From a phage, in sequence record PZ347775.1: a DNA stretch of 64,000 nt. The stretch is one strand, 5' to 3'. The notes beneath the pieces were generated by a model. The model ran no database searches and was not told the origin of the DNA. It worked only from the letters and a program-made list of their open reading frames with translations. Shown here piece after piece: positions 1 to 64,000 of the stretch. Positions within the stretch are counted from its first letter, which is position 1, and each line of letters starts with the position of its first letter. The position numbers were made by a program, and so were the translations under genes.

Positions 1-250
1 ATTCTAAGGTATTCCACTTTTTAGCATATCGTTTTAATAAAGTATCATTTTTGTATCTGCTTGATTTATCTCTTTCTCCGTCTTTATATGCATATATTAA
101 TTTCTGCGCAAATTCAGCTTGGCATGCTTTATTTTTCCCACAATAATCCGCGGCAGTACGGTTTACATACTCTCTAATTTCAGTGTATGATGTATTTGCT
201 AACGCAGAAAATGAAATTAATCCTACACATAAAACCAAAATTTTAGTCAT
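1..250 (-). CDS. hypothetical secreted protein, N-terminal 83 codons only (gene runs past window start)
   Basis: ATG at 250-248 on minus strand, open to position 1; signal-peptide-like N-terminus MTKILVLCVGLISFSALA; absent from ORF track because no stop in window. Confidence 0.3.
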   Translation of the reverse strand, partial: MTKILVLCVGLISFSALANTSYTEIREYVNRTAADYCGKNKACQAEFAQKLIYAYKDGERDKSSRYKNDTLLKRYAKKWNTLE

Positions 251-788
251 TTACTATTTCCAACAGTTTATTATTTTTAAGGTAGTTAGCCTTTTCTAGG
301 ACTTCAGAAGCATATTTAGAACCTGCTTTAACATTCCATCCCGAATTATAAGAGGATATTGCTTTTCTTATATCGCCCTTATGTATATTTAACCAATAAG
401 AAAGTTCAATGTACGCCCAGGAAGCTGAATTGGACCGTTTATTCAACATTCTTTTTATTTCGGCATCGGTCATATTATAACCAAGTTCCTTAACTCTTGC
501 ACGCATGGTTGGCAAATAATTTTGGAACATTCCGTAGGCATGATGTTTTGGTTTAGATTTTAAATTAACTCCGGCAGAGCTTTCTTGCCATAAAATGGCA
601 GCCATTATATGACCTAATCCGCTCTTGTGGATATTTTTGTGTGTTTTATATTTTCCATCCTTAGAAAATTGTTCCCCGAATTGATACGCGTAACGCATGT
701 TATCGAGTTGGACATTACTGAAAGTATGCTCGGAGCTATGTGCCATCATAGAAATGGCCAATAGACCAGCGAGTAGTGCTTTTCTCAT
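243..788 (-). CDS. secreted lytic transglycosylase-like protein (SLT domain); positional equivalent of T4 vs.1
   Basis: 181 aa; N-terminal signal peptide MRKALLAGLLAISMMA; SLT-type motif QESS..G....AYGMFQ. Confidence 0.7.
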   Translation of the reverse strand: MRKALLAGLLAISMMAHSSEHTFSNVQLDNMRYAYQFGEQFSKDGKYKTHKNIHKSGLGHIMAAILWQESSAGVNLKSKPKHHAYGMFQNYLPTMRARVKELGYNMTDAEIKRMLNKRSNSASWAYIELSYWLNIHKGDIRKAISSYNSGWNVKAGSKYASEVLEKANYLKNNKLLEIVND

Positions 789-795
789 GCTTACC

Positions 796-1257
796 TCATT
801 GAGTTTTAATTACTGCTTTAGAAGCCTTTCCTGGTAAACGACGACTGTTGATAATTGCCATCCTGCATTGAAGCGACGGGTCTTTGAACTTCGCATTAGG
901 TTTACAAACTGTAAATCCAAGCCAAAGATTTCCATCTGTGATTTCTAAACGCCCAGGACGATATTCAACACCATCAATAAAATCTTCGTCAATATCAGGG
1001 CGTGGAGGCATACTCAGGAATTCATTAACTTCTAAAACATGGTCTTTTATTTTATGGAATAATTCAAAAACATATGTCTCATCAATCTCCCGTTGAATTG
1101 CACGATCAAGAAGATGTTGAGAATATTTTAGATGAAACGATGAGACCCCTGCTGCTTTTGATGCCTCACGAATCTCATTGTTAATTTGACGAAACTCCGA
1201 CTCAAAGTGACGACGGAGCTTATTTCGACGGATAAAAACTTCTGTGTTGATAGTCAT
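796..1257 (-). CDS. regB: RegB site-specific endoribonuclease
   Basis: 153 aa, same length and map position as T4 RegB; GAGGAG Shine-Dalgarno upstream. Confidence 0.8.
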   Translation of the reverse strand: MTINTEVFIRRNKLRRHFESEFRQINNEIREASKAAGVSSFHLKYSQHLLDRAIQREIDETYVFELFHKIKDHVLEVNEFLSMPPRPDIDEDFIDGVEYRPGRLEITDGNLWLGFTVCKPNAKFKDPSLQCRMAIINSRRLPGKASKAVIKTQ

Positions 1258-1284
1258 GTTATTCTCCTCTTAACTGATAGAAAA

Positions 1285-1314
1285 ATTATACCACAGTCAA
1301 GAGGAAAAGTAAAC
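1285..1314 (-). promoter_or_regulatory. T4-type early promoter upstream of regB
   Basis: minus strand reads GTTTAC, 18-nt spacer, TATAAT, about 25 nt upstream of the regB SD. Confidence 0.55.
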
Positions 1315-1316
1315 AG

Positions 1317-1595
1317 TTATTCTTTAAATCTAATCAATTTATTCATAGACTTTGAAACTTCTGCACGAACCTCATGTAGGTTTTTAAGCTGTTCAAGACG
1401 TTGCTCATAGTAAGCAATTTCATCTTCTTCGAGACAGTCCTGTGAATCTTCTTTAAGATAACGTGCATAATCCTGGAAAGCTTTACGGACTACTTCCTGG
1501 AAGTCATCAAGACTTTGAATTTTCTTAGGAGCAACAGATACACGACGAGGGGCAGTATAATACTCATAACCAAACCCTGCGCTTAATTGAGCCAT
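1317..1595 (-). CDS. hypothetical protein (vs.3 position)
   Basis: ORF; start chosen at ATG 1595-1593 forming a TAATG overlap with upstream stop; ORF-track start at 1637 lies inside upstream gene. Confidence 0.55.
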
Positions 1596-1861
1596 TAATA
1601 TTTTTCCTCTGGTTGAAACACAGCACGACAAGCCCACATACTAGCTTCTTTGAGTTTCGTTTTAGCAATAGTTAACTGATCGATGCTTTCAGCATAATTC
1701 TTCGCGAATTCATAGTCTTCACAATTATTTAGCACTTCCCAGAATTCGTCGTATAAAGCATCAAAGATAAGTCCTAAACGAACTTCAGCGTCTTTGATTG
1801 CATTCACTTTACCGATTTTCTCTTCAGTATGGGGCTTATAACCTTTAATGTCTTCAATCAT
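1595..1861 (-). CDS. small helical protein at vs.4 position; candidate Acb2-like cyclic-oligonucleotide sponge
   Basis: 88 aa ORF, third gene downstream of GrcA-like vs.6 equivalent; assignment by gene order only. Confidence 0.5.
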
Positions 1862-2075
1862 ATTCTACTTCCTCACCAGTACATAAATCATATTCAACTA
1901 AACGAATAGGTTCATGAATGCCATATCCTTGAACAGAAATTTCTGTCGTAGGATAAATTCCACTAATATCACCCATATTCCACGCTTCATTAAATTGCTG
2001 TTCGCCTGAATTACTAAACCACTCGGCGAAAGCATTTAGCACATCTTTAGAACCTTCAATAATTATCTTTGCCAT
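1854..2075 (-). CDS. hypothetical protein (vs.5 position)
   Basis: 73 aa ORF tightly packed between neighbours. Confidence 0.5.
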   Translation of the reverse strand: MAKIIIEGSKDVLNAFAEWFSNSGEQQFNEAWNMGDISGIYPTTEISVQGYGIHEPIRLVEYDLCTGEEVEYD

Positions 2076-2449
2076 TACAGACTCTCGGTAAAGGTACGAG
2101 CAATAACGTCGCGCTGCTGTTCCGGAGTCAGAGAGTTAAAGCGAACTGCATATCCGGATACACGGATGGTCAGCTGCGGATATTTTTCCGGATGCTTAAC
2201 TGCATCTTCCAGAGTTTCGCGACGCAGAACGTTAACGTTCAGGTGTTGACCACCTTCAATTTTAACTGTAGGTTGTGGTTCAATTTCAATTTCACGGGCA
2301 TGCAAACCGTAGAAAATTTCCGGGTCTACAAAAGAGTCCTCTTTAAAAGTTTTAGAGACAATAATTCTTGCTTGAATACCGTCTTCAAAATAAATAGTAC
2401 CTTTATGCGTGCCTTCAAGAATTTGATATGCTTTCATATAACCTCTCAA
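2075..2449 (-). CDS. autonomous glycyl-radical cofactor (GrcA/YfiD-like; T4 vs.6 equivalent)
   Basis: 124 aa; C-terminal glycyl-radical motif [25 protein letters not shown] as in GrcA and pyruvate formate-lyase C-terminus. Confidence 0.85.
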
Positions 2450-2775
2450 TTAGAAAATAAATTTATCCAAGATTGCTCTTTAATTAAAAATGGCTCAGAA
2501 TCATATGCCATTAAACTTTGGGTGATTAGTCCTTTAAAAGGCCCATCAATAAATTCCATGGTAAAATATGGAATTTTATTCATTAATCTTGCATTAGGAG
2601 CAGTGCACAAAACTCTGCATCCTTTGAATACGCCTTTTTGTAATTTGTATTGCTTAGGGTAAAATTCGCTCAAGACGTTGTTATTTGCCAAAATTTCAAA
2701 ATGATTCACCAATTTATTTTTAATAGTTTTTGGCGAAAAATAAAGATATTCGAAAAGTTGCGTGTCTGTCATCAT
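2446..2775 (-). CDS. hypothetical protein (vs.7 position)
   Basis: start set at ATG 2775-2773 giving ATGA overlap with upstream stop 2774-2772. Confidence 0.55.
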
Positions 2776-3359
2776 TGCATTCCGATTACGAAAAACTGTG
2801 GACGAGTAATACCACCAATGCAACATTTACTATTGCAGCAGTAATGTACAGTGTCAATATGGACACTATAAATTTTATCCATATCGGGAGCTTTAACAGG
2901 CTCATCGATTATATACAAAATCCGCGAAAGCGATAAACCTCTGAACTTGCTTCCTTTATTACCGATAAAACTACGGACAGAATCGGTAAATAAGCGGAAT
3001 CGAATATCATCGCCAGAATAACGAGAAAATTCTTTTTTAATGTGGCCTGCAGAAATTTTAGCGTAAGCTGAAGTATTAGAAAGAACAATAACTGTTCCAC
3101 CATCATACAGCCAATTAGCAGCAAAGTTAGTCACAGCAGTTGATTTACCGGATTGTCTGCCACCATCTAATCGAAGTGTGCAATACTGCTTGAGTAAGTC
3201 TTCAAATGGTGGGATATAATCGTTTTTACAAATTTCTTCTACTCTAGCATCAGAATGGTGTGTAAAAGCATTCATCAGGGATAGATAAGGACCAGTTAAA
3301 AATGTTCTCATTTTATTCTCTCTAAATTTGGGCCATTCCATGGCGCATGAATTGTCCAT
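2772..3359 (-). CDS. P-loop NTPase of unknown function, sitting where T4 has vs.8/denV
   Basis: Walker A GGRQSGKST, Walker B-like LYIIDEP, Cys-rich tail HYCCNSKCC; start ambiguous (ATG at 3359, 3341 or 3311); no resemblance to endonuclease V. Confidence 0.6.
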   Translation of the reverse strand: MDNSCAMEWPKFRENKMRTFLTGPYLSLMNAFTHHSDARVEEICKNDYIPPFEDLLKQYCTLRLDGGRQSGKSTAVTNFAANWLYDGGTVIVLSNTSAYAKISAGHIKKEFSRYSGDDIRFRLFTDSVRSFIGNKGSKFRGLSLSRILYIIDEPVKAPDMDKIYSVHIDTVHYCCNSKCCIGGITRPQFFVIGMQ

Positions 3360-3464
3360 TTCTGTATTTACCCATTACCGCACTTGGGCTCGACCTTATT
3401 ACAGGTTGGCGGGAATCCCTCATAGAACCATGAGGTCCAGCTTGTTCCCATATTTCTTATTTGC

Positions 3465-3938
3465 TTATTTGAATGATTTGACGTACTGAATAGAGCCTTT
3501 GCTATTCACGAAAGCGATTTTACCATTTTTATTATACATGGTAGCAGTACGCTGATAGCCATAAGTTTGCTTACCAGATTGATAACCAACTAATGCAAAA
3601 TTATCTTCACCCATTTTATTCTGTTTAGCACGAATGCGTTCATGCCCATGCGCCATAAGAACCTTAGCATCACCAGTTGCAATGGATCTACGAGTTTTTT
3701 CATCTTCAACTGTATTAACAAAGTCGTCAAATGAATCAAATTTAGCATGGGATTTATTATACAGTTTTCCATCTACTGCATAATTGTATCCTTGTACATC
3801 CATCTCAACTTCTGTACCATCATCTAATACAGCAGTGATTTTTTGACCTTTTTTAAATTTCAAAAGATCAGTAAAAGATTCAGCAATAATTTGAGAATTA
3901 ATAGCTGCTTCAGTAATAAATTCTTGATATGTTTTCAT
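3465..3938 (-). CDS. internal protein with capsid-targeting sequence (IPII/IPIII locus)
   Basis: N-terminus MKTYQEFITEA matches the T4 internal-protein targeting leader with an (L/I)xE cleavage site. Confidence 0.75.
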   Translation of the reverse strand: MKTYQEFITEAAINSQIIAESFTDLLKFKKGQKITAVLDDGTEVEMDVQGYNYAVDGKLYNKSHAKFDSFDDFVNTVEDEKTRRSIATGDAKVLMAHGHERIRAKQNKMGEDNFALVGYQSGKQTYGYQRTATMYNKNGKIAFVNSKGSIQYVKSFK

Positions 3939-3954
3939 GTGTATCCTTTAATTT

Positions 3955-4272
3955 TTATTCTTTAGGGAAGTTTTTAGAATATGCATCATAAAGCTTATTT
4001 CCAATACGGCGGAAAACTCTAGCCGCAAAACGATTTTCTGGGTTTTTAATCATGATTTGCATCATATAAGTACCCGCGTCAGAAAGAGCTTCTTCATAGT
4101 ACCCGTTAATTTCTTTAAGAGTCCTACGTTTACCACCAGGACCATCAACAGTGATTTTCCATTTACCTGTAGAAGTGCGACTTGGCGGCTCAACTTGTTC
4201 AATCCAGATATAACCGCCTTCTACACGTTGTCCTTGGGCAGATTCTGCAATAAATTCTTTAAACGTTTTCAT
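3955..4272 (-). CDS. internal protein with capsid-targeting sequence (IPII/IPIII locus)
   Basis: N-terminus MKTFKEFIAESA; 105 aa; adjacent to lysozyme gene as in T4. Confidence 0.75.
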   Translation of the reverse strand: MKTFKEFIAESAQGQRVEGGYIWIEQVEPPSRTSTGKWKITVDGPGGKRRTLKEINGYYEEALSDAGTYMMQIMIKNPENRFAARVFRRIGNKLYDAYSKNFPKE

Positions 4273-4310
4273 ATGGTTCCTTTAAATATTTTAATTAGTA
4301 ACTATGAATA

Positions 4311-4339
4311 TACTATCACAGTTCTAGGAGAAAGTAAAC
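4311..4339 (-). promoter_or_regulatory. putative early promoter upstream of internal-protein gene
   Basis: minus strand GTTTAC followed about 17 nt later by TGTGATAGTAT; same module recurs at 8.7 kb and 12.1-12.9 kb. Confidence 0.4.
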
Positions 4340-4343
4340 AACT

Positions 4344-4874
<531 letters not shown>

Positions 4875-5330
4875 TTAAAAGAGGCTGTTCATTATTCGGT
4901 AAAGTGAAGGACCCATCACATATTGCCACTGAGTACGAGGAATAAGAGCAAAAGCATCCATCTCTGGAATCATAACACCATCTTTATTTTCAAAATAAGA
5001 CTCGCAATGGCAATTTCTAAACATCTCATGCTCTACTGGAATCGTATAATAAAATAACTGTAAGTCTTTATTACTAGAATATTTAAATACACCTAGGTCT
5101 TCTAGAAGGTCTGGATTATAATTATTAAAACCAGTCTCTTCTAAGCATTCTCTTCGTGCTGCATCTAGTGCGTTTAAATCAGAATTTTCTACGCGGCCCT
5201 TTGGAATATCCCAGCGATGTGCCATCATTCCAGGCTTACGAGAACCAGTAACTCGTCCCATAAATAAATCTTTATCTTCTGTCATAAAGATAATACCAGC
5301 TGATAATGTTTTCATTTTAATTTCCTGCAT
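4875..5330 (-). CDS. nudE: Nudix hydrolase NudE
   Basis: Nudix box GRVENSDLNALDAARRECLEETGF; alternative start at 5315 gives ATGA overlap with upstream stop. Confidence 0.85.
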   Translation of the reverse strand: MQEIKMKTLSAGIIFMTEDKDLFMGRVTGSRKPGMMAHRWDIPKGRVENSDLNALDAARRECLEETGFNNYNPDLLEDLGVFKYSSNKDLQLFYYTIPVEHEMFRNCHCESYFENKDGVMIPEMDAFALIPRTQWQYVMGPSLYRIMNSLF

Positions 5331-5800
5331 TCAGTGATAAAGTTATTTAAATTTTGAGTATATTTCTTTTCATCAAAAATCTTTTGCTGCCTACGTAACC
5401 GCCATGGCATTTCAATGAACACGCACCATATTCCTGATAGTACTGCTGCTGTAAAAATATTAACAAGTATGATTAAAAGAATCCAATCTCCCGTTCTGCC
5501 TACTGGACTTTCTCCAAAGAAGCAAAATACAAATGATGTCACAGGAAAACTAATGATATACCACAGAATAACCTTCTTATCTGTGAACCAATCAGCGTTC
5601 GTTAATTTAGCGCGACCATTATGAATACACACGAATTTATCATCTGTTGCAGTAGATGGCTTAACTGGTTGATATCCCATTCTAAACTCCCTAATCAGCA
5701 AATTTTTCATATCTTCGGAACAGCCGCTCCAGTCAACTCTATCGACTGAAATGCCATCGTCCCCATCATCTAAATCATACCAGCGAGTTTTTAAAATCAT
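5312..5800 (-). CDS. small membrane protein, paralogue family member
   Basis: 162 aa, two predicted TM helices, C-terminus FITECRKLK. Confidence 0.55.
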   Translation of the reverse strand: MILKTRWYDLDDGDDGISVDRVDWSGCSEDMKNLLIREFRMGYQPVKPSTATDDKFVCIHNGRAKLTNADWFTDKKVILWYIISFPVTSFVFCFFGESPVGRTGDWILLIILVNIFTAAVLSGIWCVFIEMPWRLRRQQKIFDEKKYTQNLNNFITECRKLK

Positions 5801-6159
5801 TTGATTTTCCTACAATCACTCACAAACTCTTTCATTGATTCATTTTCAATATAAGACATGTAGCTATTATATTCTTTTAATTGTATTTTGTAATCCTTTT
5901 TTCTTTGCCAATTTATTTTAAAATTATCATAATGAAAATATAGCATGGTACCAAAGAATGAAAATAATGAAATAATTTTAGTATAGTGAAGTTCACTCCA
6001 AACTTCTGTTATATTTACTGTGCCGTCGATGTTTAAAATAAGACAGTCAATTAACAATCCAAAAAGACTACCCGCAAGAGCTGCAGCCAACGCCACAGCA
6101 AAAATTAAAAATGACTCAGGAAGCGAATATTTGACTTTATTTAGTTTTGGCTTTTGCAT
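5797..6159 (-). CDS. small membrane protein, paralogue family member
   Basis: 120 aa, TM helices, C-terminus FVSDCRKIK; ATGA overlap with downstream gene. Confidence 0.55.
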   Translation of the reverse strand: MQKPKLNKVKYSLPESFLIFAVALAAALAGSLFGLLIDCLILNIDGTVNITEVWSELHYTKIISLFSFFGTMLYFHYDNFKINWQRKKDYKIQLKEYNSYMSYIENESMKEFVSDCRKIK

Positions 6160-6533
6160 CGTGATTCCTTAACAAATTTCATAATTTCATCAAATTCATA
6201 CGCAGCAAGTTTAAGCTGATGTTCCTTTTTAATCTTTTTACACTGTGCTTTCCAATCACGTACGCGTTTACGATAATGCCTTCCTTGATACCAGTATCCT
6301 ACCCAATTTACAGGTACTAATAAAAGTGGAACTATTAATGGAAGAATTAGCATTAACACAAGTATTTCGCCAGAATCAATATCAGTCATAACATCTAAAA
6401 CACCTCCAATAATCAATAGAATTACAAATGATATGAGTATAACAGGACCTATTAATACATCAGTAGGAATTAGCTGGCGCTTTAATTCATACTTCAACGG
6501 TTTACTTGGAAGGTATAGTGATGGTTTTGACAT
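6141..6533 (-). CDS. small membrane protein
   Basis: start set at ATG 6533 (MSKPSLY) with AAGGAA SD; ORF-track start at 6554 is TTG; hydrophobic core. Confidence 0.5.
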   Translation of the reverse strand: MSKPSLYLPSKPLKYELKRQLIPTDVLIGPVILISFVILLIIGGVLDVMTDIDSGEILVLMLILPLIVPLLLVPVNWVGYWYQGRHYRKRVRDWKAQCKKIKKEHQLKLAAYEFDEIMKFVKESRCKSQN

Positions 6534-7110
6534 ATTCTCTACATTCCTTAACAAATTTTTCTAGTAATAAATCACTTTCAAAATTAGGATTTTCCACTAA
6601 TTTATCAAAAAGATCATCAACAATATTCAAGATATTTCTTTTACTAAGAATACGTTTATTTTCATGTTTCGTTTCAGAATCAACTATAAGAGTAAAGAAA
6701 TATTTCTTTCCCTGAAATTTTACTGTAGTATCAATATAGAATAAATTTGACTTTTGTAAGTTACGTTTAAACCATGCGTCACTTAAACTATAAACACCGA
6801 GATAATCAAAATCGTCGTTTAAATAACATACTGTCCATTCAGGAGAAATGAAATCAGTAAATTCAACATCAAAATCACACGTCAATGAATGAATTGATTC
6901 AATACTGTTAATAAGTATTCCAGGGCGTATTAAAGACTTTTTACCTCTAGAAAATCTTCCAGAAAGACTTTCATCAGTTTCATATGAAGACCCCCAATAG
7001 TAATTACGTCCTTCTGCCATACGTTTAAGAGCATTTAGTAATTGGTCTGGAACATCAACCTGTCTTTGGAACTCTTCAAACATTGAATTGAAATCACTTT
7101 GCATTTTCAT
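6502..7110 (-). CDS. hypothetical protein
   Basis: 202 aa ORF; C-terminal KFVKECR shares the junction motif of the neighbouring genes. Confidence 0.55.
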   Translation of the reverse strand: MKMQSDFNSMFEEFQRQVDVPDQLLNALKRMAEGRNYYWGSSYETDESLSGRFSRGKKSLIRPGILINSIESIHSLTCDFDVEFTDFISPEWTVCYLNDDFDYLGVYSLSDAWFKRNLQKSNLFYIDTTVKFQGKKYFFTLIVDSETKHENKRILSKRNILNIVDDLFDKLVENPNFESDLLLEKFVKECREYVKTITIPSK

Positions 7111-7130
7111 TCCTATTTACTCCAAGTAAT

Positions 7131-7146
7131 AGGGGCCGAAGCCCCT
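7131..7146 (-). other. intercistronic CUUCGG tetraloop hairpin
   Basis: minus strand GGGGC-UUCG-GCCCC; identical 16-mer recurs at 47875-47890. Confidence 0.5.
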
Positions 7147-7151
7147 TATCA

Positions 7152-7745
7152 TTATTTCAGAGAATTAATGTATTCCTGAACATCGGCAGAGGTAGTTTCA
7201 ACCCCAGAAATATTACCATTAAAGGTTTCAACTCGAGCAAGGGTATCTTCAATATCAACCTTAGTCAGTGCTGCAATTTCAACTACATCATCAGCAGTAC
7301 TAATTCCAAGGGCATTTGCCGCACGAGTTTCACGGATATATTCCAATTTAACTGCAAGTTCTTGGCGAGCATCATCTAACTCAACTACTTTCTTGGCGAT
7401 TTCAATTCGCATTTCAGCATAACCGTCAGCTTTAGTAGTCAACTGTTCAGCTGTTCGACGATATAGTAAACCGAGTTTAGCATGCATTGTTACATCTTGA
7501 CCTTCGGAAAGAAGTTTTCGAATTTCACGCTCTTTTGATTCAGCCTGTCGATTCTTTTCGATAACAAGTTCACGAATACGTTTTTCTTCATTAATAGATT
7601 TAACAGAAGCAGTTTTTAGATCTTTAATTTTATCAAGCAGTTTTGCTGCTGCAGCAGTATACTGTTCTTCAACAGATAGATTTTTAGCCATAGCAGAACC
7701 AAGTTTAGTGCGAATAAACTCAACAATTTTCTTCAGTGTGTTCAT
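7152..7745 (-). CDS. coiled-coil protein, possibly PspA/IM30-like
   Basis: 197 aa, heptad-rich helical sequence with DDARQELA and DTLAR segments; family assignment tentative. Confidence 0.5.
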
Positions 7746-7788
7746 AGTATTTCCTTAGGTTAATTGAGATTTAAAATCCGTGGGAGTA

Positions 7789-7965
7789 TTATACTCCAAA
7801 GAGTTTATAAACTATTTCGACATCGCCTTTTGCTGCTTTATAACCTTCAGCCCAGGATACAACCGAATTTTTATCTGAAGATTCAAACTCTGGCATTGGG
7901 CTTTCACCAATATTCACGCAGTATGTTTCTTCATTCTCGTCGAACCAAATAATTAAAGTAGTCAT
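7789..7965 (-). CDS. small hypothetical protein (58 aa)
   Basis: ATG 7965-7963 preceded by GGAG SD; MTTLIIWFDENEETYCVNIG...; below ORF-track cutoff. Confidence 0.4.
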   Translation of the reverse strand: MTTLIIWFDENEETYCVNIGESPMPEFESSDKNSVVSWAEGYKAAKGDVEIVYKLFGV

Positions 7966-8039
7966 TTATTTCTCCGTTTCTGTATTTGTTTTGATAAGTC
8001 TATAATAACACCATCCTTGGTGTTTGTACATCATTATTT

Positions 8040-8372
8040 TTAATTTTTCCAACTTAACAACTTGTAGTGTCCTTCATTCATACGTGGTTTATCCCAAGAA
8101 ATACTAATATATGATTCACTGTCAATAGAAGTCGCCGGGTTTTTCTCTACCGTAAGACCTTCACTTTCCAGCCATTCAATAGTATTTGCGCATAAATCTG
8201 AAGAACACCTCATCGGAAACCGGCAAGATTTTTCACCTTTAGCTGCAGTGTTATACATCTTTTCTAAAATACGCTTTTGCACGTTTTTAAAAATAGTTTC
8301 AGCAGATTCTTCAGATTTTTTATTCAGTTCAATATAAAGACTCATAACATTCTTCTCATTAATAGGGCTCAT
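8040..8372 (-). CDS. hypothetical protein
   Basis: 110 aa ORF; Cys-containing; candidate early promoter immediately upstream. Confidence 0.5.
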   Translation of the reverse strand: MSPINEKNVMSLYIELNKKSEESAETIFKNVQKRILEKMYNTAAKGEKSCRFPMRCSSDLCANTIEWLESEGLTVEKNPATSIDSESYISISWDKPRMNEGHYKLLSWKN

Positions 8373-8399
8373 AATATCTCAATCATGAGCCTGTGTAAA
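8362..8399 (-). promoter_or_regulatory. putative early promoter
   Basis: minus strand GTTTAC with GATATTAT about 17 nt downstream. Confidence 0.35.
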
Positions 8400-8400
8400 C

Positions 8401-8664
8401 TTATTTCATATTATTGAAATATTCTTCTGCGATTTCGTCGTTATCATGGTAAACTTTAGAAGACAGTTTAACATAACCTTCAGCAGTGAACATGTTAATC
8501 ACAACCTTTACAGTATACCACTGACCATCTTCATTACCCATTACTGCATAGGTTTCAAACATCGGATGGTCAGGACCGATAACTTTAATATCATTCACTG
8601 TACGACCGAAATCTTCTGAAACGCATTTCATAAAGAAGTTGAACAGTTCGCCGTAATTATCCAT
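8401..8664 (-). CDS. hypothetical protein
   Basis: start set at ATG 8664 (MDNYGELF) with GGAG SD; ORF-track start 8727 lacks SD. Confidence 0.5.
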   Translation of the reverse strand: MDNYGELFNFFMKCVSEDFGRTVNDIKVIGPDHPMFETYAVMGNEDGQWYTVKVVINMFTAEGYVKLSSKVYHDNDEIAEEYFNNMK

Positions 8665-8700
8665 TTTATTCTCCAAGTTGTTTTCTGTATCAGTAGTTGA

Positions 8701-8737
8701 TAGTTGTATAGTACCACGGAAAAACATGGATGTAAAC
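8701..8737 (-). promoter_or_regulatory. putative early promoter module
   Basis: minus strand GTTTAC then GGTACTATAC; shares the GATAG..GTAAAC module seen at 12.1-12.9 kb. Confidence 0.35.
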
Positions 8738-8865
8738 AGTTTTGTGAAAAAATTTTAAAAAGTTTTAGGGAATTCTAGGGAAGGGATGGGCAATTAAAGG
8801 ATAGGATAATATATTATAAAGGGTATAAACTAAATGATGCCTAGAGAGGCGCGGAAAGGCCTAGA

Positions 8866-8897
8866 TACCAAAAAGCCCCAACCTTTTGGTCGGGGTT
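8866..8897 (-). terminator. rho-independent terminator-like hairpin
   Basis: GC stem-loop CCCCAACC-TTTT-GGTCGGGG followed by T-run on minus strand; near-identical copy at 9421-9451. Confidence 0.5.
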
Positions 8898-8904
8898 AAG
8901 AATG

Positions 8905-9378
8905 TTATTTGATTTGTTTAGCAGACCAAATGCGGTCTTTAATAATTTTTTGGATGTCTTCAACATACTCAAGAGAGTGAACATGTGGATTATCTTTGAA
9001 ACTATAGGCACGGGCTAACTTTTGGCCTTCGGTTTTGATTACTAAAAGCTCTTTAAGGATAGCTTCATACTTAGCGATAATTCCTTTAACAATATTTTTT
9101 TCTTGTGTAGCTTTAGGATCTGCTTTAGGAGCAGGTTTACCCGAAGCCTTTGCAAAAGCAGCACCAGTAGCAACTAAACTTTTCCAGGCCATACTAACCG
9201 CATTTCCCGTAAATCCTTCGGCTTTCATATCACGAGCAAATTGGAATCGTGATTCATCGGAAGCATCTTTATAGGAATATTTACCCGCGGCAATGGCAGC
9301 TTTTGCAACAGCTTGAATTTCAGTGCTAGATGCTTCATTTAACACCGCTTCATTTAAAAATTGAGCATATGATTTCAT
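8905..9378 (-). CDS. hypothetical protein with capsid-targeting-like leader (candidate internal protein)
   Basis: N-terminus MKSYAQFLNEA resembles the MKTYQEFIxEA leader; Ala/Lys-rich; flanked by twin hairpins. Confidence 0.55.
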   Translation of the reverse strand: MKSYAQFLNEAVLNEASSTEIQAVAKAAIAAGKYSYKDASDESRFQFARDMKAEGFTGNAVSMAWKSLVATGAAFAKASGKPAPKADPKATQEKNIVKGIIAKYEAILKELLVIKTEGQKLARAYSFKDNPHVHSLEYVEDIQKIIKDRIWSAKQIK

Positions 9379-9420
9379 CTTATTTCCTGTTTTAATTCGT
9401 GGTTTTAATATACTTATTTA

Positions 9421-9451
9421 TACTAAAAAGCCCCAACCTTTCGGTCGGGGC
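9421..9451 (-). terminator. rho-independent terminator-like hairpin
   Basis: GCCCCAACC-TTTC-GGTCGGGGC followed by TTTTT on minus strand. Confidence 0.5.
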
Positions 9452-9455
9452 TAAG

Positions 9456-9760
9456 CCTTGCGGCAACCTTGTCGGGGTTCCACCTGCTAAGGCAAGTGTT
9501 TGTACGAAACGCCGGGATTCGAACCCGGTTATTAAGCAGTTGACGCTACTTAATATTTTTAAAAGGCCATATCTCGACCATATCCGAACGTTCCGTCAAA
9601 AACGCTACTCGGCTTACGGCAAAGATATTTCCTCGAATCGATAATTCTGTGCGCCGTTTCTGCTGTGATGTAAGGGGATATTAATAAATCATAAAGATTT
9701 ATTAAGACCAGTCCTTACACAGGGAACATCAGTCCGACGACTTACCGGTAGCGACCCGGT
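9456..9760 (-). ncRNA. candidate stable RNA with tRNA-like 3' domain (T4 species 1/2 RNA position)
   Basis: no ORF on minus strand; canonical T-arm CCGGG-UUCGAAU-CCCGG at 9528-9512 but no complete cloverleaf could be folded by hand. Confidence 0.3.
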
Positions 9761-9763
9761 TTC

Positions 9764-10114
9764 TTAATATTCTTTTAAAGCATCAATCTGTTCACGACGT
9801 TTACGCCATAAATCAATTGCTTCATACGCAGATTCAGCATTTCGAATTGGACGGCATTTATATAAAGACTCGTGATTTTGATATTGCGTAGATAACGTAA
9901 TTTTATCTAAAAGGTCTTTACGTTCAAAGTATTCGTAACCATCTAAGCCAAATGAACGATTTTTGAGAAATTGCCAATGACCATATTCGTTTTCGACATA
10001 AACATAATCCGCGTGTTGATAAAGCAAATTAATTACACGTTCAGAAATAACAGTGTCATTGTGATTAAAATAAAATGTTAAATCATGAACTACTAAATAA
10101 ACATTACCTTTCAT
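9764..10114 (-). CDS. hypothetical protein embedded in the tRNA region
   Basis: 116 aa ORF between tRNA-Arg and the stable-RNA candidate; no recognisable motif. Confidence 0.5.
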   Translation of the reverse strand: MKGNVYLVVHDLTFYFNHNDTVISERVINLLYQHADYVYVENEYGHWQFLKNRSFGLDGYEYFERKDLLDKITLSTQYQNHESLYKCRPIRNAESAYEAIDLWRKRREQIDALKEY

Positions 10115-10130
10115 ATTTTCCTCACTTAAT

Positions 10131-10206
10131 TGGTCGAGGCAGTAGGGATCGAACCTACGACCTAGGACTTAGAAGGTCCTTGCTCTTCCTTCTGAGCTAT
10201 GCCCCG
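10131..10206 (-). tRNA. tRNA-Arg (anticodon UCU)
   Basis: hand-folded cloverleaf; anticodon loop CUUCUAA, T-loop UUCGAUC, 7-bp acceptor stem, CCA encoded. Confidence 0.85.
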
Positions 10207-10210
10207 TAAT

Positions 10211-10286
10211 TGGGGTGACCGATGGGAGTCGAACCCATGACTACGAGAATCACAATCTCGAGTTCTACCAACTGAACTACGGCCAC
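10211..10286 (-). tRNA. tRNA-His (anticodon GUG)
   Basis: anticodon loop UUGUGAU, discriminator C73 typical of tRNA-His, T-loop UUCGACU, CCA encoded. Confidence 0.75.
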
Positions 10287-10400
10287 ATTAATACCTACTC
10301 CAACAATCAAGATGTCTTCACACGAAATTAAGAGAAGAGTGATCAGTTCAACCCCGATAATCGCGTCAAGTAGATATTAATGTGACAGTTGTCACAAATT

Positions 10401-10475
10401 TGGCGGACGTGATAGGATTCGAACCTATAACCAATCGCTTAACAGGCGATCGCTCTGCCATTGAGCTACACATCC
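10401..10475 (-). tRNA. tRNA-Asn (anticodon GUU)
   Basis: anticodon loop CUGUUAA, D-stem GCUC/GAGC, T-loop UUCGAAU, discriminator G, CCA encoded. Confidence 0.8.
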
Positions 10476-10479
10476 AAAT

Positions 10480-10566
10480 TGGTGGGGAGTGATGGAGTCG
10501 AACCACCCGAGTCGCAATGACAATGGATTTACAGTCCACACCGCTACCTCTACGGGATAACTCCCC
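10480..10566 (-). tRNA. tRNA-Tyr (anticodon GUA)
   Basis: 87 nt with long variable arm; anticodon loop CUGUAAA; discriminator A; perfect 7-bp acceptor stem. Confidence 0.75.
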
Positions 10567-10579
10567 TTAATTCTTAATT

Positions 10580-10654
10580 TGGTGGCCCTGGGTGGAATTG
10601 AACCACCATCTGGCGATTATGAGTCGCTTGCTTGAACCTTCCAGCTACAGGGCC
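10580..10654 (-). tRNA. tRNA with anticodon CAU (Ile2-type as in T4, or Met)
   Basis: anticodon loop CUCAUAA; T-loop UUCAAUU; perfect acceptor stem; D-stem only 3 bp. Confidence 0.7.
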
Positions 10655-10655
10655 T

Positions 10656-10731
10656 TGGTGCTGATTGACGGAATCGAACCGCCGACCTTCTCATTACAAG
10701 TGAGTTGCTCTACCTACTGAGCTAAATCAGC
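10656..10731 (-). tRNA. tRNA-Thr (anticodon UGU)
   Basis: anticodon loop CUUGUAA; D-stem GCUC/GAGC; T-loop UUCGAUU; CCA encoded. Confidence 0.85.
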
Positions 10732-10736
10732 AAAAC

Positions 10737-10826
10737 TGGCGGAGGCGATAGGATTTGAACCTATGAGTCGCCGGAGCGACTGCCGGTTTTCAAGACCGGT
10801 GCATTAAACCACTCTGCCACGCCTCC
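10737..10826 (-). tRNA. tRNA-Ser (anticodon UGA)
   Basis: 90 nt, long variable arm GUCGC/GCGAC; anticodon loop CUUGAAA; CCA encoded. Confidence 0.85.
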
Positions 10827-10828
10827 AG

Positions 10829-10902
10829 TCTCCATACAAGGATTTGAACCTTGGACCTCCTGATCCCAAATCAGGCGCTCTACCAAACTGAGCTACACGG
10901 AG
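10829..10902 (-). tRNA. tRNA-Pro (anticodon UGG)
   Basis: anticodon loop UUUGGGA; T-loop UUCAAAU; CCA not encoded, abuts tRNA-Ser (T4-style Pro-Ser dimer). Confidence 0.8.
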
Positions 10903-10912
10903 TAAATTAAAT

Positions 10913-10986
<74 letters not shown>

Positions 10987-10991
10987 AAATT

Positions 10992-11078
10992 TGGTGCGAG
11001 AAGTGGGACTCGAACCCACAAGGAAATCATTCCGCAGCATTTTAAGTGCTGTGCCTTTACCAATTTGACCATTCTCGC
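10992..11078 (-). tRNA. tRNA-Leu (anticodon UAA)
   Basis: 87 nt with long variable arm; anticodon loop CUUAAAA; T-loop UUCGAGU. Confidence 0.85.
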
Positions 11079-11079
11079 G

Positions 11080-11152
11080 CTGGGAATAAAGGACTCGAAC
11101 CTTTGCATCCTGGAATCAAAATCCAGTGCCTTACCAACTTGGCTAATTCCCA
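11080..11152 (-). tRNA. tRNA-Gln (anticodon UUG)
   Basis: anticodon loop UUUUGAU; perfect acceptor stem UGGGAAU/AUUCCCA; discriminator G; CCA not encoded. Confidence 0.8.
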
Positions 11153-11249
11153 ATTATTAACAAAGGCTCTCAAGCAAGAACCCTTGATGATAGAGGGTAT
11201 TAATCAGTGCGATATGAGTTAATAATAACAAATAATTCTTAAAGCATAT

Positions 11250-11537
11250 TTACCATTTATGATAATACATATTTATGATGCATTCAAGACCCAAAGGATT
11301 CTTGAAAATATCATATTCAAGAGGACCTTTTTCTGTTTCAATAAAGAAATCAAAGTTAACTGTATTAAATTTACGATCTTCCTTTACTAATTTAACCTGC
11401 GAAGATGAACGATCAATGTAAACCTTTTCAACTTCAAAACATGTTAAAATGCCATAATCATTAATCAAGGCTTTAGCTGCTTCTTGATCATATTTATATC
11501 CATTTTCAACAGACGATACTTTTGCATAAAGAATCAT
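11250..11537 (-). CDS. hypothetical protein
   Basis: 95 aa ORF between ipI locus and tRNA array. Confidence 0.5.
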   Translation of the reverse strand: MILYAKVSSVENGYKYDQEAAKALINDYGILTCFEVEKVYIDRSSSQVKLVKEDRKFNTVNFDFFIETEKGPLEYDIFKNPLGLECIINMYYHKW

Positions 11538-11539
11538 TA

Positions 11540-11944
11540 TTAACCTTTATCAACAATAGTGTGAGTATGGACATTTACAATTTGCCACCAATCGAAACTA
11601 TCGCCAAATCGTTTTGATTTATTGTCTTCAATAATTTGACGTAATTCATCTTCTGTTTCAGCATACGCAATCAAATCATCATATCCACCGCAAGGATAAT
11701 AATTATCGCCTGCAAACAAAAGAAAATTTACTTTAGATGGGTCTACATAATAATGCTCTTTAGGATATTTAGTTCCTTTCCAATCAGTTACTTCAACATA
11801 ACGGTAAGAAAATCCATTTTTACTTTCAACCCAACTCCACGCTTCAAAAGGAGTATTAAAAACTCTATCAGGTATTAAATTACCTTCAAAATGAGAAGGA
11901 TTTGCATAATCCCCAGCATAAACATAATATTCGTTAATATTCAT
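11540..11944 (-). CDS. hypothetical protein
   Basis: 134 aa ORF, aromatic-rich; no recognisable motif. Confidence 0.5.
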   Translation of the reverse strand: MNINEYYVYAGDYANPSHFEGNLIPDRVFNTPFEAWSWVESKNGFSYRYVEVTDWKGTKYPKEHYYVDPSKVNFLLFAGDNYYPCGGYDDLIAYAETEDELRQIIEDNKSKRFGDSFDWWQIVNVHTHTIVDKG

Positions 11945-12130
11945 TTATTCACCTTTAGAAATTTTATCCATAACGATAGCAATTAAACCAATTAAAAATG
12001 CTACTACAAGTGAAAATACATTTTCTGCTGTAGTTAATAATCCGCATATAAATCCAACAAACATTGAAAAACTAAAAGCGGAAGCAGAAATTGCAATAGC
12101 AACATTTCGAATTAATTCACAACGTTTCAT
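11945..12130 (-). CDS. small membrane protein
   Basis: 61 aa, two hydrophobic helices. Confidence 0.45.
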   Translation of the reverse strand: MKRCELIRNVAIAISASAFSFSMFVGFICGLLTTAENVFSLVVAFLIGLIAIVMDKISKGE

Positions 12131-12156
12131 TTTATTCTCCTCAGTAGTTGATAGGG

Positions 12157-12188
12157 TAATAATATCACTACCCCATCTAAAAGTAAAC
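12157..12188 (-). promoter_or_regulatory. early promoter / stem-loop cassette copy
   Basis: minus strand GTTTAC upstream of GTGATATTATTACCC; inverted repeat GGGTA/TACCC. Confidence 0.4.
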
Positions 12189-12198
12189 GGTTTATAAA

Positions 12199-12507
12199 CT
12201 ATTTTATTCCGCGTGATGCAATTGTGTTCTGCCGTTTAACACCAGTTTGTTTAAAGTCATGATTGTCGATTTGATCGGTACGAGCAACACCGAATGATGA
12301 TTTAATCTTAGCTTTAGATCCTTTAGTTATAGAAATAAACATCTCGGAAGCCCCTTTCTTAAAGTCCGAGGCGATTACTTCAACGCCGTTCTTAGCAAGT
12401 GACCTCAGAATTGCCTCCGCGTACTCATCATCAAGACTCGCCTGAGTATTAATAACGAATGTCTTTGGTGCAGTCGCTTCATTGATAAATTCTTGATATG
12501 TTTTCAT
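12199..12507 (-). CDS. internal protein with capsid-targeting sequence (ipI locus)
   Basis: start set at MKTYQEFINEA; ORF-track start 12519 adds four residues. Confidence 0.7.
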   Translation of the reverse strand: MKTYQEFINEATAPKTFVINTQASLDDEYAEAILRSLAKNGVEVIASDFKKGASEMFISITKGSKAKIKSSFGVARTDQIDNHDFKQTGVKRQNTIASRGIK

Positions 12508-12539
12508 TTTGATTTCCATTTAGTTTTGTTTTGATAGGG

Positions 12540-12571
12540 TAATAGTATCACAACTAAACCACCGTGTAAAC
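12540..12571 (-). promoter_or_regulatory. early promoter / stem-loop cassette copy
   Basis: minus strand GTTTAC, 18 nt, TACTAT within GTGATACTATTACCCTATC. Confidence 0.4.
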
Positions 12572-12574
12572 AAT

Positions 12575-12847
12575 TTATTTTAAATAAATTGCATATTTTT
12601 TATAACCAGCCGTCTCGTGACGCAGACCTTTTTCATTAGCAAAGCGTTCAATATTATTAATTTGATTCTGATCAAGTTCTGAAATATCAAATACAAAAAA
12701 GTTTCGTTTATTTCCTAACGTTACATGATTCGTCAAATCAATGTTATAAAGATGATTTATATTATCAATCATAGTCTTAACAGATTTGCTAATTTTTACT
12801 TCTTCATTAAGAGCAGATTCAACGATAAACTCTTTGAAAGTTTTCAT
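12575..12847 (-). CDS. internal protein with capsid-targeting sequence (ipI locus)
   Basis: N-terminus MKTFKEFIVESA; 90 aa. Confidence 0.7.
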   Translation of the reverse strand: MKTFKEFIVESALNEEVKISKSVKTMIDNINHLYNIDLTNHVTLGNKRNFFVFDISELDQNQINNIERFANEKGLRHETAGYKKYAIYLK

Positions 12848-12867
12848 TTTATTTTCCTAATTAATTT

Positions 12868-12907
12868 TGATGAGGTAATAGTATCACTACCTCATCAACG
12901 TGTAAAC
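12868..12907 (-). promoter_or_regulatory. early promoter / stem-loop cassette copy
   Basis: minus strand GTTTAC; perfect 9-bp inverted repeat GATGAGGTA/TACCTCATC enclosing the -10-like GTGATACTAT. Confidence 0.4.
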
Positions 12908-12919
12908 AACTTTGTGAAA

Positions 12920-13616
<697 letters not shown>

Positions 13617-13617
<1 letters not shown>

Positions 13618-14330
13618 TATAGTACCTTTAGTGTATTTTTAATTTTAGAAAAAAGTTCTTCAAGAGAACCATCGTTTGTAATTACTAAATCGCCATCACG
13701 AATTGGCAATCCAGCTTCTGTAATATGAGTATCATTGGATTTTTGACCAGGACGAACTACATGAATTACTGTAGCACCCATCGCCCTAGCCGCATCCATT
13801 TCATGATCTTGACGAGTATCAGGAACGATATAATAATCATAACCTGAGTTAAATTTATCAAGATAATCTAAAGCAAATAATTTTACCCAATACATGCGGT
13901 CGAAGTTATTAACAATCAAATCCGTACCTAGGGCTTGCATCAGACGACGGACTGACCATTGATCTTCAATATTATTTATAACGTCAGTAATCTTGTTAAA
14001 TGCTACGAAATTAACTGCGTCATCAAAAACAAACACACCTTTAATTGGGCTTTTACTATTAAGATAGCAAAATGCTTGTTCCATAATCGTAATTACTTCT
14101 AATTTAGTCAGATTTAAATTAGTTTCACGATCATAGTCAATTCCTTCAAACTCTTTACGAGTTAAACAAGGATAGCCAGTGTTTGCTGCAAATACGCCCC
14201 ATGCATAAGCCAATGCATCTTTAATAGGACCAGCAAGTTGATATTTAACTGCAGAATAATTATTCATGATAAAATCTGCAGTAGTATCTTTTCCACTACG
14301 CTTTACACCACTTAAAAAGATTAGTTTCAT
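13617..14330 (-). CDS. 1: deoxynucleoside monophosphate kinase (gene 1)
   Basis: 237 aa, P-loop GVKRSGKDT; map position as in T4. Confidence 0.9.
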
Positions 14331-14379
14331 ATGTTTCTCCTCAAATTTAGTTAAGATTATAACACATGAAACTGAAGCA

Positions 14380-14910
14380 TTAAACTTCTGCTATAATTTT
14401 GCCATCTTTTTCTACTTGAAAATACGTATAAGGAATCGTTGCTGTGCATACTAAGGCTGGGTCTGAATCTTCTGTGTAGCTAAATTCTACTTCAGACAGG
14501 TCAGAAACCCAGGGCTTATAAAAATTTATTGACATCACGATTTCAGTTTTACTATTATCTAAAATGTAAAGCGTAATGTATTCAGGACCTGTTTTTTGGG
14601 CAGTATTTTCGCCTGTAAGATAGTTGCTAGTTCCTAGCATCCATTCATACATTCCTATCCACGACTTAAGTTCTTCATCAACTATAAATCTCACAATGAG
14701 TGGGTCGTACTCAAATGTAACACCTGGACGTTGTGCTCGGCCTAGTCCAAACGGCCCAGTCACGGTATCAGTAACAGGTATCCTAATTCCCGGAATAGGA
14801 ACTGACTGAGCATTTAAAGTAAAAGCAGATGTAGTATTACTATGCGGTATTGATACTACAAAGTTAGTTGTATTTGCTTGGTTAAAAATTTGTTGTAGTG
14901 CTTGCGACAT
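14380..14910 (-). CDS. 3: tail completion / sheath stabiliser gp3
   Basis: start set at MSQALQQIFNQ giving 176 aa as in T4 gp3; ORF-track start 14991 is upstream. Confidence 0.85.
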   Translation of the reverse strand: MSQALQQIFNQANTTNFVVSIPHSNTTSAFTLNAQSVPIPGIRIPVTDTVTGPFGLGRAQRPGVTFEYDPLIVRFIVDEELKSWIGMYEWMLGTSNYLTGENTAQKTGPEYITLYILDNSKTEIVMSINFYKPWVSDLSEVEFSYTEDSDPALVCTATIPYTYFQVEKDGKIIAEV

Positions 14911-15016
14911 ATATTCCTCATAATGCTTCATAGATGTTAGTGGTATAATGGGTCTAAGTCTCTTCCATTCAATTCCAATTAGAACAAACAATAGAAAAGA
15001 ATGGAAGATAATAGAA

Positions 15017-15841
15017 TTAGATATTTGACCAGACTTTGTTTGCAGAGAAACGTTTTCCTTTTGAAACGAACTGCTGAAGTGGCATTAACACAACGTTCGC
15101 CCAGTCTTTCGGGGCGATTTCAACAAGGCTACCCATAATATTACCAGGTATATATGCCTTAATCATTTGGTCTGCACCCCTAAATCCTTTCACTTGACTC
15201 CAATCAATTTTTAATTTCGTTTTATTAGTAATAGTAGGTGTATTCGAATATTGCTTTAAAAGCTCTTCTAGAAATTGCTGACGAGCTTTAGGTGGAATAT
15301 AGTGCAAGTTCAATCCGTACATTAAATTATGTTTACCTAAACCAAGGTAAATTATCAAAGGAAATTTATCCCAGTAAGGAAGAGTTTCCTTGTGTTTAGC
15401 ATCATAAGCAAAAGCATATATTCGTCCCGGCTGCGGGCGAACAACTTTATGTCCTTTTACCTGCTTAATAGTTTCAGCAAACCACTTTCTGGTTTTATTA
15501 TTAATTGCTGCACCTTCATTACGAATTTTATCACGCAATGTTTGCCTGAATGAATTTATCATAAGCAGTTGTCTTTCTTGCTTATTGAGTTTATTCATTG
15601 GTTTTGATTCAAGCTTTTGAATCTTTTCAGCCGTTTTAATTCCTGAAGCATATTTTGACATTGCCGAAGTAAACGTAGAGTATTTGATTCCTCTTTCTTC
15701 AGCAAATTGCTTTCCTGTCATTCCTTTTGCTTTGGCCTTTCTGTATTCAAGACCTATCTGAATCCATTTCTTTTCATTTAATGATTGCTTAACCTTTGGA
15801 ACTTGGGGAGTGCTTTCATTAATTATTTGAAAAATAGCCAT
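15017..15841 (-). CDS. 2: DNA end protector gp2
   Basis: 274 aa, same length and position as T4 gp2. Confidence 0.9.
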
Positions 15842-16293
15842 TATGCCCCCTTAAAGCCAAGAGCTCTTAATCCATCTTCTGTTAGAATTCTAAATTTTAT
15901 TCCACGCTTTTCAGCTAAAGCTTGAGCTGCTTTCCATTTGTCAGTATTAACGGAATATGTATAAATTTCATTCATAAATCTTTTCTTCGCTGCAGTTGTT
16001 AGATGTGCTGGTTTAACTGGTGGTTGTGTTTCTTTTTTAGGCTTTATTTCAATAAAAAATTCTTGTCCAGAAGAATCTTTCATCCAAATATCCATGAAGT
16101 ATCTACGTTTTTTCCCTTCTGCATTACAAAAATAAGGAATTACTGCTGTTTCACTACCCCATGCAATAATTTCTGGATTTTTATCTAACCATTCAAAAAA
16201 GAATTTTTCCCAATTTGATCTATACGTAATTTTTTTAGGGTCACCTCTATATTTTGATATATTTTTAGGAACCCATTTTCCAGAATATGCCAT
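15841..16293 (-). CDS. 4: head completion protein gp4
   Basis: 150 aa, same length and position as T4 gp4. Confidence 0.9.
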
Positions 16294-16304
16294 TGGATTC
16301 TCCT

Positions 16305-16312
16305 TATAAATA
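16305..16312 (+). promoter_or_regulatory. late promoter (TATAAATA) for gene 53
   Basis: exact TATAAATA about 30 nt upstream of AGGAGG SD and ATG of gene 53. Confidence 0.6.
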
Positions 16313-16340
16313 GATAATATATTTATAAACAGGAGGGCCC

Positions 16341-16931
16341 ATGCTCTTTACATTTTTTGATCCGATTGAATATGCGGCCAAAACGGTGAATAAAAACGCG
16401 CCGACTATTCCTATGACAGATATTTTTAGAAACTATAAAGACTATTTCAAACGTGCTCTTGCAGGATACCGCTTACGTACTTATTATATTAAAGGTTCAC
16501 CACGCCCGGAAGAATTAGCAAATGCTATATATGGAAATCCGCAGTTGTATTGGGTTTTATTGATGTGTAATGATAATTATGATCCGTATTATGGATGGAT
16601 TACTTCGCAAGAAGCTGCTTATCAAGCATCTATACAAAAATACAAAAACGTAGGTGGAGACCAAATAGTATATCATGTGAATGAGAACGGTGAAAAATTT
16701 TATAATTTAATATCATACGATGATAATCCATATGTTTGGTATGACAAAGGCGATAAAGCTAGAAAATATCCTCAATATGAAGGAGCACTTGCTGCGGTCG
16801 ATACGTATGAAGCTGCTGTTCTTGAAAATGAAAAACTTCGTCAAATAAAAATAATAGCAAAATCAGACATCAATTCATTTATGAACGACCTTATACGTAT
16901 AATGGAGAAATCTTATGGAAATGATAAGTAA
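16341..16931 (+). CDS. 53: baseplate wedge protein gp53
   Basis: 196 aa; order 53-5-6-7-8 as in T4. Confidence 0.92.
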   Translation: MLFTFFDPIEYAAKTVNKNAPTIPMTDIFRNYKDYFKRALAGYRLRTYYIKGSPRPEELANAIYGNPQLYWVLLMCNDNYDPYYGWITSQEAAYQASIQKYKNVGGDQIVYHVNENGEKFYNLISYDDNPYVWYDKGDKARKYPQYEGALAAVDTYEAAVLENEKLRQIKIIAKSDINSFMNDLIRIMEKSYGNDK

Positions 16932-18642
16932 TAACCTTAATTGGTTTGTTGGTGTTGTTGAAGATAGAATGGACCCATTAAAATTAGGTCGTGTTCGTGT
17001 TCGTGTAGTTGGTCTGCATCCACCTCAAAGAGCACAAGGCGACGTAATGGGTATTCCAACTGATAAATTACCATGGATGTCGGTTATTCAACCTATAACT
17101 TCTGCAGCAATGTCTGGAATTGGAGGCTCCGTTACTGGTCCGGTAGAAGGAACTAGAGTTTATGGTCATTTTTTAGACAAATGGAAAACTAACGGAATTG
17201 TCCTTGGCACATATGGCGGAATAGTTCGCGAAAAACCTAATAGACTTGAAGGATTTTCTGACCCAACTGGACAGTATCCTAGACGTCTAGGAAATGATAC
17301 TAACGTATTAAACCAAGGCGGAGAAGTAGGATATGATTCGTCTTCTAATATTATCCAAGATAGCAATCTAGACACTGCGATAAATCCTGATGATAGACCA
17401 CTATCAGAAATTCCAACTGATGATAATCCAAATATGTCAATGGCTGAAATGCTTCGCCGTGATGAAGGATTAAGACTAAAAGTTTATTGGGATACTGAAG
17501 GATATCCGACAATTGGCATTGGTCATCTTATCATGAAGCAACCAGTTCGTGATATGGCCCAAATTAATAAAGTTTTATCAAAACAAGTTGGTCGTGAAAT
17601 TACCGGAAATCCAGGTTCTATTACAATGGAAGAAGCGGTAGCTTTATTTGAACGTGATTTGGCTGATATGCAACGTGACATTAAATCGCATTCTAAAGTT
17701 GGCCCAGTTTGGCAAGCAGTTAATCGTTCTCGTCAAATGGCATTAGAAAATATGGCATTTCAGATGGGTGTTGGCGGTGTAGCTAAATTTAACACAATGT
17801 TAACTGCTATGTTAGCCGGAGATTGGGAAAAAGCATATAAAGCTGGTCGTGATTCATTGTGGTATCAACAAACAAAAGGCCGTGCATCCCGTGTTACCAT
17901 GATTATTCTTACAGGGAATTTGGAATCATACGGTATTGAAGTGAAAACACCGGCTAGGTCTTTGTCAGCAATGGCTGCTACTGTAGCAAAGTCTTCTGAT
18001 CCAGCTGACCCTCCTATTCCGAATGATTCGAGAATTTTATTTAAAGAACCTGTTTCTTCATATAAAGGTGAATATCCGTATGTTCACACAATGGAAACTG
18101 AAAGCGGTCATATTCAGGAATTTGACGATACCCCGGGACAAGAACGATACAGATTAGTTCATCCGACTGGAACATATGAGGAAGTATCACCGTCAGGAAG
18201 AAGAACAAGAAAAACTGTTGATAATTTGTATGATATAACAAATGCTGATGGTAATTTTTTGGTAGCTGGCGATAAAAAGACTAACGTCGGTGGGTCAGAA
18301 ATTTATTACAACATGGATAATCGTCTCCACCAAATAGATGGAAGCAATACAATATTTGTACGTGGCGATGAAACTAAGACAGTTGAAGGTAATGGAACTA
18401 TCCTAGTTAAAGGTAATGTTACTATTGTAGTTGAAGGTAATGCTGACATTACAGTTAAAGGGGATGCTACTACTTTAGTTGAAGGAAATCAAACTAATAC
18501 AGTAAATGGAAATCTTTCTTGGAAAGTTGCTGGGACAGTTGATTGGGACGTTGGTGGTGATTGGACAGAAAAAATGGCATCTATGAGTTCTATTTCATCT
18601 GGTCAATACACAATTGATGGATCGAGGGTTGACATTGGCTAA
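16915..18642 (+). CDS. 5: baseplate hub / tail lysozyme gp5
   Basis: 575 aa; central lysozyme domain resembling gene e product; C-terminal VxGxxxxx beta-helix repeats. Confidence 0.95.
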   Translation: MEMISNNLNWFVGVVEDRMDPLKLGRVRVRVVGLHPPQRAQGDVMGIPTDKLPWMSVIQPITSAAMSGIGGSVTGPVEGTRVYGHFLDKWKTNGIVLGTYGGIVREKPNRLEGFSDPTGQYPRRLGNDTNVLNQGGEVGYDSSSNIIQDSNLDTAINPDDRPLSEIPTDDNPNMSMAEMLRRDEGLRLKVYWDTEGYPTIGIGHLIMKQPVRDMAQINKVLSKQVGREITGNPGSITMEEAVALFERDLADMQRDIKSHSKVGPVWQAVNRSRQMALENMAFQMGVGGVAKFNTMLTAMLAGDWEKAYKAGRDSLWYQQTKGRASRVTMIILTGNLESYGIEVKTPARSLSAMAATVAKSSDPADPPIPNDSRILFKEPVSSYKGEYPYVHTMETESGHIQEFDDTPGQERYRLVHPTGTYEEVSPSGRRTRKTVDNLYDITNADGNFLVAGDKKTNVGGSEIYYNMDNRLHQIDGSNTIFVRGDETKTVEGNGTILVKGNVTIVVEGNADITVKGDATTLVEGNQTNTVNGNLSWKVAGTVDWDVGGDWTEKMASMSSISSGQYTIDGSRVDIG

Positions 18643-18652
18643 TATACTTCCA

Positions 18653-19171
18653 ATGAGCGCTGATTTAGGAGAATCCATGGAAGGTTCTTCTATCGACGTC
18701 ACCTTTACCGCTCAATTAGAAACAGGTGAAACGTTAGTATCTATAAATATAACTAGTTACGAAGAAACTCCTGGGGTTTTAGTAGAAGAAAATCGTTTAT
18801 ATGGAACGTATGAATCTGTATTTGGATTTGGAAATGATGCGTTGAAATATCGTTTAGATAATGAATTTAAAACCGCTGCTTCATGGGAAGACCTTCCAAC
18901 TGATTCTAATACTCAGTTATATTTATGGAAAGCTCCTCAAAACCTCCAGAAGACATTCACTTACGAAGTAACATTAATATATGACTACCAAGAACAAGGT
19001 GAATCTGGAGGTTCTGGCAGTAATTCTAGGTCATCTTCTGATACTACTGAACCAACGAATCCTCCAGCTCCAATAAGAAAAACTCTTGTTAAAAATTACA
19101 CAAAAACTATAGTTGGAAATTGGAGTCGTTGGGCTAATAAATTGAGAAGCTATGTGTATGAGAGGCCATAA
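18653..19171 (+). CDS. 5.1: gp5.1 hypothetical protein
   Basis: start set at first ATG after gp5 stop; ORF-track start 18614 lies inside gene 5. Confidence 0.6.
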
Positions 19172-19465
19172 ATGTCAGGATTAAGTTATGATAAGTGTGT
19201 TACTGCCGGCCATGAAGCATGGCCTCCAACAGTTGTGAATGCTACGCAAAGTAAAGTATTCACTGGAGGAATTGCTGTTCTCGTAGCAGGTGATCCAATT
19301 ACAGAACATACAGAAATTAAAAAGCCATATGAAACACATGGCGGAGTGACACAACCTAGAACTTCTAAGGTATATGTCACTGGAAAGAAAGCTGTTCAAA
19401 TGGCTGATCCAATATCATGCGGTGATACTGTGGCTCAGGCATCATCTAAAGTATTCATTAAATAG
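19172..19465 (+). CDS. 5.4: PAAR-repeat spike tip protein gp5.4
   Basis: 97 aa, same length and position as T4 gp5.4. Confidence 0.85.
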
Positions 19466-19473
19466 GATTTAAA

Positions 19474-21456
19474 ATGGCAAATACCCCTGTAAATTATCAA
19501 TTAACAAGAACAGCAAATGCTATTCCCGAGATATTCGTCGGGGGCACATTTGCTGAAATAAAACAAAACCTCATTGAATGGCTTAATGGTCAAAATGAAT
19601 TTTTGGATTATGATTTTGAAGGCTCAAGATTAAACGTTCTGTGTGACCTTTTGGCTTATAATACATTGTACATTCAGCAGTTTGGTAATGCTGCCGTGTA
19701 TGAAAGCTTTATGCGTACTGCTAACTTACGTAGTTCAGTAGTTCAAGCGGCACAAGATAATGGATATTTACCTACTTCAAAATCAGCTGCTCAAACTGAA
19801 ATTATGCTAACTTGTACAGACGCATTGAATAGAAATTACATTACTATTCCTCGTGGTACTCGCTTTTTAGCATATGCAAAAGATACTTCAGTTAATCCTT
19901 ACAACTTTGTATCTACTGAAGATGTTATTGCTATTCGTGATAAAAATAACCAATATTTTCCACGTTTAAAATTGGCCCAGGGACGTATAGTAAGAACTGA
20001 AATCATTTATGATAAATTAACACCTATTATCATTTATGACAAAAATATTGATAGAAACCAGGTTAAATTATATGTTGATGGAGCGGAATGGATTAACTGG
20101 ACAAGAAAGTCAATGGTTCATGCTGGTTCTACATCAACAATTTACTACATGCGTGAAACTATTGATGGAAATACTGAGTTTTATTTTGGTGAAGGTGAGA
20201 TTTCTGTTAATGCGGCAGAAGGAGCATTGACTGCTAATTATATTGGGGGTCTTAAACCTACCCAGAACTCTACGATTGTTATTGAGTACATCAGTACTAA
20301 CGGCGCAGATGCGAATGGCGCAGTCGGATTTTCATATGCAGATACATTGACAAATATAACTGTCATCAACATTAATGAAAATCCAAACGATGACCCAGAT
20401 TTTGTTGGGGCAGATGGCGGCGGCGATCCAGAAGATATTGAACGTATTCGTGAATTGGGTACTATTAAACGCGAAACCCAGCAACGCTGCGTAACTGCGA
20501 CTGACTATGATACATTCGTTTCAGAGAGATTTGGTTCTATTATTCAAGCCGTTCAGACTTTCACTGATTCTACTAAACCTGGTTATGCATTTATTGCTGC
20601 TAAACCTAAATCAGGATTGTATTTAACTACTGTGCAGCGTGAAGATATTAAAAATTATCTCAAAGATTATAATTTAGCACCTATTACACCATCAATTATT
20701 TCTCCTAATTATCTTTTCATTAAGACTAATTTAAAAGTCACATATGCTTTAAATAAGCTGCAAGAATCTGAACAGTGGCTTGAAGGTCAAATAATTGATA
20801 AAATTGACCGCTATTATACTGAAGATGTAGAAATTTTTAACTCGTCTTTTGCCAAGTCTAAGATGTTAACTTATGTAGATGATGCAGATCATTCTATCAT
20901 TGGTTCATCAGCGACTATTCAAATGGTTCGTGAAGTACAAAACTTCTATAAAACGCCTGAAGCAGGTATTAAATACAATAATCAAATAAAAGATCGTTCT
21001 ATGGAATCTAATACGTTTTCATTTAATTCTGGACGAAAAGTTGTGAATCCTGATACTGGTTTAGAAGAAGATGTATTATATGACGTTCGCATAGTATCAA
21101 CAGACCGAGATTCTAAAGGAATTGGTAAAGTTATTATTGGTCCATTTGCTTCTGGCGATGTTACAGAAAATGAAAACATTCAGCCGTATACAGGCAACGA
21201 TTTTAACAAATTAGCAAATTCTGATGGACGCGACAAATACTATGTTATCGGTGAAATAAATTATCCAGCTGATGTGATTTACTGGAATATCGCTAAAATT
21301 AATTTAACATCTGAAAAATTTGAAGTTCAGACCATTGAATTATATTCTGACCCAACAGATGATGTTATTTTTACTCGCGACGGTTCACTGATTGTATTTG
21401 AAAATGACTTACGTCCACAATACTTAACTATCGATTTGGAGCCTATATCACAATGA
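19474..21456 (+). CDS. 6: baseplate wedge protein gp6
   Basis: 660 aa as in T4. Confidence 0.95.
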   Translation: MANTPVNYQLTRTANAIPEIFVGGTFAEIKQNLIEWLNGQNEFLDYDFEGSRLNVLCDLLAYNTLYIQQFGNAAVYESFMRTANLRSSVVQAAQDNGYLPTSKSAAQTEIMLTCTDALNRNYITIPRGTRFLAYAKDTSVNPYNFVSTEDVIAIRDKNNQYFPRLKLAQGRIVRTEIIYDKLTPIIIYDKNIDRNQVKLYVDGAEWINWTRKSMVHAGSTSTIYYMRETIDGNTEFYFGEGEISVNAAEGALTANYIGGLKPTQNSTIVIEYISTNGADANGAVGFSYADTLTNITVININENPNDDPDFVGADGGGDPEDIERIRELGTIKRETQQRCVTATDYDTFVSERFGSIIQAVQTFTDSTKPGYAFIAAKPKSGLYLTTVQREDIKNYLKDYNLAPITPSIISPNYLFIKTNLKVTYALNKLQESEQWLEGQIIDKIDRYYTEDVEIFNSSFAKSKMLTYVDDADHSIIGSSATIQMVREVQNFYKTPEAGIKYNNQIKDRSMESNTFSFNSGRKVVNPDTGLEEDVLYDVRIVSTDRDSKGIGKVIIGPFASGDVTENENIQPYTGNDFNKLANSDGRDKYYVIGEINYPADVIYWNIAKINLTSEKFEVQTIELYSDPTDDVIFTRDGSLIVFENDLRPQYLTIDLEPISQ

Positions 21457-24400
21457 CAGTAAAAGCACCTTCAGTCACTAGTCTCAGAATTTCCAAGTTA
21501 TCCGCAAATCAGGTGCAAGTACGCTGGGATGACGTTGGTGCTAATTTCTACTATTTTGTAGAAATCGCTGAGACAAAAACAAACTCGGGGGAAAATCTCC
21601 CGAGTAATCAATACAGATGGATTAACTTAGGATATACTGCAAATAACAGCTTCTTTTTTGATGATGCTGACCCGTTGACATCATACGTTATTAGAGTAGC
21701 TACAGCTGCGCAAGATTTTGAGCAGTCTGATTGGATTTATACCGAAGAGTTTGAAACTTTTGCTACAAATGCTTATACATTTCAAAACATGATTGAAATG
21801 CAATTAGCTAATAAATTCATTCAGGAAAAATTTACTCTTAATAATTCTGATTATGTCAATTTTAATAATGACACTATAATGGCTGCATTAATGAATGAAT
21901 CATTTCAGTTCAGCCCATCATATGTTGACGTTTCATCAATAAGCAATTTTATTATTGGTGAAAATGAGTATCATGAAATACAGGGTTCTATTCAGCAAGT
22001 ATGTAAGGATATTAACCGAGTTTATTTGATGGAATCAGAAGGGATTCTATACCTTTTTGAGCGTTATCAACCTGTAGTTAAAGTATCCAATGATAAAGGA
22101 CAAACTTGGAAAGCTGTAAAGCTCTTCAATGACCGCGTAGGATATCCTTTATCTAAGACAGTATATTACCAATCTGCGAACACAACATACGTTCTAGGAT
22201 ACGACAAGATTTTCTATGGCCGCAAATCGACTGATGTTAGATGGTCAGCTGACGATGTCAGATTTAGTTCTCAGGATATAACATTCGCTAAACTTGGCGA
22301 CCAATTACATTTAGGATTTGATGTAGAAATTTTTGCTACTTACGCAACTTTGCCAGCGAATGTATATCGCATTGCAGAAGCTATTACTTGCACCGATGAT
22401 TACATTTATGTTGTCGCCAGAGACAAAGTTAGATACATAAAAACAAGCAATGCACCCATAGATTCTGATCCATTATCTCCAACATATTCGGAAAGGCTTT
22501 TTGAACCTGATACAATGACTATAACCGGAAATCCTAAAGCAGTATGCTATAAAATGGATTCTATCGGTGATAAAGTTTTTGCTCTTATTATTGGTGAAGT
22601 TGAAACATTAAATGCTAATCCTAGAACATCAAAAATAATTGATTCTGCTGATAAAGGAATATATGTTTTAAATCATGACACAAAAACATGGAAAAGAGTT
22701 TTTGGCAACACTGAAGAAGAAAGAAGACGTATTCAACCAGGGTATGCGAATATGTCAACTGATGGTAAATTAGTTTCTCTATCATCGAGCAATTTTAAAT
22801 TTTTAAGTGATAATGTTGTTAATGACCCTGAAACTGCAGTAAAATATCAGTTAATCGGTGCTGTTAAATATGAATTTCCTCGTGAATGGTTAGCTGATAA
22901 GCATTATCATATGATGGCATTTATAGCAGATGAAAAGTCTGATTGGGAAACTTTTACTCCTCAGCCGATGAAATACTATGCAGAACCATTCTTTAACTGG
23001 TCTAAAAAATCTAACACACGTTGTTGGATAAACAACTCTGATAGGGTTGTAGTAGTTTATGCTGATTTAAAATACACTAAAGTTATAGAAAATATTCCGG
23101 AAACATCACCAGATAGATTAGTTCATGAATATTGGGATGATGGCGATTGTACTATAGTAATGCCAAATGTTAAATTCACTGGATTTAAAAAATATGCATC
23201 TGGGATGCTTTTCTATAAAGCCTCTGGCGAAATAATTTCTTACTATGATTTTAACTATCGTGTTAGAGACACTGTCGAAATTATTTGGAAGCCAACTGAA
23301 GTATTTTTAAAAGCATTTTTACAAAACCAAGAGCATGAAACTCCTTGGTCGCCCGAAGAAGAGCGTGGATTAGCTGACCCTGATTTAAGACCATTGATTG
23401 GCACAATGATGCCTGATTCTTATTTGTTACAGGATTCGAATTTTGAGGCATTTTGCGAAGCATATATTCAGTATCTTTCTGATGGATATGGAACCCAGTA
23501 TAATAATTTACGAAATTTAATTCGTAACAAATATCCACGAGAAGAGCATGCATGGGAATATTTGTGGTCAGAGATATATAAAAGAAACATTTATTTAAAT
23601 GCTGACAAACGCGATGCTGTTGCAAGATTTTTCGAATCACGTAGCTATGATTTTTATTCTACTAAAGGAATTGAAGCATCATACAAATTTCTTTTTAAAG
23701 TTCTTTATAATGAAGAGGTTGAAATTGAAATTGAATCTGGGGCTGGTACTGAATATGATATAATCGTTCAATCTGATTCTTTGACTGAAGACTTAGTAGG
23801 ACAAACGATTTATACAGCCACAGGAAGATGTAATGTTACTTATATAGAAAGAAGCTATTCTAATGGTAAATTGCAATGGACCGTAACTATTCATAATCTT
23901 TTGGGAAGATTGATTGCCGGTCAAGAAGTTAAAGCAGAAAGACTTCCTAGTTTTGAAGGCGAAATTATTCGTGGCGTTAAAGGAAAGGATTTGCTTCAAA
24001 ACAATATAGACTATATTAATAGAAGTAGATCATACTATGTAATGAAAATTAAATCCAATTTACCTTCTTCCCGCTGGAAATCTGACGTTATTCGTTTTGT
24101 TCATCCAGTAGGATTTGGATTTATAGCAATTACCCTTTTAACAATGTTTATTAATGTTGGTTTAACTCTTAAACATACAGAGACTATAATTAATAAATAC
24201 AAAAACTATAAATGGGATTCTGGATTGCCTACTGAATACGCTGATAGAGTAGCTAAATTGACTCCAACTGGAGAAATTGAGCATGATTCAGTAACAGGCG
24301 AAGCAATTTATGAGCCTGGCCCAATGGCTGGCGTAAAATATCCTCTTCCTGGTGACTATAATGCTGAAAATAATAATTCAATATTTCAAGGTCAATTGCC

Positions 24401-24551
24401 GTCTGAACGACGTAAATTAATGAGTCCTTTATTTGATGCATCTGGAACAACATTTGCACAATTTAGGGATTTAGTTAATAAACGTCTAAAAGATAATATA
24501 GGAAATCCAAGAGACCCTGAAAATCCAACACAGGTTAAAATAGATGAATGA
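21453..24551 (+). CDS. 7: baseplate wedge initiator gp7
   Basis: 1032 aa as in T4; ATGA overlap with gene 6. Confidence 0.95.
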   Translation: MTVKAPSVTSLRISKLSANQVQVRWDDVGANFYYFVEIAETKTNSGENLPSNQYRWINLGYTANNSFFFDDADPLTSYVIRVATAAQDFEQSDWIYTEEFETFATNAYTFQNMIEMQLANKFIQEKFTLNNSDYVNFNNDTIMAALMNESFQFSPSYVDVSSISNFIIGENEYHEIQGSIQQVCKDINRVYLMESEGILYLFERYQPVVKVSNDKGQTWKAVKLFNDRVGYPLSKTVYYQSANTTYVLGYDKIFYGRKSTDVRWSADDVRFSSQDITFAKLGDQLHLGFDVEIFATYATLPANVYRIAEAITCTDDYIYVVARDKVRYIKTSNAPIDSDPLSPTYSERLFEPDTMTITGNPKAVCYKMDSIGDKVFALIIGEVETLNANPRTSKIIDSADKGIYVLNHDTKTWKRVFGNTEEERRRIQPGYANMSTDGKLVSLSSSNFKFLSDNVVNDPETAVKYQLIGAVKYEFPREWLADKHYHMMAFIADEKSDWETFTPQPMKYYAEPFFNWSKKSNTRCWINNSDRVVVVYADLKYTKVIENIPETSPDRLVHEYWDDGDCTIVMPNVKFTGFKKYASGMLFYKASGEIISYYDFNYRVRDTVEIIWKPTEVFLKAFLQNQEHETPWSPEEERGLADPDLRPLIGTMMPDSYLLQDSNFEAFCEAYIQYLSDGYGTQYNNLRNLIRNKYPREEHAWEYLWSEIYKRNIYLNADKRDAVARFFESRSYDFYSTKGIEASYKFLFKVLYNEEVEIEIESGAGTEYDIIVQSDSLTEDLVGQTIYTATGRCNVTYIERSYSNGKLQWTVTIHNLLGRLIAGQEVKAERLPSFEGEIIRGVKGKDLLQNNIDYINRSRSYYVMKIKSNLPSSRWKSDVIRFVHPVGFGFIAITLLTMFINVGLTLKHTETIINKYKNYKWDSGLPTEYADRVAKLTPTGEIEHDSVTGEAIYEPGPMAGVKYPLPGDYNAENNNSIFQGQLPSERRKLMSPLFDASGTTFAQFRDLVNKRLKDNIGNPRDPENPTQVKIDE

Positions 24552-25548
24552 TTCAAGTGTTATCTATCGTGCGATAGTTACTTCAAAATTTAGAACAGAA
24601 AAAATGTTGAATTTTTATAATTCAATTGGAAGTGGTCCGGATAAAAACACTATCTTTATCACATTTGGAAGATCAGAACCATGGTCATCAAATGAAAATG
24701 AGGCGGGCTTTGCCCCGCCTTATCCCACTGATTCTGTATTAGGTGTAACTGATATGTGGACACATATGATGGGAACAGTAAAGGTTCTTCCATCAATGCT
24801 TGATGCTGTTATTCCTCGCAGAGATTGGGGAGATACTAGATATCCGGATCCATACACATTTAGAATTAACGATATTGTAGTGTGTAACTCAGCTCCTTAC
24901 AATGCTACTGAATCAGGCGCAGGCTGGCTAGTATATCGTTGTTTAGATGTTCCTGATACTGGAATGTGTTCAATAACATCTTTAACTGATAAGGATGAAT
25001 GCCTCAAATTAGGTGGAAAATGGACTCCTTCTGCTAGGTCAATGACTCCTCCTGAAGGTCGAGGAGACGCGGAAGGAACAATCGAACCCGGCGACGGATA
25101 TGTTTGGGAATATCTTTTTGAGATTCCGCCTGATGTATCTATAAATAGATGCACGAATGAATATATCGTGGTTCCTTGGCCTGAGGAATTAAAAGAAGAC
25201 CCGGCTAGATGGGGGTATGAAGATAATCTCACTTGGCAACAAGATGATTTTGGATTAATTTACCGTGTTAAGGCAAATACTATCCGTTTTAAAGCATATT
25301 TAGATTCAGTTTATTTTCCTGAAGCTGCACTGCCGGGAAATAAAGGATTTAGACAAATATCAATAATCACGAATCCTCTTGAAGCTAAAGCTAATCCAAA
25401 TGACCCAAACGTTAAAGCTGAAAAGGATTATTATGATCCGGAAGATTTAATGAGGCATTCGGGCGAAATGATTTATATGGAAAATAGGCCACCTATTATC
25501 ATGGCAATGGATCAAACAGAAGAAATCAATATTCTGTTTACATTTTAA
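24544..25548 (+). CDS. 8: baseplate wedge protein gp8
   Basis: 334 aa as in T4. Confidence 0.95.
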   Translation: MNDSSVIYRAIVTSKFRTEKMLNFYNSIGSGPDKNTIFITFGRSEPWSSNENEAGFAPPYPTDSVLGVTDMWTHMMGTVKVLPSMLDAVIPRRDWGDTRYPDPYTFRINDIVVCNSAPYNATESGAGWLVYRCLDVPDTGMCSITSLTDKDECLKLGGKWTPSARSMTPPEGRGDAEGTIEPGDGYVWEYLFEIPPDVSINRCTNEYIVVPWPEELKEDPARWGYEDNLTWQQDDFGLIYRVKANTIRFKAYLDSVYFPEAALPGNKGFRQISIITNPLEAKANPNDPNVKAEKDYYDPEDLMRHSGEMIYMENRPPIIMAMDQTEEINILFTF

Positions 25549-25553
25549 CTTAA

Positions 25554-25580
25554 GGGAGCCCATGGGCTCCCTTTTTCTTT
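25554..25580 (+). terminator. rho-independent terminator after gene 8
   Basis: GGGAGCCC-ATG-GGCTCCC hairpin followed by TTTTTCTTT. Confidence 0.7.
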
Positions 25581-25587
25581 ATAAATA
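25580..25587 (+). promoter_or_regulatory. late promoter (TATAAATA) for gene 9
   Basis: exact TATAAATA 24 nt upstream of gene 9 ATG. Confidence 0.6.
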
Positions 25588-25611
25588 CTATAAACTCATA
25601 AGGAAACCGCT

Positions 25612-26478
25612 ATGTTCATTCAAGAACCAAAGAAATTGATTGATACCGGCGAAATTGGTAACGCTTCTACTGGTGATATCTTATTCGACGGTGGTAATAA
25701 AATTAATAGTGATTTTAACGCAATTTATAACGCGTTTGGCGATCAACGCAAAATGGCAGTAGCAAATGGCACTGGAGCAGATGGCCAAATTATCCATGCT
25801 ACTGGATATTATCAAAAACACTCTATTACAGAGTACGCAACTCCAGTAAAAGTTGGCACTAGGCATGATATTGATACCTCTACTGTAGGTGTTAAAGTTA
25901 TCATTGAAAGAGGCGAACTCGGCGATTGTGTTGAATTCATTAACTCAAATGGATCAATATCAGTTACTAATCCTTTAACAATTCAAGCTATTGATTCAAT
26001 TAAAGGTGTTTCGGGTAATTTAGTAGTAACTAGTCCATATAGTAAAGTTACTTTACGCTGTATTTCATCTGATAATTCTACATCGGTTTGGAACTATTCT
26101 ATTGAAAGTATGTTTGGGCAAAAGGAATCACCAGCTGAAGGTACATGGAATATTTCTACAACCGGATCAGTTGATATTCCACTATTTCATCGCACTGAAT
26201 ACAATATGGCTAAATTGTTAGTTACATGCCAATCAGTAGATGGAAGAAAAATTAAAACAGCAGAAATAAATATTCTTGTGGATACTGTTAATTCAGAGGT
26301 AATTTCTTCTGAATATGCTGTCATGCGAGTTGGTAATGAAACCGAAGAAGACGAAATCGCTAATATTGCATTTAGTATTAAAGAAAATTATGTAACGGCG
26401 ACTATAAGTTCTTCAACTGTCGGTATGAGAGCAGCAGTTAAAGTTATCGCTACGCAGAAAATCGGGGTGGCTCAATAA
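25612..26478 (+). CDS. 9: baseplate wedge / long tail fibre socket gp9
   Basis: 288 aa as in T4. Confidence 0.95.
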   Translation: MFIQEPKKLIDTGEIGNASTGDILFDGGNKINSDFNAIYNAFGDQRKMAVANGTGADGQIIHATGYYQKHSITEYATPVKVGTRHDIDTSTVGVKVIIERGELGDCVEFINSNGSISVTNPLTIQAIDSIKGVSGNLVVTSPYSKVTLRCISSDNSTSVWNYSIESMFGQKESPAEGTWNISTTGSVDIPLFHRTEYNMAKLLVTCQSVDGRKIKTAEINILVDTVNSEVISSEYAVMRVGNETEEDEIANIAFSIKENYVTATISSSTVGMRAAVKVIATQKIGVAQ

Positions 26479-28286
26479 TGAAACAAAATATTAATATCGG
26501 TAATGTTGTAGATGATGGTACCGGTGACTACCTGCGTAAAGGTGGTATAAAAATAAATGAAAACTTTGATGAGCTTTATTATGAACTCGGTGATGGTGAT
26601 GTTCCATATTCAGCCGGTGCCTGGAAAACTTATGATGCTTCATCAGGACAAACATTAACAGCAGAATGGGGAAAATCATACGCTATTAATACATCTTCTG
26701 GAAGAGTGACTATAAATCTTCCAAAGGGTACAGTTAATGATTACAACAAGGTAATTAGAGCCAGAGACGTATTTGCTACATGGAACGTTAATCCAGTTAC
26801 ACTAGTAGCTGCTTCCGGTGATACGATTAAAGGGTCTGCAGTACCAGTTGAAATTAATGTTCAATTCAGTGATTTAGAACTAGTGTATTGTGCCCCAGGA
26901 CGTTGGGAATATGTCAAAAATAAACAAATTGACAAAATTACCAGTTCAGACATTAGTAATGTAGCTCGTAAAGAATTTTTAGTCGAAGTCCAAGGACAAA
27001 CGGACTTTTTAGATGTTTTCCGTGGAACTAGTTATAATGTAAATAACATCAGAGTAAAACATCGCGGTAACGAATTGTATTACGGTGATGTATTTAGCGA
27101 AAACAGCGATTTTGGCTCTCCGGGCGAAAATGAAGGTGAATTAGTTCCTCTTGATGGATTTAATATTCGATTAAGACAGCCTTGTAATATTGGTGACACT
27201 GTTCAAATCGAAACATTTATGGATGGTGTATCGCAGTGGAGAAGTTCATATACAAGACGTCAAATTAGATTGTTAGATTCAAAATTAACGTCAAAAACTT
27301 CTCTAGAAGGAAGTATTTACGTTACTGATTTATCAACAATGAAATCAATTCCATTTTCTGCTTTTGGATTAATTCCAGGAGAACCTATTAATCCTAACTC
27401 TCTTGAAGTTCGTTTTAATGGAATTTTGCAGGAATTGGCTGGCACAGCTGGAATGCCATTATTTCATTGTGTTGGTGCCGATTCAGACGATGAAGTAGAA
27501 TGCTCTGTTTTAGGTGGAACTTGGGAACAATCTCATACCGATTATTCAGTTGAAACTGATGAAAACGGCATACCGGAAATTTTACATTTCGATAGAGTAT
27601 TTGAGCATGGTGACATTATCAATATCACCTGGTTTAATAATGATTTGGGTACATTATTAACAAAAGATGAGATTATTGATGAAACCGATAATCTCTATGT
27701 ATCGCAAGGGCCGGGAGTAGATATTTCTGGTGATGTAAATTTAACAGACTTCGATAAAATTGGTTGGCCAAATGTAGAAGCAGTTCAATCTTATCAACGC
27801 GAATTTAATGCTGTTTCAAATATCTTTGATACGATTTATCCTATTGGAACTATATATGAAAACGCTGTTAATCCAAACAACCCTGTTACATATATGGGAT
27901 TCGGCTCATGGAAATTATTTGGGCAAGGAAAAGTTTTAGTTGGATGGAATGAAGATATTTCGGACCCTAACTTTGCTCTAAATAACAATGATTTAGATTC
28001 TGATGGAAATCCTTCGCATACTGCAGGTGGAACAGGTGGTTCTACTTCTGTTACATTGGAAAATGCTAATCTTCCTGCAACTGAAACAGATGAAGAAGTT
28101 CTAATAGTTGATGAAAATGGATCAGTCATTGTTGGTGGGTGTCAATACGATCCAGATGAATCCGGTCCAATTTACACTAAATACCGTGAAGCTAAAGCAT
28201 CTACTAACTCTACTCATACTCCGCCAACATCAATAACTAACATTCAACCATATATTACAGTTTATCGTTGGATAAGGATTGCATAA
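26478..28286 (+). CDS. 10: baseplate wedge / tail pin gp10
   Basis: 602 aa as in T4. Confidence 0.95.
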
Positions 28287-28945
28287 TGAGTTTACTTAAT
28301 AATAAAGCGGGAGTTATTTCCCGCTTAGCAGATTTTCTTGGTTTTAGACCTAAAGCTGGTAATATAGACGTAATGAATCGTCAATCAGTTGGGTCAGTGA
28401 CAATTTCTCAATTAGCGAAAGGATTTTATGAACCTAACGTAGAATCAGCTATTAATGATGTTCATAATTTTTCTATAAAAGACGTTGGTACAATTATTAC
28501 TAATAAAACTGGTGTTTCTCCTGAGGGTGTTTCTCAAACTGATTATTGGGCATTTTCAGGAACTGTGACAGATGATTCGCTTCCTCCTGGTTCTCCTGTT
28601 ACTGTATTAGTATTTGGTCTTCCAGTTTCAGCAACAACCGGAATGACAGCTATCGAGTTTGTTGCCAAAGTTCGCGTTGCACTGCAAGAAGCTATTGCGT
28701 CATTTACTGCTATCAACTCATATAAAGACCATCCAACAGATGGTAGTAAATTAGAAGTTACTTATTTAGATAATCAAAAACATGTATTAAGCACATATTC
28801 TACATATGGAATAACTATTTCGCAGGAAATTATTTCTGAGTCTAAACCTGGCTATGGTACATGGAATTTATTAGGCGCACAAACTGTAACTTTAGATAAT
28901 CAGCAGACTCCTACAGTATTTTATCATTTTGAGAGAACAGCATGA
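28286..28945 (+). CDS. 11: baseplate wedge / tail pin gp11
   Basis: start set at MSLLNNK (219 aa, TAATG overlap with gene 10); ORF-track start 28268 is inside gene 10. Confidence 0.9.
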
Positions 28946-30525
28946 GTAATAATACATATCAACACGTTTCTAATGAATCTCGTTATGTAAAATTTGATCC
29001 TACCGATACAAATTTTCCACCAGAGATTACTGATGTTCAGGCTGCTATAGCAGCCATTTCTCCTGCTGGCGTAAATGGAGTTCCTGATGCATCGTCAACA
29101 ACAAAGGGAATTTTATTTCTTGCCACTGAACAGGAAGTTATAGATGGAACTAATAATACCAAAGCAGTTACACCAGCAACGTTGGCAACAAGATTATCAT
29201 ATCCAAACGCAACTGAAACTGTTTACGGATTAACAAGATATTCAACCGATGATGAAGCCATTGCTGGAGTTAATAATGAATCTTCTATAACTCCTGCTAA
29301 ATTTACTGTCGCCCTTAATAATGCCTTTGAAACTCGTGTTTCAACTGAATCATCAAATGGGGTTATTAAAATTTCATCTCTACCACAAGCATTAGCTGGT
29401 GCAGATGATACTACTGCAATGACTCCATTAAAAACACAACAGTTAGCTGTTAAATTGATTGCGCAAATTGCTCCTTCTAAAAATGCTGCTACAGAATCTG
29501 AACAAGGCATAATTCAGTTAGCTACAGTAGCACAGGCTCGTCAGGGAACTTTAAGAGAAGGATACGCAATTTCTCCTTATACGTTTATGAATTCTACTGC
29601 TACTGAAGAATATAAAGGCGTAATTAAATTAGGAACACAGTCAGAAGTTAACTCGAATAATGCTTCTGTTGCGGTTACTGGCGCAACTCTGAATGGTCGT
29701 GGTTCTACGACGTCAATGAGAGGCGTAGTTAAATTAACTACAACCGCCGGTTCACAGAGTGGAGGCGATGCTTCATCAGCCTTAGCTTGGAATGCTGACG
29801 TTATCCACCAAAGAGGCGGTCAAACTATTAATGGAACACTTCGCATTAATAACACACTTACAATAGCTTCAGGTGGAGCAAATATTACCGGAACAGTTAA
29901 CATGACTGGCGGTTATATTCAAGGTAAGCGTGTCGTAACACAAAATGAAATTGATAGAACTATTCCTGTCGGAGCTATTATGATGTGGGCCGCTGATAGT
30001 CTTCCTAGTGATGCTTGGCGTTTTTGCCATGGTGGAACTGTTTCAGCGTCAGATTGTCCATTATATGCTTCTAGAATTGGAACAAGATATGGCGGAAGCT
30101 CATCAAATCCCGGATTACCTGACATGCGTGGTCTTTTTGTTCGTGGTTCTGGTCGTGGCTCTCACTTAACAAATCCAAATGTTAATGGTAATGACCAATT
30201 TGGTAAGCCTAGATTAGGTGTAGGTTGTACCGGCGGATATGTTGGCGAAGTACAAAAACAGCAGATGTCTTATCATAAACATGCTGGCGGATTTGGTGAA
30301 TGGGATGATGCTGGAGCATTTGGTAATACCCGCAGATCAAATTTTGTCGGTACACGCAAAGGACTTGACTGGGATAACCGTTCATACTTCACTAATGACG
30401 GATATGAAATTGACCCAGCATCACAACGAAATTCCAGATATACATTAAATCGTCCCGAATTAATTGGAAATGAAACACGTCCATGGAACATTTCTTTAAA
30501 CTACATAATTAAGGTAAAAGAATGA
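28942..30525 (+). CDS. 12: short tail fibre gp12
   Basis: 527 aa as in T4. Confidence 0.95.
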
Positions 30526-31985
30526 CAGATATTGTACTGAATGACTTACCATTCGTTGACGGCCCTCCTGCAGAGGGCCAGAGCCGCATTTCCTGGATTA
30601 AAAACGGCGAAGAAATATTAGGAGCTGACACACAATATGGAAGTGAAGGCTCAATGAATAGACCTACAGTTTCTGTACTAAGAAATGTTGAAGTTCTTGA
30701 TAAAAACATTGGAATACTTAAAACATCTTTAGAAACCGCAAATAGTGATATTAAAACAATTCAGGGCATCTTAGATGTATCTGGTGATATTGAAGCTTTG
30801 GCCCAAATAAGTATCAATAAAAAGGATATTTCTGACCTCAAAACGCTAACCAGTGAACACACAGAAATATTAAATGGAACTAATAATACGGTTGACAGTA
30901 TTCTTGCCGATATTGGTCCATTTAACTCCGAGGCCAACTCTGTATACAGAACAATCAGAAATGATTTACTGTGGATAAAGCGTGAACTTGGACAATACAC
31001 TGGTCAAGATATTAATGGTCTTCCTGTTGTAGGAAATCCTAGTAGTGGAATGAAGCATCGTATTATTAATAATACCGATGTCATTACTTCACAGGGAATA
31101 CGTTTAAGCGAATTAGAAACAAAATTTATTGAATCTGATGTAGGTTCTTTGACTATTGAAGTTGGTAATCTCCGTGAAGAGCTTGGACCTAAACCACCAT
31201 CATTTTCACAAAACGTTTATAGCCGCTTAAATGAAATTGACACTAAACAGACAACAGTTGAGTCTGACATTAGCGCTATTAAGACCTCAATAGGATATCC
31301 AGGAAATAATTCGATTATCACGAGTGTTAATACAAACACTGATAATATTGCATCTATTAATTTAGAGCTAAATCAAAGTGGAGGTATTAAACAGCGTTTA
31401 ACCGTTATTGAAACTTCTATTGGTTCAGATGATATTCCTTCGAGTATTAAAGGTCAAATCAAAGATAATACGACTTCAATTGAAGCTCTAAATGGAATCG
31501 TCGGTGAAAACACTTCATCCGGTTTAAGAGCGAATGTTTCGTGGTTAAACCAAATTGTTGGAACTGATTCTAGCGGTGGACAACCTTCTCCTCCTGGGTC
31601 TCTTTTAAACCGAGTTTCTACAATTGAAACTTCTGTTTCAAGCTTGAACAACGATGTTCAGAACCTACAAGTAGAGATTGGTAATAACAGCACAGGAATT
31701 AAAGGGCAAGTTGTAGCATTAAATACTTTAGTAAATGGAACTAATCCAAACGGTTCAACTGTCGAAGAACGTGGATTAACCAATTCAATAAAAGCTAACG
31801 AAACCAACATCGCATCAGTTACACAAGAAGTGAATACAGCCAAAGGTAGTATATCTTCTCTGCAAGGTGATGTTCAAGCTCTACAAGAAGCAGGTTATAT
31901 TCCTGAAGCTCCAAAAGATGGTCAAGCTTACGTTCGTAAAGACGGCGAATGGGTATTACTTTCTACCTTTTTATCACCAGCATAA
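30522..31985 (+). CDS. wac: fibritin (whisker) Wac
   Basis: 487 aa; C-terminal foldon [27 protein letters not shown]. Confidence 0.95.
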
Positions 31986-31988
31986 CAT

Positions 31989-32015
31989 GGGGCCGCAAGG
32001 CCCCAAAGGATTTTT
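31989..32015 (+). terminator. terminator-like hairpin after wac
   Basis: GGGGCC-GCAA-GGCCCC hairpin then AAAGGATTTTT. Confidence 0.4.
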
Positions 32016-32017
32016 AA

Positions 32018-33719
<1,702 letters not shown>

Positions 33720-33760
33720 TAAATATTATAAACTAATTAAAGCCCAGATTAGGAGAAATC

Positions 33761-36901
<3,141 letters not shown>

Positions 36902-36929
36902 TATTAAAGCATATTAAAGAGGATTAAAA

Positions 36930-38909
36930 ATGACTTTATTATCTCCGGGCATTGAGCTCAAAGAAACTACGGTTCAAAGCACCGTGGTTAATAACTCTAC
37001 TGGTACAGCAGCTTTGGCCGGTAAATTCCAGTGGGGTCCTGCTTTTCAGATTAAACAGGTTACAAATGAAGTAGATTTAGTTAATACTTTTGGTCAACCA
37101 ACCGCTGAAACTGCTGACTATTTTATGTCTGCGATGAATTTCTTGCAGTACGGAAATGACTTACGAGTAGTTCGTGCTGTTGATAGAGATACCGCTAAAA
37201 ACTCATCGCCAATTGCTGGTAATATTGAATACACAATTTCTACCCCAGGTAGTAACTACGCGGTTGGAGATAAAATCACGGTCAAATATGTTTCAGATGA
37301 TATTGAAACTGAAGGTAAAATTACTGAAGTAGACGCAGATGGAAAAATTAAGAAAATTAATATTCCTACTGCAAAAATTATCGCTAAAGCGAAAGAAGTA
37401 GGCGAATATCCAACACTAGGTTCTAACTGGACTGCGGAAATTTCTTCATCTTCCTCTGGTTTAGCTGCAGTAATAACTCTTGGAAAAATTATTACTGATT
37501 CTGGTATTTTATTAGCTGAAATTGAAAATGCTGAAGCTGCTATAACAGCTGTTGATTTTCAGGAAAATCTTAAAAAATATGGAATTCCAGGAGTAGTAGC
37601 TCTTTATCCAGGCGAGTTGGGCGATAAAATCGAAATTGAAATCGTATCTAAAGCTGACTACGCAAAAGGGGCTTCTGCATTACTTCCAATTTATCCAGGT
37701 GGCGGAACGCGCGCATCTACTGCCAAAGCAGTGTTTGGATATGGACCACAAACTGATTCACAGTACGCTATTATAGTTCGTCGCAATGATGCTATTGTTC
37801 AAAGCGTTGTTCTTTCAACGAAGCGTGGTGAAAAAGATATTTACGATAGTAACATCTATATTGATGACTTTTTCGCAAAAGGTGGTTCAGAATATATTTT
37901 CGCAACTGCACAAAACTGGCCAGAAGGCTTCTCTGGAATTTTAACTCTGTCTGGCGGATTATCATCAAATGCTGAAGTAACAGCAGGAGATTTGATGGAA
38001 GCTTGGGACTTCTTTGCTGACCGCGAATCTGTTGATGTTCAGTTGTTTATTGCGGGTTCTTGCGCCGGCGAATCTTTAGAAACAGCATCTACTGTCCAAA
38101 AACACGTCGTTTCAATTGGTGATGCTCGCCAAGACTGCTTAGTATTGTGCTCTCCTCCGCGTGAAACTGTAGTTGGAATTCCTGTAACTCGTGCTGTTGA
38201 TAACTTAGTCAATTGGAGAACTGCAACAGGTTCATACACTGATAATAACTTTAATATCAGTTCAACCTATGCGGCAATTGATGGTAACTATAAGTATCAG
38301 TATGACAAATATAATGATGTGAATCGTTGGGTTCCATTAGCAGCTGATATTGCTGGTTTATGCGCAAGAACTGATAACGTTTCTCATACTTGGATGTCTC
38401 CAGCTGGTTATAATCGTGGCCAGATTCTTAACGTTATTAAACTTGCTATTGAAACTCGCCAAGCTCAGCGCGACCGTTTATACCAAGAAGCTATTAACCC
38501 GGTAACTGGCACAGGTGGCGATGGTTACGTATTGTATGGTGATAAAACAGCTACTTCTGTTCCTTCTCCGTTTGATCGTATTAACGTTCGTCGTCTGTTT
38601 AATATGTTGAAAACGAATATCGGACGTAGTTCAAAATATCGTTTGTTCGAATTAAACAACGCGTTTACTCGTTCATCATTCCGCACAGAAACTGCCCAGT
38701 ACTTGCAGGGAATTAAAGCTCTCGGTGGAATTTATGAATATCGTGTAGTTTGCGATACAACAAATAACACTCCGTCAGTAATTGATAGAAATGAGTTTGT
38801 TGCAACATTCTACATCCAACCGGCTAGAAGCATTAACTACATTACCTTAAACTTCGTAGCAACTGCTACTGGTGCAGATTTCGATGAGTTAACTGGTCTT
38901 GCAGGTTAA
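36930..38909 (+). CDS. 18: tail sheath protein gp18
   Basis: 659 aa as in T4. Confidence 0.95.
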   Translation: MTLLSPGIELKETTVQSTVVNNSTGTAALAGKFQWGPAFQIKQVTNEVDLVNTFGQPTAETADYFMSAMNFLQYGNDLRVVRAVDRDTAKNSSPIAGNIEYTISTPGSNYAVGDKITVKYVSDDIETEGKITEVDADGKIKKINIPTAKIIAKAKEVGEYPTLGSNWTAEISSSSSGLAAVITLGKIITDSGILLAEIENAEAAITAVDFQENLKKYGIPGVVALYPGELGDKIEIEIVSKADYAKGASALLPIYPGGGTRASTAKAVFGYGPQTDSQYAIIVRRNDAIVQSVVLSTKRGEKDIYDSNIYIDDFFAKGGSEYIFATAQNWPEGFSGILTLSGGLSSNAEVTAGDLMEAWDFFADRESVDVQLFIAGSCAGESLETASTVQKHVVSIGDARQDCLVLCSPPRETVVGIPVTRAVDNLVNWRTATGSYTDNNFNISSTYAAIDGNYKYQYDKYNDVNRWVPLAADIAGLCARTDNVSHTWMSPAGYNRGQILNVIKLAIETRQAQRDRLYQEAINPVTGTGGDGYVLYGDKTATSVPSPFDRINVRRLFNMLKTNIGRSSKYRLFELNNAFTRSSFRTETAQYLQGIKALGGIYEYRVVCDTTNNTPSVIDRNEFVATFYIQPARSINYITLNFVATATGADFDELTGLAG

Positions 38910-38925
38910 TACGGTGCATTCTAAA

Positions 38926-38943
38926 GGCCTGTTTCGGCAGGCC
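38926..38943 (+). other. stem-loop after gene 18
   Basis: GGCCTG-TTTCGG-CAGGCC hairpin directly before the gene 19 late promoters; no T-run. Confidence 0.35.
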
Positions 38944-38944
38944 A

Positions 38945-38952
38945 TATAAATA
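38945..38952 (+). promoter_or_regulatory. late promoter (TATAAATA), distal, for gene 19
   Basis: exact TATAAATA. Confidence 0.5.
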
Positions 38953-39003
38953 CACTATATCCTTAATTCTTTAATTCTATATGCCCTAGGTTAAACATAG
39001 GGA

Positions 39004-39011
39004 TATAAATA
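39004..39011 (+). promoter_or_regulatory. late promoter (TATAAATA), proximal, for gene 19
   Basis: exact TATAAATA 15 nt upstream of gene 19 ATG. Confidence 0.6.
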
Positions 39012-39025
39012 CTACAGAGGCTAAT

Positions 39026-39517
39026 ATGTTTGTAGATGATGTAACACGAGCGTTTGAATCTGGTGATTTTGCTCGACCTAACTTATTCCAAGTAGAAATT
39101 TCTTATCTTGGACAAAATTTTACGTTTCAATGTAAAGCCACTGCTTTACCAGCTGGTATTGTAGAAAAAATTCCAGTCGGATTTATGAACCGTAAAATTA
39201 ACGTAGCAGGCGATCGTACATTCGATGACTGGACTATTACAGTAATGAATGACGAGGCGCATGATGCACGTCAGAAGTTTGTTGACTGGCAAAGCATTGC
39301 TGCTGGGCAAGGAAACGAAATTACTGGTGGAAAACCGGCAGAGTATAAAAAGAGTGCTATTGTACGCCAATATGCTCGTGACGCTAAAACTGTAACAAAA
39401 GAAGTCGAAATTAAAGGCCTGTGGCCTACTAACGTGGGTGAACTTCAGTTAGATTGGGATTCAAACAATGAAATCCAAACCTTTGAAGTAACTCTCGCTC
39501 TCGATTATTGGGAATAA
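39026..39517 (+). CDS. 19: tail tube protein gp19
   Basis: 163 aa, MFVDDVTRAFESGDFARPNLFQVEISYLG... as recalled for T4 gp19. Confidence 0.95.
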   Translation: MFVDDVTRAFESGDFARPNLFQVEISYLGQNFTFQCKATALPAGIVEKIPVGFMNRKINVAGDRTFDDWTITVMNDEAHDARQKFVDWQSIAAGQGNEITGGKPAEYKKSAIVRQYARDAKTVTKEVEIKGLWPTNVGELQLDWDSNNEIQTFEVTLALDYWE

Positions 39518-39549
39518 AATGAATGGGGAGAAATCCCCATCCTGCTTAA

Positions 39550-41174
<1,625 letters not shown>

Positions 41175-41175
<1 letters not shown>

Positions 41176-41429
41176 TGGAAGGTTTAATTGAAGCTATTAA
41201 ATCAAACGACCTCGTAGCCGCTCGTAAATTATTTGCTGAAGCCATGGCTGCAAGAACGATTGATTTAATTAAAGAAGAAAAAATCGCTATCGCTCGTAAT
41301 TTCTTAATTGAAGGTGAAGAACCTGAAGACGAGGATGAAGATGAAGATGATGACGAAGATAGCGATGATAAAGACGACAAAAAAGACAAAGACTCTGATG
41401 AAGATGACGAAGACGAGGATGATGAATAA
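41175..41429 (+). CDS. 67: prohead core protein gp67
   Basis: 84 aa with extreme acidic Glu/Asp tract; TAATG overlaps on both sides. Confidence 0.9.
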
Positions 41430-41854
41430 TGCTTCTGATCCCTGAAACTCATGAATTAGTTCTCGAGAATGTCGAAGCACTTATTCCTGAAGCACAGGGT
41501 CGCTTTGACGAATTGTCTTCTGCTTTAAATAAAGACGATATAAATACAATTATCGAGAATATGCTTGATGATGAAACTGATTTAGCAGTTGCATTAGCTT
41601 CTATTAATGAAAACATGCCGTTAAATGAATTCATTGTTAAGCACGTTTCAGCTCGTGGTGAAATTACACGTACTAAAGATCGCAAAACACGCGAACGTAA
41701 TGCATTTCAAACCACTGGGCTGTCTAAAGCAAAACGTAGACAAATTGCTCGCAAAGCTACCAAAACGAAGATTGCCAATCCAGCAGGTCAATCTCGTGCT
41801 CAGCGTAAGCGTAAAAAAGCTCTTAAACGCCGTAAAGCATTAGGATTAAGCTAA
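41429..41854 (+). CDS. 68: prohead core protein gp68
   Basis: 141 aa as in T4. Confidence 0.9.
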
Positions 41855-42492
41855 TGAATGAACCCCAATTATTAATTGAAACTTGGGGTCAACCTGGCGA
41901 AATTATTGATGGCGTGCCAATGCTTGAATCCCACGATGGAAAAGACCTAGGTTTAAAACCGGGTTTATACATCGAAGGAATATTCATGCAAGCAGAAGTC
42001 GTCAATAGAAATAAACGTCTTTATCCAAAACGCATATTAGAAAAAGCGGTAAAAGACTATATCAATGAGCAAGTTTTAACTAAACAAGCTCTCGGAGAAT
42101 TAAATCATCCTCCACGCGCTAATGTTGACCCGATGCAAGCCGCTATCATTATAGAAGATATGTGGTGGAAAGGAAATGACGTATACGGACGAGCTCGTGT
42201 TATTGAAGGTGACCATGGTCCTGGAGATAAATTAGCAGCTAATATTCGTGCCGGATGGATTCCAGGAGTTTCTTCTCGTGGATTAGGTTCATTGACTGAC
42301 ACAAATAAAGGTTATCGTATCGTAAACGAAGGATTCAAATTAACTGTAGGTGTTGATGCAGTATGGGGTCCAAGTGCTCCAGATGCATGGGTAACTCCTA
42401 AGGAAATTACCGAATCACAGACGGCGGAAGCCGATACAAGTGCCGATGACGCCTATATGGCTCTCGCAGAGGCCATGAAAAAAGCGTTATAA
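41854..42492 (+). CDS. 21: prohead core scaffold protein and protease gp21
   Basis: 212 aa as in T4. Confidence 0.93.
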   Translation: MNEPQLLIETWGQPGEIIDGVPMLESHDGKDLGLKPGLYIEGIFMQAEVVNRNKRLYPKRILEKAVKDYINEQVLTKQALGELNHPPRANVDPMQAAIIIEDMWWKGNDVYGRARVIEGDHGPGDKLAANIRAGWIPGVSSRGLGSLTDTNKGYRIVNEGFKLTVGVDAVWGPSAPDAWVTPKEITESQTAEADTSADDAYMALAEAMKKAL

Positions 42493-42495
42493 ATA
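42488..42495 (+). promoter_or_regulatory. late promoter (TATAAATA) for gene 22
   Basis: exact TATAAATA overlapping the gene 21 stop. Confidence 0.55.
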
Positions 42496-42522
42496 TTATT
42501 ATCTAAACAACAGGACTACAAA

Positions 42523-43332
42523 ATGCTTAAAGAACAACTGATTGCCGAAGCGCAGAAAATTGATGCTTCCGTTGCTCTTGATAGTATTTTCGAATCAGTT
42601 AATATTTCTCCGGAAGCAAAAGAAACTTTCGGCACTGTATTCGAAGCTACCGTCAAGCAGCACGCCGTTAAATTAGCTGAATCTCATATCGCTAAAATTG
42701 CTGAAAAAGCAGAAGAAGAAGTAGAAAAAAATAAAGAAGAAGCCGAAGAAAAAGCTGAGAAGAAAATCGCTGAGCAAGCTTCTAAATTCATCGACCATCT
42801 TGCGAAAGAATGGCTCGCTGAAAATAAATTAGCAGTTGATAAAGGCATCAAAGCCGAACTGTTTGAATCCATGCTTGGTGGATTAAAAGAGCTCTTTGTT
42901 GAACACAACGTTGTTGTTCCAGAAGAATCAGTTGATGTTGTGGCTGAAATGGAAGAAGAGCTGCAAGAACATAAAGAAGAATCAGCTCGTCTGTTCGAAG
43001 AACTCAATATGCGCGACGCATATATCAATTATGTGCAGCGTGAAGTGGCATTGAGCGAAAGTACTAAAGATCTGACTGAGTCTCAAAAAGAAAAAGTCTC
43101 TGCTCTGGTCGAAGGTATGGATTATTCAGATGAATTCTCAAGTAAATTGAGTGCCATCGTAGAAATGGTGAAGAAGTCTAATAAAGATGAAAGCACTATT
43201 ACTGAGGGTATAAATACTCCTGATACTGAAGCAGCCGGACTGAATTTCGTCACTGAAGCTGTAGAAGATAAAGCTGCACCTGGTGCAGAAGATATTGTAA
43301 GTGTATATGCGAAAGTCGCATCTCGTTTCTAA
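42523..43332 (+). CDS. 22: major prohead scaffolding core protein gp22
   Basis: 269 aa acidic coiled-coil. Confidence 0.93.
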   Translation: MLKEQLIAEAQKIDASVALDSIFESVNISPEAKETFGTVFEATVKQHAVKLAESHIAKIAEKAEEEVEKNKEEAEEKAEKKIAEQASKFIDHLAKEWLAENKLAVDKGIKAELFESMLGGLKELFVEHNVVVPEESVDVVAEMEEELQEHKEESARLFEELNMRDAYINYVQREVALSESTKDLTESQKEKVSALVEGMDYSDEFSSKLSAIVEMVKKSNKDESTITEGINTPDTEAAGLNFVTEAVEDKAAPGAEDIVSVYAKVASRF

Positions 43333-43350
43333 TTTTAAAGGTTAACACAA

Positions 43351-44916
43351 ATGACTATCAAAACTAAAGCTGAACTTTTGAACAAATGGAAGCCATTACT
43401 GGAAGGTGAAGGTTTACCGGAAATTGCTAATAGCAAACAAGCGATTATCGCTAAAATCTTTGAAAACCAGGAAAAAGATTTCCAGACAGCTCCAGAATAC
43501 AAAGACGAAAAAATCGCTCAGGCGTTCGGTTCTTTCTTAACAGAAGCTGAAATCGGTGGTGACCACGGTTACAATGCTACTAACATCGCTGCAGGTCAGA
43601 CTTCTGGCGCAGTAACTCAGATTGGTCCGGCTGTTATGGGTATGGTACGTCGTGCTATTCCTAACCTGATTGCTTTCGATATTTGCGGTGTTCAACCGAT
43701 GAGCAGCCCGACCGGTCAGGTATTCGCACTGCGCGCAGTATATGGTAAAGATCCGATCGCTGCCGATGCTAAAGAAGCATTCCACCCAATGTATGGTCCA
43801 GACGCAATGTTCTCTGGTCAGGGTGCTGCTAAGAAATTCCCAGCTCTGGCTGCTAGCACACAAACTACAGTAGGTGATATCTATACTCACTTCTTCCAGG
43901 ACACTGGTACTGTATATCTGCAGGCTTCTGTTCAAGTAACAATCGATGCTGGCGCGACTGATGCAACTAAATTAGATGCTGAAATTAAAAAACAAATGGA
44001 AGCTGGTGCACTGGTAGAAATCGCTGAAGGTATGGCTACTTCTATCGCTGAACTCCAGGAAGGTTTCAACGGTTCTACCGATAACCCATGGAATGAAATG
44101 GGCTTCCGTATCGATAAGCAAGTTATCGAAGCTAAATCTCGCCAGCTGAAAGCTGCTTACTCTATCGAATTAGCACAAGACCTCCGCGCTGTTCACGGTA
44201 TGGATGCTGATGCTGAACTGTCTGGTATTCTGGCTACCGAAATCATGCTGGAAATCAACCGTGAAATTGTTGATTGGATTAACTACTCCGCACAGGTTGG
44301 TAAATCTGGTATGACCCTGACTCCGGGTTCTAAAGCTGGTGTATTTGACTTCCAGGATCCAATTGATATTCGTGGTGCTCGCTGGGCGGGTGAATCCTTT
44401 AAAGCTCTGTTGTTCCAGATTGACAAAGAAGCAGTTGAAATTGCTCGTCAGACCGGTCGTGGTGAAGGTAACTTCATTATCGCTTCCCGTAACGTAGTTA
44501 ACGTTCTGGCTTCAGTTGATACTGGCATTTCTTATGCTGCACAGGGTCTGGCTACCGGCTTCAACACTGATACTACCAAGTCAGTATTTGCTGGTGTTCT
44601 GGGTGGTAAATACCGTGTATATATCGATCAGTATGCTAAACAGGATTATTTCACTGTAGGTTATAAAGGTCCGAACGAAATGGATGCTGGTATTTACTAT
44701 GCTCCATATGTAGCTCTGACTCCGCTGCGTGGTTCCGATCCGAAGAACTTCCAACCAGTAATGGGATTCAAAACTCGTTACGGTATCGGTATCAACCCAT
44801 TTGCAGAATCCGCTGCTCAGGCTCCGGCTTCTCGCATCCAGAGCGGTATGCCTTCTATTCTGAATAGCCTTGGTAAAAACGCTTACTTCCGCCGTGTATA
44901 TGTTAAAGGTATCTAA
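43351..44916 (+). CDS. 23: major capsid protein gp23
   Basis: 521 aa, MTIKTKAELLNKWKPLLEGEGLPEIANSKQAIIAK... as recalled for T4 gp23; host-like codon usage. Confidence 0.97.
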   Translation: MTIKTKAELLNKWKPLLEGEGLPEIANSKQAIIAKIFENQEKDFQTAPEYKDEKIAQAFGSFLTEAEIGGDHGYNATNIAAGQTSGAVTQIGPAVMGMVRRAIPNLIAFDICGVQPMSSPTGQVFALRAVYGKDPIAADAKEAFHPMYGPDAMFSGQGAAKKFPALAASTQTTVGDIYTHFFQDTGTVYLQASVQVTIDAGATDATKLDAEIKKQMEAGALVEIAEGMATSIAELQEGFNGSTDNPWNEMGFRIDKQVIEAKSRQLKAAYSIELAQDLRAVHGMDADAELSGILATEIMLEINREIVDWINYSAQVGKSGMTLTPGSKAGVFDFQDPIDIRGARWAGESFKALLFQIDKEAVEIARQTGRGEGNFIIASRNVVNVLASVDTGISYAAQGLATGFNTDTTKSVFAGVLGGKYRVYIDQYAKQDYFTVGYKGPNEMDAGIYYAPYVALTPLRGSDPKNFQPVMGFKTRYGIGINPFAESAAQAPASRIQSGMPSILNSLGKNAYFRRVYVKGI

Positions 44917-44931
44917 TCTTTGACGATTTAA

Positions 44932-44960
44932 GGGACCTTCGGGTCCCTTTAGTTGTTTTT
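44932..44960 (+). terminator. rho-independent terminator after gene 23
   Basis: GGGACC-UUCG-GGUCCC tetraloop hairpin followed by T-rich run. Confidence 0.7.
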
Positions 44961-44964
44961 ATGG

Positions 44965-44972
44965 TATAAATA
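44965..44972 (+). promoter_or_regulatory. late promoter (TATAAATA) for gene 24
   Basis: exact TATAAATA 27 nt upstream of gene 24 ATG. Confidence 0.6.
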
Positions 44973-44999
44973 AATCATATAAACCAAAAGGAAAGCGCA

Positions 45000-46283
45000 A
45001 TGGCTAAAATCAACGAACTTCTGCGCGAATCAACCACAACGAATAGCAACTCAATCGGTCGCCCAAATCTCGTTGCTTTGACTCGCGCTACCACTAAATT
45101 AATATATTCTGACATTGTAGCAACGCAAAGAACTAATCAACCTGTTGCTGCTTTTTATGGTATCAAATACCTTAACCCAGATAACGAATTTACGTTTAAA
45201 ACTGGTGCTACTTACGCTGGCGAAGCTGGATATGTAGACCGAGAACAAATCACAGAATTAACAGAAGAGTCTAAATTAACTCTCAATAAAGGCGATTTAT
45301 TCAAATATAATAATATCGTTTATAAAGTATTAGAAGATACACCATTTGCTACCATTGAAGAAAGCGATTTAGAATTAGCTCTTCAGATTGCAATTGTTCT
45401 TTTAAAGGTTCGTCTATTTTCTGACGCAGCGTCAACGAGCAAATTTGAAAGCTCTGATAGCGAAATTGCGGATGCTAGATTCCAGATTAATAAATGGCAA
45501 ACCGCAGTTAAATCTCGTAAACTTAAAACTGGCATTACGGTTGAATTAGCACAAGATTTAGAAGCAAATGGATTCGATGCTCCTAATTTCTTGGAAGATT
45601 TGCTTGCAACTGAAATGGCAGATGAAATCAATAAAGATATTCTGCAGTCTTTGATTACAGTATCAAAACGTTATAAAGTTACAGGAATTACTGATACTGG
45701 ATTCATTGATTTGAGTTATGCATCTGCACCTGAAGCTGGTCGTTCATTATACCGAATGGTATGTGAAATGGTTTCGCATATCCAAAAAGAATCAACTTAT
45801 ACTGCAACGTTCTGTGTTGCTTCAGCTCGTGCCGCTGCGATTCTTGCTGCATCAGGTTGGTTAAAACATAAACCAGAAGATGACAAATATCTTTCACAAA
45901 ATGCCTACGGGTTCTTAGCTAATGGTTTACCGCTTTATTGCGATACTAACAGCCCATTAGATTATGTAATCGTTGGTGTAGTAGAAAATATCGGTGAAAA
46001 AGAAATCGTCGGATCAATTTTCTATGCTCCGTATACAGAAGGTCTTGACTTAGATGACCCTGAACATGTAGGTGCATTTAAAGTTGTAGTTGATCCAGAA
46101 AGTTTGCAGCCATCTATCGGTTTATTGGTTAGATATGCTTTATCTGCAAATCCTTATACTGTAGCAAAAGATGAAAAAGAAGCAAGAATAATTGATGGTG
46201 GAGACATGGATAAAATGGCGGGTCGTTCAGATTTGTCTGTTTTATTAGGTGTTAAGCTACCAAAAATTATCGTTGATGAATAA
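45000..46283 (+). CDS. 24: capsid vertex protein gp24
   Basis: 427 aa, gp23 paralogue. Confidence 0.95.
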   Translation: MAKINELLRESTTTNSNSIGRPNLVALTRATTKLIYSDIVATQRTNQPVAAFYGIKYLNPDNEFTFKTGATYAGEAGYVDREQITELTEESKLTLNKGDLFKYNNIVYKVLEDTPFATIEESDLELALQIAIVLLKVRLFSDAASTSKFESSDSEIADARFQINKWQTAVKSRKLKTGITVELAQDLEANGFDAPNFLEDLLATEMADEINKDILQSLITVSKRYKVTGITDTGFIDLSYASAPEAGRSLYRMVCEMVSHIQKESTYTATFCVASARAAAILAASGWLKHKPEDDKYLSQNAYGFLANGLPLYCDTNSPLDYVIVGVVENIGEKEIVGSIFYAPYTEGLDLDDPEHVGAFKVVVDPESLQPSIGLLVRYALSANPYTVAKDEKEARIIDGGDMDKMAGRSDLSVLLGVKLPKIIVDE

Positions 46284-46313
46284 AACAAAGGGACCGAAAG
46301 GTCCCTTTTATTT
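46282..46313. terminator. bidirectional terminator between convergent genes 24 and rnlB
   Basis: GGGACC-GAAA-GGTCCC hairpin flanked by A-run upstream and T-run downstream. Confidence 0.6.
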
Positions 46314-47316
46314 AACTTACCAATTCAATCCAAGCCGGACGAAGCACATCTTGTACCATTTTAACTAATTCCTTTTTAATCAAAGAAGGATTATCTGCTT
46401 GAGTTAGAGTAATACCTTCACGAGAAGTTTCTTCCAAAATATCTTGAACAGTTAGCCCCATCACCTTTCCAAAATCTTTTGGACCAATTTCGCCAATTTT
46501 AGAAATAACGTTATTTACTCGGTTCAGTGTAACATAGCAAGCTAAAATTCCCAGCAATTTATTATCAGCTTCTGACAACTCAACTTTAGCTTTAATAGGC
46601 TTATCAGACTTTTTCTTTTCGCTAAATTTAGAGTTCTTGCATTTAATCGCTACACGATTGCCATTAGGCATCCAAGAAGGATAACAAGGTTTCAATACAT
46701 ATCCTTCAGCAGTAAATACTTCGCCTTTTGCTTCGGCATTCCAAACGCATTTATTTGCATCAACTAATCCAGCATGGTCTACCGTAAAATTATAATCTTG
46801 GACAACAGAATCTAAATCGTTTGGCAATTTAATAAGCTCTTCAAATTTACCACGACCCAAAAGTGGAGCCATTTTAAATTTGAATGTATTACAGAATGAT
46901 TCCATCATATAATCATCGACATAAGTCACATCACCACTTTCTGTAGTAACAATAATGTCAAATACATAAAAATCTTTATCACCATAATCAACATTCTTCT
47001 GAATGCCAGGTCCAGCGAATTCGCCGAAGACTTGATAAGATACAACTGCCGAAGTTTCCATAATATCTTGTACAGCTTTAATGGAATCAGCGTAATTCTT
47101 TAGAATAATTTCATACCCAAAGAAATCTTCAGCAGGAAGAATAGGACCAGTACGTTTAGCACAAGTTACTTTATCACGCTCAATAATCAATGAAAAGTTT
47201 GTACCATGAATCTTTTCACGAGCTACCCATTCGCCGCCAGTCAATCCTAAACTGTAGAGTTTTTCAATGAATTTAGAATTGTAATGATTTTCAAGACTGC
47301 TATACTTTTTAAACAT
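46312..47316 (-). CDS. rnlB: RNA ligase 2 (RnlB)
   Basis: 334 aa; ligase motif I K-x-H-G (KIHGTN) near N-terminus; position after gene 24. Confidence 0.9.
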
Positions 47317-47325
47317 AATTAATCC

Positions 47326-47604
47326 TCAAAATGTAATTTCTAACCAATCACCATCACGCTGATCACTATTGACTTTAAAGCTAAATCCTTCTTTTCTCAG
47401 CCAATCACCAATTTCTTCAGTAATCAATTTATCGCGAGCAGTACAATAATAACTAAAATATGTTTTACCTTGTTCAGCTGCTTTATTAGCAAGTTCCGAA
47501 AAATCTTTAATAAAACATTCTAGTTTAAACTGTTTACTTTTAAGTGCTTTTTCGCGTAATTGATTAGCAAAAGATTCATTTTCATAAAGATCATACTGTT
47601 CCAT
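47326..47604 (-). CDS. hypothetical protein (24.2 position)
   Basis: 92 aa ORF between hoc and rnlB. Confidence 0.6.
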   Translation of the reverse strand: MEQYDLYENESFANQLREKALKSKQFKLECFIKDFSELANKAAEQGKTYFSYYCTARDKLITEEIGDWLRKEGFSFKVNSDQRDGDWLEITF

Positions 47605-47806
47605 TTTTCACCTTTTTATTAATATGTCTTTTTCTATAGACAACTTTTTCTCGAGTCTCAAATTTATTCTTAGCAGTCATAGCTCGAGCCCAAAATACAG
47701 CCACTTCTTTCGCCTGCAAGTTCAATTCACGAGCAATTTCAATGAATGACTTTCCAGACTCATGAAGAGTAAACACCACAACCTCAGTTCTCATAATCAA
47801 TCTCAT
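47591..47806 (-). CDS. small helix-turn-helix protein (24.3 position)
   Basis: 71 aa; HTH-like SGKSFIEIARELNLQAKEVAVFW. Confidence 0.55.
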   Translation of the reverse strand: MRLIMRTEVVVFTLHESGKSFIEIARELNLQAKEVAVFWARAMTAKNKFETREKVVYRKRHINKKVKNGTV

Positions 47807-47874
47807 GTTATCGAGTTGATGCCATTATATACAACGTTTTCTGATTGTGTCTTGCGTGCTTTCAAAATGAAGAA

Positions 47875-47890
47875 AGGGGCCGAAGCCCCT
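47875..47890 (-). other. intercistronic CUUCGG tetraloop hairpin downstream of hoc
   Basis: same 16-mer as 7131-7146; minus strand GGGGC-UUCG-GCCCC. Confidence 0.5.
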
Positions 47891-47894
47891 GAGA

Positions 47895-49025
47895 TTATGG
47901 ATAGGTATAGATGATACCAGTTTCTAAAGCAGTTTTATGAATGATGTATCCATTGCGCGATTCTTGAACATCAACTTCTGGATAGTCTTTCATCATCTTC
48001 TGAAGAGTGTAACGATGCAAGTAGTACTTACTATCTGGGTCGTCAGTTTTCCAATCTTTACCTTCTTCAGTCATTTTTTGGATTTCATCCATAACCCACC
48101 AACCGCACCAGATGTAAGCTGAAGTGCGATGTGGAAGAGGATGAACATAAGGTAATTCACCTTCTGGTTCCGGAGCAACTTTATCAGTTACCTGAACTTG
48201 ACCTTCTGCTGTGATAGTTTTGCTATCATAGTCAGTTGCTGTAACGACAGCAGTAACTTCAATAGTTTGACTTCCAATAGATGATGTATCAACGGTGTAT
48301 ACATTAGTTGACCCTTCTACTGGAGAAGAATCTTTCTTCCATGAATACTCAATTTGCGCTTCTTCTGGAGCATCAGTGACATTAGCAGTAAATGTAGCTG
48401 AAGCATCTTGCTGAACATTAATAGAAGGAGGAGTCAATGTAACCTGTGGATTCATTGTCTTCTTATTAACAGTCAGTGATACTTCATTAGAAGTAACTTC
48501 CTTTGCATCATAATCTGTTGCGGTTACTTGAGCCACACACTTAATTCTTTTTACCCCGCTTTCGGCAGGAGTGTAATTGAACGTAGCGTTAGTTGCTTCG
48601 CCCACAGGAGAATCATCTACATACCATTGATAAGTAGCAGACGCTCCAACCGGTTGAGAAGCTAAGGCAGCAGTAAATTGAACTGGGGTTCCAATTACTC
48701 CAGCTGAAGGACTATCTGGAGTTACTGCCAAAGTAGTTGTCTGTGTCTTATTTTGAACTGTGATAGTTGTAGTAGCTTCTGCTGTTTCAGCTTCAGCTTC
48801 TGGAACTGTATTTGTTGCAACTACTTTAATAGTCTTTTGACCGGCAGGTCCTTTTAGTACATAACTAAAAGTTGCTTCAGCTCCATCTTGTGGAACATCA
48901 TCTACAGTCCAAGCATAGGTAATAGTTCCGCCTCCAGTTTCACCACTGGGTGTAGCAGTAAACTGCTGAGTCTGATCTATAACTCCAGTAGGTGTTTTAG
49001 GAGTTATATCAACTGTAAAAGCCAT
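47895..49025 (-). CDS. hoc: highly immunogenic outer capsid protein Hoc
   Basis: 376 aa; repeated Ig-like segments rich in T/V/A with recurring YxW/Y motifs. Confidence 0.9.
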   Translation of the reverse strand: MAFTVDITPKTPTGVIDQTQQFTATPSGETGGGTITYAWTVDDVPQDGAEATFSYVLKGPAGQKTIKVVATNTVPEAEAETAEATTTITVQNKTQTTTLAVTPDSPSAGVIGTPVQFTAALASQPVGASATYQWYVDDSPVGEATNATFNYTPAESGVKRIKCVAQVTATDYDAKEVTSNEVSLTVNKKTMNPQVTLTPPSINVQQDASATFTANVTDAPEEAQIEYSWKKDSSPVEGSTNVYTVDTSSIGSQTIEVTAVVTATDYDSKTITAEGQVQVTDKVAPEPEGELPYVHPLPHRTSAYIWCGWWVMDEIQKMTEEGKDWKTDDPDSKYYLHRYTLQKMMKDYPEVDVQESRNGYIIHKTALETGIIYTYP

Positions 49026-49034
49026 AAGTTATCC

Positions 49035-49715
49035 TTATTTTAATGTTACGAAAGAAGAGTTGCGTGTTTCACGAATTAAAACTGATCCGTCGCGGTTAAT
49101 GTAATAAATTAAGCTAAATAAAGTTTGGTGTGCTGACGCGTGTTCAAAACTAGTTGGGTGAGATTTCCAATCCGGAGTTTCAGCAATCCACTGGTAAATC
49201 CACCAAGGAACAGTACAGAATCCTGGATTTTTTCCAATCAGCTGAAGATTCGGACTAAAGTTTTCCGGAAGAGTAAATACAGACGGCTTTTCAGATTCAA
49301 TAATCTCAGCTACGGCCTGCTCGAATTTTTCTTCAACAAAAGGAGTATCTTCAATCAAAACATCGGTATTTTCAGGAATTTTATCCTTTTCTACTACTTC
49401 AATTTTAATGTCAGATTTAACCGGAGAATCAATCAGAAGTGCTGCTTCTGGATTGACTTCTTCATCGTCATATTTTAATCCTTCTGCAGCATCAGCAGCA
49501 TTAATTAAGTCTTTAATAGATAACCCATCAGTCTCTGGCATAGGTTCACTAGCGAGCTTCTGGAGGGCTTCTTCAATATCAGCAACGATATTATCAAAAG
49601 ATTTATTCTTTTTGACCTTTATACCAAACTGTTCAGCATATTCAGCTAATTTAGCTTTAGCTTCTTTATTATCATCAAGAGCCTTCAGCTCTGCAATATA
49701 ATCTTTATCTATCAT
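49035..49715 (-). CDS. inh: inhibitor of prohead protease Inh
   Basis: 226 aa, position between hoc and uvsW as in T4. Confidence 0.85.
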   Translation of the reverse strand: MIDKDYIAELKALDDNKEAKAKLAEYAEQFGIKVKKNKSFDNIVADIEEALQKLASEPMPETDGLSIKDLINAADAAEGLKYDDEEVNPEAALLIDSPVKSDIKIEVVEKDKIPENTDVLIEDTPFVEEKFEQAVAEIIESEKPSVFTLPENFSPNLQLIGKNPGFCTVPWWIYQWIAETPDWKSHPTSFEHASAHQTLFSLIYYINRDGSVLIRETRNSSFVTLK

Positions 49716-49728
49716 AATATTTCCTCAG

Positions 49729-49736
49729 TATAAATA
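49729..49736 (+). promoter_or_regulatory. late promoter (TATAAATA) for uvsW
   Basis: exact TATAAATA 30 nt upstream of uvsW ATG. Confidence 0.55.
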
Positions 49737-49765
49737 TAGATATATTTATTACATGGTATTTAGAC

Positions 49766-51277
49766 ATGACTGACATTAAAGTACATTTTTATGATTTTAG
49801 TCACGTGAGAATTGATTGTGAAGAAAGTACATTTCATGAACTCCGTGATTTCTTTAGCTTTGAAGCTGATGGGTATCGTTTTAATCCGAAGTACAAATAT
49901 GGCCACTGGGATGGACGAATCCGTCTTTTAGATTATAATCGCCTTCTTCCATTTGGTTTAGTCGGGCAAATTAAAAAGTTCTGTGATAACTTTGGCTATA
50001 AAGCCTGGATTGACCCACAGATTAACGAAAAAGAAGAATTATCAAGAAAAGATTTTGATGAATGGCTTTCTAAGTTAGAAATCTATTCAGGAAATAAAAG
50101 AATTGAACCGCACTGGTATCAAAAAGATGCAGTGTTCGAAGGATTAGTTAATCGTCGTAGAATTCTTAATCTTCCAACATCCGCAGGTAAATCATTAATT
50201 CAAGCTTTGCTTGCACGTTATTATTTGGAAAATTATGAAGGTAAAATTCTTATCATTGTTCCAACAACTGCTCTGACAACTCAGATGGCTGATGACTTTG
50301 TTGACTATCGTTTATTCAGTCATGCAATGATAAAGAAAATCGGTGGTGGAGCATCAAAAGATGATAAATATAAAAATGATGCACCGGTCGTTGTTGGTAC
50401 ATGGCAAACTGTAGTAAAACAACCGAAAGAATGGTTCTCACAGTTTGGAATGATGATGAATGATGAATGCCATCTTGCTACAGGAAAAAGTATTTCATCT
50501 ATCATATCAGGTTTAAATAACTGCATGTTCAAATTTGGTCTATCAGGTTCATTACGTGATGGCAAAGCTAATATCATGCAGTATGTTGGAATGTTTGGTG
50601 AAATATTTAAGCCAGTAACGACTTCTAAATTAATGGAAGATGGACAAGTAACTGAGTTAAAAATTAATAGTATTTTTCTTCGCTATCCTGATGAGTTCAC
50701 TACTAAATTAAAGGGAAAAACTTACCAAGAAGAAATAAAAATTATTACTGGGCTCAGTAAAAGAAATAAATGGATCGCTAAATTAGCTATTAAACTTGCA
50801 CAAAAAGATGAAAACGCTTTTGTCATGTTTAAACACGTATCGCACGGTAAAGCTATTTTCGATTTAATTAAAAATGAATACGATAAAGTTTATTACGTAT
50901 CAGGGGAAGTTGATACCGAAACACGCAACGTAATGAAAACCCTAGCTGAAAACGGTAAAGGAATAATTATAGTAGCTAGTTATGGTGTATTTTCTACTGG
51001 TATTTCAGTTAAAAATCTGCATCACGTTGTTTTAGCGCACGGTGTTAAATCTAAAATTATTGTATTGCAAACAATAGGTCGCGTATTACGTAAGCATGGT
51101 TCTAAAACAATCGCAACAGTCTGGGACCTCATAGATGATTGCGGTGTTAAGCCAAAATCTGCTAATACGAAAAAGAAATACGTTCATTTGAACTATCTTT
51201 TAAAACATGGCATTGATCGTATTCAGCGCTACGCAGATGAAAAATTTAATTACGTAATGAAAACAGTTAATTTATAA
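49766..51277 (+). CDS. uvsW: UvsW helicase
   Basis: 503 aa; SF2 helicase Walker A/B-type motifs (PTSAGKS, DECH). Confidence 0.92.
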   Translation: MTDIKVHFYDFSHVRIDCEESTFHELRDFFSFEADGYRFNPKYKYGHWDGRIRLLDYNRLLPFGLVGQIKKFCDNFGYKAWIDPQINEKEELSRKDFDEWLSKLEIYSGNKRIEPHWYQKDAVFEGLVNRRRILNLPTSAGKSLIQALLARYYLENYEGKILIIVPTTALTTQMADDFVDYRLFSHAMIKKIGGGASKDDKYKNDAPVVVGTWQTVVKQPKEWFSQFGMMMNDECHLATGKSISSIISGLNNCMFKFGLSGSLRDGKANIMQYVGMFGEIFKPVTTSKLMEDGQVTELKINSIFLRYPDEFTTKLKGKTYQEEIKIITGLSKRNKWIAKLAIKLAQKDENAFVMFKHVSHGKAIFDLIKNEYDKVYYVSGEVDTETRNVMKTLAENGKGIIIVASYGVFSTGISVKNLHHVVLAHGVKSKIIVLQTIGRVLRKHGSKTIATVWDLIDDCGVKPKSANTKKKYVHLNYLLKHGIDRIQRYADEKFNYVMKTVNL

Positions 51278-51278
51278 G

Positions 51279-51300
51279 GGCTTCGGCCCTTTGGAGAAAA
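51279..51300 (+). terminator. hairpin / weak terminator between uvsW and uvsW.1
   Basis: GGGC-UUCG-GCCC hairpin followed by TTTGGAG. Confidence 0.4.
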
Positions 51301-51533
51301 AGATGTTACTAGAATTTAAACAATTTCTTTATGAAGCTTCTATTGATGAATTTATGGGTAAAATTGCCTCTTGCCAAACATTAGAAGGTCTAGAAGAACT
51401 TGAAGCTTATTATAAGAAAAGAGTTAAAGAAACTGAATTAAAAGATACTGATGACATCTCCGTGAGAGATGCTTTGGCAGGAAAAAGAGCTGAATTAGAA
51501 GATTCAGACGATGAAGTAGAAGAAAGCTTTTAA
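51291..51533 (+). CDS. uvsW.1: UvsW.1 small acidic protein
   Basis: 80 aa separate ORF immediately after uvsW. Confidence 0.8.
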   Translation: MEKKMLLEFKQFLYEASIDEFMGKIASCQTLEGLEELEAYYKKRVKETELKDTDDISVRDALAGKRAELEDSDDEVEESF

Positions 51534-51591
51534 ATTAAAAAAGGCCCAACCAAAAAGGAAGGGCCAAAACTATAGACTAAAGGTCACACTA

Positions 51592-51756
51592 TAGCAAAAG
51601 TTGTGTTTCATTTAATTGTTCTTCCGAACTTTCTGAAACTGGTAGTTCTTTAATGTAATTATAGCAAGGCCCAGGATGTACAGGACCTTTGTCTGTTTCA
51701 ACAACCAATGCAGAATCGATTGGAGTTTTACAGACAACACAAATCTTATCTGACAT
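51592..51756 (-). CDS. small Cys-containing protein (uvsY.-1 position)
   Basis: 54 aa ORF below ORF-track cutoff; ATG 51756-51754 preceded by GAGGAG; MSDKICVVCKTPIDS... Confidence 0.4.
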
Positions 51757-51784
51757 GATTGTCTCCTCTAAATTATATATCTAT

Positions 51785-52009
51785 TTATATAACTCTCATA
51801 TGCATATCAATGCCCATATCTTTAGAATAAAAATATTCATCAAGATATCCGGCAAATTTTCCTTTAATATAAAGGACATCTTCACCGCATGGGTGGTCGG
51901 CCAGGATACGAATATCCTGACGCTTGAGATTATACTTTTTCATTAAGAATTGAATTTCCGTTTCGAATTCTTCTTCATAATTAAAAGCATCATCAATGCT
52001 ATATTTCAT
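51785..52009 (-). CDS. hypothetical protein (uvsY.-2 position)
   Basis: 74 aa ORF directly downstream of uvsY. Confidence 0.65.
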   Translation of the reverse strand: MKYSIDDAFNYEEEFETEIQFLMKKYNLKRQDIRILADHPCGEDVLYIKGKFAGYLDEYFYSKDMGIDMHMRVI

Positions 52010-52422
52010 TATTTTCCAGCCTCAAATGCTCGCATGTCTTGAATATGCTTAATAGCAAATCCGCGTGATTTAATAGCATCAAGAGCTCCGCTACAGAAAT
52101 CCAATAAAATTCCCCAATATTGTAATGAAGTATCAACTTTTAAAACATCCTTATCAGCTGATAGAACTGTCTTCATTTCTGATTTCTCATAACGATCCAT
52201 ACTAAATTCATCACCATCTCCTCGTCCCGAGTAGTAGTCTAATTTAGCTTTAAGAGCAACTTTTTTCTGTGCGTCAATTCTAAGCATTTCCTTTTTAATA
52301 CTTGAATGCTTATTGAGCCATTTACTATATAACATCACATTATTAGCTGCTTCATACTGTAATTTAGTCGAATCTATAAACACATCTTTCTTCAATTCTT
52401 CTTGAAGATCTTCTAATCTCAT
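52009..52422 (-). CDS. uvsY: recombination mediator UvsY
   Basis: 137 aa, same length and position as T4 UvsY. Confidence 0.93.
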   Translation of the reverse strand: MRLEDLQEELKKDVFIDSTKLQYEAANNVMLYSKWLNKHSSIKKEMLRIDAQKKVALKAKLDYYSGRGDGDEFSMDRYEKSEMKTVLSADKDVLKVDTSLQYWGILLDFCSGALDAIKSRGFAIKHIQDMRAFEAGK

Positions 52423-52488
52423 ATTGTTCTCTATTCAATTGTTATTGGATGGACTTAGATTCATTATACCACGTTTACGCGTGAAGCA

Positions 52489-52887
52489 TTATACTCTATT
52501 ACTGGAAGCCAATTGCAGTTTTATCTGCTCAATATCATCAGGGTTATCGATGACCGAAAAGCGTATTTCTACTATCAGAGTATAATCATCATAAACCGGT
52601 ATTACATTAACTGCTAATTTATCAATACGTGGCTCGTAGTTTCTTACTGCGCTTTCGATGTTACGCTCAACTGTATCAGCAGTAAGAGGAGTCATATTCT
52701 CAAAAAGCTGATCAGATAAATCGCATCCAAATTCTGGGTCAAAAGGTCTCGACCCTTTTCTGGTTGTAATAATTCCTAAAAGGCTATTTTTAATTGACCT
52801 TAATCCAAGAGATCTAGAAACATCTTTGTCCCAATCCATTTTCATTTCTGGGTCAATGTCAGAATAAAGCTTATTAATATTTGCCAT
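52489..52887 (-). CDS. 25: baseplate wedge protein gp25
   Basis: 132 aa as in T4. Confidence 0.93.
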   Translation of the reverse strand: MANINKLYSDIDPEMKMDWDKDVSRSLGLRSIKNSLLGIITTRKGSRPFDPEFGCDLSDQLFENMTPLTADTVERNIESAVRNYEPRIDKLAVNVIPVYDDYTLIVEIRFSVIDNPDDIEQIKLQLASSNRV

Positions 52888-53513
52888 TACAATAGCTCAA
52901 AGAATTCTTTGAGTCCTCTTATTACATGAGCGTGAGTTTTTCCACACTCTGGACACTTAATTGGAACAGCCAAATAAACAGTAGGCTTTAAAAGCATATC
53001 TTTTATAGCTACAATATCTGACTCTGTGATGATAGAATATAAATCTTCCAGTTCCTTTTCATTTAAGTCTTCAACTGGAATGCTTTCCCCGTTAGCATGA
53101 ATCGTTTCTATGCATGATACTATCATGTGGGCTATATTTTTATCATCAAAAATTTTAGGGTAATGGAACTTAATTTTAATGTCACCCAGTGTATACCAGA
53201 GGTCTTCTGGTGCATCTATCTGTGTATGTAATAGATTTATATGGGTTGGTATTTCAGTTCCACAGGTGCACTTCCAGGAGTTTTCATGATTAACTTCTCC
53301 AAGAGAATGTGCCCATAAATGAATCAGCAGTAGTTCTGATTCTTGGCGGTTTAAATCTTTTGCATTTGTGCAGTCTTTGATTAGCTTTTTAACGATCTCT
53401 TCGACTGAACCGTTCTTTTTAGCAGTAATAAGTTCTAGATATTCTTTAAGAGTAAATGCGCGACAGTTGATTATTTTAGAACCAACTCTCACGTCAAATT
53501 TGTATTCATACAT
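52887..53513 (-). CDS. 26: baseplate hub protein gp26
   Basis: 208 aa as in T4. Confidence 0.9.
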
Positions 53514-53534
53514 ATTTAGCTCCTTTATTTATCA

Positions 53535-53546
53535 TATTTATAAATA
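53535..53546. promoter_or_regulatory. divergent late promoters between genes 26 and 51
   Basis: palindromic TATTTATAAATA gives TATAAATA on both strands. Confidence 0.55.
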
Positions 53547-53563
53547 GAATAAAAGGAGCATCT

Positions 53564-54313
53564 ATGGCAAACATTATTCGTTGTAAATTACCAGATGGTG
53601 TTCATCGTTTTAAACCATTTACGGTAGAAGATTATCGAGATTTTTTGTTAGTTCGAAACGATATAGAACATCGGTCACCACAAGAACAAAAAGAAATAAT
53701 TGCTGATTTAATTGCTGATTATTTTGGAGACTATCCGAAGACTTGGCAACCATTTATATTTTTGCAGGTATTTGTAGGGTCAATAGGTAAAACTAAAGTA
53801 CCGGTCACATTTGTATGTCCAAAATGTAAAAAAGAAAAGACAGTTCCATTTGAAATATATCAAAAAGAATTAAAGGAACCTGTTTTTGATGTAGCTAATG
53901 TTAAAATTAAATTAAAGTTTCCTTCTGAGTTTTATGAAAATAAAGCAAAGATGATTACTGAAAATATTCATTCTGTTCAAGTAGATGAAACATGGTATGA
54001 TTGGAAGGAAATTAGCGAATCAAGTCAAATAGAACTTGTTGATGCAATCGAGATAGAAACATTAGAAAAAATTCTCGATGCAATGAATCCTATTAATTTA
54101 ACATTGCATATGTCGTGTTGTAATAAGTATGTAAAAAAATACACTGATATAGTAGATGTATTTAAGCTATTAGTTAACCCAGATGAAATATTTACTTTTT
54201 ATCAAATTAATCACACACTCGTAAAAAGTAATTATAGCTTAAATTCAATAATGAAAATGATTCCTGCCGAGCGCGGATTCGTATTAAAACTGATTGAGAA
54301 GGATAAACAATAA
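53564..54313 (+). CDS. 51: baseplate hub assembly catalyst gp51
   Basis: 249 aa as in T4. Confidence 0.9.
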
Positions 54314-55488
54314 TGAGTATGTTGCAACGCCCAGGATATCCAAATCTCAGCGTTAAATTATTTGATAGCTACGACGCTTGGAGTAATAATAGATTTGTTG
54401 AATTAGCTGCTACTATTACCACATTAACTATGCGGGATTCTCTTTATGGCCGAAATGAAGGAATGCTGCAGTTTTATGATTCTAAAAATATCCATACAAA
54501 AATGGATGGAAATGAAATAATTCAGATTTCTGTAGCTAATGCAAACGATATTAATAATGTTAAAACACGAATTTATGGATGTAAGCATTTTTCCGTGTCA
54601 GTAGATTCAAAGGGTGATAACATCATTGCTATTGAATTGGGAACTATTCATTCTATAGAAAATCTTAAATTTGGCAGACCGTTTTTCCCTGATGCAGGTG
54701 AATCTATAAAGGAAATGCTTGGCGTCATTTATCAAGATCGCACGTTATTAACTCCAGCAATAAATGCTATAAATGCTTATGTTCCTGATATTCCATGGAC
54801 TAGCACATTTGAAAACTATTTGTCGTATGTTAGAGAAGTTGCTCTAGCTGTAGGAAGTGACAAATTTGTATTTGTGTGGCAAGACATCATGGGAGTTAAC
54901 ATGATGGACTATGATATGATGATAAATCAAGAACCGTATCCAATGATTGTCGGTGAGCCATCTTTAATAGGTCAATTCATCCAAGAATTAAAATATCCAT
55001 TAGCATATGATTTCGTTTGGTTGACTAAATCGAATCCTCACAAACGTGACCCAATGAAAAACGCTACTATCTATGCGCATTCATTTTTAGATTCTTCATT
55101 GCCAATGATTACTACAGGAAAGGGCGAAAACTCTATTGTAGTGTCAAGATCAGGTGCTTATTCTGAAATGACTTATAGGAACGGGTATGAAGAAGCTATT
55201 CGTCTTCAAACTATGGCACAATACGATGGTTATGCTAAATGTTCTACTGTCGGTAATTTTAACTTGACACCTGGCGTTAAAATTATTTTTAATGATAGTA
55301 AAAACCAATTTAAAACAGAATTTTACGTTGATGAAGTCATCCATGAATTATCCAATAATAATTCAGTAACTCATCTATATATGTTCACTAATGCAACGAA
55401 ACTGGAAACAATAGACCCAGTTAAGGTTAAAAATGAATTTAAATCTGATACTACCACTGAAGAAAGTAGTTCTTCCAATAAGCAATAA
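54313..55488 (+). CDS. 27: baseplate hub protein gp27
   Basis: 391 aa as in T4. Confidence 0.93.
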
Positions 55489-55966
55489 AGAAGTTTCTAT
55501 TCCTAAAATGGGTCTTAAACACTATAACATTTTAAAAGATGTTAAAGGTCCTGATGAAAATTTAAAACTTTTGATCGATTCTATTTGTCCAAATTTATCA
55601 CCGGCAGAAGTTGATTTCGTTTCTATTCATTTATTGGAATTTAATGGAAAGATTAAATCTCGTAAAGAAATAGATGGTTATACTTATGACATTAATGATG
55701 TTTATGTATGCCAAAGATTGGAATTTCAATACCAAGGAAATACATTTTATTTTAGACCGCCTGGAAAATTTGAACAATTTTTAACTGTGAGCGATATGTT
55801 ATCCAAATGCTTGCTTAAGGTCAATGATGAAGTTAAAGAAATTAATTTTCTTGAGATGCCAGCATTCGTTTTAAAATGGGCAAATGATATTTTTACAACT
55901 TTAGCAATTCCTGGCCCTAATGGTCCAATAACCGGAATTGGCAATATTATTGGATTATTTGAATGA
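55433..55966 (+). CDS. 28: baseplate hub distal protein gp28
   Basis: 177 aa; start overlaps gene 27 by 56 nt. Confidence 0.85.
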
Positions 55967-57735
55967 AAAAGCCACAAGAAATGCAAACGATGCGTAGAAA
56001 AGTTATTTCAGATAATAAACCAACACAGGAAGCGGCTAAATCCGCTTCTAACACTTTATCTGGACTTAACGATATATCTACGAAATTGGATGATGCTCAA
56101 GCTGCTTCTGAATTAATTGCTCAAACTGTCGAAGAAAAATCGAATGAAATAATTGGAGCAATTGACAACGTAGAAAGCGCAGTGAGTGATACTACTGCCG
56201 GTTCTGAGTTAATTGCTGAAACTGTCGAAATTGGCAATAATATTAATAAAGAAATCGGTGAATCACTCGGGAGCAAATTAGATAAATTAACAAGTTTACT
56301 AGAACAAAAAATTCAGACAGCTGGAATTCAACAGACGGGAACTAGTTTAGCTACGGTTGAAAGCGCTATTCCTGTTAAAGTTGTTGAGGATGATACAGCT
56401 GAATCTGTGGGTCCTTTATTACCGGCTCCTGAAGCAGTTAATAATGATCCTGATGCTGATTTTTTCCCTACCCCTCAGCCAGTTGAACCTAAACAAGAAT
56501 CGCCAGAAGAAAAACAGAAAAAAGACGCATTTAACTTAAAATTATCTCAAGCTTTAGATAAATTAACGAAGACTGTTGATTTTGGATTTAAGAAATCTAT
56601 TTCAATTACTGATAAAATATCAAGCATGCTATTTAAGTATACCGTCAGTGCTGCTATTGAAGCTGCTAAAATGACTGCAATGATATTGGCTGTTGTTGTT
56701 GGAATAGATCTGCTGATGGTTCACTTTAAATATTGGTCAGATAAATTTTCGCAGGCTTGGGATTTGTTTAGTTCAAACTTTACTAAATTCTCTAGCGAAA
56801 CCGGAACATGGGGTCCTTTATTACAGAGCATCTTTAGTTCTATTGATGAAATTAAAAAATTCTGGGAAGAGGGAGATTGGGGCGGTTTGACGGTAGCTAT
56901 TGTAGAAGGGCTTGGAAAGGTTCTTTATAATTTAGGTGAACTTATTCAATTAGGTATGGCTAAATTATCTGCGGCAATTCTTCGAGTCATTCCTGGTATG
57001 AAGGATACTGCTGATGAAGTAGAAGGAAGAGCACTAGAAAATTTCCAAAATTCTACTGGAGCATCTCTCAATAAAGAAGACCAGGAAAAAGTTGCAAATT
57101 ATCAAGATAAACGAATGAACGGAGACCTTGGTCCGATAGCAAAAGGATTAGATAAAATTGCTAATTGGAAAACTCGTGCATCTAACTGGATTCGTGGCGT
57201 TGATAATAAAGAAGCACTAACTACCGACGAAGAACGCGCAGCAGAAGAAGAAAAATTAAAGCAACTTTCACCAGAAGAAAGAAAAAATGCTTTAATGAAG
57301 GCTAATGAAGCTCGGGCCGCGATGATTCGTTTTGAAAAATATGCTGATTCAGCTGATATGAGTAAAGACTCAACGGTTAAATCAGTTGAAGCTGCCTATG
57401 AAGACCTTAAAAAACGGATGGATGACCCGGATTTAAATAATTCACCGGCAGTTAAAAAAGAACTTGCTGCTAGATTTTCTAAAATTGATGCTACTTATCA
57501 AGAGCTCAAGAAAAATCAGCCTAATGCCAAACCTGAAACTTCTGCTAAATCGCCAGAAGCAAAACAAGTCCAGGTAATAGAAAAGAACAAAGCACAGCAA
57601 GCTCCTGTTCAACAAGCATCTCCTTCGATCAATAATACTAATAACGTTGTTAAGAAAAATACTGTCGTTCATAATATGACACCCGTAACGAGCACGACTG
57701 CTCCTGGTGTATTTGATGCGACTGGAGTTAATTAA
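55963..57735 (+). CDS. 29: baseplate hub / tail length determinator gp29
   Basis: 590 aa as in T4. Confidence 0.93.
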   Translation: MKKPQEMQTMRRKVISDNKPTQEAAKSASNTLSGLNDISTKLDDAQAASELIAQTVEEKSNEIIGAIDNVESAVSDTTAGSELIAETVEIGNNINKEIGESLGSKLDKLTSLLEQKIQTAGIQQTGTSLATVESAIPVKVVEDDTAESVGPLLPAPEAVNNDPDADFFPTPQPVEPKQESPEEKQKKDAFNLKLSQALDKLTKTVDFGFKKSISITDKISSMLFKYTVSAAIEAAKMTAMILAVVVGIDLLMVHFKYWSDKFSQAWDLFSSNFTKFSSETGTWGPLLQSIFSSIDEIKKFWEEGDWGGLTVAIVEGLGKVLYNLGELIQLGMAKLSAAILRVIPGMKDTADEVEGRALENFQNSTGASLNKEDQEKVANYQDKRMNGDLGPIAKGLDKIANWKTRASNWIRGVDNKEALTTDEERAAEEEKLKQLSPEERKNALMKANEARAAMIRFEKYADSADMSKDSTVKSVEAAYEDLKKRMDDPDLNNSPAVKKELAARFSKIDATYQELKKNQPNAKPETSAKSPEAKQVQVIEKNKAQQAPVQQASPSINNTNNVVKKNTVVHNMTPVTSTTAPGVFDATGVN

Positions 57736-57743
57736 GGAATAAT

Positions 57744-58838
57744 ATGGCAATTGTTAAAGAAATAACTGCTGATTTAATTAAAAAGTCCGGTGAGAAAATT
57801 TCAGCCGGACAGAGTACTAAATCAGAAGTAGCAACTAAAACATACACTGCCCAGTTTCCAACTGGGCGTGCTAGTGGTAATGACACTACAGGGGACTTCC
57901 AGGTAACAGATCTATATAAGAATGGATTATTATTTACTGCATACAATATGTCATCTAGGGATTCTGGAAGTCTTAGATCGATGAGATCTAACTACTCTTC
58001 TTCATCTTCGAGTATTTTAAGTACAGCTAGAAACACTATTAGTAGTACAGTATCAAAACTATCAAATGGATTAATATCAAACAATAATTCAGGAACAATA
58101 AGTAAAGCTCCTGTGGCAAATATTCTTTTACCGAGATCTAAATCTGATGTTGATACATCATCACATAGATTTAATGATGTTCAAGAAAGTCTTATCAGCA
58201 GAGGCGGAGGTACTGCTACTGGTGTGTTAAGTAATATTGCTTCAACTGCAGTATTTGGGGCACTGGAAAGTATAACACAAGGTATAATGGCTGATAATAA
58301 TGAACAGATTTATACGACAGCCAGAAGTATGTATGGTGGTGCTGAGAATAGAACTAAAGTGTTTACATGGGATTTGACTCCACGTTCAACAGAAGATTTG
58401 ATGGCTATTATTAATATCTATCAATATTTTAACTATTTTTCTTATGGTGAAACGGGCAAATCTCAATATGCTGCTGAAATAAAGGGGTATTTAGATGATT
58501 GGTATCGTTCTACATTAATTGAACCTTTATCTCCGGAAGACGCAGCTAAAAATAAAACACTATTTGAGAAAATGACATCGAGTTTAACTAACGTTCTAGT
58601 AGTTTCAAACCCGACAATTTGGATGGTGAAAAACTTTGGTGCAACATCTAAGTTTGATGGAAAAACGGAAATATTTGGCCCATGCCAAATACAGAGCATC
58701 AGATTTGATAAAACACCTAATGGTAACTTTAACGGATTAGCTATTGCTCCAAACCTCCCTAGTACATTTACTCTTGAGATTACTATGAGAGAAATTATCA
58801 CGTTAAACCGTGCTTCTTTATATGCGGGGACTTTTTAA
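57744..58838 (+). CDS. 48: baseplate-tail tube junction protein gp48
   Basis: 364 aa as in T4. Confidence 0.93.
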   Translation: MAIVKEITADLIKKSGEKISAGQSTKSEVATKTYTAQFPTGRASGNDTTGDFQVTDLYKNGLLFTAYNMSSRDSGSLRSMRSNYSSSSSSILSTARNTISSTVSKLSNGLISNNNSGTISKAPVANILLPRSKSDVDTSSHRFNDVQESLISRGGGTATGVLSNIASTAVFGALESITQGIMADNNEQIYTTARSMYGGAENRTKVFTWDLTPRSTEDLMAIINIYQYFNYFSYGETGKSQYAAEIKGYLDDWYRSTLIEPLSPEDAAKNKTLFEKMTSSLTNVLVVSNPTIWMVKNFGATSKFDGKTEIFGPCQIQSIRFDKTPNGNFNGLAIAPNLPSTFTLEITMREIITLNRASLYAGTF

Positions 58839-59803
58839 TGTATTCTTTAGAGGAATTTAATAATCAAGCAATAAACGCAGATTTCCAACGTAATAATATG
58901 TTTAGCTGCGTTTTTGCGACAACTCCATCAACTAAAAGCTCTTCGTTGATAAGTTCAATTAGCAACTTTTCTTATAATAACTTGGGTCTAAATTCAGATT
59001 GGTTAGGATTGACTCAAGGCGATATTAATCAGGGAATTACCACGCTAATTACTGCTGGCACACAAAAACTGATAAGAAAATCAGGGGTTAGTAAATATCT
59101 TATTGGTGCCATGAGTCAACGTACAGTTCAAAGTTTATTGGGCTCATTTACAGTTGGTACATATTTAATTGACTTCTTTAACATGGCATATAACTCATCT
59201 GGATTGATGATATATTCCGTAAAAATGCCAGAGAATAGATTATCCTATGAAACTGACTGGAACTATAATTCTCCTAATATTCGTATAACTGGGAGAGAAT
59301 TAGACCCTTTGGTTATTTCATTTAGGATGGATTCAGAAGCTTGTAACTATCGTGCAATGCAAGACTGGGTTAATGCTGTTCAAGACCCAGTAACTGGACT
59401 GCGTGCTTTGCCGCAAGATGTCGAGGCAGATATTCAGGTTAATCTTCATGCTCGTAATGGATTACCTCATACTGCGGTGATGTTCACCGGATGCATTCCA
59501 GTGTCAGTGAGTGCTCCTGAGTTATCATATGATGGAGATAACCAAATAACTACATTTGATGTTACTTTTGCGTATAGAGTCATGCAGGCTGGGTCAGTTG
59601 ATAGACAAGCTGCGCTTGAATGGCTTGAATCTGCTGCTATAAATGGCATTCAAAGCGTTCTCGGAAATAGTGGAGGTGTTACTGGATTATCTAATTCGCT
59701 TTCACGACTTAGTAGATTAGGAGGAACTGCGGGAAGCATTTCAAACATTAATACTATGACGGGAATTGTCAACTCGCAAAGTAAAATATTAGGAGCAATA
59801 TAA
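58838..59803 (+). CDS. 54: baseplate-tail tube initiator gp54
   Basis: 321 aa; order 29-48-54 as in T4. Confidence 0.93.
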   Translation: MYSLEEFNNQAINADFQRNNMFSCVFATTPSTKSSSLISSISNFSYNNLGLNSDWLGLTQGDINQGITTLITAGTQKLIRKSGVSKYLIGAMSQRTVQSLLGSFTVGTYLIDFFNMAYNSSGLMIYSVKMPENRLSYETDWNYNSPNIRITGRELDPLVISFRMDSEACNYRAMQDWVNAVQDPVTGLRALPQDVEADIQVNLHARNGLPHTAVMFTGCIPVSVSAPELSYDGDNQITTFDVTFAYRVMQAGSVDRQAALEWLESAAINGIQSVLGNSGGVTGLSNSLSRLSRLGGTAGSISNINTMTGIVNSQSKILGAI

Positions 59804-59807
59804 CAAT

Positions 59808-59837
59808 GGGGACCGAAAGGTCCCCATATTTTTATTT
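59808..59837. terminator. terminator hairpin between convergent gene 54 and alt-region genes
   Basis: GGGGACC-GAAA-GGTCCCC hairpin followed by ATATTTTTATTT. Confidence 0.6.
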
Positions 59838-60122
59838 ACGGAATGAAATAAAAGCAGCAACTGAAGCAACTAAACTGTCTTCAATATAAACTTCAATTTT
59901 TACTGGAGCTTCTGACTCAAATTTACCTGTTACTACACCTTGGAAAATACTTTCAGTCTGTTCTGGCTTTGAAAAATTTTCAGAAGGAAAAATTCCGAAC
60001 TTTTTATCTGTTCCAAAAATTTTGATAAATTCATCATAAACTGCTTCATTAAAAGCATTATCAGCAGGAATAACGCCTTCAACTACAAGTTCTTGACCTA
60101 AAAAGCGCAAAGAAGATTTCAT
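59832..60122 (-). CDS. hypothetical protein downstream of alt
   Basis: 96 aa ORF between alt and gene 54. Confidence 0.55.
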   Translation of the reverse strand: MKSSLRFLGQELVVEGVIPADNAFNEAVYDEFIKIFGTDKKFGIFPSENFSKPEQTESIFQGVVTGKFESEAPVKIEVYIEDSLVASVAAFISFRK

Positions 60123-60182
60123 TTTATGTTCCTCATGTTATGTCAGTAAAACTACTATAACACAACACGAGGGACTTGTAAA

Positions 60183-62240
60183 CTACATCTTGAACTTTTT
60201 AGACATTCCGTTGATGTTAACCAAAGAAGCCAAGATTTGAGAAACTTCGTTTTCCTCTTCTTTTGATTCTTCTACAAGGAATTGATTAAACCCAGCCATT
60301 GGACGAACTTCACCAGTTTCCATCAGATGATCGCCATCATATACCGATTCTTCTAATTGTTCAGAAGGAGGAACGATTGTGCCTTCGATTAGATACTTGT
60401 TATAAGCAGTTTCTTTCATCATGTACGTGCTTACTTTATTAATCTTCAACAAAATTCCACGCGGTAAAATAACTTCAGCTTCTGATGGAAATCCTGATAA
60501 ATGACCTGGAACGATAACTTTAATTCGCTCAGCTCCTTTTATTACCATACCTACGCTAGTTTCAGCATCTTCATTAGCATATGCAGAATGACTACCCATA
60601 TGCATTAAATCTTCAGCATCAACAGAACCTTCTCCTTCACCAGAAAATACTGCACTGGAATCATCTAGAGCCATATAGTTTTTACCATGCTCACCGAAGA
60701 TATTTGGTTTAAGCGATGTTGATACGAAGTTCTTGAAATAGAACATTTTATTTTCAATATTATGGCGTAAAGTTTTAAAGGTAACTTCTTGTCCACGATA
60801 AAGCGTAGTTCCTGGAGGAAGAACTGAACCTTTAGCGAATGCAGAATCCATTGTCTCGATGTGTTTAATAGCTCGTTCCATGTATTCTTCACGGGTAGAA
60901 TCTGGTTTACCCAAGAGGAACGAGTTCATTTCAACATATGAATCTGCACAATAATCTTCAATTACATCAGACTCAGCCTGAGTCAGTCCTTTTGGAGTTA
61001 CTTCGGTGCTTGCGTATTCATATGCCTGAGCAGCAGATTCATTAATCAATTTATAAATGCCATTCATGACAAATTGAATAATAGCTACTTTTTCGTCTGG
61101 CGTGGCTTTAGAACCTTTAACTAAATCATTGATAATTTTCTTAATAACATCAAAGCTATTAGAAATATTAATGTCAGCGAGATCGCTCAAAATTTTATCG
61201 GTTTTATAATCAAAAAATTCTTTATTCTTTAAATATTCTTGAGAACCTTGATGTGTTATATCGCTCTGCAGTCTGATAGACGGATCACGTAAACGTGCAT
61301 GGGCCAATGCAATATGATTTCGGAAGCTTTCTAGTTCATAATCGTTAGATTTAAAACGAGAAGCACTTCTCATACCACCGATAGCTCCTTTGCCGAAGTT
61401 TGAACCAATCTGAATAACACCAGAGTTCATTGGTCCTTCTGCTTTATATACCGGAACTTTAGATTCAAACTCTTGATATTTCTTGGCAGCGAAGCTATCG
61501 CCTTGAAGTGAAGCATCGACAGTAGAGTATTGAGCTTGTGCTGCTAATCGACGACTAATTTTAGTTTTCTGAATAACAGCTTGATCCGTGCGCTTATCAT
61601 TTTCTAAAGCAATAGAAGCGGCAACAGCAACAGCTTTAGGAACAGCATTACCTGTTTTAACGTCTACATAAACATCACCAACCTTTGATTCAACTTTTGT
61701 GAATAACTCAGTTGAAATAGGAGGTACACCTGGAATGTCTTCTAAATTGGCATTTTTACGGTAAACCATAATATATGCATACTTTTTATCATAATCCCAG
61801 ATTTCCTTTAAAAGAACATATCGACCTGCTCCTTTAGTACGTACTAAACGGTCAGCAATAACTTGCATTTGACGAGCTGCGCCATTTGTTTTACTTTTTA
61901 GTACGCGGAATAGGCATGCGTCAATTTTATACTGTTTCATTGTTTGAAGAGCAGTATCAAAAACCGCATTAATAACACCAATTGGATTTCCACCCAAGTT
62001 TTTAAGTTTAACTAATGATAATTTCTCATTAACACCTATCATTACGATATGCATCATTTTATCGCCTGGCTTAACGTTTTTATTTGTATCACCGCCAGAG
62101 GTGTATGTACAAAATCTAAATCCAGGAAGCACACTTTCTTCACCGGCTTGAATAGCAAAAATTTGAGGTATTTTATGCTTAGGATTTAAGTTAACAACCG
62201 GCGCCGAAGCGCCGTCAAATAATTCTGTAATAAGTTCCAT
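60183..62240 (-). CDS. alt: Alt-family mono-ADP-ribosyltransferase (likely alt)
   Basis: 685 aa (T4 Alt 682 aa); R-S-E ART motifs YRGQ, FVSTSL, EAEVILPRG. Confidence 0.8.
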   Translation of the reverse strand: MELITELFDGASAPVVNLNPKHKIPQIFAIQAGEESVLPGFRFCTYTSGGDTNKNVKPGDKMMHIVMIGVNEKLSLVKLKNLGGNPIGVINAVFDTALQTMKQYKIDACLFRVLKSKTNGAARQMQVIADRLVRTKGAGRYVLLKEIWDYDKKYAYIMVYRKNANLEDIPGVPPISTELFTKVESKVGDVYVDVKTGNAVPKAVAVAASIALENDKRTDQAVIQKTKISRRLAAQAQYSTVDASLQGDSFAAKKYQEFESKVPVYKAEGPMNSGVIQIGSNFGKGAIGGMRSASRFKSNDYELESFRNHIALAHARLRDPSIRLQSDITHQGSQEYLKNKEFFDYKTDKILSDLADINISNSFDVIKKIINDLVKGSKATPDEKVAIIQFVMNGIYKLINESAAQAYEYASTEVTPKGLTQAESDVIEDYCADSYVEMNSFLLGKPDSTREEYMERAIKHIETMDSAFAKGSVLPPGTTLYRGQEVTFKTLRHNIENKMFYFKNFVSTSLKPNIFGEHGKNYMALDDSSAVFSGEGEGSVDAEDLMHMGSHSAYANEDAETSVGMVIKGAERIKVIVPGHLSGFPSEAEVILPRGILLKINKVSTYMMKETAYNKYLIEGTIVPPSEQLEESVYDGDHLMETGEVRPMAGFNQFLVEESKEEENEVSQILASLVNINGMSKKFKM

Positions 62241-62243
62241 GAT

Positions 62244-64000
62244 TTATCCTTGAACGAACTTGTAAGGCATGTTTGTAATATCTATGCAAGACGCAATAAT
62301 TCCAAGAGATGATTCTACTTTTTGTTTAACATTTGATGAAACAAATGATGCAAAGTCAACTCTGTCTTCTATTTCAATATCACCTGTCATTGCAACTACT
62401 TCACCAGTTTCCATTAGACGGTCACCGTCATAAATGACTGATTCGGTGAGTTCTTCCGTAGTCATAACTTCAGCTTGAATGAGTTTTGTATTATTAGATG
62501 TTGTTCCGTCGTTATTAGAAGCATCAGTTATTTTATTAACTTTGACCATCAATCCGCGTGGTAGAATAACTTCAGCTTCTGTTGCTATTCCGAGACTTCC
62601 TGGATATACAACATTAACTTTATGAGCTCCATCAATTGCCCATCCTATTTGAACTTTAACGTATTCAGGATTTTCTTTATACGCTCTTATTTCGTTTGGA
62701 TTAATAGTTATTCCTTCTTCATTTTTATCAACTGTTAATTCATTACGAGCTTCTGGTTCTAAAAGACCAATACCAGCATGTGTAATTCCAAAACGTCCAA
62801 AAATGATAGGAGTTAAAGAAGTAGATACAAAATTTCTGAAATAGAACACTTTATTTTTAACTAGTGCTTCGTATATAGGAGCAGTCATACTTTGTGCACG
62901 ATAAACTGTAATGCCTTCCGGTATACGGTCACCATTTTCAAAAGCTGAATCTAAGTTATTTATAGCAGATTCAATTTCTTTTTCACTCATTACATCATAT
63001 CGTTCTGGATTGTAGCGTCCTAAAAGAAGATTATTGATGTCAGTATATCCTGAACCACAATACTCTCTAATGCCGCGCTTTTGTGATGGAGTATATTTAG
63101 AACCATCACGGGCAATAGTAATATCAATCATTGGACCTGCACCAATTCCAGAAAAGCTATAAATCATTCGTTTGAGGAATTTAGTTTTTGCTGCGTTCCA
63201 GGAATTTTTAGTTATTTCTTCCCAGACTTCATCTGGCTGTCCTTTACGGGTTTTATTATGTTTATCAAGCCAAGTATCTTTATATTCTTCAAAGAATTTA
63301 TTAATAGCTGCTGCATACTTCTCTAAACATTTTATTGAAGTAGTTGGTTCATTTTTGATCGCATTAAGAATTACATCTTTAATTTTTTCAGAAACTTCAT
63401 TAACCTCACTTTTTGAAAAGAATTTATAATCATAGTGAAGTTCATCTGCAGTTCCTTCGGCAATAATTTTTGCTGCCTTAGTTTTAGAAGCCAATGAATT
63501 AATTCCAAGTTTCATTTCTTCTGCTTCGGGAATTAAAGGAGCGGTAGCAGGTTTATTGAAATTAGCTGCGGTAGATTCATACTTCTGGAATAATTCACTT
63601 TCAAATCTAGAAGATTCCAATGACTGACTTTGTGCAATTGCTCTACGGGAAATTTTAACTTTAACGATTACAGCTTGGTCAGAACGTTTATCATTTTCTT
63701 GCGCAATAGATGCAGCAATTGCCTCATTTTTAGTTACTTGAGCTCCAGTATCTTTATTGATATAAACATCACCGACCTTCGATTCAACTTTAGTAAAGAG
63801 CTCGGTGCTAATTTCCGGAACTCCTGGAATGTCTTCTAGTGATACATTTTTGCGATGTATAAGAATATATGCATACTTTTTATCGTAATCCCAGAGTTCC
63901 TTAAGAAGGACGTATCTGCCACCCGAACGACTACGGATAAGTCTATCAGCAATAACTTGAATTTGTCGAGCTTGACCAGCAGTTTTAGACTTAAGAATAC
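62244..64000 (-). CDS. second Alt-family ADP-ribosyltransferase paralogue, N-terminus beyond window
   Basis: frame open from 62244 to window end with no stop; ORF-track start at 63620 is an internal TTG; ART motifs YRAQ, FVSTSL, EAEVILPRG; 63630-64000 aligns to alt 61560-61930. Confidence 0.75.
   Translation of the reverse strand, partial: ILKSKTAGQARQIQVIADRLIRSRSGGRYVLLKELWDYDKKYAYILIHRKNVSLEDIPGVPEISTELFTKVESKVGDVYINKDTGAQVTKNEAIAASIAQENDKRSDQAVIVKVKISRRAIAQSQSLESSRFESELFQKYESTAANFNKPATAPLIPEAEEMKLGINSLASKTKAAKIIAEGTADELHYDYKFFSKSEVNEVSEKIKDVILNAIKNEPTTSIKCLEKYAAAINKFFEEYKDTWLDKHNKTRKGQPDEVWEEITKNSWNAAKTKFLKRMIYSFSGIGAGPMIDITIARDGSKYTPSQKRGIREYCGSGYTDINNLLLGRYNPERYDVMSEKEIESAINNLDSAFENGDRIPEGITVYRAQSMTAPIYEALVKNKVFYFRNFVSTSLTPIIFGRFGITHAGIGLLEPEARNELTVDKNEEGITINPNEIRAYKENPEYVKVQIGWAIDGAHKVNVVYPGSLGIATEAEVILPRGLMVKVNKITDASNNDGTTSNNTKLIQAEVMTTEELTESVIYDGDRLMETGEVVAMTGDIEIEDRVDFASFVSSNVKQKVESSLGIIASCIDITNMPYKFVQG

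Follow-up and report, generated by a model that had tools for sequence, protein, structure and literature searches.

The stable RNAs species 1 and 2 of T4-type phages were sequenced in the 1970s, and the locus described here raises the question of whether a related phage encodes the same RNAs and, if so, what kind of molecule they are. The window analysed is a 64,000-nucleotide stretch of phage DNA (sequence record PZ347775.1), and the locus occupies its positions 9421-9760. An earlier note, made from the letters of the sequence, had found a perfect tRNA T-arm there but no cloverleaf, and had suggested either a tRNA-derived stable RNA like those of T4 or a decayed tRNA. The source phage is a Tequatrovirus: a 901-base query around the locus gave 100% identity with Escherichia phage ECO07P3, and many other Tequatrovirus genomes were 96-98% identical to the same query. 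Two scans proposed in the earlier note were run. ARAGORN and Rfam at gathering thresholds called 11 minus-strand tRNAs at 10131-11152 (Gln, Leu, Gly, Pro, Ser, Thr, Met, Tyr, Asn, His and Arg), and nothing within 9421-9760, the tmRNA mode of ARAGORN included.

The alignment with T4 rnaC and rnaD, also proposed earlier, identified the locus. In the T4 record NC_000866, two misc_RNA features lie directly 3' of tRNA-Arg, first rnaD (species 2, 71053-71171) and then rnaC (species 1, 70908-71046), and positions 9380-9770 of the window align with T4 base for base over the whole stretch from rnaD to the terminator. By this alignment, the minus strand of 9421-9760 is assigned as direct orthologues of T4 rnaD and rnaC, followed by a trailer hairpin and one intrinsic terminator (Table 1); the suggestion that this is where T4 carries its species 1 and 2 RNAs was right. 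As in T4, rnaC is the last element of the tRNA cluster, lying between rnaD and the operon terminator. It differs from T4 rnaC at 3 of 137 positions (134/137 identical). Two of the differences preserve pairs of the 10-bp arm P3 by wobble (A-U versus G.U, and U.G versus U-A), the third lies inside a bulge, and all three are neutral for the fold. Position, strand, neighbours, acceptor stem, T-arm, hexaloops, trailer and terminator are alike in the two phages, whereas the operon of the window phage has a T2-type tRNA set and lacks segB. The rnaD genes lie in the same order (tRNA-Arg ... rnaD-rnaC) and have in common the 5' hairpin and the two strands of the closing stem, but T4 rnaD starts 2 nt after tRNA-Arg, whereas in the window a 116-aa ORF (9764..10114, phrog_3355) lies between the two and rnaD begins at the stop codon of this ORF. 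The apical hairpin of rnaD also differs, and T4 encodes ...GCGCACCA where the window has ...GCGCACAG.

The rnaD/rnaC pair is an already-known element of T4-type phages and an ordinary genome feature, present in every T4-type coliphage; a match to rnaD plus rnaC was obtained in 802 phage records. Neither RNA has an Rfam family. In most GenBank records the two are unannotated or are covered by spurious 'hypothetical proteins', and the record of Enterobacter phage PG7 has a false 95-nt tRNA-Met at this place. The ends given in Table 1 for rnaD and rnaC follow from homology to the T4 annotation and from tRNA rules; the T4 rnaC feature in GenBank begins one base before, and ends one base after, the interval C1 to U73 used here.

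Table 1. Features of the rnaD-rnaC locus in the window, in order of transcription, with the basis of each assignment.
Feature	Position	Strand	Basis or remark
rnaD (species 2) orthologue, ~120 nt	9648..9767	-	T4 homology
rnaD 5' hairpin ACCGG-GUCGCUA-CCGGU	9744..9760	-	near-invariant in 11 homologues
rnaD-rnaC spacer GAAUUAU, 7 nt	9641..9647	-	ends in U(-1), just before inferred RNase P site
rnaC (species 1) orthologue, C1 to discriminator U73	9504..9640	-	137 nt (140 with CCA); T4 homology
acceptor 5' strand CGAUUCG	9634..9640	-	pairs with 9505-9511
long arm P2, D-arm position	9564..9633	-	MFE and alifold; apical 5-bp stem bears hexaloop L2
hexaloop L2 UUGACG	9594..9599	-	exact complement of L3
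A/U-rich single-stranded P2-P3 linker UUUAAAAA, 8 nt	9556..9563	-	fold, alignment
arm P3, 10 bp, anticodon-arm position, with hexaloop L3	9530..9555	-	9/10 pairs change on both sides
hexaloop L3 CGUCAA	9540..9545	-	complement of L2
T-arm CCGGG-UUCGAAU-CCCGG	9512..9528	-	covarying middle pair
acceptor 3' strand CGUUUCG and discriminator U (9504)	9504..9511	-	then ACA (9503..9501), not CCA
trailer hairpin CACUUGC-CUUA-GCAGGUG	9481..9498	-	fold; conserved in T4, JS98, ESCO47, IME341
intrinsic terminator AGCCCCGACC-GAAA-GGUUGGGGCU and UUUUU	9424..9452	-	terminator scan, fold, T4 conservation

The minimum free energy fold of rnaC is a four-way junction (-50.1 kcal/mol, z = -3.8). In this fold the acceptor stem is followed by the 70-nt arm P2, which leaves the junction from position 8, and then by the 8-nt linker, P3, a single A and the T-arm. 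The T-arm reported earlier is real and lies on the minus strand exactly where it had been placed, and the 7-nt acceptor-like strand seen 3' of it is the CGUUUCG of the acceptor stem. What had not been found was a 5' acceptor strand. This strand is CGAUUCG, seven nucleotides that form a 7-bp stem of five Watson-Crick pairs and two U.U, and it was missed because the two U.U mismatches fall within it. The earlier view that no cloverleaf exists is likewise contradicted, by the four-way junction and by compensatory changes across 29 homologues. By its predicted fold, rnaC is an enlarged tRNA-shaped RNA with an expanded cloverleaf-like architecture.

For the homologues, phage genomes were searched with BLAST, and IMG/VR and metagenomes with pattern scans; the 29 distinct sequences obtained represent Tequatrovirus, Gaprivervirus, Karamvirus, Winklervirus, Gelderlandvirus, Moonvirus, Kanagawavirus, Marfavirus and PEi20-like phages. 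Standard pairs fill 92.4% of the alignment cells, compared with 35-46% after the 3' partners were slid by 1-3 columns. Seventeen pairs change on both sides, and the observed values were reached by 0/500 shuffles. The newly found acceptor stem is part of this pattern: its pair 3 is A-U in 11 and G-C in 18 of the 29 sequences, while pairs 4 and 5 are U.U in every one. The middle pair of the T-arm is G-C in 12 sequences and U-A in 15, all five pairs of the apical P2 stem covary, and so do all but one of the pairs in P3. The T-loop is non-canonical in some lineages (UGCAUGC, UGCAUC), so not all of the tRNA-like features are required.

A covariance model built from the 29 homologues, with the window sequence in its training set, gave one match in the window, at 9640..9501 with 159.8 bits. 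No second copy of rnaC was found in the window with this model, the next match scoring 10 bits (E = 1.6). Pattern scans without loop constraints were also run on larger collections. In IMG/VR, 8 and 1 extra loci were returned, all of them chance matches in G+C-rich coding sequence; in GTDB genomes there were 4 matches, all in G+C-rich organisms (64-71% G+C) and taken as chance; and in metagenomes 3 of 61 matches were real, each on a phage contig of a known type. From these scans the rnaC family appears confined to T4-like phages of Enterobacterales.

Homologues in other genera bear on the ends of rnaC. In Karamvirus, Winklervirus and Gelderlandvirus rnaC lies inside the tRNA arrays, for example between tRNA-Trp and tRNA-Gly, starting 5-6 nt downstream of the preceding tRNA's CCA and ending 7 nt before the next tRNA; the spacers on either side are tRNA-like, and rnaC therefore sits in a tRNA slot. 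Position -1 of the homologues is U or A. After the acceptor strand, Klebsiella Marfavirus-type phages have U-CCA-A, whereas the window and T4 have U-ACA-A. The U-CCA encoded in the former therefore places the discriminator at U9504, and this placement, with no CCA encoded here, implies trimming of the trailer and addition of CCA by the host nucleotidyltransferase. From C1 to U73 with CCA the RNA would be 140 nt long, in agreement with the ~140 nt that we take to be the length of species 1; a precursor and its processing by RNase P are likewise presumed by us from the literature of the 1970s-80s and from tRNA rules. The acceptor/T-arm helix of rnaC would let the host tRNA machinery make the RNA, with RNase P cutting before C9640, the ACAAAC... 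trailer being trimmed and CCA being added after U9504 to give a product of ~140 nt. It has been reported that CCA-less 3' ends of T4 tRNAs need the host nucleotidyltransferase (PMC11143913). In the product, the 7-bp acceptor stem with its two U.U would be stacked on a normal T-arm, and the long arm and the 10-bp arm would replace the D and anticodon arms.

The two RNAs, rnaD and then rnaC, would form the 3' end of the minus-strand tRNA operon, with transcription stopping at 9452..9429. The hairpin at this position has 10 pairs, of which 7 are G-C, and is followed by UUUUU, as expected of an intrinsic terminator; this terminator ends the transcription unit of the tRNAs, rnaD and rnaC. The earlier note had described twin terminator hairpins flanking the segment. 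The one at 9452..9429, with its U-tract on the minus strand, stands, but the other, at 9760..9744, is the 5' hairpin of rnaD: it is followed by AAGUCG on the minus strand, the T-run is found on the plus strand only, as is its terminator-like score, and no gene precedes the hairpin there. The trailer hairpin is kept in JS98, ESCO47 and IME341, although these phages lack rnaC.

The fold of rnaD (MFE z = -3.5) consists of the 5' hairpin and a long irregular hairpin, and was compared among 11 distinct homologues. The 5' hairpin, with 5 bp and a 7-nt loop, has a mismatch at the closing pair in one of the 11. The closing stem is conserved, GUCGUCG pairing with CGGCG(C)AC, and the apical part of the long hairpin is replaceable and covarying. 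At least three unrelated versions of this central hairpin exist, with pairing kept in each. Ends like those of a tRNA were also looked for in rnaD. There is no convincing acceptor stem, and the CCA in the GCGC-A-CCA end of T4 rnaD is not conserved. The two RNAs occur apart from each other: JS98, CUA3, ESCO47 and IME341 have rnaD without rnaC, in which case rnaD is followed directly by the trailer hairpin and terminator, and Karamvirus, Gelderlandvirus and others have rnaC without rnaD. Judged by this distribution, rnaD and rnaC are separate modules.

The 3' end of rnaD (9660..9652) and the 3' acceptor strand of rnaC (9514..9506) are complementary over 9 nt at 8/9 positions. GAAACG, in this end of rnaD (9660..9655), was considered as the mature partner of the acceptor strand and was rejected because rnaC is kept in phages without rnaD; it is also ruled out by the covarying pairing of CGRUUCG with CGUUYCG. 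In the precursor, GAAACG may pair with the rnaC acceptor strand.

These observations bear on the proposal that rnaC and rnaD are only cis-acting 3'-end modules of the tRNA operon, which shield the upstream tRNAs from 3' exonucleases or set the order in which the polycistronic transcript is processed, and accumulate only through their stability. Service of this kind is the main rival to a role for rnaC as a tRNA mimic. Both RNAs are always part of a tRNA cluster or stand last in it, and they have the operon terminator in common; the 8/9 complementarity just described could give an alternative pairing in a dimeric precursor. To our knowledge, T4 can lose the tRNA region and still grow on laboratory strains, and we know of no phenotype of such deletions on these hosts. 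However, rnaC of Karamvirus and Gelderlandvirus is found in mid-array, not at the 3' end, each of the two RNAs also occurs where the other is missing, and the hexaloops, U.U mismatches and arm lengths are conserved far beyond what a stable hairpin needs. We regard a purely cis-acting role as unlikely.

The two hexaloops of rnaC, L2 and L3, are exact Watson-Crick complements, and the complementarity ends at the loop boundaries. It is kept at 6/6 pairs in 29/29 sequences, and neither hexamer differs in sequences in which the rest of the long arm cannot be aligned. One of the six pairs varies, being A-U in 26 of the sequences and G-C in the other 3, all from a single clade. In this clade, the Marfavirus type, both loops change together (A to G with U to C) to give UUGGCG and CGCCAA, and further Marfavirus-type copies from IMG/VR and metagenomes agree with the joint change. 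The scans that yielded most of the homologues left both loops unconstrained, and only two loop combinations were seen in all scans. The joint change of the two hexaloops suggests an intramolecular kissing loop, and on this comparative evidence L2 and L3 probably pair with each other in rnaC.

Energy and geometry were considered as well. The natural pairs have predicted energies of -5.5 and -7.6 kcal/mol, compared with -0.4 kcal/mol for the cross pair CGCCAA and UUGACG. The other cross pair, CGUCAA and UUGGCG, has a G.U wobble and is nearly as stable as the natural pairs at -4.9 kcal/mol, and the energy argument for a kissing loop is therefore one-sided. P2 occurs in two types that cannot be aligned with each other, in both of which L2 keeps a distance of 30-31 nt from the junction on the 5' side and of 47-52 nt from L3; that the lengths are the same in the two types fits a geometric constraint. 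The path would run ~20 bp up P2, through a sharp turn into the apical stem, along the 6-bp loop-loop helix and down the 10-bp P3 back to the junction, so that L2-L3 pairing would close the non-tRNA half of rnaC into a compact kissing-loop module. Support for the contact consists of one compensatory event in one clade together with invariance, and the data also fit a dimer or separate partners for the two loops. No published account of L2-L3 pairing was found in the literature covered, outside of which the 1970s papers lie.

One form of the separate-partner idea is that rnaC is a trans-acting base-pairing RNA whose hexaloops are seeds for other molecules and not for each other, for example UGAC of L2 with GUCA in the anticodon loop of tRNA-Asp. 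Both loops are indeed invariant single-stranded hexamers on covarying stems, and GUC in L3 and GAC in L2 are anticodon-like and codon-like, respectively. A fixed external target would not predict that the loops change jointly, and the joint change, in which their mutual complementarity is kept, argues against one; no target has been identified. A trans-pairing function of this kind is highly improbable.

There is even less to recommend the view that the T-arm is left over from a tRNA gene that has decayed into a functionless pseudogene, which the earlier note had left as a possibility. Such a remnant would account for the failure of tRNA finders and Rfam models at threshold; a permissive Rfam scan of 9300-9900 returned noise, the best tRNA-clan match being tRNA-Sec at 17.3 bits versus a gathering score of 47. 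The element is, however, kept in at least eight genera, every helix shows compensatory changes, none of the three differences from T4 disturbs the fold, and the T4 orthologue is an abundant stable RNA that was detected by Northern blot (PMC9697503). Decay can be set aside, and the other possibility in the note, a tRNA-derived stable RNA as in T4, is supported in the form of the tRNA-shaped rnaC. It is scarcely credible that the region is protein-coding, by the largest ORF present (81 aa, GTG start, plus strand, 9399..9644) or by short minus-strand ORFs such as that of 24 aa at 9466..9392: hypothetical-protein features do lie under the match in many GenBank records and the 24-aa ORF matches phrog_28391 (E = 4e-13), but this ORF has a TTG start and extends across the terminator hairpin, neither Pfam nor PHROG gave a match for the 81-aa ORF, whose frame contains a stop in T4 and many close relatives, substitutions track base pairing and not codons, and the curated T4 record has RNAs here and not proteins. 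The earlier statement that 9456-9760 holds no convincing minus-strand ORF agrees with our finding no conserved ORF in the segment.

We put the probability of the account as a whole at roughly 80%, namely that the locus holds two known stable RNAs at the 3' end of the tRNA operon and that rnaC is tRNA-shaped; identity, secondary structure and covariation are shown by the comparison, to which processing by the host and contact of L2 with L3 within one molecule are added as inferred steps.

With regard to function, T4 RNAC and RNAD have been classed as late RNAs, with validation by Northern blot using an RNAC probe (PMC9697503), and their roles have been called unknown, also in the 2022 transcriptome study (PMC3014915; PMC9697503). 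Recent work points to a part for the tRNA locus of T-even phages in host range and anti-defence (PMC13096335, PMC12685909). It counters the Septu defence system, which cleaves tRNA-Tyr (PMC13096335), and when a T4-like phage was adapted to E. coli ECOR34 in three lines, a single SNP in rnaD appeared convergently in each of them, and virulence rose from 0.17 to 0.98 on the scale of that study (PMC12685909). Because of the anti-defence locus and the ECOR34 mutation in rnaD, our best guess, which is a weak one, is that rnaC could mimic a tRNA in stable form and engage a factor, of the host or the phage, by which tRNA acceptor ends are recognised, its role being host-specific or one of anti-defence. 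A more specific version, which we consider doubtful, is that rnaC might act as a decoy, sponge or adaptor for a tRNA 3'-end factor such as a host anti-phage tRNA nuclease or a tRNA-modifying toxin, and that rnaC and, separately, rnaD might be RNA-based counter-defence genes. The acceptor/T-arm helix with its CCA end would then be mounted on a rigid module locked by the kissing loop. If true, this would account for RNAs C and D, a puzzle for 50 years, and for the rnaD mutation that arose convergently on ECOR34. The comparative model, made up of the U.U acceptor stem, the Marfavirus-type CCA, the covarying hexaloops and the independent distribution of rnaC and rnaD, yields concrete mutants.

Compared with a canonical tRNA, rnaC has the acceptor stem and the T-arm with its T-loop. 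It lacks a D arm and a 5-bp anticodon stem with a 7-nt loop, in place of which stand arms of 70 nt and 26 nt that bear the hexaloops; at 137 nt it is longer than the 70-95 nt of a tRNA, it has a tandem U.U in the acceptor stem, and it is not detected by tRNA models. It shares with CCA-less tRNA genes such as T4 tRNA-Pro and tRNA-Ser a 7-bp acceptor stem stacked on a 5-bp T-arm with a UUCGAAU loop, the succession of discriminator and trailer, and a slot in tRNA arrays. The C4 antisense RNA of P1/P7 and the M3 RNA of phi80 are also small phage RNAs, which, as predicted for rnaC, obtain their 5' end from RNase P by means of a tRNA-like acceptor helix, and are likened to rnaC by description and not by sequence (PMC11143913). 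C4 RNA differs in that it pairs in antisense through its loops, whereas the loops of rnaC complement each other.

As predicted for rnaC, tmRNA joins a tRNA-like acceptor/T-arm domain to a larger non-tRNA domain with tertiary pairings and is matured by RNase P, but rnaC lacks both a reading frame for a tag and the alanine identity pair G3.U70, this position being A3-U70 or G3-C70. ARAGORN made no tmRNA call, and the sole Rfam tmRNA match, to the permuted form at 10.1 bits, was confined to the T-arm. For the proposed contact between the loops, the nearest parallels are the hexaloop kissing complexes of HIV TAR-TAR* and of ColE1 RNA I-RNA II. In these, as predicted for L2 and L3, hairpin loops of 6-7 nt are paired over their full length; they form between two molecules, whereas the loops of rnaC sit on neighbouring arms of one four-way junction.

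In the rnaD-only phages, namely JS98 (locus L005, 1500-1640) and the phages represented by loci L036 and L037, rnaC is missing exactly between two similar A-rich tails, which read ..GCGCACAGAA up to the point of absence and CACUUGCC.. beyond it. This arrangement suggests that rnaC has been gained or lost as a discrete module. Where rnaC is present next to rnaD its copies carry the acceptor strand CGUUUCG, and copies without an adjacent rnaD carry CGUUCCG. The two arms of an inverted repeat lie at the 3' end of rnaD (GAAACGGCG) and at the 3' acceptor strand of rnaC (CGGCGUUUC), and could give an alternative pairing in the dimeric precursor. The additional element of phage IME341 has a 3' end, CACCGGCGCAAC, that is similar to the rnaD 3' end, AAACGGCGCACC, and may be a truncated rnaD-like duplicate. 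The same 3' end was observed at a further locus, L013, likewise upstream of rnaD.

The rnaC T-loop was found to be UGCAUGC, UGCAUCC, UGCAUUC or UGCAUC, as opposed to UUCGAAU, in six loci from Winklervirus and related phages (L003, L007, L019, L021, L047 and L048), despite which the T-arm stem is preserved. Since the stem is kept with an altered loop, the canonical T-loop of rnaC is, to judge from these sequences, dispensable in some lineages. Within rnaC an octamer occurs twice; the end of the first copy is separated by 2 bases from loop L2 (AGUAGCGU-UU-UUGACG), and the last three bases of the second copy are also the first three of loop L3 (AGUAG-CGUCAA). In other genera this repeat is not conserved.

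In many Tequatrovirus records "hypothetical protein" CDSs cover rnaC and rnaD, and ATK47 alone, among the records listed, names rnaC as such. The "tRNA-Met" of Enterobacter phage PG7 is in fact the 3' two-thirds of an rnaC homologue (L002 1507-1646); the same label lies under the rnaC match in several further Enterobacter phage records. The reading frame of the 24-aa ORF crosses the terminator hairpin, and the profile that it matches, phrog_28391, is 54 aa long. This PHROG family probably consists of spurious ORF calls that cover the conserved 3' end of rnaC together with the trailer and the terminator.

Features in and around the stable RNA region
Feature	Position	Strand	Details
24-aa ORF, TTG start	window 9392-9466	-	phrog_28391, E = 4e-13
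"tRNA-Met" call, 95 nt	L002 1551-1645		Enterobacter phage PG7, NC_023561; ARAGORN and GenBank record
Inverted repeat, 9 nt	window 9652-9660 and 9506-9514		8/9 complementary
Extra element, ~65 nt	L037 about 434-498		phage IME341, MH051917; between tRNA-Arg and rnaD
Octamer AGUAGCGU, two copies in rnaC	window 9602-9609 and 9543-9550
tRNA genes, T2-type set	window 10131-11152	-
tRNA-Asn/tRNA-His spacer, 114 nt	window 10287-10400	-	without gene call
116-aa ORF	window 9764-10114	-	phrog_3355, function unknown

The tRNA set includes Met, Tyr, Asn and His, tRNA-Tyr passing narrowly (Rfam 30.2 bits, threshold 29), while tRNA-Ile and the segB homing endonuclease are absent from this region of the window. 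The tRNA-Asn/tRNA-His spacer contains a hairpin, UGUGACA-ACU-GUCACA, as well as the hexamer UUGACG, identical to rnaC loop L2 and expected by chance in ~3% of such spacers.

The 116-aa ORF, for which no Pfam match was found, has tRNA-Arg on one side and rnaD on the other, with the start of rnaD adjoining its stop codon. T4 differs in having no gene at this position, since its tRNA-Arg abuts rnaD. Two ORFs have been described in the T2L tRNA region (PMC2330249), and the 116-aa ORF may be the counterpart of one of them.

Follow-up and report, generated by a model that had tools for sequence, protein, structure and literature searches.

The window analysed here, the whole 64,000-nucleotide stretch of phage DNA deposited as PZ347775.1, comes from a Tequatrovirus with 98.8% identity to Escherichia phage ECO07P2. 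The region of interest is the ipI locus, which is bounded by gene 57B (Acb1) and trna.4 and keeps the T4 gene order: 1-57A-57B-(IP genes)-trna.4-trna.3-trna.2-tRNAs. Two internal-protein (IP) genes and trna.4 each have one promoter module ahead of them, designated A, B and C in the order of transcription. These modules and the related elements considered below are all on the minus strand. The features are as follows, with CTS denoting the capsid-targeting sequence.

12920..13375, minus strand: gene 57B (Acb1 anti-CBASS phosphodiesterase; Pfam PF23474, E = 2.6e-60; T4 annotation), a conserved gene that anchors the variable locus on its upstream side
12848..12925, minus strand: module A, with the 57B stop codon, an A/T-rich upstream flank, promoter, inverted repeat and 5' UTR with Shine-Dalgarno sequence
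12907-12902, 12886-12884 and 12883-12878, minus strand: -35 GTTTAC, TGa and -10 TACTAT of module A
12896-12888 and 12877-12869, minus strand: 9-bp inverted repeat of module A, GATGAGGTA / TACCTCATC
12575..12847, minus strand: IP gene 1, 90 aa (phrog_7673 'internal head protein', E = 9.4e-56)
12815-12847, minus strand: stretch encoding the IP gene 1 CTS, MKTFKEFIVE; CTS-coding stretches form a repeat family
12508..12574, minus strand: module B, with -35 GTTTAC at 12571-12566, TGn, and -10 TACTAT at 12547-12542
12541-12533, minus strand: retained 3' arm of module B, TACCCTATC; its 5' arm is degenerate
12199..12507, minus strand: IP gene 2, 102 aa from the ATG at 12507 (phrog_2667 'internal head protein', E = 3.2e-42)
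12475-12507, minus strand: stretch encoding the IP gene 2 CTS, MKTYQEFINE
12131..12198, minus strand: module C, with -35 GTTTAC at 12188-12183, TGn, -10 TATTAT at 12164-12159, and a 5' UTR with GGAG
12177-12169 and 12158-12150, minus strand: inverted repeat of module C, GATGGGGTA / TACCCTATC, with one G.U pair
11945..12130, minus strand: trna.4 homologue, 61 aa, a predicted membrane protein and a conserved gene that anchors the variable locus on its downstream side

Judged from their sequences, the products of IP genes 1 and 2 qualify as internal proteins with an N-terminal CTS. A first-pass annotation of the window had already called them internal-protein genes, and matches to PHROG internal-head-protein families (E = 9e-56 and 3e-42) bear this out. 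Acb1, another counter-defence gene, adjoins the IP locus. In the 5' UTR of module B there is an upstream in-frame ATG at 12519.

The three modules follow a common plan of GTTTAC, 17 bp and TGnTAYTAT, with the TG of an extended -10 in all three. GTTTAC and TGnTAYTAT were found at each of the sites for which promoter modules had been proposed (12157-12188, 12540-12571 and 12868-12907). On the strength of this consensus match (TTTACA/T-17-TACTAT/TATTAT plus TG), A, B and C are predicted to be promoters. All three fit the PST/T4 PeSL promoter consensus, TTTACW-N17-TAYWAT, and their elements agree with the UP/-35/TGn/-10 layout given for early promoters of T4. The module upstream of T4 ipI is the same as module A except for 3 nt. 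The conserved unit is longer than a promoter and stem-loop, continuing through the 5' UTR into the CTS-coding stretch, the first ~11 codons of the gene.

Likeness among the modules is not confined to the promoter elements. With the -35, TG and -10 consensus set aside, 30 positions remain, over which pairwise identity among A, B and C is 57-70%; the corresponding figure against the window's four other GTTTAC promoters is 20-50%. The copies therefore align beyond the promoter hexamers, as the first-pass annotation had required of them, and the idea that they are alike at generic hexamers only is ruled out by these values. Whole units, including the CTS-coding stretch, are 60-71% identical over ~115 columns. 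Exact matches that A, B and C have in common are short (11-14 bp); patches of <50 bp have been cited as enough for T4 recombination (Arbiol 2010, PMC2839356). Within the 64 kb, exact matches to the 14-mer GTGATAYTATTACC occur at the three module sites only, and at two or fewer mismatches there are 8 matches compared to 0.91 expected, a number reached in none of 100 shuffles.

These identities bear on the possibility that the promoter modules are passengers, which look alike through strong, extended constraint on T4 early promoters while gene turnover is driven by something else: the repeated CTS codons, illegitimate recombination, or transfer associated with homing endonucleases. T4 early promoters are known to share a consensus beyond the hexamers, and part of the conserved downstream stretch (CTATCAACTA) is also present at unrelated early promoters, both of which would suit such constraint. 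The excess of non-consensus identity among A, B and C over the other GTTTAC promoters argues against it, and the breakpoint data presented below bear on both sides.

Two further sites in the window had been put forward as related copies.

8701..8737, minus strand: early-promoter-like site D, GTTTAC-17-TGgTACTAT, with neither arm and no hairpin
4311..4339, minus strand: early-promoter-like site E, upstream of an ipII-like gene (3955-4272)

The A/T-rich flank upstream of site D resembles that of module A (86% over 29 nt), its +1 region resembles module C, and T4 has homologous promoter-like sites at 70696 and 27080. Site E has the generic promoter elements in common with the modules and nothing more, and carries a hairpin of its own that is unrelated (z = -2.4). 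The proposed relationship thus survives for the flanks of D and reduces to generic features for E, and we did not retain either site as a member of the module family.

The first-pass annotation also described the promoters as often lying inside an inverted repeat, which is correct for modules A and C but not for B (two of three). As RNA, the module A stem extends to 14 bp (12898-12867) and the hairpin folds at -18.1 kcal/mol (z = -4.8). The module C hairpin folds at -16.1 kcal/mol (z = -3.2), and RNA folding gave no significant hairpin for module B (z = -0.8). Among 67 unique cores from the related loci, 67% form a structure of -10 kcal/mol or lower around the -10, and at least 10 distinct stem sequences are represented. 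Because the registers of the stems relative to the -10 differ, we relied on per-sequence folding combined with an arm-swap permutation. Across 16 divergent representatives, the arms in their native pairing gave a mean of -9.7, compared to -5.6 (sd 0.66) for permuted arms, and none of 2000 permutations was as low. A fixed-register covariation score was 0.192 against a shuffled mean of 0.166, with 5 of 500 shuffles reaching the real score; with a single register imposed on all modules 59% of cells were paired, and slides of -3 and +3 were also high. The complementarity of the arms is under selection. Mismatched arms are frequent in recombinant modules and module B has no hairpin, and therefore this selection is not absolute.

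In the classical view of PeSL elements, the stem-loop is a terminator or attenuator that shields the cassette from upstream transcription, so that each unit is a composite terminator-promoter. Hairpins that are intergenic, stable and under selection are in keeping with such a role, and a PeSL stem-loop from RB49/phi1 cut lacZ read-through to the same extent as a strong terminator. The hairpins at this locus do not resemble canonical terminators in sequence, as they have no U-tract: the 8 nt past the stems are A-rich (AAAACAAA, AACTACTG, AAAATTAA) and contain no U-run. A scan for hairpins followed by a T-run identified canonical sites at 9452-9429 and 8895-8876 and none at the modules, and an Rfam search of 11900-13100 at E ≤ 1 returned no match. 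The terminator view must also accommodate module B, which lacks the hairpin altogether. Moreover, IPs are virion components, and a strong terminator upstream of their genes would be counterproductive if late read-through is needed. We consider a terminator function unlikely.

The position of the hairpin suggests a different role. Transcription is predicted to start within the 3' arm, so the hairpin should form only in transcripts that read through from upstream; between the end of the stem and the Shine-Dalgarno sequence downstream there are ~20 nt. Most likely, the hairpin acts at the RNA level as something other than a classical terminator, and it may be a transcript-end or processing/stability element that insulates the cassettes from one another.

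The inverted repeat could instead function as DNA, either by forming a cruciform or hairpin in which the -10 is exposed and promoter opening enhanced, or by serving as a target for a structure-specific enzyme such as endonuclease VII, thereby generating recombination hot spots. A DNA-binding recombination protein was indeed speculated upon by the PeSL authors (Arbiol 2010, PMC2839356). The -10 is always bracketed by the arms, 88% of stem pairs (429/487) are Watson-Crick, and module A folds well as DNA on both strands (z = -3.75 and -3.59). Sense RNA was more stable than antisense over the 67 cores (p = 1e-4), but not significantly so over the 16 independent representatives (p = 0.42), which, with relatedness removed, is compatible with selection at either the RNA or the DNA level. 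Against this, arms of at least 10 different sequences in variable registers speak against a sequence-specific binder, module C needs its G.U pair and folds poorly as DNA (minus strand, z = -1.29; plus strand, z = 0.01), and G.U pairs are commoner in the sense fold than in the antisense fold (58 vs 24). Extrusion is also inefficient for stems of 7-10 bp that carry loops of 4-10 nt, which weighs against a DNA-level function, and we regard it as very improbable. A broader version, in which the -10-bracketing repeat of many T4-type early promoters is a DNA-level element that couples promoter strength to cassette mobility, is a long shot. If true, the -10 would be single-stranded in the extruded or transiently melted repeat, which would contribute to exceptional promoter strength, and structure-specific nucleases would cut the extruded repeat to seed recombination.

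About 900 INPHARED records match this locus. We compared the interval between 57B and trna.4 in 50 related loci. It contains 0-5 genes and spans 60-1921 bp, in agreement with the variable gene content that had been ascribed to the locus. Homologues of both IP genes are found at other positions and in other combinations in other phages; this particular IP pair with its three modules is common to ECO07P2 and other Tequatrovirus isolates. A promoter module precedes trna.4 in 46 of 46 loci. We then located the ends of high-scoring pairs (HSPs), which mark where homology stops and not where crossovers occurred, and which are not independent since the loci are related and paralogous cross-hits were counted; with that reading, 324 of 326 ends are in the modules, the CTS-coding stretches or the start of trna.4, and 2 are within the 463 nt of IP bodies (0 in IP1 and 2 in IP2). 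Six junction zones that make up 20% of the locus hold 202 of the 326 ends (binomial p = 1e-62), and 60 are inside promoter cores. The biggest peaks are at the CTS end and at start codons, and HSPs stop at the stop codon as well as at the junction between CTS and body. Thus, when cassette boundaries are compared with breakpoints, as had been suggested, homology is seen to break in the repeated units, with the gene bodies almost untouched.

The modules are themselves mosaic. Types of 5' arm, 3' arm and UTR are mixed in many combinations, with switches inside modules, and two 5'-arm types and two 3'-arm types are found in all four possible pairings. The trna.4 module of T4 looks like a B/C hybrid, its 5' half resembling B and its 3' half C. 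Two loci (L031 and L061) resemble the window minus IP1, as would result from a crossover between A and B, and in a third (L017) the core is tandemly duplicated (21 bp). An exact-core search of IMG/VR (13 stretches) showed that the core also precedes non-IP genes. Outside Tequatrovirus, 30 of 53 IP genes in T4-like genera lack a promoter module and show translational coupling through stop/start overlap, and these loci are equally variable. Because those 30 genes are exchanged without a module, the modules appear to be a sufficient but not a necessary vehicle, and the CTS-coding repeat, or some other mechanism, may be just as important.

The passenger explanation draws on these data in two ways: the module-free IP genes of other genera are swapped all the same, and the top HSP-end peaks coincide with the CTS end and start codons. 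It accounts poorly for sub-segments that have been reassorted within modules, for the ends inside promoter cores, for the tandemly duplicated core of L017, and for the hybrid module of T4 trna.4, a gene that has no CTS. On balance, it is quite improbable that the modules are mere passengers, and the promoter-stem-loop shuffling interpretation is largely right.

We conclude that the elements are very probably regulatory cassettes of the T-even IP locus that recombine to swap IP genes. Each unit would consist of a strong sigma-70-type T4 early promoter, an A/T-rich flank and a short 5' UTR that includes a Shine-Dalgarno sequence, and the units of IP genes would additionally carry the first ~11 codons encoding the CTS. 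Because a unit of ~70-115 bp is repeated before every gene between 57B and trna.4, the copies would present patches of homology in direct orientation, and the phage's own homologous recombination machinery could cross over within them. Unequal crossover within one genome would delete or duplicate a gene. Crossover between co-infecting relatives would replace an IP gene, and the newcomer would still have a promoter and packaging signal. As a result, the repertoire of injected anti-restriction proteins would shift. In this scheme, promoter activity is predicted from sequence and general recombination is the presumed pathway; a literature search for T4 transcription-start data at ipI yielded nothing usable.

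IPs are injected with the DNA, and the characterised ones block Type IV (GmrSD-type) restriction enzymes. An IP locus at which genes are easily swapped is a toolkit for host range and counter-defence. The module and CTS-coding stretch could serve as PCR or search anchors for harvesting new IP genes, and as landing pads for cargo that is to be packaged and injected.

PeSLs have been described in RB49/phi1, PST/T4 and nt-1/KVP40 (Arbiol 2010, PMC2839356; Comeau 2014, PMC4122927), and those of PST/T4 (Comeau 2014, PMC4122927) are the ones whose promoter consensus is matched here. Like the present modules, PeSLs are intergenic and combine a sigma-70-type promoter, a stem-loop and a Shine-Dalgarno sequence with start codon; their stems often overlap the -10, and they crowd plastic regions beside indels or replacements between close relatives. 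A stable stem-loop in or near the promoter is present in modules A and C and absent from B. In PeSLs, recombination between adjacent copies gives excised mini-circles. The published PST stems are described as lying just upstream of the promoter, whereas the stems here bracket the -10, and the present modules differ from PeSLs in having no U-tract. We found no homology to the RB49/phi1 PeSL, which has a near-perfect TTGACA/TATAAT promoter and a GGGG...CCCC stem, as the modules have GTTTAC and AT-rich stems with no polyG/polyC. This agrees with the view that the IP-locus elements are analogues, not homologues, of the RB49/phi1 PeSLs (Arbiol 2010, PMC2839356).

The arrangement also recalls Botstein-Campbell 'linker' sequences and integron-like arrays of promoter plus cassettes, in which short conserved sequences between genes target exchange and keep the newcomer expressed. 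In contrast to those systems, this locus has neither a dedicated recombinase nor an attachment site, and general homologous recombination is presumed. In the T4 genes e, soc, 49 and I-TevI, a promoter lies within a hairpin that read-through transcripts alone can form. The modules are similar in that the start is inside the stem and only upstream transcripts can fold. In e, soc, 49 and I-TevI, the hairpin contains a late or middle promoter and sequesters the ribosome-binding site; the modules, unlike these, have an early promoter and a stem that stops ~20 nt short of the Shine-Dalgarno sequence.

The closest counterparts are the T-even IP loci of Repoila 1994 (EMBO J 13:4181), which according to Arbiol 2010 (PMC2839356) contain PeSL-like elements with T4 early promoters and weaker, AT-rich stem-loops at two IP loci. 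As described in these later papers, they concern the same genus, the same ipI locus (57B to the tRNA region) and the same gene class, with the same architecture of T4 early promoter, AT-rich stem-loop, conserved first codons and then variable coding sequence. The window likewise has a polymorphic IP locus with CTS genes, a conserved 5' region plus ~11 codons and a variable set of IPs, and at the level of those descriptions we see no essential difference. The modular shuffling to which the first-pass annotation alluded has therefore been proposed for this very locus, whose units, on the later accounts, were described in 1994 and subsequently named PeSL-like (Repoila 1994; Arbiol 2010; Comeau 2014). 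To this established concept, we add a caution, namely that the stem-loops do not resemble terminators, together with quantitative confirmation on ~50 loci from breakpoints, intra-module mosaicism and arm covariation.

A search with window nucleotides 11200-13700 matched 894 phage records, the top match being Escherichia phage ECO07P2 (98.8% identity over the full query length) and nearly all of the others being Tequatrovirus and related Tevenvirinae. Every gene near the locus lies on the minus strand. In transcription order, the genes and the three early-promoter units (modules A, B and C) are as follows.

13617-14330, minus strand: gene 1, dNMP kinase
13375-13617, minus strand: 57A
12920-13375, minus strand: 57B, Acb1, anti-CBASS cyclic-nucleotide phosphodiesterase (Pfam PF23474, E 2.6e-60)
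12848-12925, minus strand: module A, intergenic sequence ...ttcacaaagttGTTTACAcgttGATGAGGTAgTGaTACTATTACCTCATCaaaattaattaggaaaataaaATG
12575-12847, minus strand: IP1, internal protein (IP) gene, product N-terminus MKTFKEFIVE (PHROG 'internal head protein' family, E 9e-56)
12508-12574, minus strand: module B, intergenic sequence ...aaataaattGTTTACAcggtggtttagttgTGaTACTATTACCCTATCaaaacaaaactaaatggaaatcaaaATG
12199-12507, minus strand: IP2, IP gene, product N-terminus MKTYQEFINE (PHROG 'internal head protein' family, E 3e-42)
12131-12198, minus strand: module C, intergenic sequence ...tttataaaccGTTTACTtttaGATGGGGTAgTGaTATTATTACCCTATCaactactgaggagaataaaATG
11945-12130, minus strand: membrane ORF, 61 aa, followed by two more ORFs and then 11 tRNA genes

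The annotated T4 record has the identical order 57B, ipI, trna.4, trna.3, trna.2, tRNAs, and the modules therefore belong to a T-even ipI locus. IPs characterised to date block GmrSD-type Type IV restriction enzymes; because 57B is Acb1, the variable anti-restriction IP cassettes lie directly downstream of another counter-defence gene. The tRNA block differs in content from that of T4: the window carries eleven genes at 10131-11152 (Arg, His, Asn, Tyr, Met, Thr, Ser, Pro, Gly, Leu, Gln) and lacks segB there, whereas in T4 segB interrupts a set of eight tRNAs. An in-frame ATG lies four codons 5' of the IP2 start (12507-12519, minus strand; MEIK-MKTYQEF) within a 5' UTR of the 'L2' type, and recurs in many phages as MEIKMK, METKMK or MEPKMK. 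The capsid-targeting sequence (CTS) encoded by the first ~11 codons of IP genes argues that the second ATG is the real start, and the conserved upstream ATGGAAAYCAAA could serve in ribosome binding or regulation.

The first-pass annotation had placed promoter and stem-loop cassettes at 12157-12188, 12540-12571 and 12868-12907, and these coordinates proved correct: each module contains a predicted promoter with TTTAC[A/T], a 17-bp spacer, TG at -15/-14 and TAYTAT. The 14-mer GTGATAYTATTACC occurs exactly in the 64 kb only in modules A, B and C; with up to two mismatches it has 8 matches against 0.91 expected, and 8 was reached in 0 of 100 shuffles. We anchored all GTTTAC promoters of the window on the -35 and dropped the -35, TG and -10 positions. 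Over the 30 positions left, pairwise identity among A, B and C is 57-70%, compared to 20-50% with the four other GTTTAC promoters (8737, 8400, 4339 and 1314), so the three copies align beyond the generic promoter hexamers. When the UTR and the first 11 codons are counted in, whole units match one another at 60-71% of about 115 columns. Two further sites, 8701-8737 and 4311-4339, had also been proposed as related copies. Site 8737 has an upstream flank like that of A (86% over 29 nt) and a +1 region like that of C, but does not share the arms, while the likeness of site 4339 is that of a generic promoter and goes no further.

The same annotation held that the -10 often lies inside an inverted repeat. 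This is borne out for module A (14-bp RNA hairpin, -18.1 kcal/mol, z -4.8) and module C (12 bp, -16.1 kcal/mol, z -3.2), but not for module B, which keeps the 3' arm alone and gives no significant hairpin upon RNA folding (z -0.8). The loci compared here hold 98 promoter modules, which reduce to 67 distinct 40-nt cores; 67% of these cores form a hairpin of -10 kcal/mol or below enclosing the -10. At least 10 stem sequences are in use (5'/3' arms): GATGAGGTA/TACCTCATC; GATRGGGTA/TACCCTATC; AGGTCTATAG/CTATAGACCT; GGGCT.TAG/CTATAGCCC; GAGGGCTAT/ATAGCCCT; GAGGGTTAT/ATAACCCT; GTAGGACTAT/ATAGTCCTAC; ATGGGATA/TATCCCAT; GATGATGGT/ACTATCATC; and GTGTAGG/CCTACAC. When 3' halves were exchanged among 16 representatives differing pairwise at more than 10 of 40 positions, mean energy rose from -9.7 to -5.6 kcal/mol (sd 0.66), and the real value was reached in 0 of 2000 permutations; arm complementarity is therefore maintained. 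A single-register covariation count gives weaker support (0.192 versus 0.166 shuffled, reached in 5 of 500 shuffles), and 3-column slides also score high in it because stem registers differ.

Repeats bracketing the -10 are not specific to IP loci: T4 has them at promoter-like sites before gene 41, motB and dexA, and the window has them at two other GTTTAC early-promoter-like sites. At 8400-8357 (minus strand) the arms GGCTCAT/ATGAGCC bracket the -10 (z -3.9), and at 1314-1271 (minus strand) the 3' arm reaches into the Shine-Dalgarno sequence. The bracketing repeat thus characterises a subset of early promoters in general. In five IMG/VR T4-like genomes (L039, L043, L047, L049 and L050) the 21-nt core also precedes non-IP genes away from the IP locus, as the exact sequence GTGATACTATTACCYYATCAA together with a complementary 5' arm of its own; among these genes, one encodes a 72-aa MAKVTVNST... 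protein and another a 200-aa MKTVTINKG... protein. The module family therefore reaches beyond IP loci.

Such units have been called promoter-early stem-loops (PeSLs), with the stem read as a terminator. The eight bases 3' of the stems are A-rich (AAAACAAA, AACTACTG and AAAATTAA), a terminator scan made no call at modules A, B or C while calling canonical terminators at 9452-9429 and 8895-8876, and an Rfam search of 11900-13100 returned zero matches, so the terminator half of the label appears unsupported by sequence for these modules. In module A, the -10 at 12883-12878 predicts a start near 12871, within the 3' arm; judging from this spacing, transcripts from the module's own promoter could not form the hairpin, and only read-through transcripts could. 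In a comparison bearing on RNA-level versus DNA-level selection, the sense fold is the more stable one for 50 of the 67 cores (p 1e-4), but the excess over the antisense is not significant among independent representatives (10 of 16, p 0.42). Stem pairs are 88% Watson-Crick, with 58 G.U pairs in the sense fold versus 24 in the antisense, and DNA folding is good on both strands for module A and poor for module C. Elsewhere in the window, two canonical intrinsic terminators of 36 nt (8865-8900 and 9420-9455, minus strand; 92% identical, GC-rich hairpin plus U-run) flank ORF 8905-9378 (157 aa, IP-like N-terminus MKSYAQFLNE, phrog_2280), an arrangement that resembles another type of cassette, with repeated terminators instead of promoters at its borders.

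Modules are themselves mosaic. Typed by 5' arm, 3' arm and UTR, Tequatrovirus modules combine these parts in numerous ways: 5' arm GTTTTAGTT has three different 3' arms as partners and is joined to four UTR types, three UTR types follow 3' arm TACCCTATC, and the 'trna.4' UTR actactgaggag is found before IP genes too. For two 5'-arm and two 3'-arm types all four combinations are present, which implies exchange inside the ~12-bp -10 core, unless the same changes arose by mutation more than once. In locus L017 (IMGVR_UViG_2706796299_000001, 6173-6251), the module before a 102-aa IP gene carries a tandem 21-bp core duplication (GATACTATTACCTCATCAA twice), which looks like the scar of unequal crossover or slippage inside the module.

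Gene content was compared across 36 IMG/VR loci (57B protein query), T4 and 12 INPHARED Tequatrovirus or Mosigvirus genomes. The anchors 57B and trna.4 were both located in 50 sequences, counting the window, and the interval between them spans 60 to 1921 bp and 0 to 5 genes. Relatives of IP1 and IP2 occur alone, in swapped position, beside different IP genes or fused straight to the 57B stop codon. In T4, module A precedes ipI with a 3-nt difference from the window, and the trna.4 module is B-like in its 5' half and C-like in its 3' half and UTR, which is what a crossover between B and C deleting the intervening IP gene would be expected to leave. The situation in loci L031 and L061 is comparable: to either side of IP1 they align to the window, and a stretch of ~100 bp in them matches units A and B alike.

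We counted the ends of blastn HSPs between the window locus and the 49 other oriented sequences within 12095-12925; such ends show where homology is lost and do not locate crossovers. From 48 of these came 326 ends. Six junction zones cover 20% of the locus and hold 202 of the ends (binomial p 1e-62; relatedness of the loci and the counting of paralogous hits make the ends non-independent); they are the stop codon/-35 of every module, the end of every CTS and the trna.4 start. Promoter cores themselves contain 60, and the gene bodies 0 (IP1, 214 nt) and 2 (IP2, 249 nt). In this comparison of cassette boundaries with breakpoints, which the first-pass annotation had proposed, the pattern is stark despite the non-independence: homology breakpoints between relatives fall at or within the repeated units, and IP bodies are nearly free of them (2/326).

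All 28 IP genes in Tequatrovirus-like loci have their own promoter module, and trna.4 is preceded by one in 46 of 46 loci, but only 23 of 53 IP genes in other genera do. The other 30 are translationally coupled (gap of at most 10 nt, often an ATGA overlap), and IP content is equally variable in those genera; thus, the promoter-stem-loop unit is not required for IP turnover. Just one repeat, the CTS-coding sequence, is shared by every IP gene. ATGA-chained IP genes with no promoter between them occur in L002, L007, L011, L013-L020, L022-L028 and L033-L036, all from non-Tequatrovirus T4-like genera, where the first IP gene frequently overlaps the 57B stop codon.

Together, the breakpoints and mosaicism support the proposal that these units mediate modular gene shuffling, with two qualifications: the stems are not terminator-like, and IP turnover in other genera does not require the module. 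The repeated modules, each with a predicted early promoter, are confirmed at the ipI locus and already known. T4 early promoters are described as of the UP/-35/TGn/-10 type with additional consensus regions (Hinton 2010). Arbiol et al. 2010 (PMC2839356) defined PeSLs in RB49/phi1: a sigma-70 promoter is combined with a stem-loop that often overlaps the -10, and the elements lie at indel boundaries and can form mini-circles. Their Discussion credits Repoila et al. 1994 with PeSL-like elements at the two IP loci, built on T4 early promoters and having weaker, AT-rich stem-loops, and regards these as analogues and not homologues of the RB49/phi1 PeSLs. Comeau et al. 2014 (PMC4122927) add PST/T4 to the phages with PeSLs, give TTTACW-N17-TAYWAT as the consensus there and also cite the IP locus. 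As these two papers describe the earlier work, the modules correctly rediscover a feature published before, at the same locus where it was first seen (Repoila et al. 1994).

Follow-up and report, generated by a model that had tools for sequence, protein, structure and literature searches.

Ip7 and Ip9, two leader-bearing internal head proteins at the variable ipI locus of a T4-like phage, as candidate injected anti-defense proteins

The ipI locus of a T4-like phage (Tequatrovirus) carries two adjacent genes whose products we identify, with near certainty, as Ip7 (ORF A) and Ip9 (ORF B), which are named internal head proteins of T4-like phages. Both proteins are probably packed into the capsid and injected together with the DNA to disarm a host defense. 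The DNA analyzed is a stretch of 64,000 nucleotides from sequence record PZ347775.1, hereafter called the window, and the positions of its relevant features are collected in Table 1. The region spanning positions 12100 to 12950 is 99.8% identical to Escherichia phage ECO07P2 and 85 to 89% identical to many other T-even relatives, and approximately 50 records hold essentially the same 851-bp arrangement.

The feature itself is already known, in that the genes have been named, their arrangement is present in GenBank, and an anti-defense function is the standard hypothesis for this class of gene. Accordingly, when a first-pass annotation of the window presented both products as candidate injected anti-defense proteins, its proposal agreed with the literature on this protein class (PMC3012670, PMC12373910), although the two proteins had already been named Ip7 and Ip9 in the annotation of RB15, K3, and RB32. 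What our sequence comparisons add is modest, namely the positions of the exchange junctions, the leaderless and fused relatives of Ip9, the confinement of Ip7, and the exclusion of both proteins from the families of Ip1, Ip2, Ip3, and the Ip6-like protein.

Table 1. Positions of the features discussed, in coordinates of the 64,000-nucleotide window
Feature	Position	Strand	Details
Ip4 gene	3465..3938	-	Pfam DUF7412, 6e-96
105-aa ORF	3955..4272	-	phrog_3966, "unknown function"
157-aa ORF	8905..9378	-	phrog_2280
tRNA cluster	10131..11152	-	11 genes
trna.4	11945..12130	-	phrog_1692; 61-aa membrane-like protein, conserved left flank
Repeat copy 1, downstream of Ip7, upstream of trna.4	12146..12193	-	promoter 12187-12159; stem-loop 12 bp, -16.1 kcal/mol, z -2.2 (marginal)
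Exchanged (variable) segment relative to T4	~12169..12825		T4 matches inside are short ones to the repeated promoter element only
Ip7 gene (ORF A)	12199..12507	-	102-aa precursor; predicted mature protein 92 aa, pI 9.7
Capsid-targeting leader of Ip7, MKTYQEFINE	12478..12507	-	predicted cut after Glu10; I-N-E ends at residue 10
Upstream in-frame ATG of Ip7 (MEIK-)	12508..12519	-	no Shine-Dalgarno motif before 12519
Repeat copy 2, between Ip9 and Ip7	12529..12576	-	promoter 12570-12542; stem-loop degenerate, fold not better than shuffles (z -0.5)
Ip9 gene (ORF B, MKTFKEFIVESA...)	12575..12847	-	90-aa precursor; predicted mature protein 80 aa, pI 8.0
Capsid-targeting leader of Ip9, MKTFKEFIVE	12818..12847	-	I-V-E ends at residue 10; further L-N-E ends at residue 15
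Repeat copy 3, upstream of Ip9	12865..12912	-	promoter TTTACA-17-TACTAT with TG, 12906-12878; stem-loop 14 bp, -18.1 kcal/mol, z -3.9 (significant)
57B	12920..13375	-	PF23474 Acb1, 2.6e-60; anti-CBASS phosphodiesterase, conserved right flank
57A	13375-13617	-	
Nearest T4 late-promoter motif (TATAAATA)	13973..13980	-	inside gene 1, upstream of Ip9 and Ip7
Prohead core genes 67, 68, 21, 22	41175..43332	+	GP67 2.4e-44; T4_CASP (gp22) 8e-90; 68 is the ORF at the gp68 position
gp21 prohead protease	41854..42492	+	PF03420 Peptidase_S77, 1.5e-111; expected remover of the leaders

The first-pass annotation had placed two leader-bearing ORFs between positions 12199 and 12847, and both are indeed found there on the minus strand, beginning with MKTYQEFINE and MKTFKEFIVE. 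A mechanical listing of ORFs extends ORF A to 12199-12519, reading MEIKMKTYQEF... Translation of Ip7 probably begins not at the ATG at 12519 but at the second ATG, at 12507 (MKTYQEFINEA..., 102 aa), because a weak GGAA Shine-Dalgarno-like motif precedes this codon and because ECO07P2 and RB32 annotate the 102-aa form. The extra in-frame ATG results from a ribosome-binding region that differs from that of the known Ip7 genes.

The two proteins fall squarely within described families. The window Ip7 is 95% identical to RB32 Ip7 and 94% identical to the T2 copy, and its match to phrog_2667 ("internal head protein"), at 3e-42, covers positions 1-101 of 101. It shares with the Ip7 proteins of RB32, T2, RB15, K3, and CC31, which belong to this same family, a length of 102 aa, a locus adjoining trna.4, and a conserved C-terminal tail. 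A small number of substitutions distinguish it from these proteins, and the leader begins MKTYQEF in the window and MKTFKEF in RB32 and T2. Likewise, Ip9 is 80% identical to RB32 Ip9 and 79% identical to RB15 Ip9 (UniProt Q38376), and it matches phrog_7673 (internal head protein; 9e-56) over positions 1-90 of 90. This protein has the same 90-aa length as its counterparts in RB32, RB15, and K3, and its gene lies directly upstream of Ip7, as in RB32. The mature part reaches up to 97% identity with WG01 and IME341-type phages. Both proteins are widespread, and tblastn searches with the mature sequences located Ip7 in 284 and Ip9 in 200 phage records. A 77-aa protein of phage OLB35 labeled "ip7 protein" (P0031) is a chimera that joins Ip7 residues 29-72 to Ip9 residues 58-90, which suggests either a deletion or rearrangement between Ip7 and Ip9 cassettes or an assembly error.

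Both leaders fit the T4 capsid-targeting pattern MKT[YF].EFI.E, and the Ip7 leader is identical at nine of 10 residues to MKTYQEFIAE, the leader of T4 IPII and IPIII. The six-frame translation of the window contains five instances of the pattern MK[TS][YF].[EQ]F[ILV].E, against none in 200 shuffles, and thus the leader is not a chance pattern. At its end stands I-x-E, the motif cut by the T4 prohead protease (gp21 motif (L/I)-x-E), and the leader, including this cut site, is retained in every Ip7 and Ip9 relative that we aligned. Variants at leader positions 4 and 5 (Y/F and Q/K, respectively) are scattered across the Ip7 and Ip9 orthologs irrespective of family. Since gp21, gp22, gp67, and gp68 are encoded in the window, all that the leader needs is present; the portal protein gp20 and the capsid proteins gp23 and gp24 are encoded there as well. 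From the leader, the cleavage motif, this machinery, and expression signals like those of T4 ipI, we infer by analogy that Ip7 and Ip9 would be packaged, cleaved, and injected. Our literature search found no open-access proteome that reports either protein in virions.

Further ORFs that begin with a leader or a leader-like sequence are present elsewhere in the window. A 105-aa ORF directly downstream of the lysozyme gene e, in the place of T4 ipIII, has a perfect leader (MKTFKEFIAE, followed by S). It has relatives in 190 phage records, is called "hypothetical protein" in 18 of 20 cases among the matches listed, and is probably an under-annotated internal protein. A second ORF, of 157 aa, lies immediately before the tRNA cluster, and its N-terminus (MKSYAQFLNE, followed by A) is a divergent, leader-like sequence that ends in L-x-E. 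This protein corresponds to RB32ORF133c (97%) and bas37_0244 (99%), occurs in 512 phage records, and is never labeled an internal protein among the matches listed; it is possibly an unrecognized packaged protein. In addition, the window encodes an Ip4 that is 100% identical to RB32 Ip4, at the place where T4 has ipII and ipIII, and the phage is therefore without T4-type Ip1, Ip2, and Ip3 at both ip loci.

Beyond their leaders, Ip7 and Ip9 do not resemble each other, as had been noted in the first-pass annotation. The BLASTP alignment between them is limited to residues 1-11 (7 of 11 identical), and profile-profile comparison gives a 0.4% probability that the mature regions are related. We also checked whether either protein is near-identical to T4 IPI, IPII, or IPIII, and found that this resemblance, too, ends with the leader residues. 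Homology to the mature domain of T4 IPI* was not found for Ip7 or Ip9, given that the leader residues alone align and that sequence comparison yields no relative of solved structure. Furthermore, searches of both proteins against Pfam, PADLOC, and the sequences of solved structures (PDB) returned nothing above threshold.

Structure prediction with AlphaFold2 gave a confident model for Ip9 (pLDDT 82.7, pTM 0.70), with a helix-strand-strand-helix-strand-strand core at residues 21-88, and a moderate one for Ip7 (pLDDT 67.7), with a strand-helix-strand-strand-helix core at residues 15-71. The models show generic alpha/beta folds only, and therefore the function of the two proteins is not revealed by structure. 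When the Ip9 model was compared with viral models using Foldseek, the single significant match was a 535-aa viral protein without a name. The Ip7 tail (residues 83-102) is modeled with low confidence but is conserved in sequence, and its RQNTI motif is retained in a relative that is 55% identical. With mature Ip7 as the query, an exhaustive HMMER search of 1.84 billion representative proteins recovered three clusters only, all of which consist of leader-bearing internal-protein sequences or fragments. Therefore, Ip7 is confined to T4-like phages, and outside relatives offer no hint of its role.

The distribution of Ip9 is broader. Its mature part is approximately 50% identical to a free-standing, leaderless 72-aa protein (L005:2507-2725; phrog_7673 7e-27) of phages with genomes of 43-45 kb, whose records are labeled Kagunavirus or Kayfunavirus and in which the gene lies within a block of small early-region genes. 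The motifs GNKRNFF and RFAN..GLR.E..GYKK are retained at this level of overall identity. More distantly (~32% identity, phrog_7673 2e-8), the domain makes up the last 60-75 residues of a 755-aa protein of a Kuttervirus (L006:473-2740). The N-terminus of that protein (MAIPSFLNFLEE) is itself leader-like and has an L-x-E site. Judged from these alignments, Ip9 is composed of a leader, a short linker, and a domain that elsewhere occurs in leaderless form. A tentative extension, which we think may well be wrong, is that T4-like phages recruit soluble early cytoplasmic proteins of other phages as injected effectors, through recombination behind the 10-codon leader, and that Ip9 would be a visible example of such capture. 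This reading draws on the leaderless 72-aa protein, on the presence of the domain as a C-terminal module in Kuttervirus-type proteins of 535-755 aa, and on a cassette junction in the window that falls within leader codons. If this is true, then the target of Ip9 would be a defense common to the hosts of very different phages rather than one specific for glucosyl-hydroxymethylcytosine.

The first-pass annotation had assigned the pair to the hypervariable ipI locus of T4, and the flanking genes confirm this placement. In the direction of transcription, the minus-strand order is gene 1 (dNMP kinase), 57A, 57B, Ip9, Ip7, trna.4, trna.3, trna.2, and a cluster of 11 tRNA genes; the succession of trna.4, ip genes, 57B, 57A, and gene 1 is the same in T4 and RB32. 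The number and identity of the genes between 57B and trna.4 vary, with one in T4 (ipI), three in RB32 (Ip5, Ip9, and Ip7), and two each in T2 (an Ip5-sized gene and Ip7), Bas37 (Ip5 and an Ip6-like gene), and the window (Ip9 and Ip7). Thus, the gene that adjoins 57B is Ip5 in RB32 but Ip9 in the window, which is without Ip5. The label "RNA ligase" persists for 57B in many GenBank records. The tRNA cluster comprises the T4 set of eight genes plus His, Asn, and Tyr, with a CAT-anticodon tRNA (called Met here) in the place of T4 tRNA-Ile, and it is without the segB homing endonuclease gene that interrupts the T4 and RB32 clusters.

Repeated elements surround each gene of the pair. The RB32 record notes Ip7 and Ip9 as being like the RB15 and K3 versions and "flanked by 43 bp direct repeat," and in the window three copies of a 48-nt direct repeat frame the two genes, with one copy before Ip9, one after Ip7, and one separating them. 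Every copy has an early promoter of the T4 type, (G)TTTAC-17 nt-TACTAT preceded by TG, and the stem-loops of the two outer copies cover the -10 box. A simple terminator scan found no terminator, since the T-run is missing. We classify these repeats, by their sequence, as elements of the promoter-early stem-loop (PeSL) kind. In RB49 and phi1, elements of this type have been credited with mediating modular shuffling (PMC2839356). The window shares with those cassettes a repeated intergenic early promoter and stem-loop that flank a nonessential gene, and differences between phages map to these units here too. The window differs from them in that one crossover falls within leader codons instead of the promoter element and in that the middle copy is without a stem-loop.

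The exchange junctions can be placed by comparing the flanks. The left flank (11916-12168) takes in trna.4 with one half of the trna.4 promoter element and has 98% identity to T4. The right flank (12826-13398) has 97% identity to T4 and RB32 and comprises 57B together with the promoter element and the initial 21-22 nt of the ip gene that adjoins 57B. These identities thus delimit the exchanged segment between them. By this alignment, the right junction lies inside the leader codons and the left junction lies inside the promoter/stem-loop element. Consistent with this position, the promoter, the ribosome-binding site, and the first seven codons of Ip9 are those of ipI in T4 and of Ip5 in RB32, being identical to the latter, and the region upstream of Ip9, with repeat copy 3, is approximately 97% identical to that upstream of T4 ipI. 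In its spacer, the middle promoter (12508-12574, minus strand) agrees with the promoters of T4 trna.4 and RB32 Ip9 and differs from that of RB32 Ip7, which shows that reshuffling between cassettes has involved the promoter elements as well. We also looked for a late-promoter motif directly upstream of Ip7 or Ip9 and found none. T4 has TATAAATA at the same place inside gene 1 as the window (L003 6006-6013). Because T4 ipI has the same layout, we do not count the missing adjacent late promoter against packaging.

Internal proteins with established targets provide the context for assigning a function. T4 Ip1, Ip2, and Ip3 all have separate targets among the GmrSD type IV restriction enzymes, and none of the three protects against an enzyme blocked by another (Silas et al. 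2025, PMC12373910). Ip7 and Ip9 share with T4 IPI (Ip1), which is injected and inhibits the E. coli CT596 GmrSD enzyme, the same locus, flanking genes, and upstream promoter/stem-loop, and all of these proteins are leader-bearing, small, and basic. Phage Bas37 has two genes at the ipI locus, of which the leader-bearing bas37_0260 is reported to be required specifically to counter the McrBC system of E. coli K-12 (preprint 10.1101/2025.11.20.689424). This 77-aa protein belongs to a family annotated as ip6 in phage VR20, and its neighbor in Bas37 is Ip5. It is like Ip7 and Ip9 in being small and leader-bearing, in its two-gene arrangement, and in its locus. These four proteins (Ip1, Ip2, Ip3, and the Ip6-like protein) are the internal proteins with established targets, all of them inhibitors of type IV restriction; published targets cover these four and none is reported for Ip7 or Ip9.

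We considered whether Ip7 or Ip9 corresponds to the McrBC inhibitor of Bas37 and rejected this assignment, given a BLASTP E value of 0.24 for the mature regions and hhalign probabilities of 0.07% (Ip7) and 0.10% (Ip9). A BLASTP match between Ip7 and bas37_0260 (E value 4e-5) is borne by the leaders and is gone once these are removed. The experiment envisaged in the first-pass annotation, a test against type IV restriction, is already published in part. When ip4-10 were screened with a set of GmrSD variants, no effect was reproducible, and apparent interactions such as that of ip7 with CLS_011 did not recur (PMC12373910, Supplementary Fig. 9), and further ip genes of T4-like phages gave no new interactions with newly active GmrSD groups (PMC12373910). 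Moreover, T2 is restricted by the GmrSD enzymes of ECOR21 and ECOR17 (PMC12373910) yet carries Ip7, and therefore Ip7 does not neutralize those enzymes.

The mechanism that we favor as a whole, although by our estimate it is only slightly better than an even bet, is that Ip7 and Ip9 are packaged by means of their leaders, cut by gp21, and injected, and that each blocks one host enzyme that acts against modified DNA. The two genes would constitute promoter-flanked cassettes at the variable ipI locus. The first 10 residues would direct each precursor into the prohead scaffolding core, and gp21 would then cut after Glu10 (I-x-E), freeing a basic protein of ~10 kDa that is kept in the head with the DNA. 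The mature proteins would enter the cell with this DNA and could act before any phage gene is expressed, each binding and blocking a single, specific host enzyme directed against glucosyl-hydroxymethylcytosine DNA as it comes in. The likeliest target would be a type IV restriction enzyme like GmrSD or McrBC, with a modification-specific DNA glycosylase less likely.

By analogy, several observations suggest this anti-defense role and this class of target. First, an injected anti-defense function is favored because all internal proteins of known function inhibit type IV restriction. Second, the neighboring gene 57B encodes the anti-CBASS enzyme Acb1, which argues in the same direction. Third, in unrelated phages the Ip9 domain stands alone as a small protein of the early region, as would suit a soluble effector rather than a part of the capsid. 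Finally, diversifying selection fits the replacement of cassettes at the ipI locus, where T4, RB32, T2, Bas37, and the window all differ.

Three other explanations deserve consideration. Ip7 and Ip9 could be injected anti-defense proteins whose targets lie outside type IV restriction, for example a glycosylase that acts on glucosylated cytosine. The negative GmrSD screen is compatible with this explanation, glycosylases of this kind are a recognized second threat to T-even DNA (PMC13216743), and the leaderless relatives of Ip9 reside in phages of another type. Nevertheless, no internal protein has yet been tied to such a target, whereas four of the four known cases are type IV restriction inhibitors, and we regard this explanation as unlikely, if worth keeping in view.

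Somewhat harder to credit is a purely physical role, in which the packaged proteins have no specific host target and serve to neutralize DNA charge or to aid condensation or ejection. The predicted mature proteins are basic (Table 1), and in T4 heads the lysines of internal proteins contact DNA phosphates, with ~1000 copies embedded in the DNA (PMC3012670). The negative screen against GmrSD variants is in keeping with this role as well. However, charge neutralization leaves unexplained both the swapping of cassettes with unrelated folds at one locus and the strong conservation of the Ip9 motifs and of RQNTI in Ip7, and specific targets exist for all four internal proteins of known function.

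That the two are ordinary early cytoplasmic accessory proteins, with a leader that is a cassette relic and with injection irrelevant, is very improbable: although a separate sigma-70-type early promoter (GTTTAC-17-TACTAT with TG) precedes each gene and TATAAATA is missing immediately upstream of both, and although the Ip9 domain works without a leader in the 43-45 kb phages, the leader and its I-x-E are kept across the aligned relatives, and T4 ipI has the same promoter arrangement and late motif in gene 1, yet its product, IPI, is packaged and injected (PMC3012670).

If Ip7 and Ip9 are indeed injected blockers of enzymes that attack modified DNA, they join a distinctive group, since internal proteins are among the few phage counter-defenses that are delivered ready-made together with the DNA. 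The window brings no new gene to this group, but it offers a clean two-cassette arrangement in which the exchange junctions can be seen. The targets of Ip7 and Ip9, if found, would fill gaps in the map of T-even phages versus the enzymes that attack modified DNA, and would aid the prediction of host range for therapeutic T4-like phages.

What the first reader, a model, noticed from the sequence alone, without database searches (positions are those of the whole stretch)
60183..64000. Tandem Alt-family ADP-ribosyltransferase paralogues
Two adjacent minus-strand genes both show ADP-ribosyltransferase signature motifs (YRGQ/YRAQ, FVSTSL, EAEVILPRG) and share a conserved N-terminal region (63630-64000 aligns with 61560-61930), but have diverged central domains. 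T4 is usually described as having one alt plus modA/modB, so a second full-length alt-like gene with intact catalytic residues suggests duplication and divergence in target specificity. Which copy is orthologous to T4 alt is unresolved.
Basis: partly seen in the sequence, partly recalled or inferred. Interest (0 to 1): 0.6.

Follow-up and report, generated by a model that had tools for sequence, protein, structure and literature searches.

The report
Known tandem pair of Alt ADP-ribosyltransferases
The two neighbouring ADP-ribosyltransferase genes are real, but this pair is the normal, already annotated arrangement in most T4-like coliphages (including classical T6), and T4 itself merely carries a deleted wreck of the second copy (alt.-1/alt.-2).

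Summary
Window 60183-62240 (-) is an intact 685-aa Alt-like ADP-ribosyltransferase ("copy 1"). Window 62244-64000 (-) holds codons 114-697 of a second one ("copy 2"). Both keep the R / S-T-S / E-x-E catalytic signature.

The orthology question is resolved. Copy 2 is the T4 alt orthologue: same position, N-terminal 240 residues 100% identical and C-terminus 94% identical. Copy 1 is the intact form of T4 alt.-1 + alt.-2. T4 differs from copy 1 by a 1-nt loss in an A-run and a 1,699-bp deletion between two 9-bp repeats (CTAAAAAGT).

The pair is not new. Copy 1's central region is at least 95% identical in 402 phage records, including T6 and ime09. Dhakavirus IME08 annotates the pair as alta/altb. 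The T4 RefSeq note, Nolan 2006 and a 2026 paper all describe the duplication.

Copy 1 is under strong purifying selection (dN/dS 0.035-0.05). It keeps both Alt termini, which are processed by the prohead protease in T4. It is therefore most likely a second head-packaged, injected effector with different targets, but this is untested.

One modest extra: the N-terminal module tracks the genome, while the effector module is exchanged between phages and genera.

The parts
62244..64000 (-). Copy 2: orthologue of T4 alt, cut by the window end. Codons 114-697 plus the stop are present; the first 113 codons lie beyond 64000.
   Evidence: Translated. It differs at 3 of 584 residues from the 697-aa ime09 protein. 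It is 70% identical to T4 Alt overall: residues 1-240 100%, ART domain 66%, C-terminal tail 94%. In ime09, T6 and T4 it sits next to alt.1 and gene 30. dN/dS is 0.025-0.037 against ime09 and T6.
60183..62240 (-). Copy 1: intact 685-aa Alt paralogue. It is the full-length form of T4 pseudogene fragments alt.-1 + alt.-2.
   Evidence: ORF. It is 41% identical to T4 Alt (E = 5e-157). It matches PHROG 802 'Alt-like RNA polymerase ADP-ribosyltransferase' at 1.8e-255 over residues 1-685. T4 alt.-1/alt.-2 DNA aligns to its first 357 nt at 97% identity. dN/dS is 0.035-0.05. Its central 401 aa are at least 95% identical in 402 phage records.
61527..62240 (-). Copy 1 N-terminal domain (aa 1-238). This is the module shared with Alt and the presumed prohead-core targeting module. 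It starts MELITE (62223-62240).
   Evidence: 68% identical to the copy 2/T4 Alt N-domain. The AF2 model gives a mixed alpha/beta domain with pLDDT about 70-88. In T4 Alt a short N-terminal propeptide is removed by gp21 (PMC9958956, PMC9026906).
60996..61526 (-). Copy 1 helical middle region (aa 239-415), the most diverged part.
   Evidence: 8-18% identical to T4 Alt and copy 2, but 45% identical to Dhakavirus IME08 altb. Predicted all-helical with pLDDT about 80-93.
60381..60995 (-). Copy 1 ADP-ribosyltransferase domain (aa 416-620). Catalytic residues: R482 (60795-60797), S507-T-S509 (60714-60722), E587-A-E589 (60474-60482).
   Evidence: Pfam PF03496 at 2.8e-20. R482, S507, S509, E587 and E589 are invariant in a 17-sequence alignment. 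Foldseek hits to Vis, C3bot, CDTa, VIP2 and iota Ia have E = 5e-8 to 3e-5 and probability 1.00.
62457..63206 (-). Copy 2 ADP-ribosyltransferase domain (aa 378-627 in full-length numbering), with YRAQ, FVSTSL and EAEVILPRG.
   Evidence: Pfam PF03496 at 1.8e-37. phmmer aligns the YR and ExE segments to CdtA and iota Ia.
60186..60356 (-). Copy 1 C-terminal tail (aa 629-685), containing the conserved L-x-E sites LEE|S and YDGDHLME|TGE. This is a candidate C-terminal propeptide.
   Evidence: E631, Y634-D637, E641, G643 and E644 are invariant. pLDDT is below 50 from residue 629. T4 Alt undergoes C-terminal processing by gp21 (PMC9026906). The exact cleavage site is my inference.
61893..61901 (-). 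Upstream copy of the 9-bp direct repeat CTAAAAAGT, one end-point of the 1,699-bp deletion found in T4.
   Evidence: The blastn HSPs of the T4 remnant overlap on this 9-mer.
60194..60202 (-). Downstream copy of the 9-bp direct repeat CTAAAAAGT, the other deletion end-point.
62077..62081 (-). A5 run (codons 54-55 of copy 1). In T4 it is A4, which causes the frameshift that ends alt.-1.
   Evidence: There is a single 1-nt gap in the T4-versus-window alignment.
62241..62252 (-). Junction between the two genes: ...CAAGGA TAA ATC ATG. Copy 1's ATG lies 3 nt after copy 2's stop, preceded by an AAGGA Shine-Dalgarno-like sequence.
   Evidence: Sequence. Co-transcription and translational coupling are inferred.
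59832..60122 (-). alt.-3 (96 aa, DUF5498), the downstream neighbour.
   Evidence: Pfam PF17602 at 1.4e-64. Same position as T4 alt.-3.
60154..60182 (-). Early-promoter-like site (TTTACA-17-TATAGT with TG) between copy 1's stop and alt.-3.
   Evidence: 10/12 consensus match, the best in the region. Function was not tested.
59806..59827 (.). Bidirectional terminator-like hairpin between gene 54 (+) and alt.-3 (-).
   Evidence: 9-bp stem with 6 GC pairs, found on both strands.

Best explanation
The locus is the standard two-gene alt cluster of Tequatrovirus phages.

- Copy 2 (62244 to beyond 64000) is the alt orthologue.
- Copy 1 (60183-62240) is an old, functional tandem paralogue. T4 and a minority of relatives have lost it through a frameshift plus a 1.7-kb microhomology-mediated deletion, leaving alt.-1/alt.-2.

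Proposed mechanism. The fold, the motifs and the conserved termini are shown here; the rest is inferred by analogy with T4 Alt.

1. Both proteins are made from one leftward transcript, with copy 1's ATG 3 nt after copy 2's stop.
2. Their shared N-terminal ~240-residue module brings them into the prohead scaffolding core.
3. The prohead protease gp21 trims the conserved MELITE N-terminal peptide and a conserved C-terminal tail.
4. The mature enzymes are injected with the DNA.
5. Each then uses NAD+ to mono-ADP-ribosylate arginines of host proteins through an R-S-ExE active site.
6. Because the helical middle region and ART domain are only 8-36% identical between the copies, they probably recognise different host targets.

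The N-terminal module follows the phage genome, whereas the middle+ART effector module is exchanged by recombination between phages and even genera.
For: Identity and orthology:
- Copy 2 versus T4 Alt: residues 1-240 100% identical, C-tail 94%. Same neighbours (alt.1, gene 30) in ime09, T6 and T4.
- Copy 1 versus T4 alt.-1/alt.-2: 345/357 nt identical, with one 1-nt gap. The alignment then resumes 1,699 bp later across a shared CTAAAAAGT repeat.
- PHROGs built from alt.-1 and alt.-2 hit copy 1 more strongly (138 and 131 bits) than copy 2 (78 and 70 bits).

Functionality of copy 1:
- Intact in the window, ime09 and T6, with dN/dS 0.035-0.05.
- At least 95% aa identity in 402 records, and a 772-member 90% cluster.
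- R482, S507, S509, E587 and E589 are invariant.
- Pfam ART at 2.8e-20. The AF2 model's ART domain matches Vis, C3, CDTa, VIP2 and iota.

Packaging inference:
- Both copies begin MELITELFD, and both keep the invariant L-x-E-S...YDGDxLMETGE tail.
- T4 Alt is a ~40-copy core protein processed by gp21 at both termini (PMC9958956; PMC9026906).

Age of the duplication:
- Dhakavirus IME08 has alta/altb in the same position. In the middle, ART and C regions copy 1 groups with altb (45/55/64%) and copy 2 with alta (66/96/53%).

Module exchange:
- Window copy 2 versus T4 Alt: N-domain 100% but ART 66%.
- Window copy 2 versus IME08 alta: N-domain 46% but ART 96%.
Against: - There is no direct evidence here, or in the papers I could read, that copy 1 is packaged, cleaved, injected or enzymatically active, or that its targets differ from Alt's.
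- No canonical late promoter lies directly upstream of copy 1. The only TATAAATA on this strand is inside copy 2 at 62957-62964. Copy 2's own promoter lies outside the window.
- T4 and many natural isolates do without copy 1, so it is dispensable at least on some hosts.
- The higher within-genome N-domain similarity could reflect gene conversion rather than a shared packaging constraint.
Confidence: 0.85

Rival explanations
1. Copy 1 is a decaying or non-functional duplicate on its way to the state seen in T4.
For: T4 and at least 30 listed relatives carry the deleted remnant, so loss is tolerated.
Against: The 685-codon ORF is intact in the window, ime09 and T6. dN/dS is 0.035-0.05. The catalytic residues are invariant across 17 homologues down to 42% identity. 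An orthologue (altb) is kept in another genus. 402 records are at least 95% identical.
Confidence: 0.03
2. Copy 1 is an active ADP-ribosyltransferase that is not packaged. It would act only inside the producing cell, like ModA/ModB.
For: No packaging data exist for copy 1. Its N-domain is only 68% identical to Alt's.
Against: It keeps the same first nine residues (MELITELFD) and the invariant C-terminal tail; both Alt termini are gp21-processed propeptides in T4. It is coupled to alt, with 3 nt between the genes. The N-domain is conserved under purifying selection although it is not needed for catalysis. ModA/ModB-type enzymes lack such a domain (from my knowledge of the T4 literature).
Confidence: 0.08
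3. The two copies are functionally redundant, modifying the same targets (for example RNA polymerase alpha), and are kept for dosage or robustness.
For: They share the same R-S-ExE chemistry and the same family (PHROG 802). T4 Alt itself has many targets (PMC5512222).
Against: The middle region is 8-18% identical and the ART domain 35-36% identical between the copies. Within each orthologue group these regions are far better conserved (45-96%) across genera. That is the pattern expected for two distinct, separately maintained specificities.
Confidence: 0.12
4. The second copy is a recent, lineage-specific duplication peculiar to this phage. This is the novelty the first reader implied.
For: None beyond its absence from the T4 textbook gene list.
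Against: The pair is present in T6, ime09 and hundreds of other records. The paralogues are only 70% identical at nucleotide level in their best-conserved part. Orthologous pairs occur in Dhakavirus. Paralogues were noted in RB49 and 44RR in 2006.
Confidence: 0.01

Closest known systems
Bacteriophage T4 Alt (gpAlt, NP_049811; NAD+--arginine ADP-ribosyltransferase packaged in the head)
   Same: Copy 2 is its positional and sequence orthologue, with the N-terminal 240 aa identical. Copy 1 shares the full architecture (N-domain, helical middle, R-S-ExE ART, C-terminal tail) and 41% identity. Both fall in PHROG 802 and Pfam PF03496.
   Different: Copy 2 carries a different allele of the middle+ART module (32% and 66% identity to T4). 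Copy 1 is a distinct paralogue whose middle region is essentially unrelated in sequence (8%). Neither protein has been studied biochemically, to my knowledge.
T4 alt.-1 / alt.-2 (NP_049810, NP_049809)
   Same: These are the same gene as copy 1, at 97% nucleotide identity over the first 357 nt and in the same position between alt and alt.-3.
   Different: In T4 the gene is broken by a 1-nt deletion at codon 54 and a 1,699-bp deletion between CTAAAAAGT repeats. In the window it is intact.
alta/altb of Dhakavirus IME08 and the 'Alt-like (x2)' pairs of T6, RB32, ime09, SHFML-11/6phi13
   Same: Same tandem arrangement between alt.1 and alt.-3. altb ends ...KFKM like copy 1, and alta ends ...KFIQG like copy 2 (...KFVQG). 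The effector modules pair up alta with copy 2 and altb with copy 1.
   Different: The N-terminal domains group by genome rather than by orthologue: 66-68% within a genome against 42-46% across genera.
C3-like and binary-toxin R-S-E ADP-ribosyltransferases (Vis, C3bot, CDTa, iota Ia, VIP2)
   Same: The ART fold and the catalytic R / STS / ExE arrangement (Foldseek and phmmer hits).
   Different: Only 15-20% identical. There is no secretion or B-component system; delivery is presumably by phage head injection. The extra N-terminal and helical domains are unique to the Alt family.
T4 ModA / ModB
   Same: R-S-E clade ARTs of the same phage group, described as paralogous to Alt (PMC5512222).
   Different: By the T4 literature as I know it, ModA and ModB are small single-domain early proteins that are not packaged. 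The window genes are ~690-aa multi-domain proteins with Alt's termini.

Membership tests
T4 Alt family (PHROG 802, 'Alt-like RNA polymerase ADP-ribosyltransferase') | Full-length sequence similarity to T4 Alt | tested here: met
   Copy 1: 41% identity, E = 5e-157, and PHROG 802 at 1.8e-255 over aa 1-685. Copy 2 (complete in ime09): 70% identity and PHROG 802 at 2.1e-272.
T4 Alt family | R-S-ExE catalytic signature (Arg, Ser-Thr-Ser, Glu-x-Glu) in an ART fold | tested here: met
   Copy 1 has R482, S507-T-S509 and E587-A-E589, invariant in 17 sequences. Copy 2 has YRAQ, STS and EAE. Pfam PF03496 passes in both. Foldseek matches Vis, C3 and CDTa.
T4 Alt family | Genomic position between gene 30/alt.1 and alt.-3/gene 54, leftward strand | tested here: met
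   The window shows gp29, gp48, gp54 (+), then alt.-3, copy 1 and copy 2 (-). alt.1 and gene 30 follow in ime09, T6 and T4.
T4 Alt family | Terminal propeptides with gp21 (L/I-x-E) cleavage sites | tested here: met
   This is met at sequence level only. MELITE is at the N-terminus of copy 1 (and of copy 2 in ime09/T6), and the L-x-E-S...LME-TGE tail is invariant. Actual cleavage cannot be tested with these tools.
T4 Alt family | Packaged in the prohead core (~40 copies) and injected with the DNA | not testable with these tools
   Known for T4 Alt (PMC9958956, PMC9026906). I found no proteomic data for copy 1.
T4 Alt family | NAD+-dependent ADP-ribosylation of host RNA polymerase alpha and other host proteins | not testable with these tools
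   This needs biochemistry. The literature covers T4 Alt only.
ModA/ModB-type phage ARTs | Small single-domain ART without the Alt N-terminal domain | tested here: not met
   Both window proteins are ~690 aa, with a 240-aa N-domain and a helical middle region ahead of the ART domain. The size of ModA/ModB is from my knowledge of the T4 literature.
Binary/C3-like bacterial ART exotoxins (Pfam ADPrib_exo_Tox) | ART domain matching PF03496 above the gathering score | tested here: met
   72.9 and 129 bits against a cut-off of 23.4. This is fold-level membership only: there is no toxin delivery apparatus and identity to solved toxins is 15-20%.

The most novel reading that the evidence does not exclude
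T-even phages carry a two-slot system of head-injected ADP-ribosyltransferase effectors, built like polymorphic toxins. A genome-specific N-terminal packaging module is joined to middle+ART effector modules that are swapped horizontally between phages and genera. Examples are the T4 and T6 alleles of alt, and the window alt ART domain, which is 96% identical to Dhakavirus alta although the N-domains are only 46% identical. Slot 2 (copy 1) would attack a different host target set, possibly a defence system. It has gone unstudied because the model phage T4 deleted it.
Probability: 0.35. Interest if true: 0.45.

Novelty: already known. Interest (0 to 1): 0.12.

Why it matters
As a discovery it matters little. 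The tandem alt pair is annotated in hundreds of genomes, noted in the T4 RefSeq record and in Nolan 2006, and interpreted as duplication plus divergence in a 2026 paper.

What this analysis adds is bookkeeping. It shows which copy is the alt orthologue. It gives the exact lesions (a 1-nt frameshift and a 1,699-bp deletion between 9-bp repeats) that turned the second gene into T4 alt.-1/alt.-2. It also shows that the effector module is mosaic while the N-terminal module follows the genome.

The practical point is that T4, the model for all Alt biology, lacks a second, well-conserved enzyme that most of its relatives have and that is probably injected. The host targets of that enzyme are unknown.

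Tried and rejected
- phmmer of copy 1 against PDB sequences found nothing at E <= 0.01. Only copy 2 gave weak CdtA/iota hits. The fold relation for copy 1 therefore came from the AF2 model plus Foldseek.
- I tried to count T4-type deletion alleles with a megablast of the 427-bp T4 remnant. This did not discriminate, because intact copies also cover more than 80% of that query. I can only say that all 30 listed rows match end to end in one piece, and therefore share the junction.
- Literature searches found nothing on virion proteomics or biochemistry of the second Alt. The hits concerned alt.-3 and CmdTAC, not the paralogue.
- I looked for a late promoter directly upstream of copy 1 and found none. 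The only TATAAATA on this strand lies inside copy 2, about 720 nt upstream. The sigma-70-type scan was no better than shuffled sequence overall: 16 sites found against 15.2 expected.
- The precomputed Pfam label PF26846 on all family members did not appear in the Pfam scan I ran, so I could not identify it. I did not use it as evidence.
- Rejected readings: a pseudogene, a recent lineage-specific duplication, and a ModA/ModB-type enzyme (see the rival explanations and the membership table).


Full report
**What is in the sequence**

The end of the window is the T4-type baseplate-to-alt junction.
- Three plus-strand ORFs (55963-57735, 57744-58838, 58838-59803) match T4 genes 29, 48 and 54 in order and length.
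- A hairpin at 59806-59827 scores as a terminator on both strands.
- Three minus-strand genes follow:
  - 59832-60122, 96 aa, Pfam DUF5498, equivalent to T4 alt.-3.
  - 60183-62240, 685 aa, called copy 1 here.
  - An open frame from the stop at 62244-62246 to the window edge, called copy 2 here.

**Check of the observation**

Copy 1 has YRGQ at aa 481-484, FVSTSL at 505-510 and EAEVILPRG at 587-595. Copy 2 has YRAQ at 479-482, FVSTSL at 503-508 and EAEVILPRG at 587-595 (numbering of the complete protein).

The claimed nucleotide similarity of the N-terminal parts is real. Positions 63651-63972 align with 61557-61878 at 70.5% identity over 325 nt, E = 6e-41.

Both proteins pass Pfam ADPrib_exo_Tox well above threshold. 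The two proteins are 41% identical overall: 68% in residues 1-238, 18% in 239-415, 36% in the ART domain and 42% in the C-terminal tail.

Copy 2 lacks its first 113 codons in the window. The part present differs at only 3 of 584 residues from the complete 697-aa protein of phage ime09.

**Which copy is alt**

In T4, ime09 and T6 the upstream gene lies next to alt.1 and DNA ligase gene 30. The ime09 equivalent of copy 2 is 100% identical to T4 Alt over residues 1-240 and 94% identical in the last ~60 residues. It is only 32% and 66% identical in the middle region and ART domain. Copy 1 is 41% identical to T4 Alt. Copy 2 is therefore the alt orthologue, carrying a different allele of the effector part.

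**What copy 1 is**

T4 has only 421 bp between alt and alt.-3, annotated as alt.-1 and alt.-2. The RefSeq note calls these 'an old duplication of the first part of gene alt'.

Aligning that stretch to the window gave 345/357 identical bases over the start of copy 1, with a single 1-nt gap. The gap falls in an A5 run at 62077-62081 (codons 54-55), which is A4 in T4. The alignment then jumps to the last 20 nt of copy 1, and the two segments overlap on the 9-mer CTAAAAAGT. That 9-mer occurs in the window at 61893-61901 and 60194-60202.

T4 alt.-1/alt.-2 are therefore copy 1 after a frameshift and a 1,699-bp deletion between short direct repeats. Consistent with this, the PHROG families built from alt.-1 and alt.-2 hit copy 1 at 138 and 131 bits, but copy 2 at only 78 and 70 bits.

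**Is copy 1 functional**

- It is an uninterrupted 685-codon ORF in the window, ime09 and T6.
- Pairwise dN/dS is 0.035-0.05, similar to 0.025-0.037 for copy 2.
- In a 17-sequence alignment reaching 42% identity, R482, S507, S509, E587 and E589 are invariant.
- An AlphaFold2 model has mean pLDDT 76.5, with most 10-residue blocks of the ART domain at about 75-92 and four dipping to 58-73.
- The model's ART domain matches Vis, C3bot, CDTa, VIP2, iota Ia and related R-S-E enzymes (Foldseek E = 5e-8 to 3e-5, probability 1.00).
- Copy 2 aligns by sequence to CdtA and iota Ia around the YR and ExE segments.

**How common it is**

- The 4.2-kb locus matches 542 phage records. 279 of them cover at least 80% of it in one piece at up to 98.5% identity. 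Many are annotated 'Alt-like RNA polymerase ADP-ribosyltransferase (x2)' or alt_1/alt_2.
- Copy 1's central 401 residues are at least 95% identical in 402 records.
- Copy 2's central allele is at least 95% identical in 313 records, including T6, RB32, RB5 and wV7.
- T6 has the same 697 + 685 aa pair.
- Dhakavirus IME08 annotates alta and altb in the same place.
- The T4-type deletion junction is shared by T4 stocks and by many independent isolates, including RB55, RB59, vB_EcoM_112 and Salmonella phage SG1.

In the literature, Nolan et al. 2006 listed alt paralogues in RB49, 44RR and T4 (PMC1524935). A 2026 paper on phage 6phi13 states that two paralogous Alt-like proteins, 43% identical, suggest functional divergence after duplication (PMC13600099).

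**How it probably works**

The following is known for T4 Alt:
- About 40 copies sit in the prohead scaffolding core.
- gp21 removes a short N-terminal peptide and, by mass spectrometry, also processes the C-terminus.
- The protein is ejected into the host and ADP-ribosylates RNA polymerase and other host proteins.
(PMC9958956, PMC9026906, PMC5512222.)

Copy 1 keeps the same first nine residues (MELITELFD, with an I-x-E site). It also keeps an invariant tail, L-x-E-S...YDGDxLMETGE. In the model, ordered structure ends exactly at residue 629, where that tail begins. Its ATG lies 3 nt after copy 2's stop, behind an AAGGA sequence.

I therefore infer that copy 1 is co-expressed with alt, packaged, trimmed and injected in the same way, and that it modifies arginines with NAD+. 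The nearly unrelated helical middle region and the 36%-identical ART domain point to a different target set. None of the steps specific to copy 1 has been tested.

**An extra pattern**

Domain-wise comparison of the window copies, T4 Alt and IME08 alta/altb gives incongruent relationships.
- In the middle, ART and tail regions, copy 1 groups with altb (45/55/64%) and copy 2 with alta (66/96/53%). The duplication is therefore older than the split between the two genera.
- In the N-domain, the two paralogues of one genome are closest to each other (66-68%), and cross-genus values are 42-46%.
- Window copy 2 has an N-domain identical to T4 Alt but an ART domain only 66% identical.
- Window copy 2 shares an ART domain 96% identical with IME08 alta. 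At nucleotide level this is 80.6% over 1,263 nt, with no detectable similarity in the N-domain.

This is a recombination mosaic: a genome-bound delivery module and exchangeable effector modules. Gene conversion between the tandem N-domains is an alternative explanation for the within-genome similarity. I did not find this pattern stated in the papers I read, but it fits the general picture of fast-evolving phage ARTs (PMC9503650).

**Verdict**

The finding is the ordinary, annotated state of Tequatrovirus genomes, and T4 is the derived exception.

Noticed in passing
window 62244-63206 versus L004 (Dhakavirus IME08) 1825-3081: The ART domain of the window's alt orthologue is 96% aa identical (80.6% nt over 1,263 nt) to IME08 alta, although the N-terminal domains are only 46% identical. 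The same N-domain is 100% identical to T4 Alt, whose ART domain is only 66% identical. This is a mosaic, exchangeable effector module.
   Followed up: partly
window 10131-11152 (-): A cluster of 11 tRNA genes: Arg, His, Asn, Tyr, Met(CAT), Thr, Ser, Pro, Gly, Leu, Gln. T4 is listed with 8 tRNAs (Table 1 of PMC1524935), so this phage carries extra tRNAs such as His, Asn and Tyr.
   Followed up: no
window 59832-60122 (-): alt.-3 homologue (96 aa, DUF5498). In T4, C-terminal extension mutants of Alt.-3 escape the CmdTAC defence system by blocking CmdA degradation (PMC11618068). The wild-type function is unknown.
   Followed up: partly
window 62957-62964 (-): A perfect T4 late-promoter core, TATAAATA, lies inside the copy 2 coding sequence about 720 nt upstream of copy 1's ATG. 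It is the only such site on this strand in the locus. It could be an internal late promoter for copy 1 or a chance match.
   Followed up: no
window 60154-60182 (-) and 59806-59827: An early-promoter-like TTTACA-17-TATAGT (with TG) lies just after copy 1's stop and ahead of alt.-3. In T4 the alt.-2 reading frame runs into this sequence. A strong bidirectional terminator-like hairpin lies between alt.-3 and gene 54.
   Followed up: no
GenBank MG010123.1 (Staphylococcus phage SAJK-IND) 32015-32170, hits H80/H120: The last ~156 nt of this 32-kb Staphylococcus phage record encode 52 residues 100% identical to copy 1 of the T4-like alt pair. This looks like contamination or a chimeric assembly end in that record.
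   Followed up: no
proteins P0001-P0120: All family members carry a precomputed Pfam label, PF26846.1, in addition to PF03496. The Pfam scan did not report it, so the domain it names (possibly the Alt N-terminal region) could not be identified.
   Followed up: no
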